NCBI GenBank assembly: GCA_963662465.1
Contig: OY759599.1
Location: 1,120,001-1,184,000 of the forward strand
DNA: 64,000 bases
Direction: 5' to 3'
Origin: Desulfatiglandales bacterium
Lineage (GTDB): Bacteria > Desulfobacterota > DSM-4660 > Desulfatiglandales > Desulfatiglandaceae
This document shows, piece by piece, positions 1 through 64,000 of this stretch (its first letter is position 1; the number at the start of each line of letters is the position of its first letter). The notes beneath the pieces were generated by a model. It was given only the letters and a program-made list of their open reading frames with translations. It did no database searches and was not told where the DNA came from. Made by a program: the position numbers and the translations under genes.

Positions 1-1057
1 CGCCCGCGGCGCCAAGCCCCATGAGAATGCCGCAAACGCCGCCAAAGGAGGATAACACCACCGCCTCCACCAGAAACTGCATGAGAACATCCCGCTCCCT
101 CGCTCCGATGGCCAGGCGGGTGCCGATCTCCCGGGTTCGTTCCGTCACCGACACCAGCATGATGTTCATGATGCCGATGCCCCCCACCAGAAGGCTCACC
201 GCCGCTACCGCGCTCAACAAGGCGGTTAAAACGCGCGTTGTGCCGGTCAGCATGGAAACGAGTTCCTGCATGTCATTGACGTGGAAATTATTCTCTTTGC
301 CCGGTTTAATGCGGCGTCGTTCGCGCAGCAGCCGCTCAATGTCGGCTTTGGCTTGTTCCGTGGGGATACCGTCCTTGACGGATACGGAGATGGAGTCCAC
401 ATCCGTATTGCCCACCAGGCGGCGTTGCAGGGTTCGAAGGGGAATGAGCGCCAGATCGTCTTGATCGTTGCCGAAGCTGTTTTGGCCTTTGGCAACCAGC
501 ACCCCGATCACCTTGAAGGAGATTTTTCCCAGGCGGATGGTCGCCCCTATTGGATCCTGGCTCCCGAAAAGTTCTTTGCGCACGGTTTCGCCCAGAATGC
601 AGACCGCTTTTCCCGCCCGCACTTCGCCTTCCGTAAAGGCCCTGCCCACGGCCAGGGGCCAGTCTCGCACCGTCAGAAATTCCGAGGTGGCGCCTTGGAC
701 CCTGGTGGACCGGTTTTCATTGCCGTAGATGGCCTGAGAGGTTTGTGAAGCCATGGGGGCAACCGCCTGAAGACTGGAGATTTCCCGTTGGATGGCTGTT
801 GCGTCGGCGGCTTTGAAAGGTTCGGCGTCCGCTCTGGCGCCGCCCGATCCGTGTCGCATCTGACCGCGCCGAATGTCTATCAGGTTGCTGCCCATGCTGG
901 TGATATCCGAGGTGACCTTGGCCGTGGCGCCCCGGCCCAGGGTTACCATGGTAATCACTGCCGCTACGCCGATAACGATCCCCAGAATGGTCAGGGCGGA
1001 CCGGAGGACATTGCGGCGAATTTCCCTCAATGCGAGGTTAATGTTTTCCCAGAGCAT
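1..1057 (-). CDS. ABC transporter permease (MacB/FtsX-like), 3' end runs off the window
   Basis: Manual translation of the minus strand from CAT at 1055-1057 gives MLWENINLALREIRRNVLRSALTILGIVIGVAAVITMV; the IMNIMLVSVTERTREIGTRLAIGA motif lies near 100-170. Confidence 0.9.
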   Translation of the reverse strand, partial: MLWENINLALREIRRNVLRSALTILGIVIGVAAVITMVTLGRGATAKVTSDITSMGSNLIDIRRGQMRHGSGGARADAEPFKAADATAIQREISSLQAVAPMASQTSQAIYGNENRSTRVQGATSEFLTVRDWPLAVGRAFTEGEVRAGKAVCILGETVRKELFGSQDPIGATIRLGKISFKVIGVLVAKGQNSFGNDQDDLALIPLRTLQRRLVGNTDVDSISVSVKDGIPTEQAKADIERLLRERRRIKPGKENNFHVNDMQELVSMLTGTTRVLTALLSAVAAVSLLVGGIGIMNIMLVSVTERTREIGTRLAIGARERDVLMQFLVEAVVLSSFGGVCGILMGLGAAG

Positions 1058-1072
1058 CGGTATAGTTTCTCC

Positions 1073-1780
1073 TCAGTTCTCTTGACTGCGCTTGATCCGA
1101 CCGTCCAGAAAATGAATGCGGCGATTCGCATAACCGGCCATTTCCGCTTCATGGGTTACCATGATAATGGTAATCCCGCGGTTTTGATTGAGATCCACCA
1201 GAAGTTCCATGATCTCCCGGCTTCGGACCGAATCCAGGTTGCCGGTGGGTTCGTCGGCCAGGAGAACCTGGGGGTTGGTGACGATGGCACGGGCAATGGC
1301 CACCCGCTGTTGCTGGCCTCCGGAAAGTTCCGCGGGGGTATGGGTTTCCCATCCTCCAAGCCCCACGGTATTAAGGGATGATTGCGCCATTTTACGACGG
1401 CGACGTCGGGAAATGCCGCGATAGATCAACGGCAGCTCCACATTTTCGAGGGCCGTGGTGCGATTCAGCAGGTTAAACCCCTGAAACACAAAGCCCAGGT
1501 AATTGCGGCGCAGAAGCGCTCGCTGGTCCCGGGAAAGTTTTATTACCTCCACCCCTTCAAATCGGTAGCTTCCGGATGTGGGAACATCCAGGCATCCCAG
1601 GATGTTCATGCATGTGCTTTTCCCGGAGCCGCTGGCGCCCATTACGGCCGCAAAATCACCCCTGTCGATCCGCAGATCCACATCTCGAAGTGCATGCACC
1701 GCGGTGTCGCCGGCGCCGTAAACCTTGCTGACGCCCTTCAGCTGAATGACGGCCGGGGGGGCTGACGCTGATGCCGGCAT
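1073..1780 (-). CDS. ABC transporter ATP-binding protein (LolD/MacB-like)
   Basis: Walker [17 protein letters not shown] signature, [10 protein letters not shown]. Confidence 0.95.
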
Positions 1781-1783
1781 AGG

Positions 1784-3076
1784 TTACCCTTTTCCGTCGT
1801 TCAGACGTTCCAAAATCACCTGCATACCGGGCGTAAGGGAGTCGTCCATCACCTGGGTCATCACCTCGTCGCTAACGCCCACTTTGATCGATGCCGCCCG
1901 GGGTTGACCATTATCAAGTATCCAGATTCGGCGACCATTACCGGAAATATCTCTTTTTTCATGGTTTTCCTTTGTCCGTTTGGGAGGGCCGGGCAAAAGC
2001 GAGTCCATCAGTGACCGGCCGGGTTTTGTTTTCTTTTCCACCGGCGGGCTGAAACGCAATGCCGCACTGGGAATCAGGACAACGTCTTTCAGGTTTTTGA
2101 CGATAATATCCGCGGTGGCGGTCATGCCGGGCCGAAGGGACAGGTCCTTATTGTCCAGCTTCAGGACGGTTTCGTACGTGACCACGCCGTCCGTGGCGTC
2201 CGAGCCGTAGCAGACGCGGGTAATCAGGGCCTTGAACGTTCGATCCGGATAGGCGTCCACAACGAATGTGGCCTCCTGGCCTTCCTGCACCAGGCCCACA
2301 TCCGCCTCATCCACGTCCACTTTAAGTTCCATCTGGGCCAGATCTTCGGCCAGGGTAAACAGCACGGGCGCCTGCAATGATGCGGCTACGGTCTGTCCCG
2401 GTTCCACATCCCGGTCCAGGACCACGCCGTTCATGGGAGAACGGATCACTGCCTTTTTAAGATCCGTTTCCGTCACTTCAAGGGCGGCTTGTGCCTGTGA
2501 AACATCGGCTTTTGCGGATGCCTCGTCGGCGTGAGCGCGGGCCAGGGTCGCGTCGGCCGCATCCAGCTCGTATTGAGAAGGGACCTTGTTGTGGCTCAGT
2601 TGGCGTACATGTTTCAGTCTGGCCAGGTTGTTCACGGCTTCACGGGTAGTGGCACGAGTCTGCAGAACCTTGGCTTCGGCCGATGCCAACTTCGCTTTGG
2701 CCGCCAGATATTGGGCTTTTAGCTTGGTCGTGTCTAGTCCGGCCAGTACCTGCCCCACTTTTACCCGGCTGTTTTCTTCTACCAAAACATCGCGGATGGT
2801 TCCCGACAATTCACTGCCCACTTCCACCTGGTTGGTGGGTTCTAGATTTCCCGTGGCCGTTACCGTGACGATGAGATTTCCCCGTTCCACCTTTTGGGTT
2901 CTGTAATGGACCGGATCGGGCCGATCCATTCTTTTGATCGCCAATGCGCTGGCAACGCAAGCCACCGGAAGAAGGATCAGGATGACCAGCCATTTAAAGC
3001 GTTTTTTTCGGCGCGGCATTCCGTTTGCACCCAGGGCTTCGGCCACTGAAATTGAAGGATTTGCGTTAGTTTCCAT
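1784..3076 (-). CDS. Efflux periplasmic adaptor subunit (MacA-like)
   Basis: N-terminal TM helix, V(E)VGSELSG, SPMNGVV, coiled-coil hairpin; lies in an operon with ABC and TolC genes. Confidence 0.9.
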   Translation of the reverse strand: METNANPSISVAEALGANGMPRRKKRFKWLVILILLPVACVASALAIKRMDRPDPVHYRTQKVERGNLIVTVTATGNLEPTNQVEVGSELSGTIRDVLVEENSRVKVGQVLAGLDTTKLKAQYLAAKAKLASAEAKVLQTRATTREAVNNLARLKHVRQLSHNKVPSQYELDAADATLARAHADEASAKADVSQAQAALEVTETDLKKAVIRSPMNGVVLDRDVEPGQTVAASLQAPVLFTLAEDLAQMELKVDVDEADVGLVQEGQEATFVVDAYPDRTFKALITRVCYGSDATDGVVTYETVLKLDNKDLSLRPGMTATADIIVKNLKDVVLIPSAALRFSPPVEKKTKPGRSLMDSLLPGPPKRTKENHEKRDISGNGRRIWILDNGQPRAASIKVGVSDEVMTQVMDDSLTPGMQVILERLNDGKG

Positions 3077-4580
3077 TTTTGCTCATCCGCTTTTCGATTT
3101 CCCCCCGAATATCGGGTTTTTTATCCGGCGCATAGTCGTATATCCTTTCTTGCGGGTCCAGGGTTGTCCACCCGCCACCCAGGGCCTTGTAGAGTGTAAT
3201 CAGGTTGGCGGTAACCTGCCCTTCACTCTGGGCCAGTTCATCTTCAAAGGAAAGCTGAGACCTTTGGGCATCCAGTACTTCATTAAAATCAATGATGCCC
3301 GCTTCGTATTTGTTTTGGGCCAAGGTGACGGCCTGACGCGCGGCATCGCCTGCCTGTGCCAGAGCCACCCTACGGTTTTGCTCCTCCGCATAGGCTTTTA
3401 AGGCGTTTTCCACCTCCTCCAATGCTTCAAGGACCGTTCGTTCGTACTGGGCCAACGCCTGATCCTGAAGGGCTGTCCGGATGTTTATGTTTTGCCGGAT
3501 AGCGCCGCCGTCGAACAGGCGCCAGCTGAATCTGGGGCCGATACTGTGAGTCAGCCCTTCCGAGGAGGCAAAATTTCCGATGGAAAGTGACTCAAGGCCG
3601 ATGGAGCCCAGAAGGGAAAATTTCGGATACAGTTCGGCCTCGGCCACGCCTATTCGCGCGGTTTGGCTGGCCACTTCCTGTTCCGCCTGCCTTATGTCGG
3701 GCCGTTGTCGAATACAGTCGGCGGGAATGCCCACCGCCACCTTCAGGGGCGTTACGGGGATGGGGGCGGGTGTTCCCAAATTGAGGGAGATGGCGCCCGG
3801 CTGTTTTCCCAAAAGTACGGCCAGCCGGTTCCGGGAGGCTGTGAGCCCGGAACGAAGTGTTGGAAGCCGGGAACGCGTGCTTTCCATGTTGTAGCGGGCC
3901 TGTTCTACCGCAAGGGCGTCGCTGAGCCCGGCCTGATAGCGCCACTTTGTAAGCCGACAGGTTTCTTCCTGGGTTTCCAGATTCGTGGTGACGACCTTCA
4001 ATCGGGTCTGGTAGGTCCTCATCTCCACATAATTGATGGCCGTTTCAGCGGTCAGGGTGACCAGTACATCCCGAAGGGATGCGTTTTCAGCCTCGAGGTC
4101 CGCTTCCGCGGCTTCCACTGACCGTCGGACACCGCCGAAAATGTCCACTTCCCAGCCGGCGTCAAAGCCTGACGAATAGAGTGTGCGTGTTGTTCCCGCG
4201 CCAGTCTCGTCGCTCCCCTTGCTTTGGGTGATCTGCCCCGAAACGTCAAAGGTCGGAAACAGGCCGGCAGAGGCCACTCCCCGCTTTGCGCGGGCTTCCC
4301 GGACTCTGGCCTGTGCTTCTTTCAGATCAAGATTGCCGACAACGGCCTGATGGATCAACGCAGACAGGACAGGGTCGTCAAGGACTTGCCACCATTGGGA
4401 CAACGCTTCGGGATTCGGGGTTGTTGCATCGAGACCACCGTCCATGGCGGTATGCCATGTTTCCGATACCTTTGTTTCGGGCGGTGTGTAATTCGGTCCC
4501 ACGGCCGCACATCCGCCAAGGATGAGAATCGCCGTGATCGCTGTAAATCGAGCCGGCCTATTTCCGTGAAAGAGAAACAA
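3066..4580 (-). CDS. Outer-membrane efflux lipoprotein (NodT/TolC family)
   Basis: Lipobox LGGC-AAVGPNY, WEVDIFGG, RPDIRQAE, LYKALGGGW. Confidence 0.93.
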   Translation of the reverse strand: MFLFHGNRPARFTAITAILILGGCAAVGPNYTPPETKVSETWHTAMDGGLDATTPNPEALSQWWQVLDDPVLSALIHQAVVGNLDLKEAQARVREARAKRGVASAGLFPTFDVSGQITQSKGSDETGAGTTRTLYSSGFDAGWEVDIFGGVRRSVEAAEADLEAENASLRDVLVTLTAETAINYVEMRTYQTRLKVVTTNLETQEETCRLTKWRYQAGLSDALAVEQARYNMESTRSRLPTLRSGLTASRNRLAVLLGKQPGAISLNLGTPAPIPVTPLKVAVGIPADCIRQRPDIRQAEQEVASQTARIGVAEAELYPKFSLLGSIGLESLSIGNFASSEGLTHSIGPRFSWRLFDGGAIRQNINIRTALQDQALAQYERTVLEALEEVENALKAYAEEQNRRVALAQAGDAARQAVTLAQNKYEAGIIDFNEVLDAQRSQLSFEDELAQSEGQVTANLITLYKALGGGWTTLDPQERIYDYAPDKKPDIRGEIEKRMSKNGN

Positions 4581-4828
4581 TGAAACATACCGCGATCAGA
4601 AGAGCCATTGCCCCAGTGCTGATTTTTTTGCCGAGTCTCGAATTCATGATGTGCCTTCCTTTTATTAGATTGCCATTTCCCGGGGCCTTTCCCCGTAGTT
4701 TCACCTGTAATATAGACGATGAATGTAAAGGAATTTTGTCGATCACGGATAAAATTGTTAAGCTTTTGTAAAGTTCATTGCTCCGGCGTTATGAATAGGG
4801 GTCAATATAGGTGAGAATTAGTTTTAAT

Positions 4829-5896
4829 TCAATCGCTTTTTGATTGTTTTAAATCGTTTTTCACTGTTCGATAGAGGCCGCGGAACTGGTGATAGGTCAA
4901 CCCCAGGATGTCTGCTGCTTTTTTCTGGTTGTAGCGGGCCAATGAGAGTGCCCGGTTCATCATGCGAACCTTTAACTCCCGAACGGCTTCTTGGAGCGAC
5001 ATCTTGAAAAGATCTCCCTCCATGACGGAGGTTCCGGCATCAACCGGCGCCTTCGGAACATCCGGCAGGTCCCTGCTCGTGCGAAAATTTTGAAAAGGGT
5101 CAAAAACGATTTCCGTGATGACCACGTCATCGGTTCGATACACAGCCCGCTCCACCACATTCTTCAGCTCCCGGATATTTCCCGGCCATGGATACTTCTC
5201 CAGGAGGGCCATGGTTTCGGGTCTGAATACGGGGATTTCTCGACGTTCCATCTCAAAGGCCATCCTGGCTGCAAAATGATTTGCCAAAAGTGGGATATCC
5301 TCACCCCTTTCCCTGAGAGGTGGAAGAAAAATCACTTCAAAAGACAGTCTGTCCAACAGGTCAGGCTTAAACCGTCCTTTTCGGGTTTTCTTCACCAGGT
5401 CCACATTGGTGGCCGCCACCAGGCGAACATCCACTTCAACGCTTTTAGCGCTGCCCACCCGTTCAAACGCGCCGTATTCCACCAGTCGAAGTGTTTTTTC
5501 CTGTACTTCAAGGGGCATGTTGCCGAGTTCATCCAGGAAGAGCGTGCCCTCGTGAGCGGCTTCAAACCGACCGGTTCGGCGTCGTTCCGCCCCGGTGAAA
5601 GCGCCTTTTTCATATCCGAAAAGTTCGCTTTCAATCAGGGACGGCGCCAGAGCCGAGCAATTCAAGGCCACCAGGGGGCCTTTCCAGCGCTTGGAAAGAA
5701 AGTGGATGCGTTTAGCGGCCAATTCCTTGCCGGTTCCCCTCTCCCCGATCAGGAGTACCGGCCGGTCGATGGGTGCGACCCGGCTTAAACGCTCCTGAAG
5801 GTCCAGAAAGGCTTCCGATTGTCCCAGGGCCTCATGGGTTTTGGAAACAGACTCATCGGAAATAGAGGTTCTTGAAGGTGTCTGATAACGATTCAT
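4829..5896 (-). CDS. pspF: Phage shock protein operon activator (sigma54 EBP)
   Basis: GERGTGKE, GAFTGA, C-terminal HTH, no receiver domain; divergent from pspA; start codon uncertain. Confidence 0.92.
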   Translation of the reverse strand: MNRYQTPSRTSISDESVSKTHEALGQSEAFLDLQERLSRVAPIDRPVLLIGERGTGKELAAKRIHFLSKRWKGPLVALNCSALAPSLIESELFGYEKGAFTGAERRRTGRFEAAHEGTLFLDELGNMPLEVQEKTLRLVEYGAFERVGSAKSVEVDVRLVAATNVDLVKKTRKGRFKPDLLDRLSFEVIFLPPLRERGEDIPLLANHFAARMAFEMERREIPVFRPETMALLEKYPWPGNIRELKNVVERAVYRTDDVVITEIVFDPFQNFRTSRDLPDVPKAPVDAGTSVMEGDLFKMSLQEAVRELKVRMMNRALSLARYNQKKAADILGLTYHQFRGLYRTVKNDLKQSKSD

Positions 5897-6018
5897 GGCG
5901 AAAAAAACCATTATGAAAGGGTAAAAAAACAATATTTTGGCTATTATCGCCATCATCCCCTGATTTGTCAATAACCTAAATTCCTGATTTCTTTTGAAAT
6001 TGAAATAAACGGAGCCTT

Positions 6019-6034
6019 TGGCACGATTTCTGCT
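6019..6034 (+). promoter_or_regulatory. sigma54 -24/-12 promoter of pspA
   Basis: TGGCAC-GATTT-CTGC upstream of pspA and next to pspF. Confidence 0.8.
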
Positions 6035-6093
6035 TTCCAGACTTGACAGAATTTGCGAAACTTAAGATGCTTTTTTTTAATGGAGGTATGAAT

Positions 6094-6774
6094 ATGGGAA
6101 TTTTTACACGCTTTCGGGATATTGTCAGCTCAAACATCAATGTTATGCTGGAGGGGGCTGAAGACCCGGAAAAGTTGATTAAACTGATGATTCGTGAAAT
6201 GGAAGACACTGTGGTGGAATTGAAAGCATCCTGTGCCGGCGTGATCGCCAGGGCTTCCAAGACCCGGCGTCAATTGGAAGAGATCAAGGAGCGCGTCAAA
6301 GTATGGGAAGGGCGGGCCGAACTCGCGGTCAATAAGGGCCGCGATGATCTGGCGAGGGAAGCCCTGATGGAAAAGCGAAAATACGCTGGTCGCGTCCAGG
6401 ACCAGGAACAGGAGCTTATCGAATTGGACACTTTGGTGGGGCAGTATCATGAGGATATCCAGCAATTGGAGGAAAAACTGCAAAAAGCGCGCGATAAGCA
6501 GCGGATGTTGGTTCAGCGCCATATTCACGCGGTTCGGAAGCGACGCGCCCAGGAGGACATTCGCAGAATCGAAAGCACGGATGCCGTGATGAAATTCGAG
6601 GCCCTTGAAAACCGCATCGAGCGGATGGAGGCGGAAGCGGATCTGGTGAATTATGGGAAAAAGTCCGGTCTTGAGGCGGAATTCGAGGGTTTGATGATGG
6701 ATGATGAGATCGAAAATGATTTGAATCGTCTCAAAACGTCCATGAACCGAGGGGAAGAAAGGGTCGCATCGTGA
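6094..6774 (+). CDS. pspA: Phage shock protein A
   Basis: MGIFTRFRDIVSSNIN...AEDPEKLIKLMIREMEDT, coiled coil; GGAGG RBS. Confidence 0.95.
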   Translation: MGIFTRFRDIVSSNINVMLEGAEDPEKLIKLMIREMEDTVVELKASCAGVIARASKTRRQLEEIKERVKVWEGRAELAVNKGRDDLAREALMEKRKYAGRVQDQEQELIELDTLVGQYHEDIQQLEEKLQKARDKQRMLVQRHIHAVRKRRAQEDIRRIESTDAVMKFEALENRIERMEAEADLVNYGKKSGLEAEFEGLMMDDEIENDLNRLKTSMNRGEERVAS

Positions 6775-7022
6775 TGCATGGCGTATTGATTGTGGCAATC
6801 ATATTCGGTGGATTGATCCTGTGTCTGGCCATTGTGGGGGGTACAATTCTCATGGGCATCAAGGTCAAAAAGGGGGGCCTGTCTCGAAAGGATCAACGGT
6901 CCCAGGCAGAGGACACGCGTATGATTCAGGAGATTTACCAGGGTCTCGAAAGTATGGAAAAACGGATGGAGGCCCTGGAATCTATTATTTTAAAAGGCCG
7001 AAGAAAGGATTGTGAGCCATGA
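6771..7022 (+). CDS. pspB: PspB-like membrane protein
   Basis: One TM helix followed by MEKRMEALESII; lies between pspA and pspC. Confidence 0.7.
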   Translation: MMHGVLIVAIIFGGLILCLAIVGGTILMGIKVKKGGLSRKDQRSQAEDTRMIQEIYQGLESMEKRMEALESIILKGRRKDCEP

Positions 7023-7402
7023 AATTTATGAACAGGAGTTTTCCAAGAGGCCTTTATCGTTCCCGAAATGGAATTATTCTCGGGGTGATTCGCGGCATAT
7101 CGGAATATTTTGATTTTTCCGTTTTTTGGGGCAGGACCATTGCCGTGATTCTGTTGCTGGTGAGCGGATTCTGGCCGGTGACGGGCCTGTATTTTCTGGC
7201 GGCGTTGCTCATGAAGCCGGCCCCGGTCCTTCGCATTGACAGCGACGACGCCCATGACTTTTACGATAGTTACGTTCATTCCAGGCCCCGTGCCGTAAAC
7301 CGGATCAAGCGCAGATACGACAATATTGAACAACGCATCCGGCGTATGGAGGATGCTGTGACATCCCGGGATTATGATTGGAAAAGACGCTTTGATGCTT
7401 GA
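7019..7402 (+). CDS. pspC: Phage shock protein C
   Basis: LYRSRNGIILGVIRGISEYF PspC domain; RIRRMEDAVTS. Confidence 0.9.
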   Translation: MKFMNRSFPRGLYRSRNGIILGVIRGISEYFDFSVFWGRTIAVILLLVSGFWPVTGLYFLAALLMKPAPVLRIDSDDAHDFYDSYVHSRPRAVNRIKRRYDNIEQRIRRMEDAVTSRDYDWKRRFDA

Positions 7403-7459
7403 GGGATTTTGGGTGGTTTTAGCGACAATTCAGACAACAGAGTGTAGGGGGGGACCACT

Positions 7460-8558
7460 ATGATACGAAAGGCCGTTTTTCCAGGGTGTTATTTGCAGGG
7501 GAAGGATATCCTCCGAAATCTTGGGGGAATCGATGAACTTGAAAAGAAAAAAGTCTTCATTCTCGCCACGAATATGGCCGTGAAGAGAATTATTCCGGAA
7601 AACTTCTCTGCCTGGAAAAAAATATGCGACATCCAATATGAGAAATTCAGCGGAGCGTGTACCTGGGATGAAATCAACAGGGTATCCAAGATAGCAGGCG
7701 TCGGCGCCTATGATTTTATCATCGGCATGGGAGGAGGGAAGGCCATTGATACCGCCAGGGTGGTTGCCGGGCAGTTGGGCGTAAAATATATCGCGGCGCC
7801 CACCATCGCCGCTACCGACGCACCCACCGCAAGTGCGTGCGTCGTCTACGGCAACGGAGGTTCGGTTGTGAACTATTTTACGACACGTAATCCCGATTAC
7901 GTTCTGGTGGATACGAGGGTCATTGCTGAAGCGCCGGCAAGGTTTCTTGTTTCCGGAATGGGCGATGCGCTTGCGACCTGGTTTGAAGCGGAGACCTGTG
8001 ATCGATCCCATTTCCGAAACGTATGCGGAGGGTTTAATCTCAGGGCCATCATGTCCCTCGCCGATACGTGCTACCAGCCTTCTAACATACGGCAGATCAG
8101 CCATGATCGCCTGCGAAAATAACGTGGTAAGTCCGGCGCTTGAATACATTGTGGAAGCCAATACCCTGCTCAGTGGACTTGGTTTCGAATCCGGGGGGCT
8201 ATCAACCGCACACGGCATTCATGACTGTCTCTGCAATCTGGAAGGCACGCACGCATATTATCACGGTGAAAAGGTGGCATTCGGCATCCTGGCCGGGTTA
8301 TTCCTTGAAGCGAGGCCACAGCCTTTGATAGAAGAGGTGTACGCATTCTGCGGATCCGTCGGACTGCCGACCACATTGGCCCGGATTGGTCTGGCGGGTG
8401 TTACAAACAGGGAATTGGATGCTGCCATTTGTCCGGTTCTTGAGAACAAACAAAGCTATCTGCATAACGTGAGATTCGAGTTGACATCCGAAGGGATCAT
8501 CGAGGCCCTCCGAATGGCGGATGCCATGGGTCGTCAACACCGAAGCAGCCTACCATAA
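7460..8558 (+). pseudogene. gldA: Glycerol dehydrogenase, frameshifted near 8078
   Basis: N-half (GGGKAIDTAR, PTIAATDAPTAS, GMGDALATWFEA) and C-half (LLSGLGFESGG, HGIH, HGEKVAFG) are in different frames; could be a sequencing error. Confidence 0.8.
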
Positions 8559-8813
8559 GACCATGGCGGCTTTTGACGGAATCCTGGGACTGGACCGGCT
8601 CAAAGTGATTCACCTTAACGATGCCCGCCGGGAGCTGGGTTCCAGGGTTGACCGTCACCATCACATCGGAAAAGGGAAAATCGGCGCTTTGGGGTTTTCA
8701 CTGATCATGAACGATGGACGTTTGGCCCACATACCGAAAATACTGGAAACTCCCAAGAAAGAGGGCGGTATCGACTGGGATCGAAAGAACCTGGATTGTC
8801 TGTCAGCCATGTT
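8538..8813 (+). repeat. Diverged duplicate of the nfo 3' end (other copy 18453-18728)
   Basis: 276-bp colinear, highly similar DNA encoding HLNDARRELGSRVDRHHHIG...ILETPK. Confidence 0.92.
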
Positions 8814-8855
8814 CAGGGGCGGGGATTGTCATATGACGCCCAAGGAAATTCCTTT

Positions 8856-9490
8856 TTACGGTAAACATCCGGGAACCCAGTAGGGTTTTTTAACCTTTCG
8901 GTTGAGGCATTCCCCAACGAGTTTTTGATAAGCGGCCGCAGAGGACAGCACGATTTTCCGGGCTTCCGCTGCCCCCAGCCAGACCGGATCGGCGTTAACT
9001 TTCTTCAAGGATTTCGGGTCGTAAAAGAAATTTTCGTTTAAGCCTTTTGCCGTCTTGTAGAAGCGCCAGAAAATTCCCCATTGATCCCTGGTTTCCTGAA
9101 GTACATCCGAAATATCCTTTATCTTTTCCGCCATGGGGTCTTTCACGTTAATTACAAAGATTTTCCAGTCAGTCTCAAGATCCGTACCGTCGATCATTCC
9201 CAGCGCCCCGATCACCTTCACCTGGTATACCAGTCCCAGAGGGGATGGCGTGGAACCCACATCGACAGCATCGATGGGGTCCGCATCCCCCGGGAACCCG
9301 GTGACGGGGTCCTCTTCCAGAACGTTTTCCCAGGTGCGGGGCAAAGCCCCGTAATTGCCCGGCGCCGGGGACCAGGCATAATACCGGGGTCGCTTGAAAT
9401 TCTGGTCCTTCACCTTTTTGCGGTCCTGCCACATGGGGTTGTGGGGCGCCCATTTGTTCAGTTCAACCTTGGCTTGAGTGCCTTGGCTTA
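8856..9490 (-). pseudogene. Family I inorganic pyrophosphatase, apparently 5'-truncated
   Basis: GTQAKVE..NPMWQD, NYGALPRTWE, GDADPIDAVDVG, ETDWKIFVINVKDP, FYKTAKG; recognisable similarity stops at about 9490. Confidence 0.7.
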
Positions 9491-9684
9491 GGGTAGGATC
9501 TCTAAAAACCGCCTTTTCCGACCGATTTTCTGTTGCGGAAAATGTTCCCTCTATTTCTGGGAGGCTATCACGGTTATGCGGCGTCCTGACTTACTGAACC
9601 TATCATGGGGGAAGCAAATTCAATCTTGCAATTGTCCACGGATGCGTGTACAGTAATCCGAAAAGCAAGAAGAGGAGGCCGATC

Positions 9685-10104
9685 ATGAGATTCTCAGGGA
9701 AAATATATAAAAATGGTAAATTCTGGCTGGCGGAAATTCCAATACTCGATTTGATGACTCAAGGATTTACCAAAAAAGAAGCGTATGAGATGGTTGCCGA
9801 CATGTTGGAAACAATGGTTAACAAAGAAGGATTTAAAATCGAGGTTTATAAAGGAAAAAAGGACAACTTCGAAGTTGGTTCATCAGAGCCGAAACATATG
9901 GTAAGTTTACTATTACAACGAAAACGTGAAATCAGTGGCCTTTCACTGGCTCAAGTTGCCGGTAGATTAGGAATGACATCCCGAAATACTTATTCTCGAT
10001 ATGAGCAGGGAAGAACAGTGCCAAGCGTCGAAAAACTCGATGAATTACTTCGTGCCGTATGCTCAAAAACCGACATCGTCATCAACGAAAGCATCATTTC
10101 CTGA
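9685..10104 (+). CDS. HicB-like antitoxin with C-terminal XRE HTH
   Basis: WLAEIPILDLMTQGFTKKEAYEM (HicB) plus SGLSLAQVAGRLGM..YSRYEQG (XRE); no hicA seen. Confidence 0.75.
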   Translation: MRFSGKIYKNGKFWLAEIPILDLMTQGFTKKEAYEMVADMLETMVNKEGFKIEVYKGKKDNFEVGSSEPKHMVSLLLQRKREISGLSLAQVAGRLGMTSRNTYSRYEQGRTVPSVEKLDELLRAVCSKTDIVINESIIS

Positions 10105-10184
10105 AAATTCTGGAAAGAGGCGCCACATGACCAAATGTTGGATCGGATTAGCTGGATACGCGGCATTAAAGCTGGAGATTTGCA

Positions 10185-11774
10185 ATGACCCGTTACAATA
10201 AACCGAAACGATATTTTGAAAAATCGGGAGTGGTTGATCCGAAGGCTTCCTATTACGTTCCCCTGGAAAACGTGACCAATATGGACAATCAGGATATCAA
10301 GACCATGGTTGATCTAGGTCGCTACTTTTCCATATTCGCTCCGAGACAGAGCGGCAAAACCACTTTTTTTAAGGAATTCTGCCGCAAACTTGAAAAAGAC
10401 CTCACCTATGTTCCTATTCTGCTGAGTTTTCAAGACTACAAGAGCCTTCAACCGCAACGGTTTTATGATTTGATGGGGAAAGCCCTCTCCAGGCAGCTCA
10501 TCGGCAGGCTGAGCCAAGTGGCGTGCCCACGATTGGACGTTATCAAATCATTTATTGAAACCTGTGCAATGTCTGATCATATCTCCTTTCGTGAGCTGTT
10601 TGAGGCGTTGAACAGGATTGTGGAACAGAAAAAGATCGTGATTTTCATAGATGAATTTGACGGCGTCCCCAGAGGCGAGCTTGAGAATTTTTTGACGACC
10701 CTGCGGGAACTGTACCAGGAATATAAAGGCCGTGAGGACAAGGCCCTCTACTCCGTTGGCCTTGTGGGAATCAGGAACATCACCAAACTCATCGTTGGCG
10801 GCGTCTCTCCGTTTAATATCGCGGATCAGGTAACGCTTCCGCCTTTCTCCTTGAAAAATGTGCATGATCTCTATGCCCAATACACAGCGGAAACAAACCA
10901 GCCGTTTACAGAAGGGGCGGTAAAAAAGGCATTTGAAGAGACCCGCGGGCAGCCCTGGTTGGTGAACCGTTTGGGCACAATCCTCACTATCAACATAAGG
11001 CCGGAAACCGCGGAACCGATCTCTGAAGAGGATGTGGAAAAGGGTGTTGAGATGCTCCTCTATGAGGAAAACAGCCACTTTGACAACATCACAGAGAAGG
11101 CAAAGCAGTTCAAAGAGACCTTCGTAGAGATTGTGTTTGACGGGGTTGAATATGTCCCCGGCGATGAGGAACAATCCCTTCTTCTGACCCACGGTCTGAT
11201 CAAGGCGGAAGGAAGGAATCTCTTTGTCAGCAACCCCATCTATAAAAAGAGGTTTACCAGGACTTTCTTTCGGGAGACCGGGGCCGGCGCGGATATGACC
11301 CACAAAGGATATTTTACTGCCGACGGATTCCTGAATATGGAGGCCGTTCTTTCTGATTTTGAGGAATATATCATCCAGATAGGCGTAAACGCCTTTTATA
11401 CGAATAAGAAACCTTATGAGAAGACAGGCCAATTCCTGCTGACTGCCTGGCTGTACCAGTTTGTGGAGGGGGGGAGAGGTGATCTTCGCTATGAAATGCC
11501 TACCGGATTGGGAAGAATGGACATCCTCCTAACCTACCGGGAGCGAAAATACATTATAGAAACAAAAATAAATCGCGCAAATATTGACAAAACCATTGAC
11601 CGGGCGGTTGAACAGCTCAGTGGAAAATATCTTTTGACCGAAATGGCGGAGGAAGGATACGTTGTTGTGTTTGATGTCAAAACAAAGGTCGGTGAAATGC
11701 GCGCCCCCAGGAAGCGGCTTGTTGAAGAAAAAGAGATATTGATCTTCGAAATTGGAATAGGGAGAGGCCTATAG
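10185..11774 (+). CDS. AAA-like ATPase with C-terminal PD-(D/E)XK-like domain
   Basis: APRQSGKTT, IFIDEFD, TRGQPWLVN, GRMDILL..YIIETK. Confidence 0.8.
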   Translation: MTRYNKPKRYFEKSGVVDPKASYYVPLENVTNMDNQDIKTMVDLGRYFSIFAPRQSGKTTFFKEFCRKLEKDLTYVPILLSFQDYKSLQPQRFYDLMGKALSRQLIGRLSQVACPRLDVIKSFIETCAMSDHISFRELFEALNRIVEQKKIVIFIDEFDGVPRGELENFLTTLRELYQEYKGREDKALYSVGLVGIRNITKLIVGGVSPFNIADQVTLPPFSLKNVHDLYAQYTAETNQPFTEGAVKKAFEETRGQPWLVNRLGTILTINIRPETAEPISEEDVEKGVEMLLYEENSHFDNITEKAKQFKETFVEIVFDGVEYVPGDEEQSLLLTHGLIKAEGRNLFVSNPIYKKRFTRTFFRETGAGADMTHKGYFTADGFLNMEAVLSDFEEYIIQIGVNAFYTNKKPYEKTGQFLLTAWLYQFVEGGRGDLRYEMPTGLGRMDILLTYRERKYIIETKINRANIDKTIDRAVEQLSGKYLLTEMAEEGYVVVFDVKTKVGEMRAPRKRLVEEKEILIFEIGIGRGL

Positions 11775-11780
11775 TGAAAA

Positions 11781-11845
11781 TTCAGGGGGCGCCATACGTA
11801 ATTCATAGGCTGATTGACAAAGAATTCACTATGGTGTCCCCAGAA
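11781..11845. repeat. Imperfect inverted repeat (REP-like)
   Basis: TTCAGGGGGCGCCATA ... TATGGTGTCCCCAGAA. Confidence 0.55.
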
Positions 11846-11924
11846 CCTGCCGGAACCTACAGAACCGCTAAAAGGCGCAGACACCTACCTGACCGGGTGG
11901 GCCTCAAATGATGGAATAGAGACT

Positions 11925-12494
11925 GTGGAAAAAAATTTCTTTATTACTGAATACAATCCGAATTGGAGAATATTTTTTAAAAATGAAAAAATATTGTTAA
12001 AAAAGATGTTTTCCAATCAATATAAATCTATAAATCATATAGGGAGTACTTCTATACCAAGTTTAGTTTCACGACCAATAGTTGACATAAGCATAGGAGT
12101 AATAAAGCTTAAAGAAAAGGACTTTTATTTAAGAATGCTAAATCCAATTGGATATCAGTATAATGTTGGTTCAGAATTTGAAGATTGGATGTTATTTAAA
12201 AAAATGGCATTAAAACAAGTGTTTAATTTACATATTATGCCATACAACAGCAAAAGATTATTAGACCAATTAATTTTCAAGCATTGTCTTTTAGATAATA
12301 AAAAGTTAATTGAAAATTATGGATGGTTAAAAAAAAGCTATATGGAACATGACGATAATTTGTTTTACTATATGAATAAACTCCCATTTGTTACAAGATT
12401 GGTTGAAGGTTTTAAAGAAGGTTTTACCAAATCGTTAAAATGTTCTGAAAAAGAACTTTATCAATATGTGCAAAATAATTTTATTGAGAAATAA
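11925..12494 (+). CDS. GrpB (UPF0157) family nucleotidyltransferase-like protein, AT-rich
   Basis: EYNPNW..F..EK, HIGSTSIPSL..RPIVDI, NLHI; much more AT-rich than its neighbours; GTG start inferred. Confidence 0.8.
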   Translation: MEKNFFITEYNPNWRIFFKNEKILLKKMFSNQYKSINHIGSTSIPSLVSRPIVDISIGVIKLKEKDFYLRMLNPIGYQYNVGSEFEDWMLFKKMALKQVFNLHIMPYNSKRLLDQLIFKHCLLDNKKLIENYGWLKKSYMEHDDNLFYYMNKLPFVTRLVEGFKEGFTKSLKCSEKELYQYVQNNFIEK

Positions 12495-12496
12495 TC

Positions 12497-12558
12497 ACCC
12501 AACAAGGCTTTTGCAGGGGAACGCAAAAAGCCGTGGTCACTGAAAAGCAGCGTTGTGT
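12497..12558 (+). other. Integron attC-like recombination site
   Basis: ACCCAAC (RYYYAAC) 2 nt after the stop and GTTGTGT at the end; arms CAAC-AAG-GCTTTT-G-CAG / CTG-AAAAGC-AGC-GTTG with an unpaired G; 62 bp. Confidence 0.7.
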
Positions 12559-12638
12559 TCCAATCGGCAGACCTAAAGGATAAAATTTGAGGCTCATCGC
12601 GGATTAACGTGAAAATCGCTACTGACTTCGTTTTCGCA

Positions 12639-12788
12639 CTCGTTCCCACGCTCTGCGTGGGAACGGTTTTCGGACGCTCTGCGTCCCGGTTTAGACCTCT
12701 AAGAAATGGGCTTGTAGCGGTTCAAAAGACGAATTGTCGGACGCGGGAGCGTCCAAGGTAGGTTCCCACGCAAAGCATGGGAACCAGA
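12639..12788. repeat. REPIN-like pair of palindromes
   Basis: CTCGTTCCCACGCTCTGCGTGGGAAC ... GTTCCCACGCAAAGCATGGGAACCAG, with inner GGACGCTCTGCGTCC / GGACGCGGGAGCGTCC. Confidence 0.75.
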
Positions 12789-12833
12789 AGGGTCTTTTGC
12801 CCCTGCAAATGGCCGGAATGATGATCAAGGCCG

Positions 12834-12933
12834 AACCTTGATGAAAAAGACGTCCTTGATTGCCTTGATGATGCTCGGCTGCGTGAATAAAAAATCAAGG
12901 AATCAAGGCAATCAAGAAAATCAAGGTTCAGAC
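12834..12933. repeat. Inverted repeat built from (A)ATCAAG(G) units
   Basis: GAACCTTGAT..CCTTGATTGCCTTGAT ... ATCAAGGCAATCAAGAAAATCAAGGTTC. Confidence 0.65.
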
Positions 12934-12955
12934 AAATGAAAAACTGTCCCGGCTT

Positions 12956-13292
12956 ATGTCGGTAGCCGAATATACGACCGGACGGACGCCGGGCGCCCGC
13001 GGGGGCGAACCGGGGAAGAAGAAAATCGATTACAAAGAGGTCTTGTCCCCGGAAGATTTTTCCATTTTTGTAAAATTGCGGATTGGCGCAAGGAGAGGGC
13101 CGTCCGGGAAGCGGTTCCGCTTTACACCGTTTTCATGAATGACCAGCTTGCGGCCATGGTTCAAAAAAAGATCACCACCAAGGCGGGATTAAAGCAGATT
13201 GAAGGGGTAGGGGATGCCAGGGTTGAAAAGTACGGGGATGCCGTACTCGCCATTTTAAAGCAGTCCTATACGCCTCCGGACCAAAAAAATGA
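12956..13292 (+). pseudogene. HRDC-domain DGR accessory protein, one-base frameshift near 13080
   Basis: KIDYKEVLSPEDFSIFVKLR continues in another frame as DWRKERAVREAVPLYTVFMNDQLAAMV..GLKQIEGVGDARVEKYG; its TGA overlaps the RT ATG (ATGA). Confidence 0.8.
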
Positions 13293-14293
13293 AACGGGCA
13301 AATCACCTGTATGACAAAATTTCCACCCATGAGAATTTGCACCTTGCTTTCCGGAAGGCTGCCAAAGGTAAGCAGTCCCATGCGGAAGTGGTGCAGTTTA
13401 AAAATCAATTTGACGCCAATATCCAAAACCTAAGAGAACAATTGGCGACCGGCAAGCCGGATATCGGGCATTACCATTTTTTTACGGTGCATGATCCCAA
13501 AGTAAGGAACATTTGTGCGGCCTCATTTCCGGAGCGGGTCCTTCATCATGCGGTCATGAATTTGTGCGAACCTCATCTGGATGCCTACGCTATTCACGAT
13601 TCCTATGCCTGCCGGATAGGGAAAGGGAATCGGAAAGCGCTGGCACGGGCGCAGGAATTTGCCCGCAAATACCCCTGGTATTTGAAACTGGATATCGCCC
13701 GGTATTTTGATTCCATTGACCACGAAATTGCATTGCACTTGCTGTCGCGGCAGTTCAAAGAGAAAAAGCTGTTGGCATTGTTTGCCGCAATTTTGAATAC
13801 CTATCACTCAAAACCGGGCAAAGGGGCGCCCATCGGCAACCTCATATCCCAGCACCTGACCAATTTTTACCTGGGGGCATTGGATCACTGGATAAAGGAA
13901 ACCCGGAAAATCAAAGGCTATGTCCGATACATGGATGATTTTATCCTTTTTTCCGATCAAAAAGCACATCTCAAATTGGAACTGGCGGAAATAATCCAAT
14001 TCCTGGAAACCCAACTGGCCTTGAAACTGAAAGAGAATATTCAAATCAACCGGACCGTTCTAGGTATCCCTTTTCTGGGGTTCCGTGTGTTTCCGGCTCA
14101 CACTCGGTTGTTGCCCCGAACCCGAAAACGGTTTTCACAAAAATTGAGGGAATATGAACGGAAATATATTGAAGGTCAATGGACTGAAACTGATTTGGTT
14201 CGGCATGCTGAACCGCTGATGGCGTTTACCGATGCCGAGGACAGCGTGCCGTTCAGGCGCATGGTCCTCCATCGTTTTGGGGTTTTGTCCTGA
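13289..14293 (+). CDS. DGR reverse transcriptase
   Basis: [24 protein letters not shown] (DGR-type SQ motif), [13 protein letters not shown]; 334 aa with no maturase/HNH extension; followed by an AAC-rich template. Confidence 0.93.
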
Positions 14294-14295
14294 GA

Positions 14296-14420
14296 GGCTC
14301 AAACCGTGTGATTCGGGGCGGCAGTTGGAACAACAACGTGCGGAACTGTCGGTCGGCTAATCGCAACAACAACAATCCGGACAACAGGAACAACAACATA
14401 GGGTTTAGGCTTCTTCTCTC
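14296..14420 (+). ncRNA. DGR template repeat (FGE-sulfatase/CLec type)
   Basis: Conceptual translation [39 protein letters not shown] with 14 AAY codons; not part of any ORF; starts just after the RT stop. Confidence 0.93.
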
Positions 14421-14501
14421 CTCAGCTCACCAGATCAGCGGATGCTGACTGCTGACCCATGGACAAAATCCCGTCCCTTGCAAAAAGGGCAAAAAGCAGA
14501 C

Positions 14502-14561
14502 ACCCGACCGGGGTTGGTAACCGGAACGGAACGTTCCGGCGAACATCCCGATCGGGTTTTT
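14502..14561 (+). other. Nested stem-loop 3' of the TR (DGR RNA spacer or terminator)
   Basis: ACCCGACCGGG..CCGGAACG-GAA-CGTTCCGG..CCCGATCGGGT followed by a T run. Confidence 0.65.
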
Positions 14562-14594
14562 ACCATGAAAATACATCGCGGGGGCCTGCTGTGA

Positions 14595-14622
14595 GTAGAG
14601 ACAAGGCATGTTTTGTCTCTAC
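14595..14622. repeat. GTAG-type REP palindrome
   Basis: GTAGAGACAAGGCATGTTTTGTCTCTAC. Confidence 0.65.
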
Positions 14623-14794
14623 AGCCTCGACTGTCGCGGCAGGATGGGGTTTGAAGGAAATTGGCCGTATCCTAATCCTGTTCATCGTGTTTAATCCTGT
14701 GAATCGTGTTCAAAACGGGAAGGATGCCGACAATGACGGATGCCCCGTACACATGGTGTTGACAACCCACCCAAAATACGTTTAAATACTTCCC

Positions 14795-15844
14795 ATGGTC
14801 GAACATGACAACAGTTATAAGCTTCTTTTTTCCCATAAGGAAATGGTGCGGGACCTGCTTCTGGGGTTTGTGAAGGAGGAGTGGGTTCAGGGGCTGGATA
14901 CGGAAAGCCTTGAACGGGTGAATGGATCGTATGTGAGCGATAATATCCGGGATCGGCATGATGATATCGTCTGGCGGGTGAAATGGGGCAGGGAGTGGCT
15001 CTATGTGTATATTGTGATTGAATTTCAATCCACCATCGACATATACATGCCGCTTCGCGTACTGGTGTATGTTGGGCTTTTGTACCAGGATCTGATCCGG
15101 GAAAAGAAGTTGAGTCCTTCAGGCAAACTGCCGCCCGTATTGCCGGTGGTATTGTACAACGGAAAGCCCCGGTGGAATGGGCCTGTTGAAATATCGGATT
15201 TGATAGAATTCGTGCCCGGAGGTCTTTCCCGATATTGTCCCCGATTCACCTTTTTGCTGCTGGATGAGGGGGCATATGCCGATGAAACCCTGAAGCCGCT
15301 CAAAAATGTGGTGTCGGCCCTGTTTCGCCTTGAAAACAGCCGGGACCCGGAAGTGATCATGGAGATTGTGTCTTCCCTTTTGAAGTGGTTGTCCGTCCCG
15401 GAACAGGCAAGTTTGAGACGGGCTTTTACGGTTTGGTTTAACCGGGTGTTTTTTACCTCGTGGCGGCGGACGAATAAAAAGGCGTTGCCTGAATTTCATG
15501 AGCTTACGGAGGTACACGCAATGCTGGCGGAAACAGTTGCGGAATGGCAAGAAGAATGGAAACGGGAGGGCCTGAAAAAAGGACTGAAAAAAGGACTGAA
15601 AAAAGGACTGAAAAAAGGACTGAAAAAAGGACTGAAAAAAGGCCGTGAGGAAGGCCGTGAGGAAGGCCGTGAGGAAGGCCGGAAACAGTGGGGCGCCAGT
15701 ATCCTTTTGAAGCATCTGGAGTTCAAATTTGGAACGCTGAATCTGAAAGATCGTAAAAGAGTTGAATCAGCCGACAGCGAGACGCTCCTGAAATGGAGCG
15801 AAAAGGTTTTAACCGCTGGGAGCGTTGAGGAAATTTTTGAATAG
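14795..15844 (+). CDS. Rpn family recombination-promoting nuclease (Transposase_31/YhgA-like)
   Basis: HDNSYKLLFSH, RHDDIVWRV, IEFQS, LPPVLPVVLYNG, C-terminal GxxxG repeats. Confidence 0.9.
   Translation: MVEHDNSYKLLFSHKEMVRDLLLGFVKEEWVQGLDTESLERVNGSYVSDNIRDRHDDIVWRVKWGREWLYVYIVIEFQSTIDIYMPLRVLVYVGLLYQDLIREKKLSPSGKLPPVLPVVLYNGKPRWNGPVEISDLIEFVPGGLSRYCPRFTFLLLDEGAYADETLKPLKNVVSALFRLENSRDPEVIMEIVSSLLKWLSVPEQASLRRAFTVWFNRVFFTSWRRTNKKALPEFHELTEVHAMLAETVAEWQEEWKREGLKKGLKKGLKKGLKKGLKKGLKKGREEGREEGREEGRKQWGASILLKHLEFKFGTLNLKDRKRVESADSETLLKWSEKVLTAGSVEEIFE
15569..15676 (+). repeat. In-frame 12-bp tandem repeats inside rpn
   Basis: GG(A/C)CTGAAAAAA x6 then GGCCGTGAGGAA x3 (GLKK x6, GREE x3). Confidence 0.95.
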
Positions 15845-15910
15845 AAAATGAGTACTCTTCATTTAAAGCTTACCTGAAAAGTCAAGGGACAAAGCGCCGG
15901 AATGCCTCCA

Positions 15911-15994
15911 ATGGCAGACACACCGCAACCCGGTGAGACATGGACCAATCCGGTCGCCGGCATGGTCTTTGCTAGACCCCCACTTGACCTTTAG
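15911..15994 (+). pseudogene. Short fragment resembling the start of an FGE-sulfatase domain
   Basis: MADTPQPGETWTNPVAGMVF; compare FMDPVTGIAFV at the start of the kinase FGE domain in this window. Confidence 0.5.
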
Positions 15995-16030
15995 CAACCG
16001 GAAGAATTCAGAGAGCAGGGAGGTGAATCG

Positions 16031-17815
16031 ATGAAATTTCCTTATGGCATGTCTGATTTTAAAGCGATTACAACACAGAATTATTTTTACTGCGATAGAA
16101 CAGACAAAATATCCTTACTCGAAAATTCAAAATCACAACTTTTTATACGTCCCAGACGATTTGGGAAGAGCCTTGTTCTATCGATGCTGGAAAATTACTA
16201 TGATGTGGCAAGGGCGGATGAATTTGATGAAATGTTTGGTGATCTTGCAATCGGCAAAAACCCCACAAAATTGCGGAACGCCTATTTTATCTTGAGGTGG
16301 GATTTTTCATGTGTTGATACAACAGGAAGCGTCGAAGATCTTAAACGGTCATTCTATAATCATCTAAACGTAAGAATTGAAAGCTTTATTCGGTATTATG
16401 TTTTTGCGGGATATGATTTACCGCCGGTAAAAATCAAAGACGACGATGCCCTCTATTCCATAGAGTCATTATTGAGTTCAATTAGAACTACCTCCTATCC
16501 CATTTATCTCCTCATAGATGAGTACGATAATTTTGCCAATACCATCATGATGGGAACGCAGAATGAAAAAGGCAGATATAATGCGCTGGTTCATGATGAA
16601 GGTGTTTTAAGGACCCTGTTCAAAGCCATCAAATCTTCCACGTCCGGCCCGATGTTTGATCGGGTATTTATAACAGGCGTTTCGCCTGTTGTGATGAGCG
16701 ATATTACCAGCGGTTATAATATCGCTAAAAATATCTATTTTGAACCTGAATTTAACGATTTATGCGGTTTCAGAGAAAAGGAGGTACGTGGCGTCATTGA
16801 ACAAATTGTGGATGAATGCGATTTTGGCACGGAAAAAGCTGATGAAGCGCTTGATTTAATGAAAACATACTATAATGGATACCTTTTTGCGTTTGGCCTG
16901 GATGAATATATTTATAACCCAACATTATGCCTTTATTTTTTTGAGCAGTTTCAAAAAATGTGCTGTTCTCCAAGAGAAATGCTCGATGATAATCTTGCAA
17001 CGGATGAATCTAAACTGGAATATATTGCGCAATTACCTGAGGGTCAGGATCTGCTTGTCGGTTTGACGCAAAAAGCGCATGAAGTGGCGGTCTCTAAAGT
17101 AAGCAAACGTTTTGGCGTTAAAGAGATGCTGACCGACAAGTCAAAGGACAACGCTTTTCTGATTTCATTTCTTTATTATTTTGGTGTACTGACGCTGGCG
17201 GGCGAGAATTCTGAAGGTGACGTGATTTTAAAAGTTCCAAATCTGGTGATACAGAGTTTGTATGTGGAACGGGTTCAAAGAATGCTCTTATCTGAACCGG
17301 GCGACAGGGACGATGGTACATTCGCGGCAAAACAGGTTTACCAGAAAGGCAATATCCAACCCCTGTGCGATTTTGTGGAAAACAGGTATTTCACGGTTTT
17401 CAAGAATCGAGATTACAGGTGGGCCAATGAATTGACGTTAAAAACCGCCTTCTTAACGCTTGTGTACAATGATATTTTGTACATAATGGACTCCGAACCC
17501 GAGATCGACCGCAGGTATGCGGATCTCACCATGATGATCCGGCCGGATAAGCGACATTTTACAATATTTGATGTGCTGATCGAGTTCAAATTTGTAACGC
17601 TAAAAGATGCTGGGATAACAGGGGCGCAGGCCAAACAATTGACGGAAGATGAATTATATGGCATGCCGAACATAAAAGAGGCGTTTAAAGAGGGAAGGCG
17701 TCAGGTTGTGCTTTACGGTAAAAAGCTCGATGAGAAATACGGCAATCTGCGCTTGAAAAAATTTGTGGTAACGGCCCTTGGTTTTGAAAGGGTTTGTTTC
17801 GAAAAGATCGATTAA
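16031..17815 (+). CDS. AAA-ATPase-like / PD-(D/E)XK nuclease protein
   Basis: KFPYGMSDF, RPRRFGKS, LIDEYDN, FITGVSP, YNGY, RYADL..IEFK. Confidence 0.88.
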   Translation: MKFPYGMSDFKAITTQNYFYCDRTDKISLLENSKSQLFIRPRRFGKSLVLSMLENYYDVARADEFDEMFGDLAIGKNPTKLRNAYFILRWDFSCVDTTGSVEDLKRSFYNHLNVRIESFIRYYVFAGYDLPPVKIKDDDALYSIESLLSSIRTTSYPIYLLIDEYDNFANTIMMGTQNEKGRYNALVHDEGVLRTLFKAIKSSTSGPMFDRVFITGVSPVVMSDITSGYNIAKNIYFEPEFNDLCGFREKEVRGVIEQIVDECDFGTEKADEALDLMKTYYNGYLFAFGLDEYIYNPTLCLYFFEQFQKMCCSPREMLDDNLATDESKLEYIAQLPEGQDLLVGLTQKAHEVAVSKVSKRFGVKEMLTDKSKDNAFLISFLYYFGVLTLAGENSEGDVILKVPNLVIQSLYVERVQRMLLSEPGDRDDGTFAAKQVYQKGNIQPLCDFVENRYFTVFKNRDYRWANELTLKTAFLTLVYNDILYIMDSEPEIDRRYADLTMMIRPDKRHFTIFDVLIEFKFVTLKDAGITGAQAKQLTEDELYGMPNIKEAFKEGRRQVVLYGKKLDEKYGNLRLKKFVVTALGFERVCFEKID

Positions 17816-17865
17816 TGAACTTCGGATGAATGCCATCAATGAGAAGAACCGGTAAACAGAAAAAT

Positions 17866-18822
17866 ATGACGCAAGGATTATGTCACCCTCTTCTCGGCGC
17901 CCATTTTTCTATTGCTGGCGGTTTTCATAAGGCATTGTATACGGCCATGGACTACGGCTGCACCGCTGTCCAAATCTTCACCAAGAACGCCAGTACCTGG
18001 AAAGAACGGATTTTGACCGATCAAGATATTGAAACCTTCGATCGGGCACGGCGGGAAACCGGCATTAAAGCCATCGCTTCCCATACGGCCTACCTGATCA
18101 ATCTCGGTTCCCCGGAAAAGAAAAAATTCGACCGGGCCTGCACCGCTCTGACTTGTGAGATGACCCGATCCGCCCAACTCGGCATTCCCTGGGTGGTCCA
18201 TCATCCCGGCGCCCACATGGGGACCGGCGAGGCCGTGGGCATTTCCCGGATTGCGGAAGGCATCAACCGGGTGCTTCATGAAAGCCGGGACAAGGGCCCG
18301 CGGCTTCTGCTGGAAACCTGCGCCGGCCAGGGCACGACCCTGGGGCATACCTTTGAACAGCTCGCCGCCATTTTCGAAAGGGTCGAACAGCGCGATCGCC
18401 TCGGGTTTTGTCTCGATACCTGCCATATCTTTGTCGCCGGCTATGATATCCGCACTGAAGCAGCCTATCATAAGACCATGGCGGCCTTTGACGGAATCCT
18501 GGGGTTGGACCGGCTTAAACTGATCCACCTTAACGATGCCCGACGGGAGCTGGGTTCCAGGGTTGACCGTCATCATCATATCGGAAAAGGGGAAATCGGT
18601 CCTCTGGGGTTTTCACTGATCATGAACGATAGACGTCTGGCCCGCATACCGAAAATACTGGAAACCCCCAAGAAAGAGGGCGATATCGACTGGGATCGAA
18701 AGAACCTGGATTGCCTGTTGGCCATGTTGGCGCAAAGATCCTCAGGAAGGGGGCCCAAAAAAACCCATTCCCTGCTGCCCTTGCCCATCCTGGTAGATGT
18801 GCAGCAGGTGACCGCCCGTTGA
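17866..18822 (+). CDS. nfo: Endonuclease IV
   Basis: LGAHFSIAGG, QIFTKN, HTAYLINL, HPGAH, LETCAGQG, DTCH, HLND, DRHHHIG, ETP. Confidence 0.95.
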   Translation: MTQGLCHPLLGAHFSIAGGFHKALYTAMDYGCTAVQIFTKNASTWKERILTDQDIETFDRARRETGIKAIASHTAYLINLGSPEKKKFDRACTALTCEMTRSAQLGIPWVVHHPGAHMGTGEAVGISRIAEGINRVLHESRDKGPRLLLETCAGQGTTLGHTFEQLAAIFERVEQRDRLGFCLDTCHIFVAGYDIRTEAAYHKTMAAFDGILGLDRLKLIHLNDARRELGSRVDRHHHIGKGEIGPLGFSLIMNDRRLARIPKILETPKKEGDIDWDRKNLDCLLAMLAQRSSGRGPKKTHSLLPLPILVDVQQVTAR

Positions 18823-21030
18823 CGCCGGCACATGGATCAGATGCACCACCGAGGCATGATGGGCCATTTCCGGGACCATGGAGGCGAGTTCATTGGGAGC
18901 CTTTAACAGGAAGCGTTCATCAATATGCGTTCCCTTCTGATCCGGATAGATGGCCATGGGGATAATCTCCGCTTCCACGAGATCGTTGAAAAAATGAGTG
19001 CCGTAGGAGACTTCCGGTGTAGATCCGTCGGCTTCAAAGGCGATTTCGCCTAAAGTGAGGGTGTTATTGATGTCTTCATATCCTACGCGGACACCGAGAT
19101 TGATGTCGTTGCTGCCCCATCGCCCCGGACCGAAAAGGGCATACCGTTTTTCCGCCAGAAGCCTGTTTATTTTGCCCACAACACGACCGATCTCCATTTT
19201 TTCGTCATAGCGGGTGATGTTGTTATAGGACCGGGGGTCCACATAAACCACGTATTCAATATCCTCGATGAGGCCGTTGGTGACGCCGCGGTTATTGGTG
19301 AAAAGGACCTGGGTACGGGGAATATCCGTTGGCAGGGAGACTTTTGCCAATTGGGCTCTCATGGAGAGGGTGCGGCATTGAAGGAGATAAAGTCTGCCGT
19401 TATCCCAGGCAAATTCCACATCCACCGGCCGTCCATAGGCGGTTTCCAGCTTATTGAGGATCTTTTTCATGCTGCTGATGAACGGGGTTCGGGTGAGAAG
19501 GTTATGGAAGGTGAGGCAGCTGTGATCAATATCGATTGTTCGGCCTTTGAACATGGGGGCGGCCAGATTGCCTTCCTGGTCCACCGATACGGCATCATAT
19601 AGATCCGGATGGTCAATCTGGCGCATCAAATCCAGAAAGGCAACGGGTTCCACCCGGCTCGTTTTCAGGTTGAAGACATCCACCGTTTTCTGGGAATATT
19701 TGCGGATCTGTCCCGGGTCCACCTCGGGCCTCAGAAGGGGATGGCTCACGGGAATCATTCTGGGATAATCATCTCCCACCCGATCCACGGCGCGCGTACC
19801 CAACCCGAAAACCAGTCGAATGATCCCGTCTTCCTTTTTAATGCGGGGGGTCCATCCATAGGCATTGAAGGAGAAGGCGACGCCCGCGGCAAAGGGAAAG
19901 AAATAGTCGCCGAAACGACGCCCCACCACCTTCTGGGCCAGAACGCTCATCCTTTCGTCAAAATCCAGAAGTTTCCGCTCTTTGCGGTAAAGGATGGGGG
20001 CTGGTCCAAAGGTGCTCATGAGTACCTGTTTCACTCCCCAGATGAATTCTTTAAGCCGTTCTTCGATATCTCCGTGGTTTGAAATAAATACGGAGTTGTA
20101 TTTCCCCGAAAAAGCGTGACCGAAATTATCTTCCAGAAGGCTGGAGGATCTCAAAATCAGCGGATGTTCCCCCACCTCATCGAGGAACTTGCGAAACAGG
20201 CTCACAGTATCGGGTGGAAAGGTGGTGTTGGCCATGATGCCGGGGATTTTTTGGAAGGCTTCCTCAATGTCGTCCCGGTTTTTGTATTTGTGGGTGTGCA
20301 GTTCATAGAGATGGTTGTAATCCACAAAATCGGAGAAAATGCCGGAGTTGAAATAATAGGATTCGGGGATGGCCAAATAACGTTCCAGCTCGGGATCCCT
20401 TTCCGTGAGTCGCGGCAGGATGATTCGGTAGGCCAGCAGTAATCCGGCCGCCTTGCCGCCGATCCGTCCCGGATACCGCGGGCTCCAGTAGGAGCGTTCA
20501 ACCATTTCATCGATGTCGCGTATGGTGATGTGTTGCTTGGCGATTCCCAGGAACGGAAGCTGGTTGGAGATAAAATGGTTGATCAGGGCTACCCGGACCC
20601 CCTCCGCTTCACTGGGGGACACAAATGTGGTTCCCTCGGGAATTTCACAGAATTCCCGCAGGGCCTTCTTCATCCGAAGGGATGTAACCCCTTCGGTGCT
20701 GACCACCTTGACCAGGTTTTGCAGCCGGTCTTCTTTTCGGGCAAGGTTGATATACTGGTCGATCTCCGGGTCGTTAAAATGTTGAACCAGCGCAAGATCA
20801 ACGGCTGCATCCATGTATTCACGGAGCGTTTTTTCCGTAGGGGGTAGCTGTTCCCTCGAAATAGCGTTTTCGGCATCTCTTCTGATCTGCTCCGGATGAA
20901 GAAATGCCTTTTCCAGCAGAACAGCCCGGAAAATTTTCCGCATGGCCTCCACAAGATGGGGGTGCCGCATCATTTTCCGATACATGCGGCAGGCACGCAC
21001 CAGATGGTGTTGTGTCTGTTCATCGGCCAT
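18742..21030 (-). CDS. PEP/pyruvate-binding domain protein (PEP synthase N-terminal-like)
   Basis: IGGKAAGL, RSSSLLED, FSGKY, GLGTRAV, PVDVEFA, GPGRWGS, SYGTHFF; next to gdh. Confidence 0.85.
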   Translation of the reverse strand: MADEQTQHHLVRACRMYRKMMRHPHLVEAMRKIFRAVLLEKAFLHPEQIRRDAENAISREQLPPTEKTLREYMDAAVDLALVQHFNDPEIDQYINLARKEDRLQNLVKVVSTEGVTSLRMKKALREFCEIPEGTTFVSPSEAEGVRVALINHFISNQLPFLGIAKQHITIRDIDEMVERSYWSPRYPGRIGGKAAGLLLAYRIILPRLTERDPELERYLAIPESYYFNSGIFSDFVDYNHLYELHTHKYKNRDDIEEAFQKIPGIMANTTFPPDTVSLFRKFLDEVGEHPLILRSSSLLEDNFGHAFSGKYNSVFISNHGDIEERLKEFIWGVKQVLMSTFGPAPILYRKERKLLDFDERMSVLAQKVVGRRFGDYFFPFAAGVAFSFNAYGWTPRIKKEDGIIRLVFGLGTRAVDRVGDDYPRMIPVSHPLLRPEVDPGQIRKYSQKTVDVFNLKTSRVEPVAFLDLMRQIDHPDLYDAVSVDQEGNLAAPMFKGRTIDIDHSCLTFHNLLTRTPFISSMKKILNKLETAYGRPVDVEFAWDNGRLYLLQCRTLSMRAQLAKVSLPTDIPRTQVLFTNNRGVTNGLIEDIEYVVYVDPRSYNNITRYDEKMEIGRVVGKINRLLAEKRYALFGPGRWGSNDINLGVRVGYEDINNTLTLGEIAFEADGSTPEVSYGTHFFNDLVEAEIIPMAIYPDQKGTHIDERFLLKAPNELASMVPEMAHHASVVHLIHVPASTGGHLLHIYQDGQGQQGMGFFGPPS

Positions 21031-21056
21031 TTTGTTGCCTTTTTCTCTCGTGGGCC

Positions 21057-21091
21057 AAAAAACTTAAAACTTAAAACCTAAAACTTAAAAC
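21057..21091. repeat. Short 7-bp tandem repeat
   Basis: AAAACTT / AAAACCT units between gdhA and the downstream gene. Confidence 0.7.
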
Positions 21092-21105
21092 CGCGGCTTG
21101 CCGCA

Positions 21106-22356
21106 CTACACCCACCCCCGCAGCTTGCAGGCTTCGGCTACCCGTGCCACGGCCACCAGATAGGCGGCATTTCGCATGTGGATGGCGTGGTTTCGACTCA
21201 TCTCGTAAACGCTTTCAAAAGCGCGGCGCATGGTATCTTTCAGGCGAAAGTGAATCTCATCCAGATTCCAGTAGAGATTGTAGGTGTTCTGGACCTGTTC
21301 CAGGTAGGAGACCGTGACGCCGCCCGCATTGGCCAGAAAATCCGGGAGAACGAATACGTTGTTTTCGTAAAGGATATCATCGGCATCCGGGGTGGTGGGG
21401 CCGTTTGCCAGCTCGCACAAAATGGCGCAGCGGATTTTGGAAGCGTTTTCCTTCGTGATGACGTTTTCAAGGGCTGCCGGGAAAAGCACCGATGTTTCCA
21501 GTTCCAGCAGCTCTTTGTTGGTGATGGCATCGGCATCGGCAAAACCCTTAAGACTGCCGGTACGGATTTTGTGGTCAATGAGGGCTTTTGCGTCAATCCC
21601 CCTGGGGTTGTAAACGCCCCCTTTGGAATCCGTTGCGCCCACCAGTTTCATGCCGATCAGTTCCTCGCCGATGCGTGCCGCATGTTGGCCTGCGTTCCCG
21701 AAGCCCTGGATGGCCATGGCGCCGCCCTTGAGGTCCATTTCAAGGGCTTTGGCTGCCTCTCTAACCACGTATATGCCCCCTCGGGCCGTGGCATCCCCCC
21801 GCCCCTGGGAGCCTCCCAGGGCGATGGGTTTTCCGGTGATGACACCCGGATGGTGTTCTCCCGTAATGACTTCATATTCATCCATCATCCAGGCCATAAT
21901 CTGGGGAGTGGTGTAGACGTCCGGCGCCGGTACATCTTTCGTAACGCCCAGGGTTCTCCCCACGGCGCGTACGTAAGCACGGGCCAGACGTTCTTTTTCG
22001 TTTTCGGTCAACTCCTTGGGATTGCAGACCACGCCGCCCTTGCCGCCGCCTAAAGGAATATCCACCACGGCTGTTTTCCAGGTCATCCAGGCGGCCAGGG
22101 CACGCACCGTATCGATGGTTTCATCGGGATGCCATCGGATGCCCCCCTTTGCCGGGCCGCGCGCCGTGTTGTACTGAATGCGGAACCCATGAAACACCCG
22201 TGTGGTCCCGTCATCCATCTTGACGGGCATGGTCACCTCCAATTCGCGCATGGGCCACCGAAGGAGTTCGTGGGTGGCTTCGTCGAGTCCCAGTTTTTCC
22301 GCTGCATGATCCAGTTGTTGCTGTGCGATCCGAAATGGGTTTAACTTTTCTGACAT
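21106..22356 (-). CDS. gdhA: Glu/Leu/Phe/Val dehydrogenase (glutamate dehydrogenase)
   Basis: GPAKGGIR, GGGKGG, DVPAPDV, IQGFGNAG, ANGPTT, NAGGVTVSY. Confidence 0.92.
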   Translation of the reverse strand: MSEKLNPFRIAQQQLDHAAEKLGLDEATHELLRWPMRELEVTMPVKMDDGTTRVFHGFRIQYNTARGPAKGGIRWHPDETIDTVRALAAWMTWKTAVVDIPLGGGKGGVVCNPKELTENEKERLARAYVRAVGRTLGVTKDVPAPDVYTTPQIMAWMMDEYEVITGEHHPGVITGKPIALGGSQGRGDATARGGIYVVREAAKALEMDLKGGAMAIQGFGNAGQHAARIGEELIGMKLVGATDSKGGVYNPRGIDAKALIDHKIRTGSLKGFADADAITNKELLELETSVLFPAALENVITKENASKIRCAILCELANGPTTPDADDILYENNVFVLPDFLANAGGVTVSYLEQVQNTYNLYWNLDEIHFRLKDTMRRAFESVYEMSRNHAIHMRNAAYLVAVARVAEACKLRGWV

Positions 22357-22479
22357 TTCTCACTCCTTAATGGCCGAAATCTATTAACCGCTATTCTGTT
22401 AATGCAATGATGCGATAGAAAACCTAGCCTCCTCAGCATACCTTGTAAAGGGATGCAGTTGCAAGGGCAAGTTCACGAC

Positions 22480-22495
22480 TTTTCTCTTGACATGA
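22480..22495 (+). repeat. Putative attL
   Basis: TTTTCTCTTGACATGA, 15/16 identical to 36872-36887. Confidence 0.7.
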
Positions 22496-22621
22496 TAGGA
22501 GGCAGCATTTCCTTACTTCAATAAAATCAACAACTTAACATGACTAAACAGGGCGCAGGGAGCAAGATAATATACGGATAATGCTCCCTAAATGCAACCA
22601 AATTACCGCGTTTTACCAGGG

Positions 22622-22657
22622 GAGGCTGCCAAAATTATCCGGCAGCCTCTTTTTTTT
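22622..22657 (+). terminator. Intrinsic terminator inside the left end of the element
   Basis: GAGGCTGCC-loop-GGCAGCCTC followed by T8. Confidence 0.85.
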
Positions 22658-22689
22658 GTGATTTTTTTGAAAAAAAACAACCGGAGGGG

Positions 22690-22724
22690 TTGACATCACA
22701 TAAATAATGATGATAGTATTGTCA
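22690..22724 (+). promoter_or_regulatory. sigma70-like promoter with TGACA..TGTCA inverted repeat
   Basis: TTGACA-N18-TAGTAT upstream of ORF 22771. Confidence 0.55.
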
Positions 22725-22770
22725 TTAAGCAATACGCATATAAATATAGAGATACAGGGGGATGTAAAAA

Positions 22771-23043
22771 ATGAGCAAAAAATCGGTGACTATAAAATTG
22801 GAAGAGGACCGCGTGCAGCTATTGAATGACGCTGCCGATGAAATGAAAATTACGAAAACGGATATTATTAGCAGAGGCATACCGCTGGCGATTGTATGGC
22901 AGCGAGCAAAAGACGTGCTGCCCATGCCGAAAAAACTGATCTTTAACGAAAAAAGGGGTGTGTATCAAGCGGAGGCAGATTATCGAAAAGAATTTTTTGC
23001 GAAATTTGTGGAGCTGGCGGAGCGCAGCATAGCGATTCCATAG
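22771..23043 (+). CDS. Small ribbon-helix-helix-like DNA-binding protein
   Basis: KSVTIKLEED..LLNDAADEMKITKTDIISRGI pattern; GGGGG RBS. Confidence 0.55.
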   Translation: MSKKSVTIKLEEDRVQLLNDAADEMKITKTDIISRGIPLAIVWQRAKDVLPMPKKLIFNEKRGVYQAEADYRKEFFAKFVELAERSIAIP

Positions 23044-23197
23044 CACCGAAAACACAATTTAATATCTCAACTGGCGGGTGCCGCTCCCCTGGAATGGAGC
23101 ATCGAAAGATGAGGACCCCTTAATGGATGCCACGGAGATCAATTTCATTTTTGATTTTTGTGGCATTTTTTTTGTGCCACGGGAAGGGGAAGTTAAA

Positions 23198-23428
23198 ATG
23201 GCACAAGCATGGGGAGGAATCAAAGACGCTTGCCAGTATGCAGGGCGATGTGAGCGAACAGTAAGAAACTGGCTGGCGGAGGGATTAAGGCACAGTAGGT
23301 TGCCGAGCGGAAGAATCCTTATCAAATTTGACGACATCGATAATTACCTTTCGCAATTTGCAGTGACCGAATCCGAGATTGACCGGCAGGTGAGCGAGAT
23401 GCTGCGCGGCATGGGACGGAGGTGTTGA
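23198..23428 (+). CDS. Excisionase/HTH_17-like protein
   Basis: IKDACQYAGRCERTVRNWLAEGLRHSRLPSGRILIKFDDIDNYL. Confidence 0.8.
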   Translation: MAQAWGGIKDACQYAGRCERTVRNWLAEGLRHSRLPSGRILIKFDDIDNYLSQFAVTESEIDRQVSEMLRGMGRRC

Positions 23429-24612
23429 CCATGGGCTCATCACAACCAGGTTTTTTTAGTGCAGATGAACTGGCAGCGGATTTCGGAATTGAAAATCCCA
23501 TCGACAAAAAGAGCCTAACTGCTCGCTGGATCGTGCCTCCATTTAGCGTGCTGGATAGCCGTCAATCTTATTGGCAAAAGCGCAAAAGGCAGTGGCTCAA
23601 TTTGGGAATCCAGAGCGAGTTGGGCAGAGGCGAGGCATTAACGCTCGGCATCACGCCCGATGGAAAATCCACAAAAGATAAAAATGTAGCATGGACGGAC
23701 CGTGGCAAAGCCAAATTATCACCTGGTGGCTCGCCCATGCCAGCCGCAGACTACAGCCGACGCGAGAGAGGCGATGGGCGTGGACGACCAATGGCCAGAT
23801 GTTTCGGGGAGGATTTGATGAAGGGCGAAAACGCCAAATTTGCAAAAGCGCAACCGGCAATTAACTCCTTATATAATAGGAGCGAAACCGCAGGCGGCAC
23901 CGAATCCAAGACCGGCACATCCATTTTTGATCCGTGCTTGTGCGAGCTGGCAAATCAATGGTTTTGCCGTCCGGGTGGCCACCTGCTTGATCCTTTTGCT
24001 GGTGGCTCTGTTAGAGGCATCGTGGCATCAGTAACCGGACGGAATTACACCGGAATTGACCTATCTGAGAGGCAAATTGTGGCCAACAGGGAGCAAGGCC
24101 AGGAGCTATGCAAGGAGCCCATGCCGGAATGGATTGTGGGCGATGCTGGCGACGTGAGAACCCTTGCTGGCGGACCTTTTGATCTGCTTTTTTCATGTCC
24201 GCCCTATGGGAATCTTGAGGTTTATAGTGATGATCCACAAGACCTTTCAACCATGAGCTGGGATGAGTTTTTGAGCGCCTATCAACACATCATTAAAGAG
24301 TGCTGCCGGATGCTGCGCCCTCATCGTTTTGCAATTTTTGTGGTGGGCGACATCAGAGACAAGGACGGGCACTATCGCAATTTACCAGGCGCAACCATCA
24401 CCGCGTTTCAAGCAGCCGGACTGCAATTATACAACCATGCAATCTTACTTAACGCGCTGGGCTCCTTGCCGATCAGGGCGCACAAGCAGATGGCAGCATC
24501 ACGCAAACTGGGGAAGGGGCACCAGGATGTGCTGGTGTTTTGCAAGGGTTCATGGCGCAAAGCGGTGGCGGAGCTGGCGGATGAACAGATAAGAGGCAGT
24601 TATTTACGTTAA
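23422..24612 (+). CDS. Phage-type amino (N4/N6) DNA methyltransferase
   Basis: PPFSVLD, SIFDP, LDPFAGGSVRG, FSCPPY, HQDVLVF. Confidence 0.85.
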   Translation: MLTMGSSQPGFFSADELAADFGIENPIDKKSLTARWIVPPFSVLDSRQSYWQKRKRQWLNLGIQSELGRGEALTLGITPDGKSTKDKNVAWTDRGKAKLSPGGSPMPAADYSRRERGDGRGRPMARCFGEDLMKGENAKFAKAQPAINSLYNRSETAGGTESKTGTSIFDPCLCELANQWFCRPGGHLLDPFAGGSVRGIVASVTGRNYTGIDLSERQIVANREQGQELCKEPMPEWIVGDAGDVRTLAGGPFDLLFSCPPYGNLEVYSDDPQDLSTMSWDEFLSAYQHIIKECCRMLRPHRFAIFVVGDIRDKDGHYRNLPGATITAFQAAGLQLYNHAILLNALGSLPIRAHKQMAASRKLGKGHQDVLVFCKGSWRKAVAELADEQIRGSYLR

Positions 24613-24705
24613 GCCGTCTGGGCCCGTGCCGCTCCGGGAATGGGGCGGCAAGCGCTTCCTCCAACAGCGTGGGCCCAGATTTTTAAAATTTTGAAAGGGT
24701 TTGAA

Positions 24706-24960
24706 ATGGAACAGATACGGGTGAAATCATCAACAGAATTGATGGATATGAAATTTGAGCCAAAAGTAATTTGTGACGGAAAATGGATCACCATATTAAA
24801 TGATCACGGTGGTTATGACATCGAATTATCACGGTGTAATACCGCACAATCAATACTGGCGTGGGTTGCTCATCTGAGCGAAAAAATCTGGATTGAAACA
24901 CAAATGATTAATGAATTTGTGAAAATTGCTACGAAAAAAGCAGGCATAAAAATTTATTGA
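24706..24960 (+). CDS. Hypothetical protein
   Basis: ORF with AAAGGG RBS, co-oriented in the early operon. Confidence 0.55.
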   Translation: MEQIRVKSSTELMDMKFEPKVICDGKWITILNDHGGYDIELSRCNTAQSILAWVAHLSEKIWIETQMINEFVKIATKKAGIKIY

Positions 24961-25047
24961 ACGGCTTGCTCGGGGTGCCTCCTTGCAGGGAGGTAAAGGG
25001 CTCCTGCAAAGCCCAACTCCGAGCAATTTTCCATTGCAGGAGGAAAT

Positions 25048-27114
25048 ATGGACACAACACAATTAACAAGATTTGAACCTGATAAAATACCTCGGCGGAT
25101 GAGGATGCACAAGCAATGGATATGCTGGCGTCCGGTGCCACGAGACGGCGGCAAGGTAGATAAAATCCCGATTGATCCACAAACCCTCCGAGCGGCAAAG
25201 ACAAATGATAAGACCACCTGGACAGATTTCAAAACGGCGGTGGCATCGGCAAAGGCTAACAGCCTCGGGCTCGGTTTTGTGTTTTCAGAAACGGATACTT
25301 TTTGCGGGATCGACCTTGACGACTGCTTTGAGAACGGCAGACCGGTTGACTGGGCGCAAAACCTAGTTGAACAAATGGGCTCATATGCGGAGGTGACTCC
25401 ATCGGGCAAGGGGTTGCATATCATAGCCATGGGCGAGCTGCGAGGCAAGAGGCGGAGGAAGGGCCAGGTTGAGGCGTACCAGACCGGGCGCTTTTTTACG
25501 GTTACAGGTGCGAGATTGACGGACATCAATTATGTGGCCGAAAACCAGGACGGGATTGATCAGTTTTATCAGACCCATTTTGATGAGCCTGAGCCTGTGC
25601 CGGTTGCGCCACCGAAACCTGAGCCAGTATCGACACCGACACACACAGAAAATAATATCTTAAATGGGCTCAAATCCATATCAGCTTTTGAGCGTTTGTT
25701 CAATGGCGACATGGGCACCTATCCAAGTCAATCGGAGGCGGACCTCGCCTTGTGTAGCATGATTGCGCGGAGGACGGATGATCCACAGATGATTGATGAG
25801 ATTTTTCGTCAGTCAAGACTTTACCGTGACAAATGGGACCAGCTTAGGGGAGCCCAAACCTATGGTGGGATCACCATCGGCAAGGCGCTTGAGGGTGCGC
25901 CAGCTATCCCCACCATTGGCATAAGCACAAGGGATATGGATGTAGAGATCGAGCAATACAAGCCATTTCCCATGGATATTATGGGCGGACTTGCTGGTGA
26001 CTTTGCCATGGCGCAAAGCCAATGCGTGGAGGCGCCACCGGAGTTTTTGTATATGGCGTTTTTAACCTGCCTTGGATCAATACTATCCGGCAGAGCAACC
26101 ATTGCCATGGGGTGGGAGATACAGCCGAGGCTATACGTTTTGATCCTGGGTGAAACCGCAGAAGGGCGAAAATCCACAGCACTTAAGATTGTGACAAACT
26201 TCTTCAAGGATGCGTTTCGGGAAGACGAGCCAGCAAGTTTGAATTCTTCCTGGGGTTTCGGAAGCGCTGAAGGTTTACAAAAAGCTCTATCGGAGAATAA
26301 CAATTTATTGCTGTGTCTGGATGAGTTTAAAGCTTTTGTCTCAAAAGCCAGCATCAAAGGCAGCGTGCTACTCCCTGCCGTGACGCAGCTCTTTGAGAGT
26401 AACAGTTATGAGAACCAGACGAAAACCACACACCTTAAAATACAGGATGCTCATTTTTCGCTGTTGGCAGCGAGTACCATCGACACATATGAGAGAACAT
26501 GGGATGCGTCATTTTCGGATATCGGGTTCCTCAACCGGTTGTTTCTCATCGTGGGAAAGTCCGAGCGCAGGTTTGCATTCCCACAGCGATTAGACCAACA
26601 AACAGCCACCCATTACAAGGCGAGACTGCGCCAGATGATACACAAGATATATGCCGTTGATGGAGGCTTGATGCAGCTAGGATTTACACCTGATGCACAA
26701 GAGAAACACAGTGACTGGTATTTCAACCAGGATGAATCAATATACTCGCGCAGGCTGGACACATATGCACTAAGGTTGATGATCCTGCTGGCCATAAACG
26801 AGGGTAAAACGCTGATCGACAGCGAGGTGGTTGCTAAGGTTATCCGGCTTTGTGACTGGCAGCTTGATATCCGTAAATCACTGAGCCCGATTGACGGAGA
26901 TAATGCAGCGGCAATCATGGAGGAAAAGATCAGGAGAGCGCTGGCCACAAAGGGAGATTTAACTAAGAGAGAGTTGAGGAGATTTACAAATGCAGACCGG
27001 AGCGGTTTATGGTTATTCGATACTGCGTTAACGAATTTGATTAAAGCGGAGGAGGCGACACTTGCAAAAAGCGGACGCACGGAACTGTATCATTATATTC
27101 AACTGTCGTCATAA
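25048..27114 (+). CDS. Primase-polymerase fused to a DUF3987/YfjI-like ATPase-helicase
   Basis: QWICWR, GIDLDDC, YAEVTPSGKGLH, GRFFTVTG, SQSEAD, RDKWD; C-terminal GETAEGRKS, SAEGL, LDEF, GFLNR. Confidence 0.85.
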   Translation: MDTTQLTRFEPDKIPRRMRMHKQWICWRPVPRDGGKVDKIPIDPQTLRAAKTNDKTTWTDFKTAVASAKANSLGLGFVFSETDTFCGIDLDDCFENGRPVDWAQNLVEQMGSYAEVTPSGKGLHIIAMGELRGKRRRKGQVEAYQTGRFFTVTGARLTDINYVAENQDGIDQFYQTHFDEPEPVPVAPPKPEPVSTPTHTENNILNGLKSISAFERLFNGDMGTYPSQSEADLALCSMIARRTDDPQMIDEIFRQSRLYRDKWDQLRGAQTYGGITIGKALEGAPAIPTIGISTRDMDVEIEQYKPFPMDIMGGLAGDFAMAQSQCVEAPPEFLYMAFLTCLGSILSGRATIAMGWEIQPRLYVLILGETAEGRKSTALKIVTNFFKDAFREDEPASLNSSWGFGSAEGLQKALSENNNLLLCLDEFKAFVSKASIKGSVLLPAVTQLFESNSYENQTKTTHLKIQDAHFSLLAASTIDTYERTWDASFSDIGFLNRLFLIVGKSERRFAFPQRLDQQTATHYKARLRQMIHKIYAVDGGLMQLGFTPDAQEKHSDWYFNQDESIYSRRLDTYALRLMILLAINEGKTLIDSEVVAKVIRLCDWQLDIRKSLSPIDGDNAAAIMEEKIRRALATKGDLTKRELRRFTNADRSGLWLFDTALTNLIKAEEATLAKSGRTELYHYIQLSS

Positions 27115-27341
27115 CTGTCGTCAGGGGGTTTACGACAGTTATGTGGTTGATATGTTTAAGGAAACTGAAACTGTCGTCAAGATTAGTATATGTGGTACAG
27201 CTCCAGGCAAAACAATAATAAAATCTCTATATATCTATATGGGGGTAAAAACTGACGACACAAAGATATAAATGTAGTTATTTAAAGGAGTTAACTGTCG
27301 TAAATGGGCGACGACACTTTGACGACAGTTGACGACAGTTT
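27101..27341. repeat. Iteron-like array, candidate replication origin
   Basis: About nine exact or partial copies of AACTGTCGT(C/A)A in both orientations around an AT-rich core, right at the primase stop. Confidence 0.75.
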
Positions 27342-27372
27342 GAGATATATAAATCTGTGGAGGAAAAGAGTT

Positions 27373-27711
27373 ATGGGACGAAATTGGACCGACGAAATGA
27401 ACATTGATGAGGCGGTGGCGGTGGCGGATCTGCTCGGGATCAAGCACGAGCTGCGCCATACCAGCAACCAGGATTTTATGATTGATTTATACTGCCGTTT
27501 GATTGCGCTTGATAATGGCGTGATGTTTATCCGACGATATGAATTTGTGTGGAGTACCATATATGGCCAGGTAATTGAATGGTTTCAAAGGGCGCAGGAT
27601 GCTCTATGGAATTGCAATCGGTATGGAGCGGCAGACCATGGACCAGGCCAGCGGTGGGCGGCAGGACGGCAGGCACAGAAGAAATCTGACTCGGCACAAG
27701 TCTTGTCTTGA
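27373..27711 (+). CDS. Hypothetical protein
   Basis: ORF with GGAGG upstream; start inferred. Confidence 0.5.
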   Translation: MGRNWTDEMNIDEAVAVADLLGIKHELRHTSNQDFMIDLYCRLIALDNGVMFIRRYEFVWSTIYGQVIEWFQRAQDALWNCNRYGAADHGPGQRWAAGRQAQKKSDSAQVLS

Positions 27712-27761
27712 AACTGTATCAGGTTAATCCATAATTATGATACAGTTTTTGGGAGGTAGAA

Positions 27762-28160
27762 ATGAAACGAATTAAGGCAAAAATAAGGCAAAAACCGACC
27801 GATGGAGACGCCATGGCGCAGACCATCAAGACCGACGCCATTGACGGCAGGACCAAGCAGGCACGGCACATCAAGCGGATAAAGGACGGCTTGACCGATG
27901 CTCCCATCAACACCGCAAAGGCGCTGCTCAAGGCGCTCGTGGCGCAGAACACGGTGATCTCGCAGGAGATCTATAACGCTGCGCTCAACTCCGGCAGCCT
28001 CATCGACGCAAAGGGCAAGCTCAATCCACTCATCGAAAAGTCCCTGGTCAAATACCAGAACGCCAGCAAATCGGCTTTGATCGAGCTATTGAAACTTGAG
28101 GGCGGCAAGGCAGAGGACAATCCGGAGGACATTTTCAGCGATGTTTTTGACGGTTGCTAG
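27762..28160 (+). CDS. Hypothetical protein, possible terminase small subunit
   Basis: GGAGG RBS; helical 132 aa with IDGRTKQAR; positioned upstream of terL. Confidence 0.5.
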   Translation: MKRIKAKIRQKPTDGDAMAQTIKTDAIDGRTKQARHIKRIKDGLTDAPINTAKALLKALVAQNTVISQEIYNAALNSGSLIDAKGKLNPLIEKSLVKYQNASKSALIELLKLEGGKAEDNPEDIFSDVFDGC

Positions 28161-28286
28161 TATAGCATCAAGGCAAAACCTGGTGCCTATCCCTATGTTT
28201 TCTTTGTGGATTCCGTTTTCTCCTCTGCCGGTGGTTGCACCTGGGGAGCAATTCCGGCATGAAAACGGGGATTATCACCGGCTCCT

Positions 28287-28380
28287 GGGCCCAGGACCGG
28301 GTGCGGATATGCCGACGGACACCATGGCGCAGGGCCCAGGACCGGGTGCGGATATGACGACGGACACCATGGCGCAGGGC
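28287..28380 (+). repeat. 45-bp tandem duplication
   Basis: GGGCCCAGGACCGGGTGCGGATATG(C/A)CGACGGACACCATGGCGCA x2. Confidence 0.92.
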
Positions 28381-28661
28381 ATGGGCAAGGCCATTGCAAG
28401 GGCGCTATCACTACCTCCGATTGTGGGGCGGATGTGGGTGTCACAAGGCATAATCTGTACCTTAAATCAATAGCTTGTGGGAGGCCCCGACCTCGCGGTG
28501 TTGAAAACGATTTTTAATCGGGTATGAGCCCACACCCAAAATGTCAAAAATTAAAAATTATAGCATGACGCAAAACGCCAAAACCCAAAATGTAAAATTC
28601 AAAAATTATAACACACTGGCCATGGCCAGACACATAAACCCAAAAGAGAGAGGTAAAGACA

Positions 28662-28967
28662 ATGTGGCAAATAATTGATGTGCATTTGACGAACGATAGT
28701 GAGGGCGAGATCAAACTCGTCCGGCTCAATGAACAGGGAAAACCCACAACCGAGCGGATGGTCTTGCCCATTACCGTGACGGATAAATTTGATTTTACAA
28801 CCGCACCCGAAACCTTAACCGACGGTGCGGTGGCTGAATTGCTTGACGACATCCTCGAAACCTTGGATGTGGACGAGGAGCCGTTTCAACCAGCGTATAT
28901 TGTCTCGACCATGGCAAAACCAGCGCAACCCACAAAGGCAAAAGTAGTGGGCAAACTCAACGCCTAA
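28662..28967 (+). CDS. Hypothetical protein
   Basis: ORF with GAGG RBS upstream of terL. Confidence 0.55.
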   Translation: MWQIIDVHLTNDSEGEIKLVRLNEQGKPTTERMVLPITVTDKFDFTTAPETLTDGAVAELLDDILETLDVDEEPFQPAYIVSTMAKPAQPTKAKVVGKLNA

Positions 28968-29045
28968 CACCAAATTATTAACACAAAAAATCACACAGAA
29001 CCTCTTTGAAGGTCCGTGATTGAACAGGACACCTAGGAGGTTCCC

Positions 29046-30860
29046 ATGGGCACCGAAACAGCGACAAAACCCAGCAACAAAGACAGAGTTAAGAAATGGC
29101 GAGCAAACACACCCGAGGCGTTTCTCCAGTGGGTTGATGACATCAAGCCTCGCATATTGATAAACTCAAGATACGAGATATTTCAACCGACCGAAAACCA
29201 GCTCAAACTTATACACCAAATCCTGAAGCCAGCCGAAAATCCTATTAATCAATCTGTGGATGAGCCCGTGCAAGCCATAGGCGAGCGGTCCCATAACGCC
29301 AGGAAAGCCAGACCTTCCCGCAAAACAAAACCGGTTGACGAGGAGCAGCAACAGGCAAGGCGCTCATCTTTTCAACACAGCCTATCATTAATAATAGAGC
29401 CCAGACGTCATGGCAAATCCACTCTATTTTGCTTGATGTGTTTGTGGTTGTTCACCAGCCGGAGAAACATCACCATCCAGCTCCTGGGAAACACGGAATC
29501 CCACTGCCGCAGGGTCCAGTTTTCAACCGTCAAGAAAATCATTGCTAACACGCCGACGCTGCGGAAGCTCATACCGGAAAAGCAGATGTTTGTGTATGAA
29601 ATCTTTTTCCCTGCGCTCGGCAATGTTTTGCAGATGAGCCCAGGAAATAATCCCTCCACTTCCTTTGGCGAAAAAATAGATGTCCTCTGGGTGTCCGATT
29701 TACACGCATCCACCGACCTGGCACCGTTCAACGCTCTTCAAGGCTCGCTCCTTGACTCCAAGGATTCTGTTTGCTGGCTCGACTCCAATGTGGACAGCAA
29801 GGGTGGCACCGTACACATGATCCAGGAGGAGGCGGTAAATGATCCGTCAATTTTCGCGCACCATACCTTTTACCGGGACTTGAATCATTACTGCGCAGAG
29901 GCACCGCCATGGATTTCCCGCACAAAGGCCAGACGCCTGGCGAAAACTTCTCTCCCTGCTGATTTCCGTAGAGATATTTTGGGCAAGCGCTCTGACGCTT
30001 CAAACGCTCTCTTCCCATCGGACGTTATTGAAATGTGCAAGAGCCCATATAAATGTCCGGTTGAGGATATTCAAACTTTGACGCAGGGACGAGCGTATTT
30101 TGTGGGTGGCGGTTTGGATAGATCGAAATCATTGCTGGGCAGTACATTTGGTGCCGATGCCACTATTTGGACCTGCGTTTTGAAAGTAGCAAATCCCAAA
30201 AATGAGGAACCCGAGATTTTCCTTTTGAACCAGGTGAACGTCATACCGAACACCGCAGCAAATATCAAAAAAATCATACTCAAGGACCACCAGCGTTATG
30301 GTTTGAAAATGGCTTGCCTTGAGGATTACGAAACCATGGATATTATCCCATGGCTGGAAGCCCAGAACATTCCCGTTGAAAAAATGTCACCTCATTCAAC
30401 GCGGCAGAATGCGTCATTTCCGGAGCTGGCCAGAATCTCACGAGAGGGCAGGCTCCATTTTCCCGAGGACGAAAAAGGGCTCGCCGATGAAATGGCCACA
30501 TTCAGCTATGTGAAAGCTCCCAGGGGTGAGGGTTATTCATTTGGCCATTCTAGCAAAAATCAGCACGACGACAGAGTTTATTCCCTGAACTGGGCCATTT
30601 ATGCTTTACGCAGTCAAATCATGAACCTTTACACCCTCAACCGTATCACCTGCACATCAAAACGACCGAACCGGCACCTCTGTTTTTTGATGGGCGGCAG
30701 CTTGGAATTACACTGCGCCCAAAACTGCGAGGCAGCAGTTGAAGTGCGCGACATGCACCGGCAGTTCCTTCAATATCAGCTCGACAGTGATATTGACTTA
30801 TCCCAATTTTACAAAAACCACGTAAAATTGACCGGAATAAAAACATATCAGGCCATATAG
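29046..30860 (+). CDS. Terminase large subunit
   Basis: Walker A PRRHGKS, nuclease GGLDRS and HDDRVYS; upstream of the portal gene. Confidence 0.8.
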   Translation: MGTETATKPSNKDRVKKWRANTPEAFLQWVDDIKPRILINSRYEIFQPTENQLKLIHQILKPAENPINQSVDEPVQAIGERSHNARKARPSRKTKPVDEEQQQARRSSFQHSLSLIIEPRRHGKSTLFCLMCLWLFTSRRNITIQLLGNTESHCRRVQFSTVKKIIANTPTLRKLIPEKQMFVYEIFFPALGNVLQMSPGNNPSTSFGEKIDVLWVSDLHASTDLAPFNALQGSLLDSKDSVCWLDSNVDSKGGTVHMIQEEAVNDPSIFAHHTFYRDLNHYCAEAPPWISRTKARRLAKTSLPADFRRDILGKRSDASNALFPSDVIEMCKSPYKCPVEDIQTLTQGRAYFVGGGLDRSKSLLGSTFGADATIWTCVLKVANPKNEEPEIFLLNQVNVIPNTAANIKKIILKDHQRYGLKMACLEDYETMDIIPWLEAQNIPVEKMSPHSTRQNASFPELARISREGRLHFPEDEKGLADEMATFSYVKAPRGEGYSFGHSSKNQHDDRVYSLNWAIYALRSQIMNLYTLNRITCTSKRPNRHLCFLMGGSLELHCAQNCEAAVEVRDMHRQFLQYQLDSDIDLSQFYKNHVKLTGIKTYQAI

Positions 30861-30862
30861 CC

Positions 30863-31090
30863 ATGATTGACGCAATAAATAACAAAACAGACCAAAAAAA
30901 AGACTGGACAAATCGGAAAACATCAATTATGGTTGATATTCGATGTTTTAACTGCAATCGGTTGTTATGCACGGGGCACATAACCGAGGGAGAAATAGTT
31001 ATCAAGTGTGGTAAGTGCGGCAAGATGATAACTATAGGCGCACATGGCGCACAACCGGCAACGGTTAAAACGGTCCGGTTAGTGCGCTAA
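30863..31090 (+). CDS. Com-family zinc-ribbon regulator
   Basis: DIRCFNCNRLL...IVIKCGKCGK. Confidence 0.75.
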   Translation: MIDAINNKTDQKKDWTNRKTSIMVDIRCFNCNRLLCTGHITEGEIVIKCGKCGKMITIGAHGAQPATVKTVRLVR

Positions 31091-31120
31091 AAATCACAAA
31101 AGAAATCAGAGCCCATTCAG

Positions 31121-31157
31121 AGGCCATTTGCGGATTATACCGCAGGTGGCCTTTTTT
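31121..31157 (+). terminator. Terminator/attenuator-like hairpin before the portal gene
   Basis: AGGCCATTTGCGG-ATTATA-CCGCAGGTGGCCT followed by a T run. Confidence 0.7.
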
Positions 31158-31180
31158 AGTTTGCCCCAAAGGAAAAAACA

Positions 31181-32521
31181 ATGCTTTGGAATAGTACAGC
31201 AAAAGACGTGGTGCAGAAGATGTTCAAGGAAGCTGCGGAGAAGGAAACGCGAGCCAGGAAGGATGATACCATCAAGCGCTTGTCCTATTATCACGATGAG
31301 CAAGAGGCGTATATCACCGAGCAGCTCAATCAGCACCACGCCGATCCGGACGCTTTTACGCCTGTTTTTTTCAACGTCTGCAAAAAAATCATCAATCAGC
31401 TCTCCATGGTTTACATGGCGGACGCAACACGAGAGATTGACGGCAGCGTCCAAGACAAAGCCATATTCGACATGATTGTGGATTCTTCAAATCTGAATCT
31501 CAAGATGAAAACCGCCTCCCGTTATACGCAGCTCTTAAAAACAATCATGCTGCGTCCGATCTGGCGACAGGGAAAAATGGACCTGGATATATATGATGGG
31601 AGCATACTTGACGTTGAAACCGGTGACTCTCCCGAACACCTGGAAAGGGTGATGGTTACGCACTATCCACAGAGCGGAGAATCTAAGGACATCGAATATA
31701 GTTTATGGGACATCGAAACATACCGCAGGCTGGATTATAACGGCAACACCCTCGAAAACGCACAAAACCCATATCAAGTAATCCCTTTTGTGCCGATCTG
31801 GGCAAGCTATCCGGCAACCGGCAGTTTCTGGGCGGCAGGCGGTAATGATTTAATCTCGGTGCAAAGTACCATCAACCAAAAACTCACGGATTTAATGTTA
31901 GTTTTGGAATATCAGGGTTTTGGTGTTCCTGTGGCAAAAGGGTTGCCCACGGGTGGAAATTTGCACATCGGACCGAATACCGCAGTGGAAATCGAAAATC
32001 CAGAGGGTTCCTTTGAGTTCCAGGCCACCAGAGCGCCCATTCAACAGATTCTCAATTCAATAGAATTCCTCGCAAAGAATCTCGCCATATCGAACGGCTT
32101 GAGCGCAGCATCCATGAGCGTTAAACCGACGCAGGAATCCGGTTTGAGCCGTATCAGTGGCAGCACAGAATTGACGGAATTACGAAAAGACCAGATCAGC
32201 CTTTTTGGGCGCTATGAAAGACAGCTTTTCGCCATGTTCAAAACGGTATGGAATGCGCACAATCCCACCAAAAAGATAACCGAAAACGCCAGGCTTAAGA
32301 TTGACTTTTTTGATCCGCGTCCGGTGATGAGCCCAGATAAACAGGCAGAGCTATGGGCGGCAGAATTAGAGATGGGCACCATATCAAGGACGGACATCCT
32401 AATGCTCAAGAATCCAGATTTGAGCAAGGAAGACGCAATAGAAAAACTGGCTGAAATCCAGGCAGAAAACAAAACCTATAACACCTCGTCTCCTGAGACG
32501 TTAAACCAGCCGGAGGAATAA
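31181..32521 (+). CDS. Portal protein (SPP1 gp6-like)
   Basis: YY..Q, NVCKKIINQ, NPYQVIPFV, QSTIN, ESGLSR, IDF; size and position between terL and scaffold. Confidence 0.8.
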   Translation: MLWNSTAKDVVQKMFKEAAEKETRARKDDTIKRLSYYHDEQEAYITEQLNQHHADPDAFTPVFFNVCKKIINQLSMVYMADATREIDGSVQDKAIFDMIVDSSNLNLKMKTASRYTQLLKTIMLRPIWRQGKMDLDIYDGSILDVETGDSPEHLERVMVTHYPQSGESKDIEYSLWDIETYRRLDYNGNTLENAQNPYQVIPFVPIWASYPATGSFWAAGGNDLISVQSTINQKLTDLMLVLEYQGFGVPVAKGLPTGGNLHIGPNTAVEIENPEGSFEFQATRAPIQQILNSIEFLAKNLAISNGLSAASMSVKPTQESGLSRISGSTELTELRKDQISLFGRYERQLFAMFKTVWNAHNPTKKITENARLKIDFFDPRPVMSPDKQAELWAAELEMGTISRTDILMLKNPDLSKEDAIEKLAEIQAENKTYNTSSPETLNQPEE

Positions 32522-32524
32522 ATT

Positions 32525-32905
32525 ATGGCAGATGAAACCGTCAACACGGACGTAAACAGTGGAAATGAAACAACCCAGACCGACACGGGAAACACACCCG
32601 AAAAAAGTGAAACGATGATCCCTAAAAGCAGATTCGACCAGATCAATCAGCAAAAACGAGAGGCGATTGACGCTCTTAAATCTGTGGCTGATCTTATGAC
32701 GCAGGACGTGCCGGAAGCCTATCAAAGCCTGGTGCCGGAATTACCGCCAGCACAAAAGATTGAATGGATTAGACAGGCGCAAAAATCAGGGATTTTCAAT
32801 CAGCAAAAAGAAAACGGTCTGGACAGTAAAAGACCAGCAGGCAAACCGCCTCTGGATACAAGTAAAATGCAGCCAATGGAAATGATGGTCCATGGCTACA
32901 AATAA
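32525..32905 (+). CDS. Capsid scaffolding-like protein
   Basis: MIPKSRFDQIN motif, low-complexity N-terminus, C-terminal ..GYK; directly before the capsid gene. Confidence 0.7.
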   Translation: MADETVNTDVNSGNETTQTDTGNTPEKSETMIPKSRFDQINQQKREAIDALKSVADLMTQDVPEAYQSLVPELPPAQKIEWIRQAQKSGIFNQQKENGLDSKRPAGKPPLDTSKMQPMEMMVHGYK

Positions 32906-32920
32906 CGAGGAATAAATATC

Positions 32921-33856
32921 ATGGCAATTTCACTAATTGAGGCGAGCAAGCTTAAAAACGATCCCCTGGCAAAAGGGATAATTATGTGTTTCCCGCAGGC
33001 ATCTCCGGTGCTTGAAATGATTCCATTTCTATCTGTGGCCAGCGACAGCTACAAATACAACAGAGCCGACACGCTGCCCAGATCAGATTTCAGGGCGCTC
33101 AATGAGAACTACACAGAAGGGACCAGTTCCCTCGATCACGTAACCGAATCCCTCACTATTTCTGGCGGTTTCTCTGACGTTGACAGAGCGCTTGTGAAGA
33201 CACAGGGTAATATTAATGATCTGCGGGCAATTCATGACGCACTTAAAGCCAGATCCTGCGCCTTGAAATGGGAAAAGACTTTTTTCAAGGGCGATTGTGA
33301 GTCAGATTCTAAGGAATTCGATGGGCTCCAGACTCGCCTAATCGGTGACCAACTGATTGACGCAGGTTCCAGCGCAGGAGGCGATGCTCTTTCCCTGGCG
33401 AAACTCGATCAGCTCCTGGACCAAATCGATGGAAGCCCAGACGCGCTTTTTATGAACAAAACCATGAGAAGGAGATTGACGGTTGCGGCAAGAACCACAT
33501 CGGTGGGCGGTGACATCAACTATACGCTGGATCAATTCGGACGCCGAGTCACTACCTATAACGATGTGCCGATCAGAATCGTTGAGGAGGATGAAGAGAA
33601 TAACGATATTCTCGGATTTGATGAGGCCTGTGCCTCCGGAAGTTCTGTCGGCACAAGCATCTATGCGGTGAAATTCTCACTGGGAACTCACTGTTTTGGC
33701 CTGCAATGTGGCGAGCTTGAAGTGCTCGATATGGGCCTGTATTCGGGCGGTGTGAAGTATCGAACTCTCATTGAGTGGATCAGCGGATTTACTCTGGCAC
33801 ATAATAAATCAGCGGCAAGACTGCGCTATATTAAGGACGCTGCGGTTGTCGCTTAA
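32921..33856 (+). CDS. Major capsid protein
   Basis: MAISLIEASK, SPVLEMIPF, FRALNE, GGFSDVDR, FFKGD..EFDGL, TSIYAVK, AARL. Confidence 0.85.
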   Translation: MAISLIEASKLKNDPLAKGIIMCFPQASPVLEMIPFLSVASDSYKYNRADTLPRSDFRALNENYTEGTSSLDHVTESLTISGGFSDVDRALVKTQGNINDLRAIHDALKARSCALKWEKTFFKGDCESDSKEFDGLQTRLIGDQLIDAGSSAGGDALSLAKLDQLLDQIDGSPDALFMNKTMRRRLTVAARTTSVGGDINYTLDQFGRRVTTYNDVPIRIVEEDEENNDILGFDEACASGSSVGTSIYAVKFSLGTHCFGLQCGELEVLDMGLYSGGVKYRTLIEWISGFTLAHNKSAARLRYIKDAAVVA

Positions 33857-34053
33857 ACGATAAATTAGGCCACCTGGTCCGAGCTGACACCATGATAAAC
33901 GAGGGTTTTTATCCTTTTTCTTCCTTCAAATATTTTTATCATGATTGTGGCCATAAAAGCTCGGACTCGCACCCTGCGGAGTGCGTCAAGGAATCTTAAC
34001 AGATTTTCTGCCGTTAAAGCCATGGGCGGTGGGGTTGTCCCACCGCCTATCTT

Positions 34054-34443
34054 ATGATCAGTTTCCCTTTCATCAAGCTGGAGGGATTTTATGGTGGGCA
34101 GCTTGCCCCAAAACCTGCTGCCCATCATTATAAAATCACAATGCAAAAACGCCAGATCGAAAAAATAACATATCGTGATCATAGATGTGCCGGTTACGAA
34201 AAGTGCCTCAAGACGGCAGCGATTATGGATTATCCCATGGATTGCCGGGACTGCCCAAACCGACGCCACAAGATACCTCGCCCTTCTCCTATTCACAATG
34301 AAATGATAACGGAAGAAGCCGAAAACTGCACAAGGCTCCTTCAAGCGATTTTCCATCCAGAGCGATATTACCACAAACACGACGTCCGGCAATGGGTCGA
34401 ACCGCCAGCGGATGCACCTTTGGCAAGGGTTGAATGGCTTTAA
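34054..34443 (+). CDS. Hypothetical Cys-containing protein
   Basis: CAGYEKC..CRDCPN; start uncertain (possibly 34141). Confidence 0.45.
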   Translation: MISFPFIKLEGFYGGQLAPKPAAHHYKITMQKRQIEKITYRDHRCAGYEKCLKTAAIMDYPMDCRDCPNRRHKIPRPSPIHNEMITEEAENCTRLLQAIFHPERYYHKHDVRQWVEPPADAPLARVEWL

Positions 34444-34569
34444 TTCAAGGATTGATTGAGGTGGGATTTAGATTCCTGATCCCCATGAATGAGGACCAGG
34501 AATTTCGGAACTCCTCCGCATAACGTTTTCATAATTTCACCATGTAGAAAAAAGGTGGGGTTTAGGCGG

Positions 34570-34758
34570 TTATTCTATTGTTAATTGTTCTCCCGTTTCA
34601 TTATCAAACCACAGCATGGTATCTCCCTCTTCAATATCCTGTGTTGTGATAATTTTATCCTGCCGGATATCTTTTGGTAACTCGTCGCCAGAACATTTTA
34701 CTATCGAATCATCATCTTTGAAATAGCCACGGACAGCCTCTTTCATCATTGTTGTCAT
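34570..34758 (-). CDS. Hypothetical protein
   Basis: AGGAG RBS; overlaps the upstream ORF (ATGA). Confidence 0.5.
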   Translation of the reverse strand: MTTMMKEAVRGYFKDDDSIVKCSGDELPKDIRQDKIITTQDIEEGDTMLWFDNETGEQLTIE

Positions 34759-34955
34759 ATAAGGCTCCTTTCTTCTGTAGAAATTTCTAATTTTTCGCTG
34801 ACATCGTTAAATATCTGGAGCGCTTCATCCAATGACCCTTGAACATATCCAGAATATTCATTCAATTCATCCTGAAAAGAATATGCAGTTTTCAGGTGCT
34901 GCCCCATTTGTGTTAATTGTTTTCTAACCTCATCCATCATTTCACTTTCAATCAT
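34755..34955 (-). CDS. Hypothetical protein
   Basis: GGAG RBS; coupled to 34570-34758. Confidence 0.5.
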   Translation of the reverse strand: MIESEMMDEVRKQLTQMGQHLKTAYSFQDELNEYSGYVQGSLDEALQIFNDVSEKLEISTEERSLI

Positions 34956-35399
34956 TTCAATATCTCCATTAGGGTTGACGTTAAACTGCTATCCGTTACC
35001 ATTTCATTCTGTGTTTTCACCTCCTTTAATAGTTATTTTCGATCAGCTTTTAAAAACCATTATAGCATATTTTCAAGTTTTTCTTTAAAAAATATTCAAA
35101 AAAATTACAGTGCCGGACCCGTCTCCTTTCTCAATCATTTCCTTATTATACCATTTTCTTAACGTTTTTTTACGGTTTTCTTTCCTGGTTCAAAAATAAA
35201 TATCTCACTATAAACTTGCTGTCAGCGGCACGAGATTAAACGCCAGATTGACCTATACAATCATATTAACCACCTCCCGAACGTTGAACCTGGGCAATCC
35301 TGCAAGGCCACATTTTCGCCCAGACGCCTATCTTTTCTTAATCTGCGCCCTAATCCACATAAATACTGGATATTTCTCGATTAATCACCGGAATAAAGC

Positions 35400-35432
35400 T
35401 TGACATCAATATAACTCATCTTTACTGTGTCA
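35400..35432 (+). promoter_or_regulatory. sigma70-like promoter of the RHH-integrase operon
   Basis: TTGACA-N17-TACTGT with TGACA..TGTCA inverted repeat. Confidence 0.6.
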
Positions 35433-35464
35433 GACAGATTCAAACACAAAGGAGGAGAATAACG

Positions 35465-35650
35465 ATGAGCGAAAAATTGATGAGTTTCAGGGTTGATGAA
35501 TTTTTAAGGGATGAATTCAAAATGGCGGCAGCGTTTCGTCGGAAGACCATGGCGCAGGTGCTTAATGACAAGATTGTTGAGTTTGTGGAAGAAACCATGG
35601 CGGCAATGAATGACGCACAAGATAAACGTAAAAAAACGTCTAAAAAATGA
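35465..35650 (+). CDS. Ribbon-helix-helix-like regulator
   Basis: KLMSFRVDEFLRDEFKMAA..RKTMAQVL; AGGAGG RBS. Confidence 0.65.
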   Translation: MSEKLMSFRVDEFLRDEFKMAAAFRRKTMAQVLNDKIVEFVEETMAAMNDAQDKRKKTSKK

Positions 35651-35679
35651 TATAATAGAAAGTAAAAAGGAGAATTAAC

Positions 35680-36840
35680 ATGGGCGTGAATGTAAGGGAG
35701 AAACCGACAGGCAGCGGGATTTGGTGGGTATTTGCTAACCACAAAGGAGAAAGGAAGTCTTTAAAAGTAGGCAGAGATAAAAAAACGGCTTTAAAAATTG
35801 CAAAGGTTACAGAAGCAAGACTGGTTCTCGGGGATCTGGATATAGATGATTTCAACAAAAAGGTTCCCACGCTGAAAAAGTATGCAGAGAAATGGTTCTC
35901 CCTGCCGCACAAGACCGGCAAGGGCACCATGCACACCTATAAAAGGAATCTCGAATTGCATGTTTATCCGGTATTAGGGAACCGTCCGCTTGACCAGCTT
36001 AAACGAAAAGATTTTAAGGATATGTTTAATGACCTTCTCACAAAGGGTATGGCAGAGAGTAATTTTCAAAACATCAAATCACCTCTGAGTAGGATATTTC
36101 ATGAAGCCATGGATGACCAGTTGGTTCAAGTCAATCCTTTGGCTGGATTGTCATATTCAAAGGCCAGCAAAATTGACATCAAGCCATTGACCGAGGAGGA
36201 GGTTTTCACCTTTCTGGATGCCGCAAAAGAATATGAGGGAGGAAGATATTATCCAATTTTCTTGACCTTGCTACGCACGGGAATGAGGATAGGCGAGGCA
36301 TTAGGGTTGCAATGGCAGGATATTGATTTCAAATGGGACCCTAAAAAAAAGGAGGGACGCCAAATCCACATTCAAAGGCACATGGTAAAAAATGTGGCAA
36401 AACCAGGGACGAAAAACGGCAAGACCAGAACGGTTGACATGACACCGGTTTTGAGCGACACTCTGCGAGCGCTCAAACGTGAGAAACAGAAGGAAGCATT
36501 AAAAACCGGAAGGCCTTTTTGCCAGTATTGTTTCGCCATGGGAGACAAAACCGAGCCGGTCAGTTCTCAATGGATGGGAATAACCATGCCGGAAATATTG
36601 AAACTTGCCGGTTTGCCGAAAATGAGGATTCATGACCTGCGGCATACATACGCAACCATCAGGATAATGAATAGCCACAACATCGCAGACGTTTCTTATC
36701 AGATGGGACACAGTTCTATAAAAATTACGATTGACACCTACACGCACTGGAAACCGGGGAGATTTAAGAGTGAGGTTGATAAGTTAGACCTGCAACCAGA
36801 CGCAACCCAGACGCAACCACAGGAAAATGAAAATGGATAA
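35680..36840 (+). CDS. Tyrosine integrase
   Basis: TGMRIGEALGL, TKNGK, HDLRHTYA, MGHSSIKITIDTY. Confidence 0.95.
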   Translation: MGVNVREKPTGSGIWWVFANHKGERKSLKVGRDKKTALKIAKVTEARLVLGDLDIDDFNKKVPTLKKYAEKWFSLPHKTGKGTMHTYKRNLELHVYPVLGNRPLDQLKRKDFKDMFNDLLTKGMAESNFQNIKSPLSRIFHEAMDDQLVQVNPLAGLSYSKASKIDIKPLTEEEVFTFLDAAKEYEGGRYYPIFLTLLRTGMRIGEALGLQWQDIDFKWDPKKKEGRQIHIQRHMVKNVAKPGTKNGKTRTVDMTPVLSDTLRALKREKQKEALKTGRPFCQYCFAMGDKTEPVSSQWMGITMPEILKLAGLPKMRIHDLRHTYATIRIMNSHNIADVSYQMGHSSIKITIDTYTHWKPGRFKSEVDKLDLQPDATQTQPQENENG

Positions 36841-36871
36841 AATTAACAGTTTCAAGGAGTTGGTCAAGCAG

Positions 36872-36887
36872 TTTTCCCTTGACATGA
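36872..36887 (+). repeat. Putative attR, overlapping a -35 box upstream of fabH
   Basis: TTTTCCCTTGACATGA 31 bp after the integrase stop; GCAACC repeats (possible arm sites) at 36792-36818. Confidence 0.7.
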
Positions 36888-37035
36888 AAGTTCCGGCTAA
36901 TTATATCAAACATATTATTTTGGGTAGAGATGGTTTAAGTTATGTATTTCAAACAGGATATGATCTGTTGAATCATTGTGGGGTTGTAGCGCGACATTAC
37001 AATGGGTAAGTTTGATTTGGAAGGATGACTTTAAA

Positions 37036-38037
37036 ATGGCAATGATGCCAAGAGGAAGGATTGTTGGAACCGGTTCAGCGGCGCCGAAAAGGATATTGTC
37101 CAACGTGGAACTCGAGAGCATTGTGGACACCAACAATGAGTGGATTGTGCGGCGAAGCGGTATCGAAGAACGGCGTATTGCATCAAAAGACCGGGATGAG
37201 ACCACCACGGATCTGGCGACGGATGCTTCTCGGAAAGCCCTGGAGATGGCGGGAATTTCCCCTGATAACCTGGATATGATCGTGACGGGAACCGTTACGC
37301 CGGATCGACAGTTTCCATCGGCCGCCTGCATGGTACAGGAGGCCCTGGACGCCTCAAATGCAACGGCTTTTGATGTTTCAGCCGGATGTTCGGGGTTTTT
37401 GTATGCCCTTGCAATGGCCAACAACGCCATTCAATGCGGGACCTGCAAAACGGCCCTGGTCATGGGGGTGGAGCGACTGTCCACCATTTTGAACTGGGAC
37501 GACCGCGGCACCTGCGTCCTCCTTGGGGACGGGGCCGGGGCTGTCGTGTTGACCGCGGAAAAAGGCGATGAGGGGATATTGTCCACCCATTTGAAGTCCG
37601 ACGGCAGGCTTGGGGATCTTCTCTATTCATCCGACGGAAAATCAAGGCTTCCGGAAATTTTGAGTTGCGTTGACCAAAAATCTTATCATCTCAGGATGGA
37701 AGGCAATCGCCTTTTCAAACGGGCCATCAACTGTTTGACATCCATTGCTCAAGAAGCCCTCGATCACAATCATATGAGTGAAGCGGACGTTGACCATATG
37801 ATCCCCCATCAGGCTAATCTCAGGATTATTCAGGCTACGGCCAAAAATCTAAAAATTCCTATGGATAGGGTCTATACCAATATTCAGCGGTATGGGAACA
37901 CCTCCTCAGCCTCTATTCCCATTGCCATGGATGAGGCCAATCGAGAGGGGTGTCTGGCAACCGGCGCCAATGTCCTTTTGGTGAGTTTTGGCGCGGGGCT
38001 TACATGGGGGTCTTCCCTGTTGAAGTGGGCCTTATGA
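37036..38037 (+). CDS. fabH: 3-oxoacyl-ACP synthase III
   Basis: DTNNEWI..RSGIEERR, AGCSGF, GDGAGA, PHQANLRI, GNTSSASIP, FGAGLTWG. Confidence 0.95.
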   Translation: MAMMPRGRIVGTGSAAPKRILSNVELESIVDTNNEWIVRRSGIEERRIASKDRDETTTDLATDASRKALEMAGISPDNLDMIVTGTVTPDRQFPSAACMVQEALDASNATAFDVSAGCSGFLYALAMANNAIQCGTCKTALVMGVERLSTILNWDDRGTCVLLGDGAGAVVLTAEKGDEGILSTHLKSDGRLGDLLYSSDGKSRLPEILSCVDQKSYHLRMEGNRLFKRAINCLTSIAQEALDHNHMSEADVDHMIPHQANLRIIQATAKNLKIPMDRVYTNIQRYGNTSSASIPIAMDEANREGCLATGANVLLVSFGAGLTWGSSLLKWAL

Positions 38038-39450
38038 CTTTTTCCTTTTGATGGACAAGAGTGCAAAAATCATGGCGCCAAGGGTCAGGAACACGGATAT
38101 GAGGAGTACTTCCTGATAGGCGGGAGGGATGGAACGTCTGAGGGCCTGTGTTTCATTCCACCCTTCGAGGCGTAGTCCCGCCTGATACAGGGTTTGTCGG
38201 GCGGAAAAAATGGCGCCTGAAAATGCCATCCCCAGTGAAATGCCCACCTGTCGTTCCGTGGCGATCAGGGCGGATGCCGAACCGAGTCGTTTTCGCTCCA
38301 CGGCGCCCATGATGGTGCTGTTGTTGGGAGGCTGAAAGGCGCCTACGCCCAGACCCAGCAGGATCAGGATCAGGATGATGGTCGTGATTTCCGTTTGAAG
38401 ATCAAATCCAAGCATGCAGGAAAAGGCGGTGGTAACGGCGCCCGCTCCAAATATCGAGGGCCACACGGGTCCGAAACGGTCGGACAGTGCCCCGCTGATG
38501 GGACTGGCGATCATGGTGATCATGGAGACCACGGCCATGAGTAGGCCTGATTCCAAAGGGGAGAGGTTGATGCCTTCCATGAGGTAAAAGGGCATGATGA
38601 GGATGTAGGGCGGGACGGCCAAAAAAAAGAAAAACAAACTTGCCATGGCATAGGAAAAAGTGCGATTTTTAAACAGGTCCAGGTCGATGATGGGGTCTGT
38701 GGCGCGACGTTCCAACACGACGAAGAGCAGGATCATGATGATGCCGCACCCCAGGAAAAGGAGAACCGGGAGTGATGTGGGTCCGTATCGTTTAATTTGG
38801 CCCATGCCGAAAATCAGGCAGAAAAGCCCAGCCGAGGAAGTGAGGGCGCCCATGACATCCAGGGTCATTTTTTCCGAGCGCCCCTTGTCTTTTTCAAGCA
38901 GGATCAGCGACATGCAAAAGGTGATGATGCCGATGGGCGCCCGGGCATAAAACAGGGATCGCCAGTCCAGCCATTCCAGTAGAAATCCGCCGATAATGGG
39001 TCCCAGAATAAAGCCCGCAGACACGGACATGCTGAGCATTCCCAGCCCTTTTCCGATTTCACCCGCAGGAAAAGCTTCCGTGACGATGGCCGTGCCGCAG
39101 GCAATGGACATGGCCGCTCCCATGGCTTGAATAATTCTGAAGATAATGATCTGTTCCACGTTCTGGGCCAGGGCGCAGGCGGCCATGCCAATGGTAAAAA
39201 CCGCCATGCCGATGGTGTAAATTCGGGTTCTCCCGATGAAATCGCTGATTTTTCCAAAAATGAGCATCAAACTGCTGCTCGCCAGAATGTAGGCTACGGC
39301 TACCCACATGACCGTGGCAAGATCGGTGTGAAACACCCGTGTCAGTTCGGGAAAGGCAATGGTGGTGATGCTGGCGTCCATGGTGGCCATCATGGTGCCC
39401 ATGGCCACTGTGAGCAAGGCTTTCCATTTGTAGGGCAGGGCGGCGGGCAT
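38032..39450 (-). CDS. MFS transporter (DHA2-like)
   Basis: Multiple TM helices, GKISDFIGR, GPIIGG..WRSLF. Confidence 0.9.
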   Translation of the reverse strand: MPAALPYKWKALLTVAMGTMMATMDASITTIAFPELTRVFHTDLATVMWVAVAYILASSSLMLIFGKISDFIGRTRIYTIGMAVFTIGMAACALAQNVEQIIIFRIIQAMGAAMSIACGTAIVTEAFPAGEIGKGLGMLSMSVSAGFILGPIIGGFLLEWLDWRSLFYARAPIGIITFCMSLILLEKDKGRSEKMTLDVMGALTSSAGLFCLIFGMGQIKRYGPTSLPVLLFLGCGIIMILLFVVLERRATDPIIDLDLFKNRTFSYAMASLFFFFLAVPPYILIMPFYLMEGINLSPLESGLLMAVVSMITMIASPISGALSDRFGPVWPSIFGAGAVTTAFSCMLGFDLQTEITTIILILILLGLGVGAFQPPNNSTIMGAVERKRLGSASALIATERQVGISLGMAFSGAIFSARQTLYQAGLRLEGWNETQALRRSIPPAYQEVLLISVFLTLGAMIFALLSIKRKKS

Positions 39451-39567
39451 AGGGCCTCTCAGGGTTTTCGGATGGCATTGTCGCTTGCCTGTTTACCTTT
39501 CGACATTACCGTATCTTTCCGGGAAAAGTCAATGGACTGCGCCGGTTGCTTTTGTAAGGAGGTTTTG

Positions 39568-40401
39568 ATGGGAACGGAAAATCTGCTGGGGGACGCCTAC
39601 CGCTTGACGGCGCATATCCAGGAAGTGTTGCAGGAAAGCAGTCTTGGGAAAGCCTTTCCCAGAGGGGTATCCGGGTCCATGGGGGCTTCCGCGGTTCTTT
39701 TTCCCCTCAGTCGGAAATGCCCGAATTCCCGTTTTGCGGATGATCCCTGCCTGGTTCTCAATAAGCGCTCTCAGCTGATCAAACAGCCTGGAGACCTGTG
39801 TTTTCCGGGCGGCGCCATCGCCCATTGGTTGGACCCGAATCTGGCCCGGGTTATGAGGCTTCCCTTTTTTCCCCTGTCGCGTTGGCCCTACTGGCGGAAA
39901 TGGCAAAGTGAAAGGCCCAGGCAGGCCAGGCGATTGTCGCTGCTTTTTGCCACCAGCATCCGGGAGAGTTTTGAGGAAATGGGATTAAATCCGTTCGGTG
40001 TTCAATTTCTGGGTCCTTTGCCCCCTCAGCGCCTGGTGATGTTTCGGCGGGAGATCTTTCCCTTTGTGGGCTGGATCCGCAACCAGGGGCGGTTTTTCAT
40101 CAACCGGGAAGTTGAGAAAATTGTTCACATCCCTTTGAGGGAACTGCTGAACGTGGACAATTACGCGCAATACAGCCTGCTTTTCAATGTACACAAAGGG
40201 CCGGTCAAAAACGGGGAGTCGCGACATTTCCCCTGTTTCCTGCATCAGACCATGATGGGAACCGAAGTCCTGTGGGGCGCCACTTACCGGATCGTAATGG
40301 TTTTCCTGGATTTGATATTCGGGTTTAAACCGCCCCATATGGATGGGTTACAGGTGGTAAAAGGGGTGATCGATGAAAAGTATTATCGGAACGGTTCTTA
40401 A
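39568..40401 (+). CDS. Nudix hydrolase (CoA pyrophosphatase-like)
   Basis: SAVL, KRS..QPGDLCFPGG, RESFEEMGL, LWGATY. Confidence 0.8.
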   Translation: MGTENLLGDAYRLTAHIQEVLQESSLGKAFPRGVSGSMGASAVLFPLSRKCPNSRFADDPCLVLNKRSQLIKQPGDLCFPGGAIAHWLDPNLARVMRLPFFPLSRWPYWRKWQSERPRQARRLSLLFATSIRESFEEMGLNPFGVQFLGPLPPQRLVMFRREIFPFVGWIRNQGRFFINREVEKIVHIPLRELLNVDNYAQYSLLFNVHKGPVKNGESRHFPCFLHQTMMGTEVLWGATYRIVMVFLDLIFGFKPPHMDGLQVVKGVIDEKYYRNGS

Positions 40402-40535
40402 AATCTGATTTCCACCTGCCCCAAAAAAAGTTGACGGAGGGTTTCAGGCGGGATATCCTACCTTTTAAGGGGATTTCAAAGAGCTTTTATCACGGTGGAA
40501 CAGAAGCATATCCTATGTCACGGGAGTCCATATCA

Positions 40536-41120
40536 ATGGCGGAAGCAATAGAGAAAAATAATAGGCATTATACGTTTGCAGACTATATTGCCTGGCCTGA
40601 TGATAACCGTTGTGAGATAATCGGAGGCTTGGTTTTCAGCATGGCGCCGGGCGCCAGTGAGGTACATCAGTCCGTCTCCGTGGATTTGATTTATCAATTC
40701 AGGGCATCTCTCAAAGACAAAAAATGTAAGATTTTCCATGCGCCCTTTGATGTACTTCTGCCGGAAAAAGGGGAACTGTTTGAAAACAGCAGCAATATCG
40801 TACAGCCTGACATCCTTGTGGTTTGTGATAAAGACAAAATAAAACAGAGAGGTTGCTATGGTCCGCCTGATCTCGTCATAGAAATTCTTTCCCCTTCAAC
40901 AGCCAAAAGAGACCTTAAGGATAAACGGAGACTATATCAACACGTCGGTGTCAGGGAATACTGGATTGTAGATCCCGTGAATCGGGCGGTTCATATCTAT
41001 AAGCTGGGAGAAAACGGAACATATGGGTTTCCGGAGATATTTGCGGAAGATGAGAAGATCAATGTCAATTTACTTGACGATGAATTGGAAATAGATTTGG
41101 GTATCGTTTTCAGCGAATAG
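40536..41120 (+). CDS. Uma2 family endonuclease
   Basis: EIIGG, APFDV, VQPDI, PDLVIEILSPST, GVREYWIVDP. Confidence 0.9.
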   Translation: MAEAIEKNNRHYTFADYIAWPDDNRCEIIGGLVFSMAPGASEVHQSVSVDLIYQFRASLKDKKCKIFHAPFDVLLPEKGELFENSSNIVQPDILVVCDKDKIKQRGCYGPPDLVIEILSPSTAKRDLKDKRRLYQHVGVREYWIVDPVNRAVHIYKLGENGTYGFPEIFAEDEKINVNLLDDELEIDLGIVFSE

Positions 41121-41199
41121 GGGCGCATAATGATAGATCGCATCCGGTGGATAGATCTTGTGGACCGCTTTGGCGTCAGTTCTTCCAAACAGAATCTAG

Positions 41200-43168
41200 C
41201 GTGAGTTTACGAAATAACCGCACCTTAATCAAATAAATCGTGTATTTTTTGATAGTTACAGATTTAAAGTGTACCCCCTAACTTTAATGAACCATGAAAT
41301 GCAGGTATAGCTTGACATAAACGTGTTTTTTGTGATATTTGTACCCCCTAATAATGCATTCTTTGAGGGGGAATACATGTTTTATGGCATATATTACTCG
41401 CAAACAGATCAAAGGCATCACCTATTATTACGCTGAGGAAAGTGAGCGGGTAGATGGGAAGCCTCGACGAAAATGGCAAAAATATTTAGGATCTTTACCG
41501 AAAATAATTGCAGCCGTAGAGGGAATACCTCCAAAACCGACATATGCAGAGATATTTCAGCTTGGTGGTCCCGCAGCCTATTTAAACATTGCTGAAGAAA
41601 TCAATATGATCTCGATTCTTGATAGTGTTTTATCTAAACGAAATCAAGGATTATCTGTTGGGTTCTATTTGACTTTGGCTGCGATAAACCGTGGAATAGA
41701 GGCTGTTAGTAAACGTTCTATGTGGAAATGGTTTCAGGATACTATTCTTTTTCGAGTATTTCCTGAAGCGGATAAAACGTCTCTGAGTTCCCAACGTTTT
41801 TGGGATAACATGTCTTCCATTAAGGAGGATAAAATAATAATAACATGGTTAAAACTTGTAAATTCAATCTTGGATCGAGAAGATATTGATTTGTCTTGCG
41901 CATCTTATGATGGAACTAATTTCTATTCTTTCATTGGATCTTTCAATACACGTTGCTCTCTTGCAAAAAGAGGAAAAAATAAACAGGGGCGCGGTAACCT
42001 CAGACAAATCAATTATGCATTGTTTTGCACACGCAAGGACCATTTTCCATTATACTTTGATGTGTTTGAAGGCAACACGCATGATTCGAAAGAGTTTGGA
42101 ATAGTAATTGAAAACTTTTTCCGTGCCTTTAAAGATAGGAAACCAAATAACGATGGCTTAACAATCGTATTTGATAAAGGCAATAACTCTCAAGAAAACC
42201 TAAATAAATTCGTAGGGGACTCCGGTTTTCATTTTGTCGGTTCAGTCAAGCCGGATGATCATAAGGATTTAGCTTTAATTTCCAATAACGATAAATGTCT
42301 TGTTCCCCTCTCACATCCCAAATTGGATCAGGTTAAGGCATTTCGCACACAGAAAAAAATATATGGAAAAGACCTGACTGTTGTGGTTTCCTTCAACAAC
42401 AATCTTTATACTTCACAAATAAAATCCATTAATAATGAAATAAATAAATGTCTTGGCAAACTTTTAGTTATTTCTACCAAATTAGAAGACCGTGTTGCGG
42501 GAAGAATCACCAAAGGAAAAACACCGACCAAGGAATCCATAAAAAAACAAGTAGCATCAACTCTTTCCGGTCAACATATGAAGACTTTAATCAAAACAAC
42601 TGTTACTGAACATAATGGTATTCCGGTTCTTGCCTATAATTTAGACACCAACTCTTATGCTGAGCTTTCCGATACATATTTGGGGAAAAATATCATCATA
42701 ACAGACAACCATAGCTGGTCGACAGAAGATATTATAGTTACTTATCGAAGCCAGTATGTTATTGAGAACGTTTTTAAACAAATGAAAGACAGAAAAACTG
42801 GAACCTGGTGGCCCATGTTTCATTGGACAGACCAGAAGATAAAGGTTCATGGACTATATTGTTCATTATCCTTGCTTCTTCGAGCCTTGATAATGAAAAG
42901 GACTCAGGAAGCATCAATGCCTATGTCCATAAATAGACTACATAATAAACTTTTCGGAATACGAGAAGTTCTCAATGTATTTCCGAAACGAAAAAATAAA
43001 CAGCCAGCGCAATCGGTTGTTTCCAAGATGGATGAAGTCCAAAAACGGCTTTTCGATCTATTCAAAATGGAACAATATTTGCTAAGTTAGGGGGTACAAA
43101 TGGTGGTGAAATTTTTTAGACATAACAGCAAGTTACAAGATTGACTTTTGCTAATTCGTAAACTCAGG
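41200..43168 (+). mobile_element. IS1634-family insertion sequence
   Basis: Terminal IRs CGTGAGTTTACGAA / TTCGTAAACTCAGG, each flanked by CTAG (target duplication or part of the IR). Confidence 0.85.
41384..43090 (+). CDS. IS1634-family DDE transposase
   Basis: YDGTNFYSF, GNTHD, VFDKGN, YRSQYVIENVFKQMK, PMFHWTDQKIKVH. Confidence 0.9.
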   Translation: MAYITRKQIKGITYYYAEESERVDGKPRRKWQKYLGSLPKIIAAVEGIPPKPTYAEIFQLGGPAAYLNIAEEINMISILDSVLSKRNQGLSVGFYLTLAAINRGIEAVSKRSMWKWFQDTILFRVFPEADKTSLSSQRFWDNMSSIKEDKIIITWLKLVNSILDREDIDLSCASYDGTNFYSFIGSFNTRCSLAKRGKNKQGRGNLRQINYALFCTRKDHFPLYFDVFEGNTHDSKEFGIVIENFFRAFKDRKPNNDGLTIVFDKGNNSQENLNKFVGDSGFHFVGSVKPDDHKDLALISNNDKCLVPLSHPKLDQVKAFRTQKKIYGKDLTVVVSFNNNLYTSQIKSINNEINKCLGKLLVISTKLEDRVAGRITKGKTPTKESIKKQVASTLSGQHMKTLIKTTVTEHNGIPVLAYNLDTNSYAELSDTYLGKNIIITDNHSWSTEDIIVTYRSQYVIENVFKQMKDRKTGTWWPMFHWTDQKIKVHGLYCSLSLLLRALIMKRTQEASMPMSINRLHNKLFGIREVLNVFPKRKNKQPAQSVVSKMDEVQKRLFDLFKMEQYLLS

Positions 43169-43176
43169 CTAGGTTC

Positions 43177-44748
43177 CTAAACCCTTATTTCCACCTCTCT
43201 TTTCAGCTCGGTTTTCACCTGCCCGATGAGTACTTCTTTCCGATGAAAGATTCCGGCGGCCAGGGCTGATTCGGCCTGAGTTTTGGTGAAAACATCGAGG
43301 AAATGTTCCGCGCACCCGGCGCCGCTGGAGGCAATCACGGGGATGGAGACCGCCCCTTTGACCGCGTTGATGAATTCCAGATCAAACCCCTGGCCCGTGC
43401 CGTCCCGGTCGATGCAATTGAGCAGGATCTCCCCGGCCCCCAACTTTTCACAGACTTGCGCCAGGGTTACCGCGTCAAGGTCTCGACCCTCTCTGCCCCC
43501 CTTGATGGTGCATTGATACCAGCAATAGGATTCGCCATTGGGGCCCGGGATTTTGGTCTTGATGACGTGGTGTTTGACCGCTTCAGGCGTTTTCACATAT
43601 ACGCGCCTGGGATCGACGGATATCACCACGGCCTGGTTTCCATAGACCCGGGCGATTTCTTCAATGGCGCTTCGGCCGGTTTTAACGCCGGTTTTAAGAT
43701 ACGCTTCAGCAATCAGGACGGCATCGCCGCCGATGGATATCTTATCCGCGCCGGATCTGAAATATTTTGCGGCGACCTCCAGTGATGTATAGGTTTTGCC
43801 GTCCTTGTCCGTGTAGTCCCGAATGCCGCCGCCGATGGTGAGGGGGACAAAGACATTTTCGGATGTTTTCCGGAGTACTTCCAGCATGGGCATATCTTCC
43901 AGGGGGAAATCCCTGAAACCGGTGATGTTGAGGAAGGTGATTTCGTCGGCGCCCTCCTCGTAGTACCTGCGGGCCAGGTTCACTGGTTTTCCCAGATTGC
44001 GGACATCTCCGTTTTCTCTCACATCATATCGGTCCCCCTTGGTCACCACCAGATCTCCCCGGTCGTTGGTGCGAACGTCCAGACAGGCAATGATGCGTTT
44101 GGCCAGACGGGTTGATTTCGATATTTGTGGGGGTATGGCTGTTTCAACGTCAGCCTTAAGGAAGTTTTTTAAAAGAGAAAGTCCGGATTTGCCGCTTTTT
44201 TCCGGGTGAAACTGGGTGGCGGCAACACGCCCTTTCTGAATGGCGCTGACGAACCGATAACCGTAGTCGGTTGTGGTTAGCACAAAATCATCCGTATCTG
44301 GGCGTACGTGGTAGGAATGAACGAAATAAAACTTCTCGTTTCCCTCAAGTCCGGCAAACAACCTGGATGGCTGATGGATATTCAGACCGTTCCACCCGAT
44401 GTGGGGGACGGAAAGGTCGATGTTAAACCGCTTCACGGTCCCCGGGATGAAGCCCAGACCCGGGATGTTTGGGGCTTCCTCGCTCTTTTCAAAGAGCGCC
44501 TGGAGGCCCAGGCAGATGCCCAGGAAGGGGCGATCGGCTTCGAGATAGGCTTTTAGAGGTGCAACGAATTGCTTTTCATTCAGGATTTTCATCATATTGC
44601 CAAAAGCCCCTACACCGGGGAAAACCAGCTTTTCGGCGGAAATAATGTCTTCTCCCCTTTTGACAAGTTGTACCCGTTCACCAAGATGTTCGATGGCGTT
44701 GATGACGCTTCTGACGTTTCCTGCACCGTAATCCAGCAAGGTGATCAT
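43177..44748 (-). CDS. hisHF: Bifunctional imidazole glycerol phosphate synthase (fused HisH-HisF)
   Basis: LDYGAGNVRS, GICLG, FVHSY, QFHPEKSG, then RIIACLDVR..VVTKGD, GADE, PLTIGGGI, PVIASSGAG. Confidence 0.93.
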   Translation of the reverse strand: MITLLDYGAGNVRSVINAIEHLGERVQLVKRGEDIISAEKLVFPGVGAFGNMMKILNEKQFVAPLKAYLEADRPFLGICLGLQALFEKSEEAPNIPGLGFIPGTVKRFNIDLSVPHIGWNGLNIHQPSRLFAGLEGNEKFYFVHSYHVRPDTDDFVLTTTDYGYRFVSAIQKGRVAATQFHPEKSGKSGLSLLKNFLKADVETAIPPQISKSTRLAKRIIACLDVRTNDRGDLVVTKGDRYDVRENGDVRNLGKPVNLARRYYEEGADEITFLNITGFRDFPLEDMPMLEVLRKTSENVFVPLTIGGGIRDYTDKDGKTYTSLEVAAKYFRSGADKISIGGDAVLIAEAYLKTGVKTGRSAIEEIARVYGNQAVVISVDPRRVYVKTPEAVKHHVIKTKIPGPNGESYCWYQCTIKGGREGRDLDAVTLAQVCEKLGAGEILLNCIDRDGTGQGFDLEFINAVKGAVSIPVIASSGAGCAEHFLDVFTKTQAESALAAGIFHRKEVLIGQVKTELKREVEIRV

Positions 44749-44926
44749 GTGTTGTTTCCTATTCCGTTCGGATTTTTTGTTCCCCTATTTTCAAGGGTAA
44801 GATATGGAGGTTGCTTAACAGCCAGGATTTGGGTTATACAAAATACCGGCCTGATTGTAAAGTTTCAGTCAGGACTGAAACGCGTCTTTTCGCACGGATT
44901 GGCTTTTTTGAAAGGGAAAAGTACTC

Positions 44927-45694
44927 ATGCGTGTCACCAGCATCCAGATGGAAATAAAGGACAGATCTAAGGAAAAAAATCTCGGAGCCGCATTAGCCCT
45001 GGTGGACCAGGCGCCGCCAAGCGACTTGATACTGCTTCCGGAGTTGTGGCCCAGTGGTTATTTTTCATTTCATCGTTATGCAAGCGACAGTGAGCCCATC
45101 GATGGTCCAACGGTTTCAGCCTTGCGGAAAAAAGCGTCGGAATTGGGAACCCATCTTTTAATGGGAAGCCTGGTGCTGAGAGAAGACGATGATCTGTTCA
45201 ACGCGGCGCTTCTTCTGGGGCCTGATGGCGAGATTATCGCCCAGTACCGAAAAATTCATCTTTTCGGATACCAGTCGGAAGAGCGAAAACTGTTGCAGCC
45301 CGGTAAAAAACCGGTGGTAGCGGACCTGCCATGGGGCAAGATGGGGATTACCACCTGCTATGATCTGCGATTTCCGGAGCTTTACAGGTTGATGGTGGAT
45401 CAGGGCGCGGGGTTTTTTCTGGCGCCGTCTGCCTGGCCCATGGCTCGCTTGGACGCGTGGCGGTTGTTCAACCGGGCGCGGGCGCACGAAAATCTGGCCT
45501 ATCTGTTTTCCTGTAATTGTGCAGGCAGGGGAGAAGGCATTCCCTTCGCCGGTCATAGCATGATCGTTGATCCGAGTGGGGCCGTGCTGGCGGAAGGTGG
45601 GGAAGGTGGGTGCTTTGTTTCAGCGGAAATTGATCCCGATCGTGTTTCGAAAGTGCGTGGAGAATTCTCCGCCCTGCATGACCGGGTGTTGTGA
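44927..45694 (+). CDS. Carbon-nitrogen hydrolase family protein
   Basis: LPELW, YRKIHLF, CYDLRFPEL, RAHEN. Confidence 0.92.
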   Translation: MRVTSIQMEIKDRSKEKNLGAALALVDQAPPSDLILLPELWPSGYFSFHRYASDSEPIDGPTVSALRKKASELGTHLLMGSLVLREDDDLFNAALLLGPDGEIIAQYRKIHLFGYQSEERKLLQPGKKPVVADLPWGKMGITTCYDLRFPELYRLMVDQGAGFFLAPSAWPMARLDAWRLFNRARAHENLAYLFSCNCAGRGEGIPFAGHSMIVDPSGAVLAEGGEGGCFVSAEIDPDRVSKVRGEFSALHDRVL

Positions 45695-45735
45695 TCAATT
45701 GGGGGTTTTTACTTCCATTAAAAAGGGGTGTCAAA

Positions 45736-46950
45736 ATGGTTCGAAGCTATGATATCGGTTTGAAACAAGCCCTTTCCTTAACCCTTGGGGCCGTGAAAAC
45801 CCTGCCTGCGGTGTCGATGCCCGTGCATGAGGTATGTGACCGGGTGGCGGCTGAGGATCTAACGGCGGTGGTGGATTGCCCCTCGGCTACGTCTTCTATG
45901 CGGGACGGGTATGCGGTGGTTTCCTCGGATATTGCCAAGGCTTCCCCCGGAAATGGTATTCCACTCAGGATTTCCGGGACCCTGGCCGCGGGAGATGCCG
46001 CAAAAAAAACCGTTCAATCCGGGTATGCCATCAATGTACTGACGGGCGCCGTGATTCCAAAAGGGGCCGATGCCGTGGTGTCCGTGGAGTTTACGGAAAT
46101 GCAGGGTGAAAGGGTCATTTGTCATCGGGATGCGCCGCCGGGATGCAATCTTCTTTCCCGTGGCAGCGATGTTTCGGTTGGAGGATCCATCGTGAGTCGG
46201 GGCCAGATGTTGACGCCTGCGTTGACCGGGCTGCTGGCAGCTGGCGGCGTACACCATGTCAAGGTATTCCCTTCCCCCCGGGTGGCGGTTGCGGCCACGG
46301 GTGACGAGGTGATCGCGCCGGGGCATCCCCTCAGGTCCGGCCAGTTATATGCCAGCAATGTGGTGACCCTCTATTCGTGGCTGCGTCATTTCGGCATGCC
46401 GGGAGAAACCGTCGTTGCTCGGGATGACCCGGATGAACTTGAAAAGACTTTCAGCCGCTTGCTTTCGAAAAATGATGCCCTTTTGACCAGCGGCGGCGCC
46501 TGGAAAAGCGAGCGGGATCTCACCACCAAAGTTCTGGATAAAATGGGCTGGGAAATGTTTTTCCACCGTGTCCGCATCGGTCCCGGAAAGGCCGTGGCCT
46601 TGGGGATTCTGGATGGCAAACCGATCTTTTGCCTTCCCGGCGGTCCCCCGTCCAATGAGATGGCATTTTTGCAGATTGCGCTCCCCGGACTCCTTCGGAT
46701 GGCGGGAAAACCAACGGCGCCGTTTCCACTTAAAAAAGTACGGCTGGCGGAGGAGGTGAGTGGGGATGTCACATGGACCCAGTTTTTTCAGGCAACCCTT
46801 GAAAAAAGGGGAGGGGAGTGGTGGGCCATTCCCCATCGCATGAAAAGTCGGATTCAGTCCCAGGCCCGGGCCCAGGTCCTGATCAAGATTCCGGAAGGGG
46901 TGGCGTGTCTGGCGGCCGGAAACATCATCGAGGTGCAGGTGTTTTTTTGA
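45736..46950 (+). CDS. moeA: Molybdopterin molybdenumtransferase
   Basis: SMRDGYAV, TGAVIPKGADAVV, TGDEV, TSGG, PGK, LPGGP. Confidence 0.9.
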   Translation: MVRSYDIGLKQALSLTLGAVKTLPAVSMPVHEVCDRVAAEDLTAVVDCPSATSSMRDGYAVVSSDIAKASPGNGIPLRISGTLAAGDAAKKTVQSGYAINVLTGAVIPKGADAVVSVEFTEMQGERVICHRDAPPGCNLLSRGSDVSVGGSIVSRGQMLTPALTGLLAAGGVHHVKVFPSPRVAVAATGDEVIAPGHPLRSGQLYASNVVTLYSWLRHFGMPGETVVARDDPDELEKTFSRLLSKNDALLTSGGAWKSERDLTTKVLDKMGWEMFFHRVRIGPGKAVALGILDGKPIFCLPGGPPSNEMAFLQIALPGLLRMAGKPTAPFPLKKVRLAEEVSGDVTWTQFFQATLEKRGGEWWAIPHRMKSRIQSQARAQVLIKIPEGVACLAAGNIIEVQVFF

Positions 46951-47084
46951 GGATGACAAAACACTATGAACAGTGGGCATTCTTCATTTCTCGGTTTACA
47001 CTTTTGTTCCCATGTGAGTAAGCAGGTAATACAAACCCCATAAATCCTTTGCCATCGCCCACGGGCTGGAATGAGAGATGCAAT

Positions 47085-47728
47085 ATGGACTTGATCAAAC
47101 ATGTCAGCATTGAAGGTTTCAAATCCATCAAGACCCTTGATCGGCTGGAACTGGGTGCGATCAATGTGATGATAGGCCCCAATGGATCCGGCAAATCCAA
47201 TTTCATCAGCTTTTTCCAGTTGCTCAATTATGCCATGACGGAATCGCTGCAGGATTACATCAAAAAAAGAGGATTTGCCGAAAGCTTTTTGTGTCTGGGC
47301 TCAAAAACCACTTCTCGGATACGGGGCGAATTGGAGTTCGGCACGGAGAATGGGACAAACCGGTATCGGTTTACACTTGTTGCCGCTGCCGGGGACATTC
47401 TGATATTTTCGGAAGAAAGCATTTTCTTTCAAGCCAATGGCCATCCACGGCTTATCGAAAACACCCTGGATCCGGGAGGCAGGGAAAGCGCCTTGCCGAA
47501 GGCAACAATCCCGCCACTCAATCATGCTGAAATGGCCACGGCCCGAGCCATCTCGAACCAGCTTTCGAGAAAGCGCGTTTACCAATTCCACGACACCTCC
47601 ATGGAATCGCGACTTAGAAAGGCAACCTTTCTGGATGACAATCGCTATCTCCGGTCCGACGGCGGAAACCTCCCCGCTGTCCTTTTTCGATTGCAGCAAG
47701 ACAGGTCCGATTATTACCGAAGAATCAT
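47085..47728 (+). pseudogene. AAA_21/ABC-type ATPase, N-terminal part interrupted by an IS
   Basis: GFKSI, IGPNGSGKSNF, YQFHDT, DGGNL. Confidence 0.85.
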
Positions 47729-50336
47729 CAGAGTTCCTGGTAAATGACCTTTACGCAACTTAACTGTTTGAAATCGTTATACTGGAGCTTCTCATAATTT
47801 CGTGTGCATTTCAGATTTTAGTGCAGCGTAACTAGCTGAAAATATTAGGTGGGGCAAAATATTTTTTTTATTGACAAATGAAAACTGAAAAATTATCTTC
47901 AGACCATGATTGTCAAAACAGAAAAAATTAGCGACCTATCCATATGGACCGAGCGGGATTGGAAGGAAAAAATCACTGTTACGGTTTATCATGAGTATCG
48001 TCCTGTCGTCAGTTTCGATCCTGGGAAGATAAATGATAGGAGACTCGCTGCCGTACAACTTGTCGAGCTTGGTTATTGTAAAAACCGGGTTGCCGGTAAA
48101 ATCTGTGGGTTTCACCGCAATACGGTTGGCAAACTGCTTCGCACCAAAAGACTTTTAGGTGTTGAGGCCATATTTGAGGACAACCGTGGTCCCAAGGCTC
48201 CCTGGAAATATATTGGCAGCATTCGCAAAACCATCAAAAAACTTATCCGCGAGAATCCTGACTGGACTGACCAGCAGATTGCAAATGCCGCGGAAAAGCA
48301 AACTGAAACGACTATTTCGAGAAGTGCTGTAGCTCGTATCAGAACCGCGGACCAAGATGCAGAAACTGAAAAGCCTACAAAGCATGACTTGGAGCAACTG
48401 GCTAAAATTGCGGATAGTATTGATTTGAAGCAACACGACGAGCGACAGCTTTCTTTCAACTTTGAGGCTGATTCTGAGTTCAAAAAGAAGGTAGATGAAT
48501 TTGCTGATGAGGATACACCCAAGCCACAAACCGATACAGATAAAGTATTCCTGGATTATCTTCAACAGGGACAACGCAATGTCTTTGCCGGCATGCTTCT
48601 TCACCATCTGTTTTTAGATCATATCAACTTCCCAAATGCCTTTGATTTGCCTTCTTATTCCAATAATATGTATGATAATTATGAAGTGATGGAAACTGTC
48701 CTTTTCGGGTTGAACATCGGGTTGCCATCTATCGAATCCCATAAGCTGGTCAACAGTAGGGACATGGGGCTTTTGCTGGGACGAACCAGTTCCCCCGATG
48801 AGACCACTATTCGGTTGCGTTTAAAACAGATGGCCGAGTTCAAGCCCTCAGAGAGCCTGATAGATTATTTCGCAAACCTGTTTCTATCGTTGGGGTTCAT
48901 CAACCCAGAGGTGTTTTTTATCGATGGGCACTTCCTTCCCTATTATGGACTGAAAGTTCTATCCAAAGGCTACCATACCGTGAGACGAATTGTCATGAAA
49001 GGAAACGAGATTTATGTTGTCAGCGACCTTGACGGGAAGCCTTTCTTTTCAATTACCGAAGGGTGTGATATCGATTTCAGGCCGATCATCATAAGAGCGG
49101 CCGACAAGATAATCAGCCTGGGTGTCGACCGCCCCATTGTGGTTTTTGATCGCGGTGGTTATGGTGTTCACTTTTTCAGTCAATTATCGAAAAGGGCTGA
49201 CTTTATTACGTGGGCCAGGTATGTGAAAAAAGATGAATTGAAAGACTTGGAATATACGAGCTGCTTGATGTTTAATGGGAAAAGATATCTCATTGCCGAG
49301 AAAACAAAACTGATTCGTGAATCGATTTCTACAGCTGCCAAAGAAGGCCGAACAGAGGCAACTTCGACAGAAGTACGTATGGTTGTTTTCAAGGAATTGG
49401 ACAAGGATAGACCTGTGGCAATATATACCAGCAATCATCAAAAGCCTGCTCCTGATATTGCCGCATATATGCTTTCACGATGGGGAGAGTCTGAAAACTT
49501 TTTCAAAGAGATGATGTCCCTGTACAACTTCAATTATCATCCCGGTTATGATCTTAAAGAACTTGAAGAACAGCCTCTTGTAGATAATCCTGAGGTAAAA
49601 ACAATCAAAAAAACGATCAAGGGAATTAAACAAAAGATGGGGCAATTGGCGCTTGCAAAACAACAAACAGAGTCCAAAATAGAAGCACGAAAAGATCTTC
49701 GTCTTAAAAAAAAGCTAAACACGCTCCAGGAAGAGATAGAGAAATACGACAAAGAGCTTGACGGTTTTCAGGCAGCCTTAAAAGAAATGCCTGACAAAGT
49801 ATCGATAATTGAAGTGCTGAAAGGCAGACCAATGAACAAGGCAGATCTGGAGAAAAAGAAGCTCTACGACCTGATACAAATGATTGCCTTTCACTCACGC
49901 GAGCATCTGGTTGGCCTGTTCCGTTCATGTTATGATGATCCGCGGGATGTGAAACAGATCCTGACAAAGGTCACAAAACTCCCTGGTTATGTGAAATTAG
50001 TCGGGAAAACACTTGTTGTGCTTTTAGATTGGATAGAGGACAAAAAGCATCGGAAGGCAGCAACAAGATTTTGCCATCTGATAAACACTATGTCGCCCAA
50101 ATTGAGAGGTCGCATGGAGTTCGACCTTTATTTTCGCATCTCCTCAATCCCTCAAGTGGGTTATTGCTGTTAAAGCCTTGCTCATCGTTTCAGCCATCCT
50201 ACGCAGGGTATCGTGTTTCGACCACATGTAGGGGCGAAAAATCTTTCGCCCTAATGGCCGAAACAATGATCAAGGCCGCTGTTGAACTAAATGCACAATT
50301 TGAATTGAGAAAAAACGTCATTTACTATGATGTCTG
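47729..50336 (+). mobile_element. 2608-bp insertion sequence of uncertain family
   Basis: Imperfect IRs CAGAGTTCCTGGTAAATGAC / GTCATTTACTATGATGTCTG; 6-bp target duplication AATCAT at 47723-47728 and 50337-50342. Confidence 0.9.
47906..50173 (+). CDS. Putative DDE transposase with N-terminal HTH and C-terminal coiled coil
   Basis: FIDGH, VFDRGG, RWGESENFFK; sole long ORF between the IRs. Confidence 0.85.
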   Translation: MIVKTEKISDLSIWTERDWKEKITVTVYHEYRPVVSFDPGKINDRRLAAVQLVELGYCKNRVAGKICGFHRNTVGKLLRTKRLLGVEAIFEDNRGPKAPWKYIGSIRKTIKKLIRENPDWTDQQIANAAEKQTETTISRSAVARIRTADQDAETEKPTKHDLEQLAKIADSIDLKQHDERQLSFNFEADSEFKKKVDEFADEDTPKPQTDTDKVFLDYLQQGQRNVFAGMLLHHLFLDHINFPNAFDLPSYSNNMYDNYEVMETVLFGLNIGLPSIESHKLVNSRDMGLLLGRTSSPDETTIRLRLKQMAEFKPSESLIDYFANLFLSLGFINPEVFFIDGHFLPYYGLKVLSKGYHTVRRIVMKGNEIYVVSDLDGKPFFSITEGCDIDFRPIIIRAADKIISLGVDRPIVVFDRGGYGVHFFSQLSKRADFITWARYVKKDELKDLEYTSCLMFNGKRYLIAEKTKLIRESISTAAKEGRTEATSTEVRMVVFKELDKDRPVAIYTSNHQKPAPDIAAYMLSRWGESENFFKEMMSLYNFNYHPGYDLKELEEQPLVDNPEVKTIKKTIKGIKQKMGQLALAKQQTESKIEARKDLRLKKKLNTLQEEIEKYDKELDGFQAALKEMPDKVSIIEVLKGRPMNKADLEKKKLYDLIQMIAFHSREHLVGLFRSCYDDPRDVKQILTKVTKLPGYVKLVGKTLVVLLDWIEDKKHRKAATRFCHLINTMSPKLRGRMEFDLYFRISSIPQVGYCC

Positions 50337-50811
50337 AATCATATTGCAGTTGCGACGGATGATTCCGGGGTTTCGGGCTTTTGTGCTGGAACCGGAAAAC
50401 GACCACATTTTGCTTCGATGGCGTGGCCATGATCCGGAGTATATTTTCGGTTCCCATCAGCTTTCTGACGGCAGCCTTCGCTTGATGGCATTAACGACCC
50501 TGTTCCTCCAGCCTCCGGAAGACCTACAGGATATGATCATCGTGGATGAACCTGAACTCGGTCTTCACCCCCAGGCGGAAGCCTTGCTGGCGGGTTTGAT
50601 TCGGTCGGCTTCTTCCAGGTGTCAAGTTCTACTGGCCACACAATCGGCCAGTTTTGTGGACAATTTCGAACCTGAAGATGTCATCGTTTGCGAAATGGAG
50701 GATACGGAAAGCAAGTTCCAAAGGCCGATGCGGAGTGAATTGGCTGGATGGTTGGAGGATTATTCCCTTGGCGAGGTCTGGCGGAAGAATGTCATGGGAG
50801 GCCAGCCATGA
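50337..50811 (+). pseudogene. AAA ATPase, C-terminal part
   Basis: LSDGSLR, IVDEPELGLHP, ATQS, YSLGEVW; rejoins the N-half in frame (RRII-LQLRR) when the IS and one TSD copy are removed. Confidence 0.85.
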
Positions 50812-51230
50812 GCCGTCAGGTTATCTTTTACGTGGAAGGCTACACGGAACTTGAGTTCGTCAACGAGATAATCGGTCCTCACCTGGGTGACCTTGGGATC
50901 ATCTGGCACAAGCCTATACTGGTGTCCAACAGTGTGCGCAAAGACCGAACAGCACGAGGCGGAGTCCGTAAGTACGACCCTATCCGAAAAGACCTGCGGC
51001 GACTATTGGCCCAATACCATGGGGCGGATTTCACCTTTACAACGATTCTGGATTATTATGGATTGCCCGAAGATTTCCCTTTGAGGAACGTTCCGCTTCC
51101 CGGCGTGGTCACGCCTTTGGACAAGGTTCAGGCCATTGAAAACGCTTGGAAAAATGATATTAACAGGACCTGGACCTCGCTGAAACCACGATATTGCAGT
51201 ACACTTTCCAGAACTGGAAAAATGGGTTAG
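50808..51230 (+). pseudogene. DUF4276-like protein, probably 3'-truncated
   Basis: VEGYTE.EFV, RGG, TTILDYYGLP; usual partner of this ATPase; similarity fades after about 51160. Confidence 0.65.
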
Positions 51231-51344
51231 AGAAGCGGCCCCCGGAGGGATTACGGGACGAACACCAACGCCATATTTATAAGGGTAAGTTTGCGTTGGA
51301 TGGAACTGGATGAGACGGGGGATTTAAGCACAAGTGTTGCAATT

Positions 51345-51452
51345 TCAGTTAACACTAAAGTGAAAACGGGAGAAGTCCTTCACGATCTTCTCAAAATAGA
51401 CCAGCAGATGAAAGGCCGTCTTGTAAATGGGAAGATGTTCATATTGTACCAA
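51345..51452 (-). pseudogene. avd: Truncated DGR accessory variability determinant (Avd-like four-helix bundle)
   Basis: Manual translation (TTG start) MVQYEHLPIYKTAFHLLVYFEKIVKDFSRFH then an early stop; 82 bp downstream of the DUF1566 gene. Confidence 0.75.
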
Positions 51453-51534
51453 AAAACGGCCCTGGAAAAAATGTCGCGAACAGGCCCCCCCCTGTGCCCC
51501 CTCGTTTAAATAATCAAAAGATCAAATGACCAAA

Positions 51535-52458
51535 TCACCCATCGTTTCGGGAACGTACTGCAAAAGCCCTGCTGCTGAAGGAGTAGTCACGGATGCCGGA
51601 GGACCTGCGGCCGACGCTGAAGCCGAAGATCCTCGCCTTCGATGAACCTTCAGTTTCTCCCGACCAAACCCACCAGCCTGTGGTCTTCAAGAAAGACGCC
51701 ATATTACGGTCGCCTGTGCCTTTCTTGTAAAGACCGTTCAGTTCATCTATGGTGGGCATTCTCCATCCACCACCGTCAAGATTAAGGCTTTGGACCCAGG
51801 ACCTGGCTTCATTCCAGTTTGTATTTTCATCAGGACCCGCCTTCCACTCAAGGCCCGTGTTTGTGTCTTTTATGATCCCCTTGGAGTAGAGTACGTATTG
51901 TCCATGCCGTTCAATTACATTATTTGAAGGTGGTGCTGGTTTAGGGTAAGAAGGTTTCTGAGGAACGCTGGCCACCTCAACCCATTGGTTCTTGGATTCC
52001 TTTCGGGAACTTACCGCAAAAGCCCTTCCAGAGTAAGAGAAACCACTGATGCCCCAAGCCCTGCGGCCGCTGTAGAAGGAGAAGATCCTCGCCTTCGACG
52101 AACCTTCAGCTTTTCCTGACCAAACCCACCAGCCTGTGGTTTTCAAGAGAGACGTCATATTACGGTCGCCTGTGCCTTTCTTGTAAAGACCGCTTAGCTC
52201 ATCTATGGTGGGCATCCTCCATCCACCACCGTCAAGATTAAGGTTTTGGACCCAGGACCTGGCTTCATTCCAGGGTGTGTCCTTGTCCGGTCCCGAGACC
52301 CACTTAAGGCCTGTACTGGTGTCCTTGACAATCCCATTGTCATAGACCACATACACTCCGTCCCGACCAATTTCATTGGAAGCGGCAAAGCAAAGGCATC
52401 CTCCCAACAGAAATACTAAAAGAGCGATGCTAAGTGCAATTTTTTTAATGGTAATCAT
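51535..52458 (-). CDS. Exported protein with two DUF1566/Lcl (CLec-fold) domains, candidate DGR target
   Basis: Signal peptide; two copies of G(I)xxDTxTGLxW..W..A..WRMPTIDEL..VWS..RAFAV. Confidence 0.85.
   Translation of the reverse strand: MITIKKIALSIALLVFLLGGCLCFAASNEIGRDGVYVVYDNGIVKDTSTGLKWVSGPDKDTPWNEARSWVQNLNLDGGGWRMPTIDELSGLYKKGTGDRNMTSLLKTTGWWVWSGKAEGSSKARIFSFYSGRRAWGISGFSYSGRAFAVSSRKESKNQWVEVASVPQKPSYPKPAPPSNNVIERHGQYVLYSKGIIKDTNTGLEWKAGPDENTNWNEARSWVQSLNLDGGGWRMPTIDELNGLYKKGTGDRNMASFLKTTGWWVWSGETEGSSKARIFGFSVGRRSSGIRDYSFSSRAFAVRSRNDG
51545..52337 (-). repeat. Internal ~335-bp duplication (offset 456 bp)
   Basis: 51545-51880 versus 52001-52337 are near-identical except for a 60-bp block and the 5' edge. 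Confidence 0.9.
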
Positions 52459-52605
52459 ATTCTTCCTTTTTCCTCAATCAATCTGCTTTCTGCCTTTTAC
52501 TTCTTTTACGGCAACGACTCGTGAGCGAAAGGCAAGATTTATGTTTTGGGAAAGAAATTATAACTTGGAGAGTTTGGCAAATTATACATTAGCATCAGAG
52601 CATTA

Positions 52606-55600
52606 CTAATCTTTCCTTAAGCGTACAGCAAAAACTCTTTCGACCGTAACACTTATATTTCTATGCGAAACTAACCCTCCATTCTCAAGATCAAAAACCC
52701 ACACATTCGCTGAATCCGCTCCTTCGTAAGACCACACATACAAACCTGTGGTTTTAAAAATCGCTGGTAGAGGATTCCATTTATTACAAATTGTTTTTAG
52801 CTCATTGTTGGTGGGTATTCTCCACAGACTACGAGTTGAATGTCCATTTTTCTTGGCCAGCCATTGCTTTGCTTCAGAAAATGAGGTTCCTTCATCAGGC
52901 CCAACAATCCACTCAAGTCTGGTACGTGTATCCCAGACTGCCCCGTTGTTAAAAACAAACCTGCGGCGTGGTTTTTCCTCCGTTGCATCCTTGACAGTTT
53001 TCGATACCGGGGGTGCGGCATCCTTTTTAGTGATCGAAACGTCTGAATTTTTGAGCGGATTTGCTATAAGATGAATTTTAAGGGTTTCCTTTTTCCCTGC
53101 TTCCAGGTTTGCCCATGTCTTTTTTGTTTTGCAACCCTCCCGTGAAACCTCGACATGGTAACGTCCGGGTTTAAGGAGTATCCCCTGGTGAAATTCTTGT
53201 TTTATGTTAAGGAGTCGAACATGCGCATCTGCTGGTTTAGCTTCTACAAATAACTGGCTGATGACCCATTCAAGATGAAATTGTACCGTTTCACTTTTTT
53301 CTGCTGTGAGGGTTACCCAGCCTTGCTTTGTTTTACAACCGTCCCGTGAAACCTCGACATGGTAATGTCCGGGTTTAAGGAACATCCCCTGGTGAAATTC
53401 CTTCTCAGTATTGAGGAGTCGCACAGTTGCATCTTTTGGCTCAATTTCCACAAATAACCGGCTGACAATCCATTCAAGATGGACCTGCAATTCCTGGTCT
53501 TTTTCTGCGATGAGGGTTACCCAACCTTGCTTTGTTTTATAACCGTCATGTGAAACCTCAACATGGTAATTTCCGGGTTTAAGGACCATCCCCTGATGAA
53601 ATTCCTTCTCAGTATTGAGGAGTCGCACAAGTGAATCTTTCGGTTCAGTTTTTACGAAGAGTTTGCTTTCTCCTATGATTCTCGGTTTAAGGTGTTTTCT
53701 CTGTGCATTGGATTGGGCGCCCTTATTTCCTGGAATACCGTCCTCGGAGGTGTTATCGGTTTCGCTTGCCATTCTAGCCGGATTGAAATTTTTACTTTGT
53801 GGTTTTGCATTCTCAGAAATCAAGCCAAGCACCAGAAAAAAAGAAAACATACCTAGCGCAACTCCTGCGGCGATCAACACCTTGGCTCGTCTTTTCTTTC
53901 TCACGGCATTGGAAACAGGGGCTTTTCTAAGACGAAATTCAAGTTCTGTGGGCGTCCCCGAATCGACCCCAACCTCCTGGGTTGCAGTTTTGAACCCGTC
54001 AAGGGTCAGCCCCAGTTTATATCTCCCGACCGGCAACTCTATACTCGCATCTGTTTTTTCTCCCGTATCCCGACCGTCTATCCATATTGAAGCACCATTC
54101 GGCAAACTGGCAATAGTCAATTCAGCGAGCGGTTCAGGGGACGCCATGTCCCTGACAAGCCGAAATCCCCAACTGTGATCTTTATATTCAGGCCAGTTGC
54201 ACCAGCGACAAGTTGTTCGGCATTTCATCGCATCGCTCTTCCAACTCCCGCCTCGTAGCACCCGCTGTGTGCCCATAGACGGGGCCGGGGGATTATCGGC
54301 CGCAACTGATGGATAATCCGCGAACCAGTCCTGGCACCACTCCCAAACATTACCGGACATATCATGCAGGCCCAGCCCATTGGGGGCCTTCTCCCCTACC
54401 GAATGCGTGGTATTTCCACTGTTTTGGTCATACCAGGCAACGGCGTCAATATGGTCTCCGCCGGCATACGTCTCTTTTTCACCCCCGCTTCTCGCGGCAT
54501 ATTCCCATTCCGCTTCGGTAGGAAGCCGAAATTGATATTTTCTGTCATTTTCCGCTGTCAGTTTTTCTATGAAATCCTGTGCATTGTCCCATGAGACCAT
54601 TTCCACGGGATAGTTGTCTCCCCTTCCACACTTGGAAGGATTTGTTCCCATAAGACTTTTCCACTGACCGCAGGTTACAGGATATTTCCCAATATAAAAG
54701 CCATCAAGGGCAACTTCATGCGCCTTTTCTTCCGCTTCATCCTCATGTTCAATTGCCCTCCCCATCATGAATTTCCCGGCATGGACGTAGACGAACGCTA
54801 TTCCGGTAACAGGGTCCATAAATACCGGTTCGGGCGGCTCATGAGACGGACCTTGCTCCCCTTTTTCAAGATCTTCCGGGGCGTTGACATCGCCGGGGCC
54901 GTCTTTCTGATCCCTCTGACGGTCACAGGCCTCCACATACTCCAGAAACTCCCCGCACCCATTGAATCGGTCATCCGGAGACTTTTCGAGGGCTTTCATG
55001 ACAATCCCCGTCAGTTCATCGGAAATATCGGGATTGATCGCCTTCATGTCGGGCGGTGCTTCCCGGACATGTTTGTCTTTCACCGCATAATCAGTTTCGC
55101 CGTCAAAAGGCGTCTGCCCCGTCAGCATCTCAAACAACACGACGCCGATGGAATAGACATCGCTTCGATGGTCGACCCCCTTGGGATTGACCACCTGTTC
55201 CGGGCTAACATACCAGGCAGTGCCGATATCCACGCCTGTTTTGGTCAGGCGATGATTATCGCCCGCACGGAGCGCGATGCCGAAATCCATGATTTTGGCT
55301 CTACCGGACTTGTCAATCAAAATATTTGAGGGCTTGATATCTCGATGGATGATTCCTCGGCTGTGGGCAAAATTCACACCGGCCAGGATATCCTTCAGAA
55401 TCGGCAGGGCTTTGTTTTCACTGAGTTTACCCTCATCTTCAATCATGTCCTCAAGGGAACAGCCATCCACATATTCCATCACAAGGTAGTACAGGCCGTT
55501 GTGTTCAAAAAAATCATTCACCTGTACAATGTTTGGATGGTCCAGTCCGGCCTGGGCCATGGCTTCTTTCTCAAAGCGTTCTTTGAACTGAGGACTGTTT

Positions 55601-55740
55601 GAAAGTTCAGAACTCAAACATTTCACGGCAAATTGTTTTCCCAGAATCACATGCTCGGCAAGAAAAACGACCCCCATGCCTCCTTCTCCGATCTCAGAGA
55701 GAATATTGAGGTTTCCGATCTGGGTTCCTATGATGTCCAT
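52606..55740 (-). CDS. Ser/Thr kinase - FGE-sulfatase domain - PEGA - TM - PEGA-like x3 - DUF1566-like domain
   Basis: GEGGMG, HRDIKPSN, DFGIA; RLPTEAEWEYAAR, DMSGNVWEWC, RGGSW; three 68-aa repeats; DTRTRLEW..WRIPT..RVFAVR. Confidence 0.92.
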   Translation of the reverse strand: MDIIGTQIGNLNILSEIGEGGMGVVFLAEHVILGKQFAVKCLSSELSNSPQFKERFEKEAMAQAGLDHPNIVQVNDFFEHNGLYYLVMEYVDGCSLEDMIEDEGKLSENKALPILKDILAGVNFAHSRGIIHRDIKPSNILIDKSGRAKIMDFGIALRAGDNHRLTKTGVDIGTAWYVSPEQVVNPKGVDHRSDVYSIGVVLFEMLTGQTPFDGETDYAVKDKHVREAPPDMKAINPDISDELTGIVMKALEKSPDDRFNGCGEFLEYVEACDRQRDQKDGPGDVNAPEDLEKGEQGPSHEPPEPVFMDPVTGIAFVYVHAGKFMMGRAIEHEDEAEEKAHEVALDGFYIGKYPVTCGQWKSLMGTNPSKCGRGDNYPVEMVSWDNAQDFIEKLTAENDRKYQFRLPTEAEWEYAARSGGEKETYAGGDHIDAVAWYDQNSGNTTHSVGEKAPNGLGLHDMSGNVWEWCQDWFADYPSVAADNPPAPSMGTQRVLRGGSWKSDAMKCRTTCRWCNWPEYKDHSWGFRLVRDMASPEPLAELTIASLPNGASIWIDGRDTGEKTDASIELPVGRYKLGLTLDGFKTATQEVGVDSGTPTELEFRLRKAPVSNAVRKKRRAKVLIAAGVALGMFSFFLVLGLISENAKPQSKNFNPARMASETDNTSEDGIPGNKGAQSNAQRKHLKPRIIGESKLFVKTEPKDSLVRLLNTEKEFHQGMVLKPGNYHVEVSHDGYKTKQGWVTLIAEKDQELQVHLEWIVSRLFVEIEPKDATVRLLNTEKEFHQGMFLKPGHYHVEVSRDGCKTKQGWVTLTAEKSETVQFHLEWVISQLFVEAKPADAHVRLLNIKQEFHQGILLKPGRYHVEVSREGCKTKKTWANLEAGKKETLKIHLIANPLKNSDVSITKKDAAPPVSKTVKDATEEKPRRRFVFNNGAVWDTRTRLEWIVGPDEGTSFSEAKQWLAKKNGHSTRSLWRIPTNNELKTICNKWNPLPAIFKTTGLYVWSYEGADSANVWVFDLENGGLVSHRNISVTVERVFAVRLRKD
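53068..53665 (-). repeat. Three tandem 204-bp PEGA-like coding repeats
   Basis: LFVxxxPxDxxVRLLNxxxEFHQGxxLKPGxYHVEVS x3. Confidence 0.88.
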
Positions 55741-55815
55741 TTCTTTAAACTTTACCCATGTCCGATAATCCTGCTTTATTTTGATTGTTCAACCGGGAGT
55801 TCTCCATATTTTGCC

Positions 55816-57087
55816 TCACATCTTTTCCACAAACATGGGAACTTTGCTTTCAAAATTCCATTTTCCCACGTATAACCTGCCCATTGGATAGGCCTTTTGA
55901 AGTTTGATAATATGGTTTTTCAACAGGCAACACCTTTTCTGATATTTCGGATGCGTGTTTAAAACATTTTCCATTTCATCCGTTATTGTGCCGATTATAT
56001 CCTTAAGAAGTCCTCGATCAGATTTTGTTTTTGTAATTTCTCCTTCTTTTTCCATTCGCTTTTCCCAGAAATTGACGATCTGGTATGGTGAGTAGCCAAA
56101 GGCATAGATCAATTCCAGGGCCCTTCGATCGGCCTCTGCTTCCACCCGGGTGTTATAAGGGTGCTTTACAAATTTACTTATAATTGCCGCTGGATTATGC
56201 ATAACCCCCGGAAGCTTTTCAATAATCTGATACGTGGCAATACAATGTCTGAGATCCACATGTTTGATTTCGTGCGCCAAAACGTGAGCGAGTTGCGCTT
56301 CATTTTCAATATTCTCCAAAAGTCCCGTGTAAATGTAGATTCCCCCGCCTGGAATGGCAAAAGCATTGACATCATCGCTTCGGATAGTGTGAAAATGGTA
56401 AGCAATCCCTTTGCGGTCTACGTTGGAAAGCAGAGATTCTCCCAGGGATTGAACGTAGGCAAGCCACTCCTTGTCAATATCGATTTTCCCCTTATGTTGC
56501 TTTTCCATTTGTTGCGAAAGTTCCCTGCCGAGACTGTTTTCGGTTTCTTCGGATATCTCGGTTGCTTTTATGATTTCAGTTTCAATCGAATGGGCGACCT
56601 GCTGAGCCACATCCGAGAAAAGAACGTTGCAGTCCTGATGGATATAATGATAGCGCCGGGACTCCTCCACATCTTTCAACCCCTTTTTCAAAGGAGTTGG
56701 TTGACCCGGTATTGTACCCAGTTCCTGATCCGAGCCGAAAATCCGATCCGCTGTTTTTGAAGCGGTTTTTTGAATTTCTGAGATTTCCCGCTTTATTCTT
56801 TGGGATTTTTCAGCGGGGGGAACACCTATATCGCCGGTATCGGCAGGGGAATCCTTAGGCCGGGTTGAATCGGCGTTGGGCCATAGTTCCACATTTCCCA
56901 GATACAGGGCTGTCGCGCCTGCTGCAAGCAGTAAAACCAGACTGACAATCAACCCCGGCCACCGGCCTTTTTTCCGGCGCTTCGCCATGGAAGGCGGAGC
57001 CTCGGAATAGGTCAGTTCATGGCCACAGTTATTGCAATACCTGGCGTCATCGTCATTCTGAAAGCCGCATCGCGTACAAAACGGCAT
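55816..57087 (-). CDS. Zinc-ribbon, TM-anchored M48 metallopeptidase
   Basis: CTRCG..CNNCG; VNAFAIPGG, LAHEIKH, EAEAD, THP. Confidence 0.88.
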   Translation of the reverse strand: MPFCTRCGFQNDDDARYCNNCGHELTYSEAPPSMAKRRKKGRWPGLIVSLVLLLAAGATALYLGNVELWPNADSTRPKDSPADTGDIGVPPAEKSQRIKREISEIQKTASKTADRIFGSDQELGTIPGQPTPLKKGLKDVEESRRYHYIHQDCNVLFSDVAQQVAHSIETEIIKATEISEETENSLGRELSQQMEKQHKGKIDIDKEWLAYVQSLGESLLSNVDRKGIAYHFHTIRSDDVNAFAIPGGGIYIYTGLLENIENEAQLAHVLAHEIKHVDLRHCIATYQIIEKLPGVMHNPAAIISKFVKHPYNTRVEAEADRRALELIYAFGYSPYQIVNFWEKRMEKEGEITKTKSDRGLLKDIIGTITDEMENVLNTHPKYQKRCCLLKNHIIKLQKAYPMGRLYVGKWNFESKVPMFVEKM

Positions 57088-57105
57088 ATGTAGCTCCTTG
57101 TCCCC

Positions 57106-57996
57106 TTAAAAATACCACCAGATCCCGGCCCCGAGCAGCGCCGCAAGGATAAGAAAAAACGAAATGGATGCTACTGATTTGATATTGACGGCTGTCACTG
57201 TCGGCTTGACTTCCAACTCGGGTTTCGCTAAAGGCGCTTGCTGGTCCCCAAGCCGTACAATCTGTACAACCTGTACCGTAACATTGTCATAACCACCCTG
57301 GTTCAGGGCGGCGGAAACAAGGTTGTCGCAAAGCACTTCGGCCGACCCTCCCCAGCGAAAAATATTTGCAATCTCATGGTCCCCGACCAGCCCGGAAAGC
57401 CCGTCCGTACATAGCAGAAAATGGTCGTCGGGCAGGACCGAAAACGGTTCCTCCCTCACTTCCGGATCAACTTTGGGCTTTGCTCCCAATGCCCGGTAGA
57501 TGATATTGGCGTCGGGATGATCTTCCGCCTCTGCAAGGGAGATGATGCCATCATCCACCATCTGCTGAATTCGAGAATGGTCTTTTGTCATGGGTTTGAG
57601 TTTTGAGTTCCGGTAAAGGTAAATTCTGCTGTCCCCCACATGAGCCATATAGGCTTGATTATGGCTGACAACCAGAACAACCACCGTGGTTCCCATTTTA
57701 CGATATTGCAAGTCACCGGAAGTTCCCTTTTCATGGATACGGCGATTCGCCAGAGTAATAGATGACTTGAGAAGATCCGGAACAGAATCTCCTCCTTTTT
57801 CAAAGCATTGTTTGATGGTAGAAATGGCCAATCTGGCCGCTTCCCTGCCGCCAGCCTCCCCTCCCATTCCATCGGCGACGATAAACACCTCGCCTACGGG
57901 AAAACTGAACCAGCCCATGTCGTCTTGATTATCTTTCCGCTCAAGACCCACGTCCGTTTTCTGCGCAATCATCATCTTCATAGGCCACCCCCGCAT
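57106..57996 (-). CDS. PP2C-family Ser/Thr phosphatase
   Basis: NQD, VADGMGG, MGTT, HVGDSR, LCTDGL, GGYDNVT. Confidence 0.95.
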   Translation of the reverse strand: MRGWPMKMMIAQKTDVGLERKDNQDDMGWFSFPVGEVFIVADGMGGEAGGREAARLAISTIKQCFEKGGDSVPDLLKSSITLANRRIHEKGTSGDLQYRKMGTTVVVLVVSHNQAYMAHVGDSRIYLYRNSKLKPMTKDHSRIQQMVDDGIISLAEAEDHPDANIIYRALGAKPKVDPEVREEPFSVLPDDHFLLCTDGLSGLVGDHEIANIFRWGGSAEVLCDNLVSAALNQGGYDNVTVQVVQIVRLGDQQAPLAKPELEVKPTVTAVNIKSVASISFFLILAALLGAGIWWYF

Positions 57997-58000
57997 CCTG

Positions 58001-58666
58001 TTACAGTGGAACCGTGATCCCCTTCACATCAAAAGGACACTTGATCTTCCAGAACAGAAATTCGGCAACGATTCGACCCCGGATGCCGTATCGCAAAAGC
58101 CCGGAAACAATTATTTTTCCCGCACTCTTTAAAAACGGCATCGGATAGAGGGTCAGTGGACACTTGAACGTCTTACTTTCAAATGCATGGACAAGAATGC
58201 TTTTATCACCCAGCAGATTCCCCCTGCCGACCTGCCGTGCGTTGATCAAGAATTCAAATTCCAGTGAAGTGATTTTCACCGGGATGATCGTATTATTTTT
58301 CACTTCAAGCAGCAGCATGAAATCCTGCTGTTTATGTTCAGCGGGCTTACGCTTCCCACCGGTAATGACATCCACAAAATCTTCAAGTATTTCAAGAGTC
58401 TGTCGACCAAGCTCTCCCGAAATCGAATCCTTTTCATAGGAAATTCCCACCAGTGAAACTTGGAAATTGGACGCTGCCCATTTCAGGATATAGGGAAACC
58501 CGCTAACGAACATGAAACCGAGTACGGCAACGGCAAATGCCAGGGCAAGCACTGCTTTCCTCATTGTCCCACCGGTTTCAGGCAGTGAGTTGAGGTTTGA
58601 ACCGTCTGCGGAGCAAAAGGAATCCGTGTTCGGATAGGTTTTCCCGCATGCGGGACATTGTTTCAT
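58001..58666 (-). CDS. Zinc-ribbon membrane protein with LEA_2-like domain
   Basis: CPACG..CSADG, TM helix, LEVKNNT..IT.LEF..ING-like pattern. Confidence 0.6.
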   Translation of the reverse strand: MKQCPACGKTYPNTDSFCSADGSNLNSLPETGGTMRKAVLALAFAVAVLGFMFVSGFPYILKWAASNFQVSLVGISYEKDSISGELGRQTLEILEDFVDVITGGKRKPAEHKQQDFMLLLEVKNNTIIPVKITSLEFEFLINARQVGRGNLLGDKSILVHAFESKTFKCPLTLYPMPFLKSAGKIIVSGLLRYGIRGRIVAEFLFWKIKCPFDVKGITVPL

Positions 58667-58698
58667 GAAAATCGCCTTTTTTGATCAACCATTAGGGT

Positions 58699-59400
58699 CT
58701 ATTGAGGATTTTTCTTCGAAGGCTCGATCATAATAAGCGTGAACTCGGTATCCCCCATTGTGATCTTATCGTAGTTATTGAGACTGACATCCCCTGTAAT
58801 TTCCTCCCCGTTTACAAAAGTTCCGTTGGTTGAAAGATTGTCCCGCATCCAAAAAAGTCCGCGTCTAAACAACAGAATGGCGTGTTCTGAAGACATATTT
58901 TTATCGCTTTTTACCGCGATGTCCATACCGTTTCCCGCGCCGATCACATGCCGTCCCTCCCGGATCTCGTAATATGCTCCTGACGGCTCATGGGAGTAGG
59001 TGACCAAAAAACCCACCATTCGAGGTCTTACAATGGCATCATTTTTTGGGCCATTTTTGTCCGGTGAAATAACAACGGTTTTTCGCCTGGCCTTTTTTGC
59101 GCCGGCAGAAACCCTCTCGGGCACGGGGCCTTCCACTTTTGTTTTCCGGCGTGGACCACCGGAGACCTTGAGCGAAGCATTTCCAGACTGCATCAGGGTT
59201 TTTTCACGGGATGGGGTTCTTGCCCCTTGTCCACTCCCTGTGTCAGCCCGGCAGATTGGACAGACTTTCCAGGTGGGATCCATGATGTGCCCATTGGGGC
59301 AACGTATCTTTCCATCTATGTTCGGTATGGGGGCGCGGCATGCTTTGCAAAATCTGGCGCCGTCAGGATTGGTCGTCCGGCATTTTGGGCATTGAATCAT
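58699..59400 (-). CDS. Double zinc-ribbon FHA-domain protein
   Basis: CPKC..CKAC, CPNGH..CPIC; MSSEHA, DNLSTNGTFVNG. Confidence 0.88.
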   Translation of the reverse strand: MIQCPKCRTTNPDGARFCKACRAPIPNIDGKIRCPNGHIMDPTWKVCPICRADTGSGQGARTPSREKTLMQSGNASLKVSGGPRRKTKVEGPVPERVSAGAKKARRKTVVISPDKNGPKNDAIVRPRMVGFLVTYSHEPSGAYYEIREGRHVIGAGNGMDIAVKSDKNMSSEHAILLFRRGLFWMRDNLSTNGTFVNGEEITGDVSLNNYDKITMGDTEFTLIMIEPSKKNPQ

Positions 59401-59455
59401 CTGGAATCCTCCTCGGAATAAAGCGCCACTCTGGTGGGTGGCTCTGAATTCTGTT

Positions 59456-60952
59456 TTATTCGACTGCTTGACTATTTTTTTCCGATTTCACAACAATTTC
59501 AATCGGTCCGATCCGGATCACATCGCCTTCTTTGATGAAAACCGTCTCTTTGATATATTCACCATTCAACCGGGTGCCATTGGTGCTTCCGAGGTCTTTA
59601 AGCACCCATTGGTTGCCGTCGCCGGATATTTCCGAGTGGTAACCGGAAACCGTGTCCCCTTCAAGAACAATGGCACAGTCCGGATAAGCGCCGATTGTCA
59701 TAGGTTCCGGTTTAAGCGGAATTTCTATGCCTTTGTCGGATATCGAAAGGATCAAAGGATTTGGATTAGTGGGCGTCATGGGCTTTTCTTCAGACAATGA
59801 CGCCGGTTCCGCCCCCGTCACTTCGGAAGGCTTGGTTTCATGCGCATTGTCGCGCATTGTCTTTCTTTTTCTTTTGTTCAACACAAGAATCCCCAAAACG
59901 AGAATCGCTACGGCAACGGCGCCCAAACAAACAACTACAAGAATGTTTGGCATGTTGCCGATCACTTCAACCACCGGCACTCGGGATCTGCTTTCTGTTT
60001 CTAAATCTTCACTGGATGGTTTCTTGGCAACCTCCTTGAACAGGGGCGCTAGAAAATCAATTTCTCCCTTACAGATTTCGCCTCCCGGGTCAGCATATTG
60101 AACCTCCAGGTGGTGTTTCAACCCATCCCCCCTGAAATCGGCTTCAAGCTCAAGTACCTGCTGATCAAGAATATTGCCGGTGATGGCGGCGTAGGCCTCA
60201 TAAAGACCACTGCTTCCAGATACTTTCCGGTATTCTCCGCCGGTCATTTTTGCAAGACGCACCATATTATCCAAAAATTTTGCATCGGCCCTGCCGGCAA
60301 AACCGATGGTATAAATCGGAACATTGAACTTCCTGGCATTTGCTATGGCATCATCAAGGGTAAACCCGACGCCTTCATCTTTGCCGTCAGACAGCACCAC
60401 GAGATATCTCAGACGCGGAAGATCCGGACTTGCCAGCATTTCAAGGCCTGTGAAAACCGCCTTGAACAGAACGGTACTCTTTCCCCGGCAGTGAAGCGCA
60501 TTGAGCTTCTTCAGAAAAATGTCCGCATTTTCGGTAAAATCACAATCCTCAAAAACGTCGTCGTTAAAGCTCAGCAGTCCGACAAGATCTTGCGGCGCTT
60601 TCTGTTCCATCAGCTTTTTGATGGCCCCTTTTATGGCTGAAATCTGTTTTTTCTTCATGGAGCCGCTGGTATCGACGGCAAGCAGCAACACAATGTTTTC
60701 ACCGGACTTTTTAAGGGAGGAAACCTGTTTCACTGCTAACGCTTCTTTATCTTCCATGGCAGCCTTGAACTGTGGCAGAATTGCGGATTTGATTGCTGCG
60801 CCGTCCTTTTCAACAGTCAAAAAGATTCTTATTGAGGGGAATTGAGAGACGTCGTAGCTGTGAATTTTAAGCGTGAGTCCCGCAGCCGCGTTCTGTTGAG
60901 TCACCAGAACTAAGAAAACAATCAAAATATATGCTTTAAATTGTCCTTTCAT
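59456..60952 (-). CDS. Extracytoplasmic VWA - TM - cytoplasmic FHA protein
   Basis: Signal peptide, DTSGSM MIDAS, LSDGKD, TGG; VSGYH, DLGSTNGT. Confidence 0.88.
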   Translation of the reverse strand: MKGQFKAYILIVFLVLVTQQNAAAGLTLKIHSYDVSQFPSIRIFLTVEKDGAAIKSAILPQFKAAMEDKEALAVKQVSSLKKSGENIVLLLAVDTSGSMKKKQISAIKGAIKKLMEQKAPQDLVGLLSFNDDVFEDCDFTENADIFLKKLNALHCRGKSTVLFKAVFTGLEMLASPDLPRLRYLVVLSDGKDEGVGFTLDDAIANARKFNVPIYTIGFAGRADAKFLDNMVRLAKMTGGEYRKVSGSSGLYEAYAAITGNILDQQVLELEADFRGDGLKHHLEVQYADPGGEICKGEIDFLAPLFKEVAKKPSSEDLETESRSRVPVVEVIGNMPNILVVVCLGAVAVAILVLGILVLNKRKRKTMRDNAHETKPSEVTGAEPASLSEEKPMTPTNPNPLILSISDKGIEIPLKPEPMTIGAYPDCAIVLEGDTVSGYHSEISGDGNQWVLKDLGSTNGTRLNGEYIKETVFIKEGDVIRIGPIEIVVKSEKNSQAVE

Positions 60953-61058
60953 GATTTCTCCTTGAGCAGTTCAGCACTTCAGAAATTACATGTTCTCCAT
61001 TGGTTCAAACCTTGATGAACTCGTAAAAAAGTCGAATTCATAACGTTTTAAGAGAGCT

Positions 61059-63494
61059 TTAAACCTTGTCCCGCAGTCTAAGGGCGAGCATTGTCATGGC
61101 GACAAAACTGAAAATATAGATCCCAATCACCAGAAACAGAACGGATTCCTTTTCCATTGAACGATCGCCAAAAAACCGACTGCTGTAGGGATTCGAATGG
61201 CGTACGGAAGCTGAAGTTTGATCAGCACTGTTTGAGATTTTCGTTTGTTTATTGGTTTCCTCACTTTCTTTTCCTGAGTCCTCAATCCGGATGACATGCT
61301 CAAAAGCCCACCGGGAAGGAACAAAGCGAGAGAGAAAATGGGCCGAATCACCCATGTCTTTTACGGACAGCATGGCGCCGCCCAATATCACCATGGGCAG
61401 CAAAACCAGGGGGACAATGGCAATTGCCGCCTGTTGAGTTCTGGTGACGGACGATAGGAAAAGGCCAATGCTCAGGCCGGCAAGGGATGCCAGGAAGGTA
61501 ACCCACAGCATCCCGGAAAAAGATCCTTTAAGCTGAACCGACGGATGGATAATGCCCACCAGGACAGCACACTGAAAAAGGCAAAAACACCCCAGCACCA
61601 TATATTTTGAAAGAACATAAGCGGATATCTTCAGATTCACCATCCGTTCCCTCGTATATATGGCTTTTTCCGCAACAACCTCACGGACGGAATTTGATAT
61701 TCCGAACCAGAGGGCCGCGATAACGACCAAAAAAAGTGGGATCGCTGCTTGGTTGTTATCTCCTTTTCCGTGAAAAACAACTGAAACCAGGATTGCAATT
61801 ACGGGCGCTTGTAAAAGAAGAATCCCCGTATTGACATGGTCTTTTCGTTTGACGGTGAAAAACCGGGATGTGAGGGTCCACCATTGTTTTATCAAAAAAT
61901 CAAATGAGATCGGCTGCTTGCTGTTTTCGGGTCTCCGGGAAGCGGCAACATAGTCCTTCCGATCCTCAACATACTGCTTGAAATAGATGGAATTATGGTA
62001 TTCCGCCGCCCATTCCCGCTCATGGCGCAAAGACAACCCCTTCAAGGTATTGTCCGCATTTTCAACTATTTTTTCATGCGGTTGACCGGGATTAAAGAAG
62101 GTGATGGAATCTGGATAGGCTGGTCCGTAGTACATGAGCCTCCCACAGGAAAGAATAATTAAATTATCTAATTTTTTATAGATTTCAAGGCTCGGTTGAT
62201 GGATCACCAGGATGATTGTCTTTCCCTTATTGGCCAAACCGCGAAGGACGTCCATTACGTTAACGGCGTCCTCTGATGAAAGTCCCGATGTCGGTTCATC
62301 GAGAAAAAGCAGGCTCGGATCGGTCAAAAGCTCCATGGCCAGATTCAGCCGCTTCCGTTGCCCGCCGCTGATTCCCTTTGTTTCAGCGGAGCCGATGATG
62401 ACATTTCTAATATCGATGTTTCTTTTGGCATCCATCAGGCCGAGCTGCGTCAGGACGCTAACAATGCGAACACGGATTTCTTTTTCGGTTGTATCGATTG
62501 GAAGACGAAGCTTTGCAGTATAATAAAGAGCTTCAAAAACAGTCAGTTCCGGGTGGAGAATATCATCCTGGGGCACATAGCCGATACAGGTCCTGAACGT
62601 ATTATAGCTGGCGTAAAGAGACTGTCCGTTGACAAGAGAACGACCTGATTGCGGTGGCAGATATCCGTTCAGGGCAAGGAGCAGGGTCGTTTTTCCTGAT
62701 CCGGAAGGTCCCATCAAACCGACAAATTCGGAAGGATAAACGGTGAAGGATACCCCGCCCAGAAGCTTTTTGGCGGCACGAGCCTTCTTGTCGTAGACCT
62801 CGACGGTTATATCGTCGGCAGTCAGACGAATATCTCTGCGATAATCCCTTTTTTCAATCCGGTTGTTTGGGGTTAATGTGAAAGAGAAAGAGCTGATGGA
62901 AATTGTATCTCGTTCGGTTACAGAGCATGCGTTTATTCTAAGGCCATTCAGATATGTTCCGTTGGTGCTGGCAAGATCCTCAAGAAAAAAAACACCTTCC
63001 TTGATAATGAGCCTTGCATGATGCCAGGAAACCTGCGGGTAATCCAGACATATCGTGCAAGCGGGATCTCTTCCAATAATCGTTTCCCGCTCTAATATAC
63101 TTATAGCTTGAGGATCACTGGCACCGACAGGAGCGCCCGTTCCCGTTCCTATAATACGATTCAAATCAAGTGCTAGTTGATGGGTGCCCAGATGGATCGC
63201 ATCTCCAGGATTAAGCGGGAGCTTCTTAAAAGGGGGAATTCTGCCGCGGTTCAGATAGGTACCGTTGGTGCTTTCTAAATCCTCGATAAACAGATTGCCG
63301 CCCAGCAAAACAATGCGACAGTGTTGCGCTGAAACCATGGGATAATCTTCGACAATGTCGTTATGGAAGTCCCGTCCTATATTCCAAATTCGACCATTGC
63401 CCTTACGTATTGGTTTAGATCCGCAATAGCTGCAAAAGGTTGAATCGGGGTCAATTTGTTTCCCACACGTTGAACAGATCATTTCAAATTCCAA
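61059..63494 (-). CDS. FHA-FHA-ABC transporter (Rv1747-like ATPase/permease fusion)
   Basis: Two FHA domains (GR..VS..H..DL.STNGT), GPSGSGKT, ISGGQRKR, LDEPTSGL, ABC2 TM helices. Confidence 0.92.
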   Translation of the reverse strand: MEFEMICSTCGKQIDPDSTFCSYCGSKPIRKGNGRIWNIGRDFHNDIVEDYPMVSAQHCRIVLLGGNLFIEDLESTNGTYLNRGRIPPFKKLPLNPGDAIHLGTHQLALDLNRIIGTGTGAPVGASDPQAISILERETIIGRDPACTICLDYPQVSWHHARLIIKEGVFFLEDLASTNGTYLNGLRINACSVTERDTISISSFSFTLTPNNRIEKRDYRRDIRLTADDITVEVYDKKARAAKKLLGGVSFTVYPSEFVGLMGPSGSGKTTLLLALNGYLPPQSGRSLVNGQSLYASYNTFRTCIGYVPQDDILHPELTVFEALYYTAKLRLPIDTTEKEIRVRIVSVLTQLGLMDAKRNIDIRNVIIGSAETKGISGGQRKRLNLAMELLTDPSLLFLDEPTSGLSSEDAVNVMDVLRGLANKGKTIILVIHQPSLEIYKKLDNLIILSCGRLMYYGPAYPDSITFFNPGQPHEKIVENADNTLKGLSLRHEREWAAEYHNSIYFKQYVEDRKDYVAASRRPENSKQPISFDFLIKQWWTLTSRFFTVKRKDHVNTGILLLQAPVIAILVSVVFHGKGDNNQAAIPLFLVVIAALWFGISNSVREVVAEKAIYTRERMVNLKISAYVLSKYMVLGCFCLFQCAVLVGIIHPSVQLKGSFSGMLWVTFLASLAGLSIGLFLSSVTRTQQAAIAIVPLVLLPMVILGGAMLSVKDMGDSAHFLSRFVPSRWAFEHVIRIEDSGKESEETNKQTKISNSADQTSASVRHSNPYSSRFFGDRSMEKESVLFLVIGIYIFSFVAMTMLALRLRDKV

Positions 63495-63845
63495 CGAAGG
63501 CGAAGAAAGTGTACGATAAATTTGTTTTAACCAGAAATGCCCGTTAATTTAGAATATTTTTATTATGTCTTTACAATAACTATTTTATATTAAAGGTTTT
63601 TTTGTGCAAGTTACCAGCGGATTAAAACAGTCATCTTTCTTCCAATGAGTCCAATAGCTTGGGCAAAAGAATAAATTCATCGTGGAAGAAAGCGAATTTT
63701 AGTTGATTTCTCACTAGGTAATTAATATGAATAAATACTATTGTCAAACGGGAAGTGCTACGTCGCACATTATTTGACCGAAAAAGTATCGAAATAAGTG
63801 ACCTTATTTTGTCCCTATAGGGCGGTAAATATTCGGCTTAGGCCT

Positions 63846-64000
63846 ACATGATTCAATTTTTCAACAATGCTCAAAAAAAGGGGAGGGGAGTGGTGGGCCA
63901 TCCCGCACCGCATGAAAAGCAGGATTCAATCCCAGGCTCGGGCTCAGGCCCTGATCAAGATTCCGGAAGGGGAGGAATGCTTCGCGCCCGGAAATATCAT
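63846..64000 (+). repeat. Diverged duplicate of the moeA 3' end (other copy 46771-46929), runs off the window
   Basis: AAAAAAGGGGAGGGGAGTGGTGGGCCAT..CGCATGAAAAG..CTGATCAAGATTCCGGAAGGGG is shared by both copies. Confidence 0.9.

Follow-up and report, generated by a model that had tools for sequence, protein, structure and literature searches.

A capsid-encoding integrative element of Desulfatiglandales lacks recognisable neck genes and may borrow both neck and tail

Several phage satellites are known to build small heads of their own and borrow tails, among them the cf-PICIs, MulchRoom and Ando (10.1101/2022.09.08.507074, PMC10085698, PMC10690885, PMC13587820). The cf-PICIs, exemplified by EcCIEDL933 and KpCIDSM30104, bring an adaptor and a connector of their own that set tail compatibility (10.1101/2022.09.08.507074, 10.1101/2025.02.11.637232, PMC10085698). 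Here we describe a 14,392-bp integrated element (~14.4 kb) that lies between 10-bp repeats in the chromosome of a Desulfatiglandales bacterium, within an analysed stretch of 64,000 nucleotides (the window). An earlier note on this DNA had reported intact ORFs running from a ribbon-helix-helix (RHH) regulator through replication, packaging and head genes to an integrase. We confirmed both the intactness and the gene order, as given below in coordinates of the window.

22486..22495, + strand: attL core CTTGACATGA, the branching point of the empty-site unitig
22771..23043, + strand: RHH-type regulator, 90 aa (RHH_3 E 0.076, weak; phrog_876 3.8e-4)
23198..23428, + strand: excisionase-like HTH protein, 76 aa (HTH_17 7.6e-7; phrog_66)
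23422..24612, + strand: DNA methyltransferase (N6/N4), 396 aa (family profile matches)
24640..24960, + strand: uncharacterised phage protein, 106 aa (phrog_12459, phrog_2559)
25048..27114, + strand: NrS-1-type primase-polymerase fused to a DUF3987 helicase, 688 aa (family profile matches)
27100..27340, no strand: probable replication origin, 9 short repeats in both orientations
27304..27711, + strand: o135, conserved ORF, also in the neck-bearing sister L150
27762..28160, + strand: putative small terminase (TerS), 132 aa (position and conservation; no family match)
28662..28967, + strand: o101 ORF, found in 4/7 neckless elements
29046..30860, + strand: large terminase (TerL), 604 aa (phrog_2 7.5e-13)
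30863..31090, + strand: Com-like zinc-ribbon regulator, 75 aa (family profile matches)
31181..32521, + strand: portal, 446 aa (phrog_533 2e-6, phrog_104 2.5e-4, both weak)
32525..32905, + strand: putative scaffold, 126 aa (position and conservation; no family match)
32921..33856, + strand: major capsid protein (MCP), 311 aa (PF20911; phrog_212 3.8e-69)
34141..34443, + strand: o129, Cys4 protein, at the cement/MuF/neck position of relatives
34570..34955, - strand: pair of short cargo ORFs (62 and 66 aa), variable slot
35465..35650, + strand: RHH-like regulator before the integrase, 61 aa (PHROG match and conservation)
35680..36840, + strand: tyrosine integrase, 386 aa (family match; catalytic motifs present)
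36878..36887, + strand: attR core CTTGACATGA, exact 10-bp copy of the attL core

The proposal of two att sites held only when reads were considered. The 10-bp core has 21 copies genome-wide and taken alone is not above chance; the extended match is identical at 15 of 16 positions, counted from 22480 and 36872. The reads, however, validate the repeat: the element forms a separate unitig (22466-36907), and a 50-nt empty-site unitig in runs X1 and X2, which represent one sample, links 22495 in the left flank to 36888-36907. The site was also empty at four of the six same-genus loci examined. Together, the repeats and the empty site show site-specific insertion at the 10-bp core. No attP junction or circle was seen in runs X1-X3, whose contigs drop rare forms. 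Run X3 held scattered pieces of the element only, and one of its contigs joins 31346 to 30121. Within the attR core lies a TTGACA box, 17 nt ahead of TATATC and upstream of a fabH-like gene; these boxes are conserved in same-genus empty sites and may form a promoter. A promoter scan returned counts near chance, and its list did not include the att TTGACA box. We found no tRNA genes in the window, and the largest unassigned gap between the att sites is 510 nt.

A sigma70-like consensus promoter (22690-22719) precedes the first regulator gene, and the excisionase-like gene probably starts at 23198. The methyltransferase occupies a variable slot, where L020 and L039 instead carry a topoisomerase-like gene. 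As the earlier note had placed it, a probable origin follows the primase-helicase: a short searched motif matches the element 10 times, with 9 of these matches clustered at 27103-27332, relatives carry different repeats at the equivalent position, and the cluster would act as iterons. A second o101 homologue is present at G000 C1:368770-369081, and the 62-aa cargo ORF matches L003 at 40%.

The packaging and head genes are intact. TerL carries Walker A (PRRHGKS), Walker B (SDLH) and nuclease (Asp357/371/508-509) motifs, which we take to have their established roles, and a Cys-rich C-terminus; its Walker B is non-canonical across the whole wider family. The portal is divergent. Neither it nor TerL had a BLAST match in 50,697 phage records, and no tailed phage sharing either protein was found among them; viral contigs and plasmids scanned with a single TerL protein gave no match. 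The MCP matches PF20911/PF17236 and phrog_212, not PF05065. It is a BPP-1/epsilon15-type protein, with 3j4u and 3j40 its best matches among solved structures, and this type is one branch of the HK97 fold. The MCP is 42-46% identical to the MCPs of the siphoviruses PK2 and Tripp. An AlphaFold model of the MCP from a 9-row alignment was discarded (pLDDT 31). The earlier terS and scaffold assignments are supported by position, the latter ORF sitting between portal and MCP, and by conservation, but not by any family match. Codon comparisons show purifying selection on the head genes (dN/dS ~0.1): values were 0.08 for MCP, 0.08 for portal and 0.20 for scaffold between the element and L026, and 0.08-0.12 between L039 and L112.

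Beyond the capsid gene, the reported lack of tail, head-tail connector, protease and lysis genes was borne out. None of the 18 ORFs matched a tail, connector, protease, holin or endolysin family (Pfam/PHROG), and family HMMs at maximum sensitivity found no neck, cement or MuF gene in 205 six-frame segments (best neck E ~1). Tail tube, tape measure and lysis genes likewise had no match between the att sites.

This absence is real and common to one clade. Seven distinct neckless elements have a common anatomy, with head proteins 53-85% identical and neither cement, MuF, adaptor nor stopper. The clade has FastTree local support of 1.0 on portal+MCP and 0.994 on MCP. Five of the seven have identifiable repeats at different sites and measure 12.8, 13.1, 14.4, 15.2 and 16.5 kb; in L039 and L149 no such repeat could be identified. 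In one element, G516, terS is split and the portal gene carries a frameshift, reflecting decay or assembly error. Relatives occur in records titled Deltaproteobacteria, Desulfarculus, Desulfomonilia and Desulfobacteraceae, in agreement with a distinct, non-cf-PICI, capsid-encoding satellite-like lineage. The terminal co-oriented integrase once offered as diagnostic does not define it, as L151 has its integrase inverted at the opposite end and L039 has a serine recombinase instead.

The wider family consists of head-only elements of 13-17 kb. Of the 37 members whose sequence extends 2.5 kb or more downstream, 25 carry siphovirus-type neck genes (Ad1/Hc1/Ne1/Tc1), one carries a tape measure, and 12, on several branches, have no neck genes. 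Since most relatives keep such necks, the family's heads are apparently built to dock onto tails; the 12 exceptions suggest that the neck is repeatedly dispensable. Missing connectors are a derived trait within a family that mostly keeps neck genes. The nearest head genes belong to G401, a circular, integrase-less 14.5-kb sister that also encodes cement, a LamG protein, adaptor and stopper. Some distant members (~41-44% portal identity) carry single tail genes.

Connectors might be present in unrecognised form, with o101, o106, o135 or o129 acting as adaptor or stopper in an ordinary MulchRoom-like satellite. The main candidate is o129, which lies exactly where relatives have their neck genes, occurs in 7/7 neckless elements and was the only one of the four covered by structure prediction. 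Its longest ORF begins at 34054, with the true start apparently at 34141. However, o129 belongs to a Cys4 family, likely zinc-binding, that is sometimes fused to HTH domains, and it co-occurs with Ad1 and Hc1 in L188; o135 is shared with a neck-bearing element, o101 is missing from three of the seven, and profile-profile comparison of o129, o101 and o135 with Ad1 and Hc1 gave probabilities <1%. The o129 model (pLDDT 86, pTM 0.46) had 0 matches in BFVD at E <= 0.001 and a best Z of 3.6, covering one helix only, against 48,161 PDB chains; ESM Atlas matches for o129 and o101 were <0.9 and without names. We consider o129 likely to be a regulator rather than a connector, and hidden connectors very unlikely. 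The element is also not a decayed prophage, because 7 distinct elements share its anatomy and their head genes are under purifying selection. Deletion of late genes with loss of mobility would agree with the tail tube, terminator or tape-measure genes of more distant members (L092, L170, L173, L084, L110; truncated contigs), the broken genes of G516 and the lack of circles in reads, but the architecture is constant across saturated synonymous distance and different insertion sites, the integrase and att sites are intact, no tailed phage with its portal or TerL was found in the phage records, and close relatives show no full tail module after the same head genes. Such a remnant is highly improbable.

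The head genes could also act mainly as a decoy, titrating scaffolds, necks or tails of a helper to anti-phage effect, with the DNA travelling in helper capsids or by another route. In line with this, the element lacks the gene for cement, whose role is established, although most relatives and BPP-1/epsilon15 have one, and its own proteins apparently cannot close a head. A decoy, though, would have no use for the full terminase pair, portal and scaffold that selection has maintained, and the small spread of element lengths agrees with a packaging limit. This explanation is decidedly unlikely. No better placed, at roughly the level of hidden connectors, is a particle that keeps its DNA without a neck and spreads without a phage tail, through vesicles, uptake or cell contact. 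The clean clade-wide loss of everything past a still-selected capsid gene and the failure to find a matching helper in the host genome agree with it, but nothing shows the tail-less particle type that the earlier note had envisaged: compared with neck-bearing relatives, the portal has no clade-specific insertion, extension or plug, family searches found no receptor-binding or lysis candidate among the element's ORFs, and most relatives keep tail-docking genes.

We judge it somewhat better than an even chance that the element is a capsid-forming phage satellite borrowing the whole neck-plus-tail from a helper; a head and packaging motor without neck, tail or lysis genes likely spreads by such borrowing. 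After site-specific insertion at the 10-bp core, Int/Xis would excise the element and the primase-helicase would replicate it from the iteron cluster. A scaffold-guided small head, probably T=4 and ~45 nm, would then be filled by its own terminase, as suggested by intact genes under purifying selection and the 12.8-16.5 kb size range. The filled head would present a bare portal, with adaptor, stopper and tail supplied in trans by a co-infecting phage whose neck is of the SPP1 type (Ad1/Hc1) or by a neck-bearing family member, and release would occur through helper lysis. In the 106-kb phage L171, these Ad1/Hc1 types occur together with a full tail. Family Ad1/Hc1 HMMs found no compatible helper in the host genome, where a single tailed prophage was found, its head and neck being of lambda type; searches of host genomes with phrog_477, phrog_161 and PF20557 gave 0 matches, the controls being equally without match. 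We found no precedent in the literature for a bare portal taking a foreign adaptor, and the portal's lack of BLAST matches in phage records makes its fit to one less obvious.

A more speculative, and rather unlikely, possibility is two-tier piracy among sulfate reducers, with neckless heads closed and armed by neck proteins of sibling satellites such as G401, or else travelling tail-less. Under two-tier piracy, neckless elements would be satellites of satellites. Under either variant the family would span head-only, head+neck and head+neck+single-tail-gene forms, illustrating reduction of a tailed phage to a satellite.

For the borrowing satellite that we favour, the interface with the helper has shifted to the portal, as the clade's head-and-packaging module lacks a neck and has been kept under selection since synonymous sites saturated. 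This raises the question of how a filled head stays closed and finds a tail. A BPP-1/epsilon15-type capsid lineage, independent of cf-PICIs and MulchRoom, thereby joins the convergent origins of head-forming satellites. Our search of the accessible literature found no published description of head-forming satellites with this capsid type in sulfate reducers, nor of this family or any connector-less capsid-forming satellite. Detectors based on cf-PICI core genes would probably miss the element.

Both the cf-PICIs and the element comprise ~15 kb with integrase, excisionase-like regulator, primase-helicase and their own terminase, portal and capsid, and neither has tail, holin or lysis genes. The element falls within the cf-PICI range of 10-18 kb with integrase and replication module (14,392 bp, tyrosine integrase, primase-helicase) and has its own capsid, portal and large terminase. 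It differs in having no recognisable counterpart of the adaptor and connector (18 ORFs, 205 six-frame segments), no match to a head maturation protease or HNH endonuclease, no AlpA-family match, and a PF20911 capsid with probable scaffold rather than the HK97-family PF05065 capsid. These differences place it outside the known cf-PICIs.

MulchRoom (OQ784832), Ando and MiniFlayer are 13-15 kb, carry an integrase and mount small heads on helper tails (PMC10690885, PMC13587820). The earlier note had taken portal and scaffold without connectors or a tail as a sign of a distinct satellite, but MulchRoom and Ando already have this module, and TerS-TerL-portal-scaffold-MCP without a tail is common to the Streptomyces satellites and the element (scaffold assigned by position). 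The MulchRoom portal matches phrog_104, as does the element's, weakly; the MCPs differ (phrog_10 versus phrog_212), and hhalign detected no profile similarity between the two systems, with probabilities from shallow profiles of 0.2% (MCP) and 0.5% (portal). MulchRoom encodes adaptor and stopper and no primase, whereas the element is neckless and carries a replicon of its own. The Vibrio crassostreae cf-PISP TG54 is likewise capsid-forming and tail-less (15.8 kb) and is the closest analogue of the family's circular, integrase-less members; it is a plasmid that encodes a PF05065 capsid together with protease, adaptor and closure proteins, whereas the element is integrative and without these (PMC13230959). 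PK2 and Tripp/Halcyonevirus have a similar order (TerL-portal-minor capsid-scaffold-MCP), but they, BPP-1 and epsilon15 are complete 50-60 kb tailed phages, and the element's portal and TerL had no BLAST match to any of them. On our best reading of its gene content, the element would work like cf-PICIs and MulchRoom/Ando while standing outside cf-PICI membership. The known capsid-forming satellites supply the neck themselves; this element likely goes one step beyond them by borrowing neck and tail alike.

The element is real, mobile-looking, selectively maintained and head-only. Its borders, placed at two att sites in the earlier note, were confirmed by sequencing reads, in which the element and the empty site appear as separate unitigs. 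The att core is an exact repeat and shares TTGAC with the cores used by related integrases at two relatives' loci, L026 (74%) and L151 (52%):

Window 22486-22495 and 36878-36887: att core CTTGACATGA, exact repeat, contains TTGAC
L026:1245 and 17761: att core containing TTGAC
L151:811 and 15974: att core containing TTGAC

The element length between the cores is 14,392 bp; the core 10-mer has 21 copies genome-wide and is thus not significant alone. In two runs of one sample from the source of the window (X1 and X2), the element formed its own unitig at depths of 29.8 and 26.6, compared with 40-46 for the flanks, and a 50-nt unitig (depths 13 and 20.3) joined position 22495 to the sequence found at 36888-36907. 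An empty site therefore coexists with the occupied one, and could stem from excision of the element or from a sister strain. The assembled unitigs of these runs contained no attP junction.

The empty core also lies upstream of a fabH-like gene in four of six same-genus loci examined. Because a TTGACA box sits inside the core, integration probably swaps promoter DNA and then restores the promoter. The TTGAC cores of all three related integrases suggest that these enzymes target -35 promoter boxes. Other insertion sites in the family are a response-regulator gene (L020) and a tRNA-like sequence (L146, whose integrase is unrelated to that of the window, 22%).

ORF analysis upheld the ORFs and gene order described earlier. 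Pfam and PHROG searches of 18 ORFs supported the excisionase, methyltransferase, NrS-1-type primase-helicase, large terminase (TerL), Com, major capsid protein and tyrosine integrase, supported the portal weakly, and returned zero matches to tail, connector, protease or lysis genes, in agreement with their claimed absence. The proposed small terminase (terS) and scaffold stand as putative assignments from position and conservation, and the proposed origin is a probable one, marked by nine short repeats at 27103-27332. The best solved relatives of the capsid are BPP-1 and epsilon15 and the best cultured ones are siphoviruses (46% identity or less); portal and TerL had no match among 50,697 phage records. 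The Walker B motif of TerL (29046-30860) is SDLH (S/A/D-D/E-x-H across the whole family); the protein is also extended by a Cys-rich C-terminus and has, near residues 60-105, a basic, proline-rich insertion specific to the clade. A 45-nt sequence present as two tandem copies between terS and the ORF o101 (28287-28376) may be a packaging region. The RHH gene ahead of the integrase is bracketed by a 39-nt inverted repeat (35144-35182 / 35619-35657).

Could a connector be hidden in the element? Its 205 six-frame segments gave no hit to HMMs for the adaptor (Ad1), stopper (Hc1), cement and MuF families, and no unassigned gap is longer than 510 nt. Profile comparisons against Ad1 and Hc1 were negative for o101 (28662..28967) and the Cys4 protein o129 (34141..34443), both flagged in the earlier note, as well as for o135 (27304..27711). 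The reading of o129 as a connector is disfavoured: its family comprises about 140 small Cys4 proteins, some with fused HTH domains, its predicted fold is two helices plus loops, and a homologue adjoins both Ad1 and Hc1 in L188; o129 is therefore likely a regulatory protein. The portal showed no clade-specific plug. A second o101 homologue in the host genome (G000 C1:367801-372343) may mark another small element; its neighbours are an unknown ORF of 292 aa and an integrase-like remnant.

Relatives were collected by scans with capsid, portal and terminase, yielding 105 loci with a portal and full capsid gene, which grouped into 60 clusters when a 95% threshold of capsid identity was applied. The set excludes full phages whose capsid is distant and whose portal had no match (L012, L094, L176, L177), two weak hits (L018, L019), MulchRoom, MiniFlayer and own-genome duplicate loci. 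Syntenic elements of ~14 kb, a search for which had been proposed, were indeed found, with repeat-bounded or circular members spanning 12.8-16.5 kb. The family is rare, since its portal profile matched 5 of 209 genomes in class-wide sampling. Neck and tail counts used the 37 clusters with at least 2.5 kb 3' of the capsid gene: some neck gene occurs in 25, Ad1 in 22, MuF in 24, a cement-like gene in 20, a tape measure in one (L110) and the queried tail tube in none. Neck, MuF, cement and tape measure are all missing in seven (window, L026, L003/L151, L020, L039, L146 and L149). A tail-tube gene is present in three clusters on short contigs (L092/L169, L170, L173), and a tail terminator in L084. 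In compact members of the family, single tail genes (tube, terminator or tape measure) lie beside the head module on truncated contigs:

L092:10303-12056
L170:9301-11053
L110:6278-9451
L084:3887-4721

The PHROG tail-gene scan covered 59 of 65 downstream representatives, with four more scanned separately; it overlooked the L092 tube gene, which was spotted by eye. These members belong to other branches (portal 41-44% for L092, L110 and L170). They may represent either complete phages or satellites that have captured tail genes, and they count against a clean head-only picture of the family. L102, with repeats about 14.8 kb apart, consists of related elements in tandem, with genes for ParA and a serine recombinase, and has cement without a neck.

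The seven neckless elements form one clade, with support of 1.0 on portal plus capsid (52 rows) and 0.994 on capsid alone (69 rows). All except L151 share the order capsid, o129, variable cargo, recombinase module. The terminal, co-oriented integrase of the earlier note is not diagnostic, since the L151 integrase is inverted and at the other end. Values of dN/dS (0.08-0.20 for window versus L026; 0.08-0.12 for L039 versus L112) indicate that the head genes are under purifying selection; synonymous sites are mostly saturated in wider pairs. In the neckless member of G516, terS and portal genes are broken. Nested within the clade, as sister to window plus L026, are L005 and G401, the latter a complete circle (14,565-bp record, 110-nt terminal repeat) without an integrase. 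It carries a primase, head module, cement, LamG protein, two to three unknown proteins, Ad1 and Hc1, and no recognisable tail tube or tape measure in the record. Identity between its neck proteins and others of the family is only about 25-35%, making re-acquisition plausible. G401 and L005, which recall MiniFlayer, could be neck donors. Five further clusters lack neck genes and retain MuF or cement (L025, L041, L190, L006, L102). The four placed on the tree (all except L190) fall outside the clade; the neck has therefore been lost at least twice. Neckless L039 also has Com, and a Mom-family gene directly before terL (L039:5388-6158). A second integrase plus primase element in opposite orientation adjoins the L146 element (G516 C1:4196500-4204000).

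The most likely mechanism is a helper-triggered cycle from excision to lysis with a borrowed neck and tail, whose steps we infer beyond the insertion site, genes, conservation and empty site. A helper would set off excision, the excised element would replicate itself, a small head would be assembled and filled with element DNA, a borrowed neck and tail would close and tail it, and helper lysis would release the particles. We infer the small head size by analogy with the T=4 capsid of cf-PICIs (bioRxiv 10.1101/2022.09.08.507074, 10.1101/2025.02.11.637232; PMC10085698) and with the 43.7-nm MulchRoom head for a 14.8-kb genome (PMC10690885, PMC13587820). The one tailed prophage detected in the host lies at C1:1-29,000, where the start of the contig truncates it, and its head and neck are of lambda type. 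The family neck HMMs found nothing in the host genome. The prophage (L133, L134) encodes a gpA-type terminase, portal, protease, capsid, gpW/gpZ-like neck and 893-aa tape measure; a second copy of its 12-kb flank, at 8.08 Mb, lacks the prophage. A helper class matching the element does exist, since L171, a 106-kb phage, combines the family's Ad1/Hc1 types with a full tail.

The proposed mechanism resembles that of cf-PICIs, but the element differs from them in connectors, protease, HNH and capsid family and is thus not a known cf-PICI. The element shares scaffold use (its own scaffold being putative) with MulchRoom and Ando, but carries a replicon of its own, lacks a neck and shares no detectable capsid homology with them; EPIPs and haloarchaeal SRCEs are also different. 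We found no published description of the family in the literature searched, on which supplements and the VEIME catalogue may bear. The proposal of a distinct satellite stands with respect to cf-PICIs, but the element is better regarded as a variant of capsid-forming satellites, among which the missing neck is its distinguishing trait.
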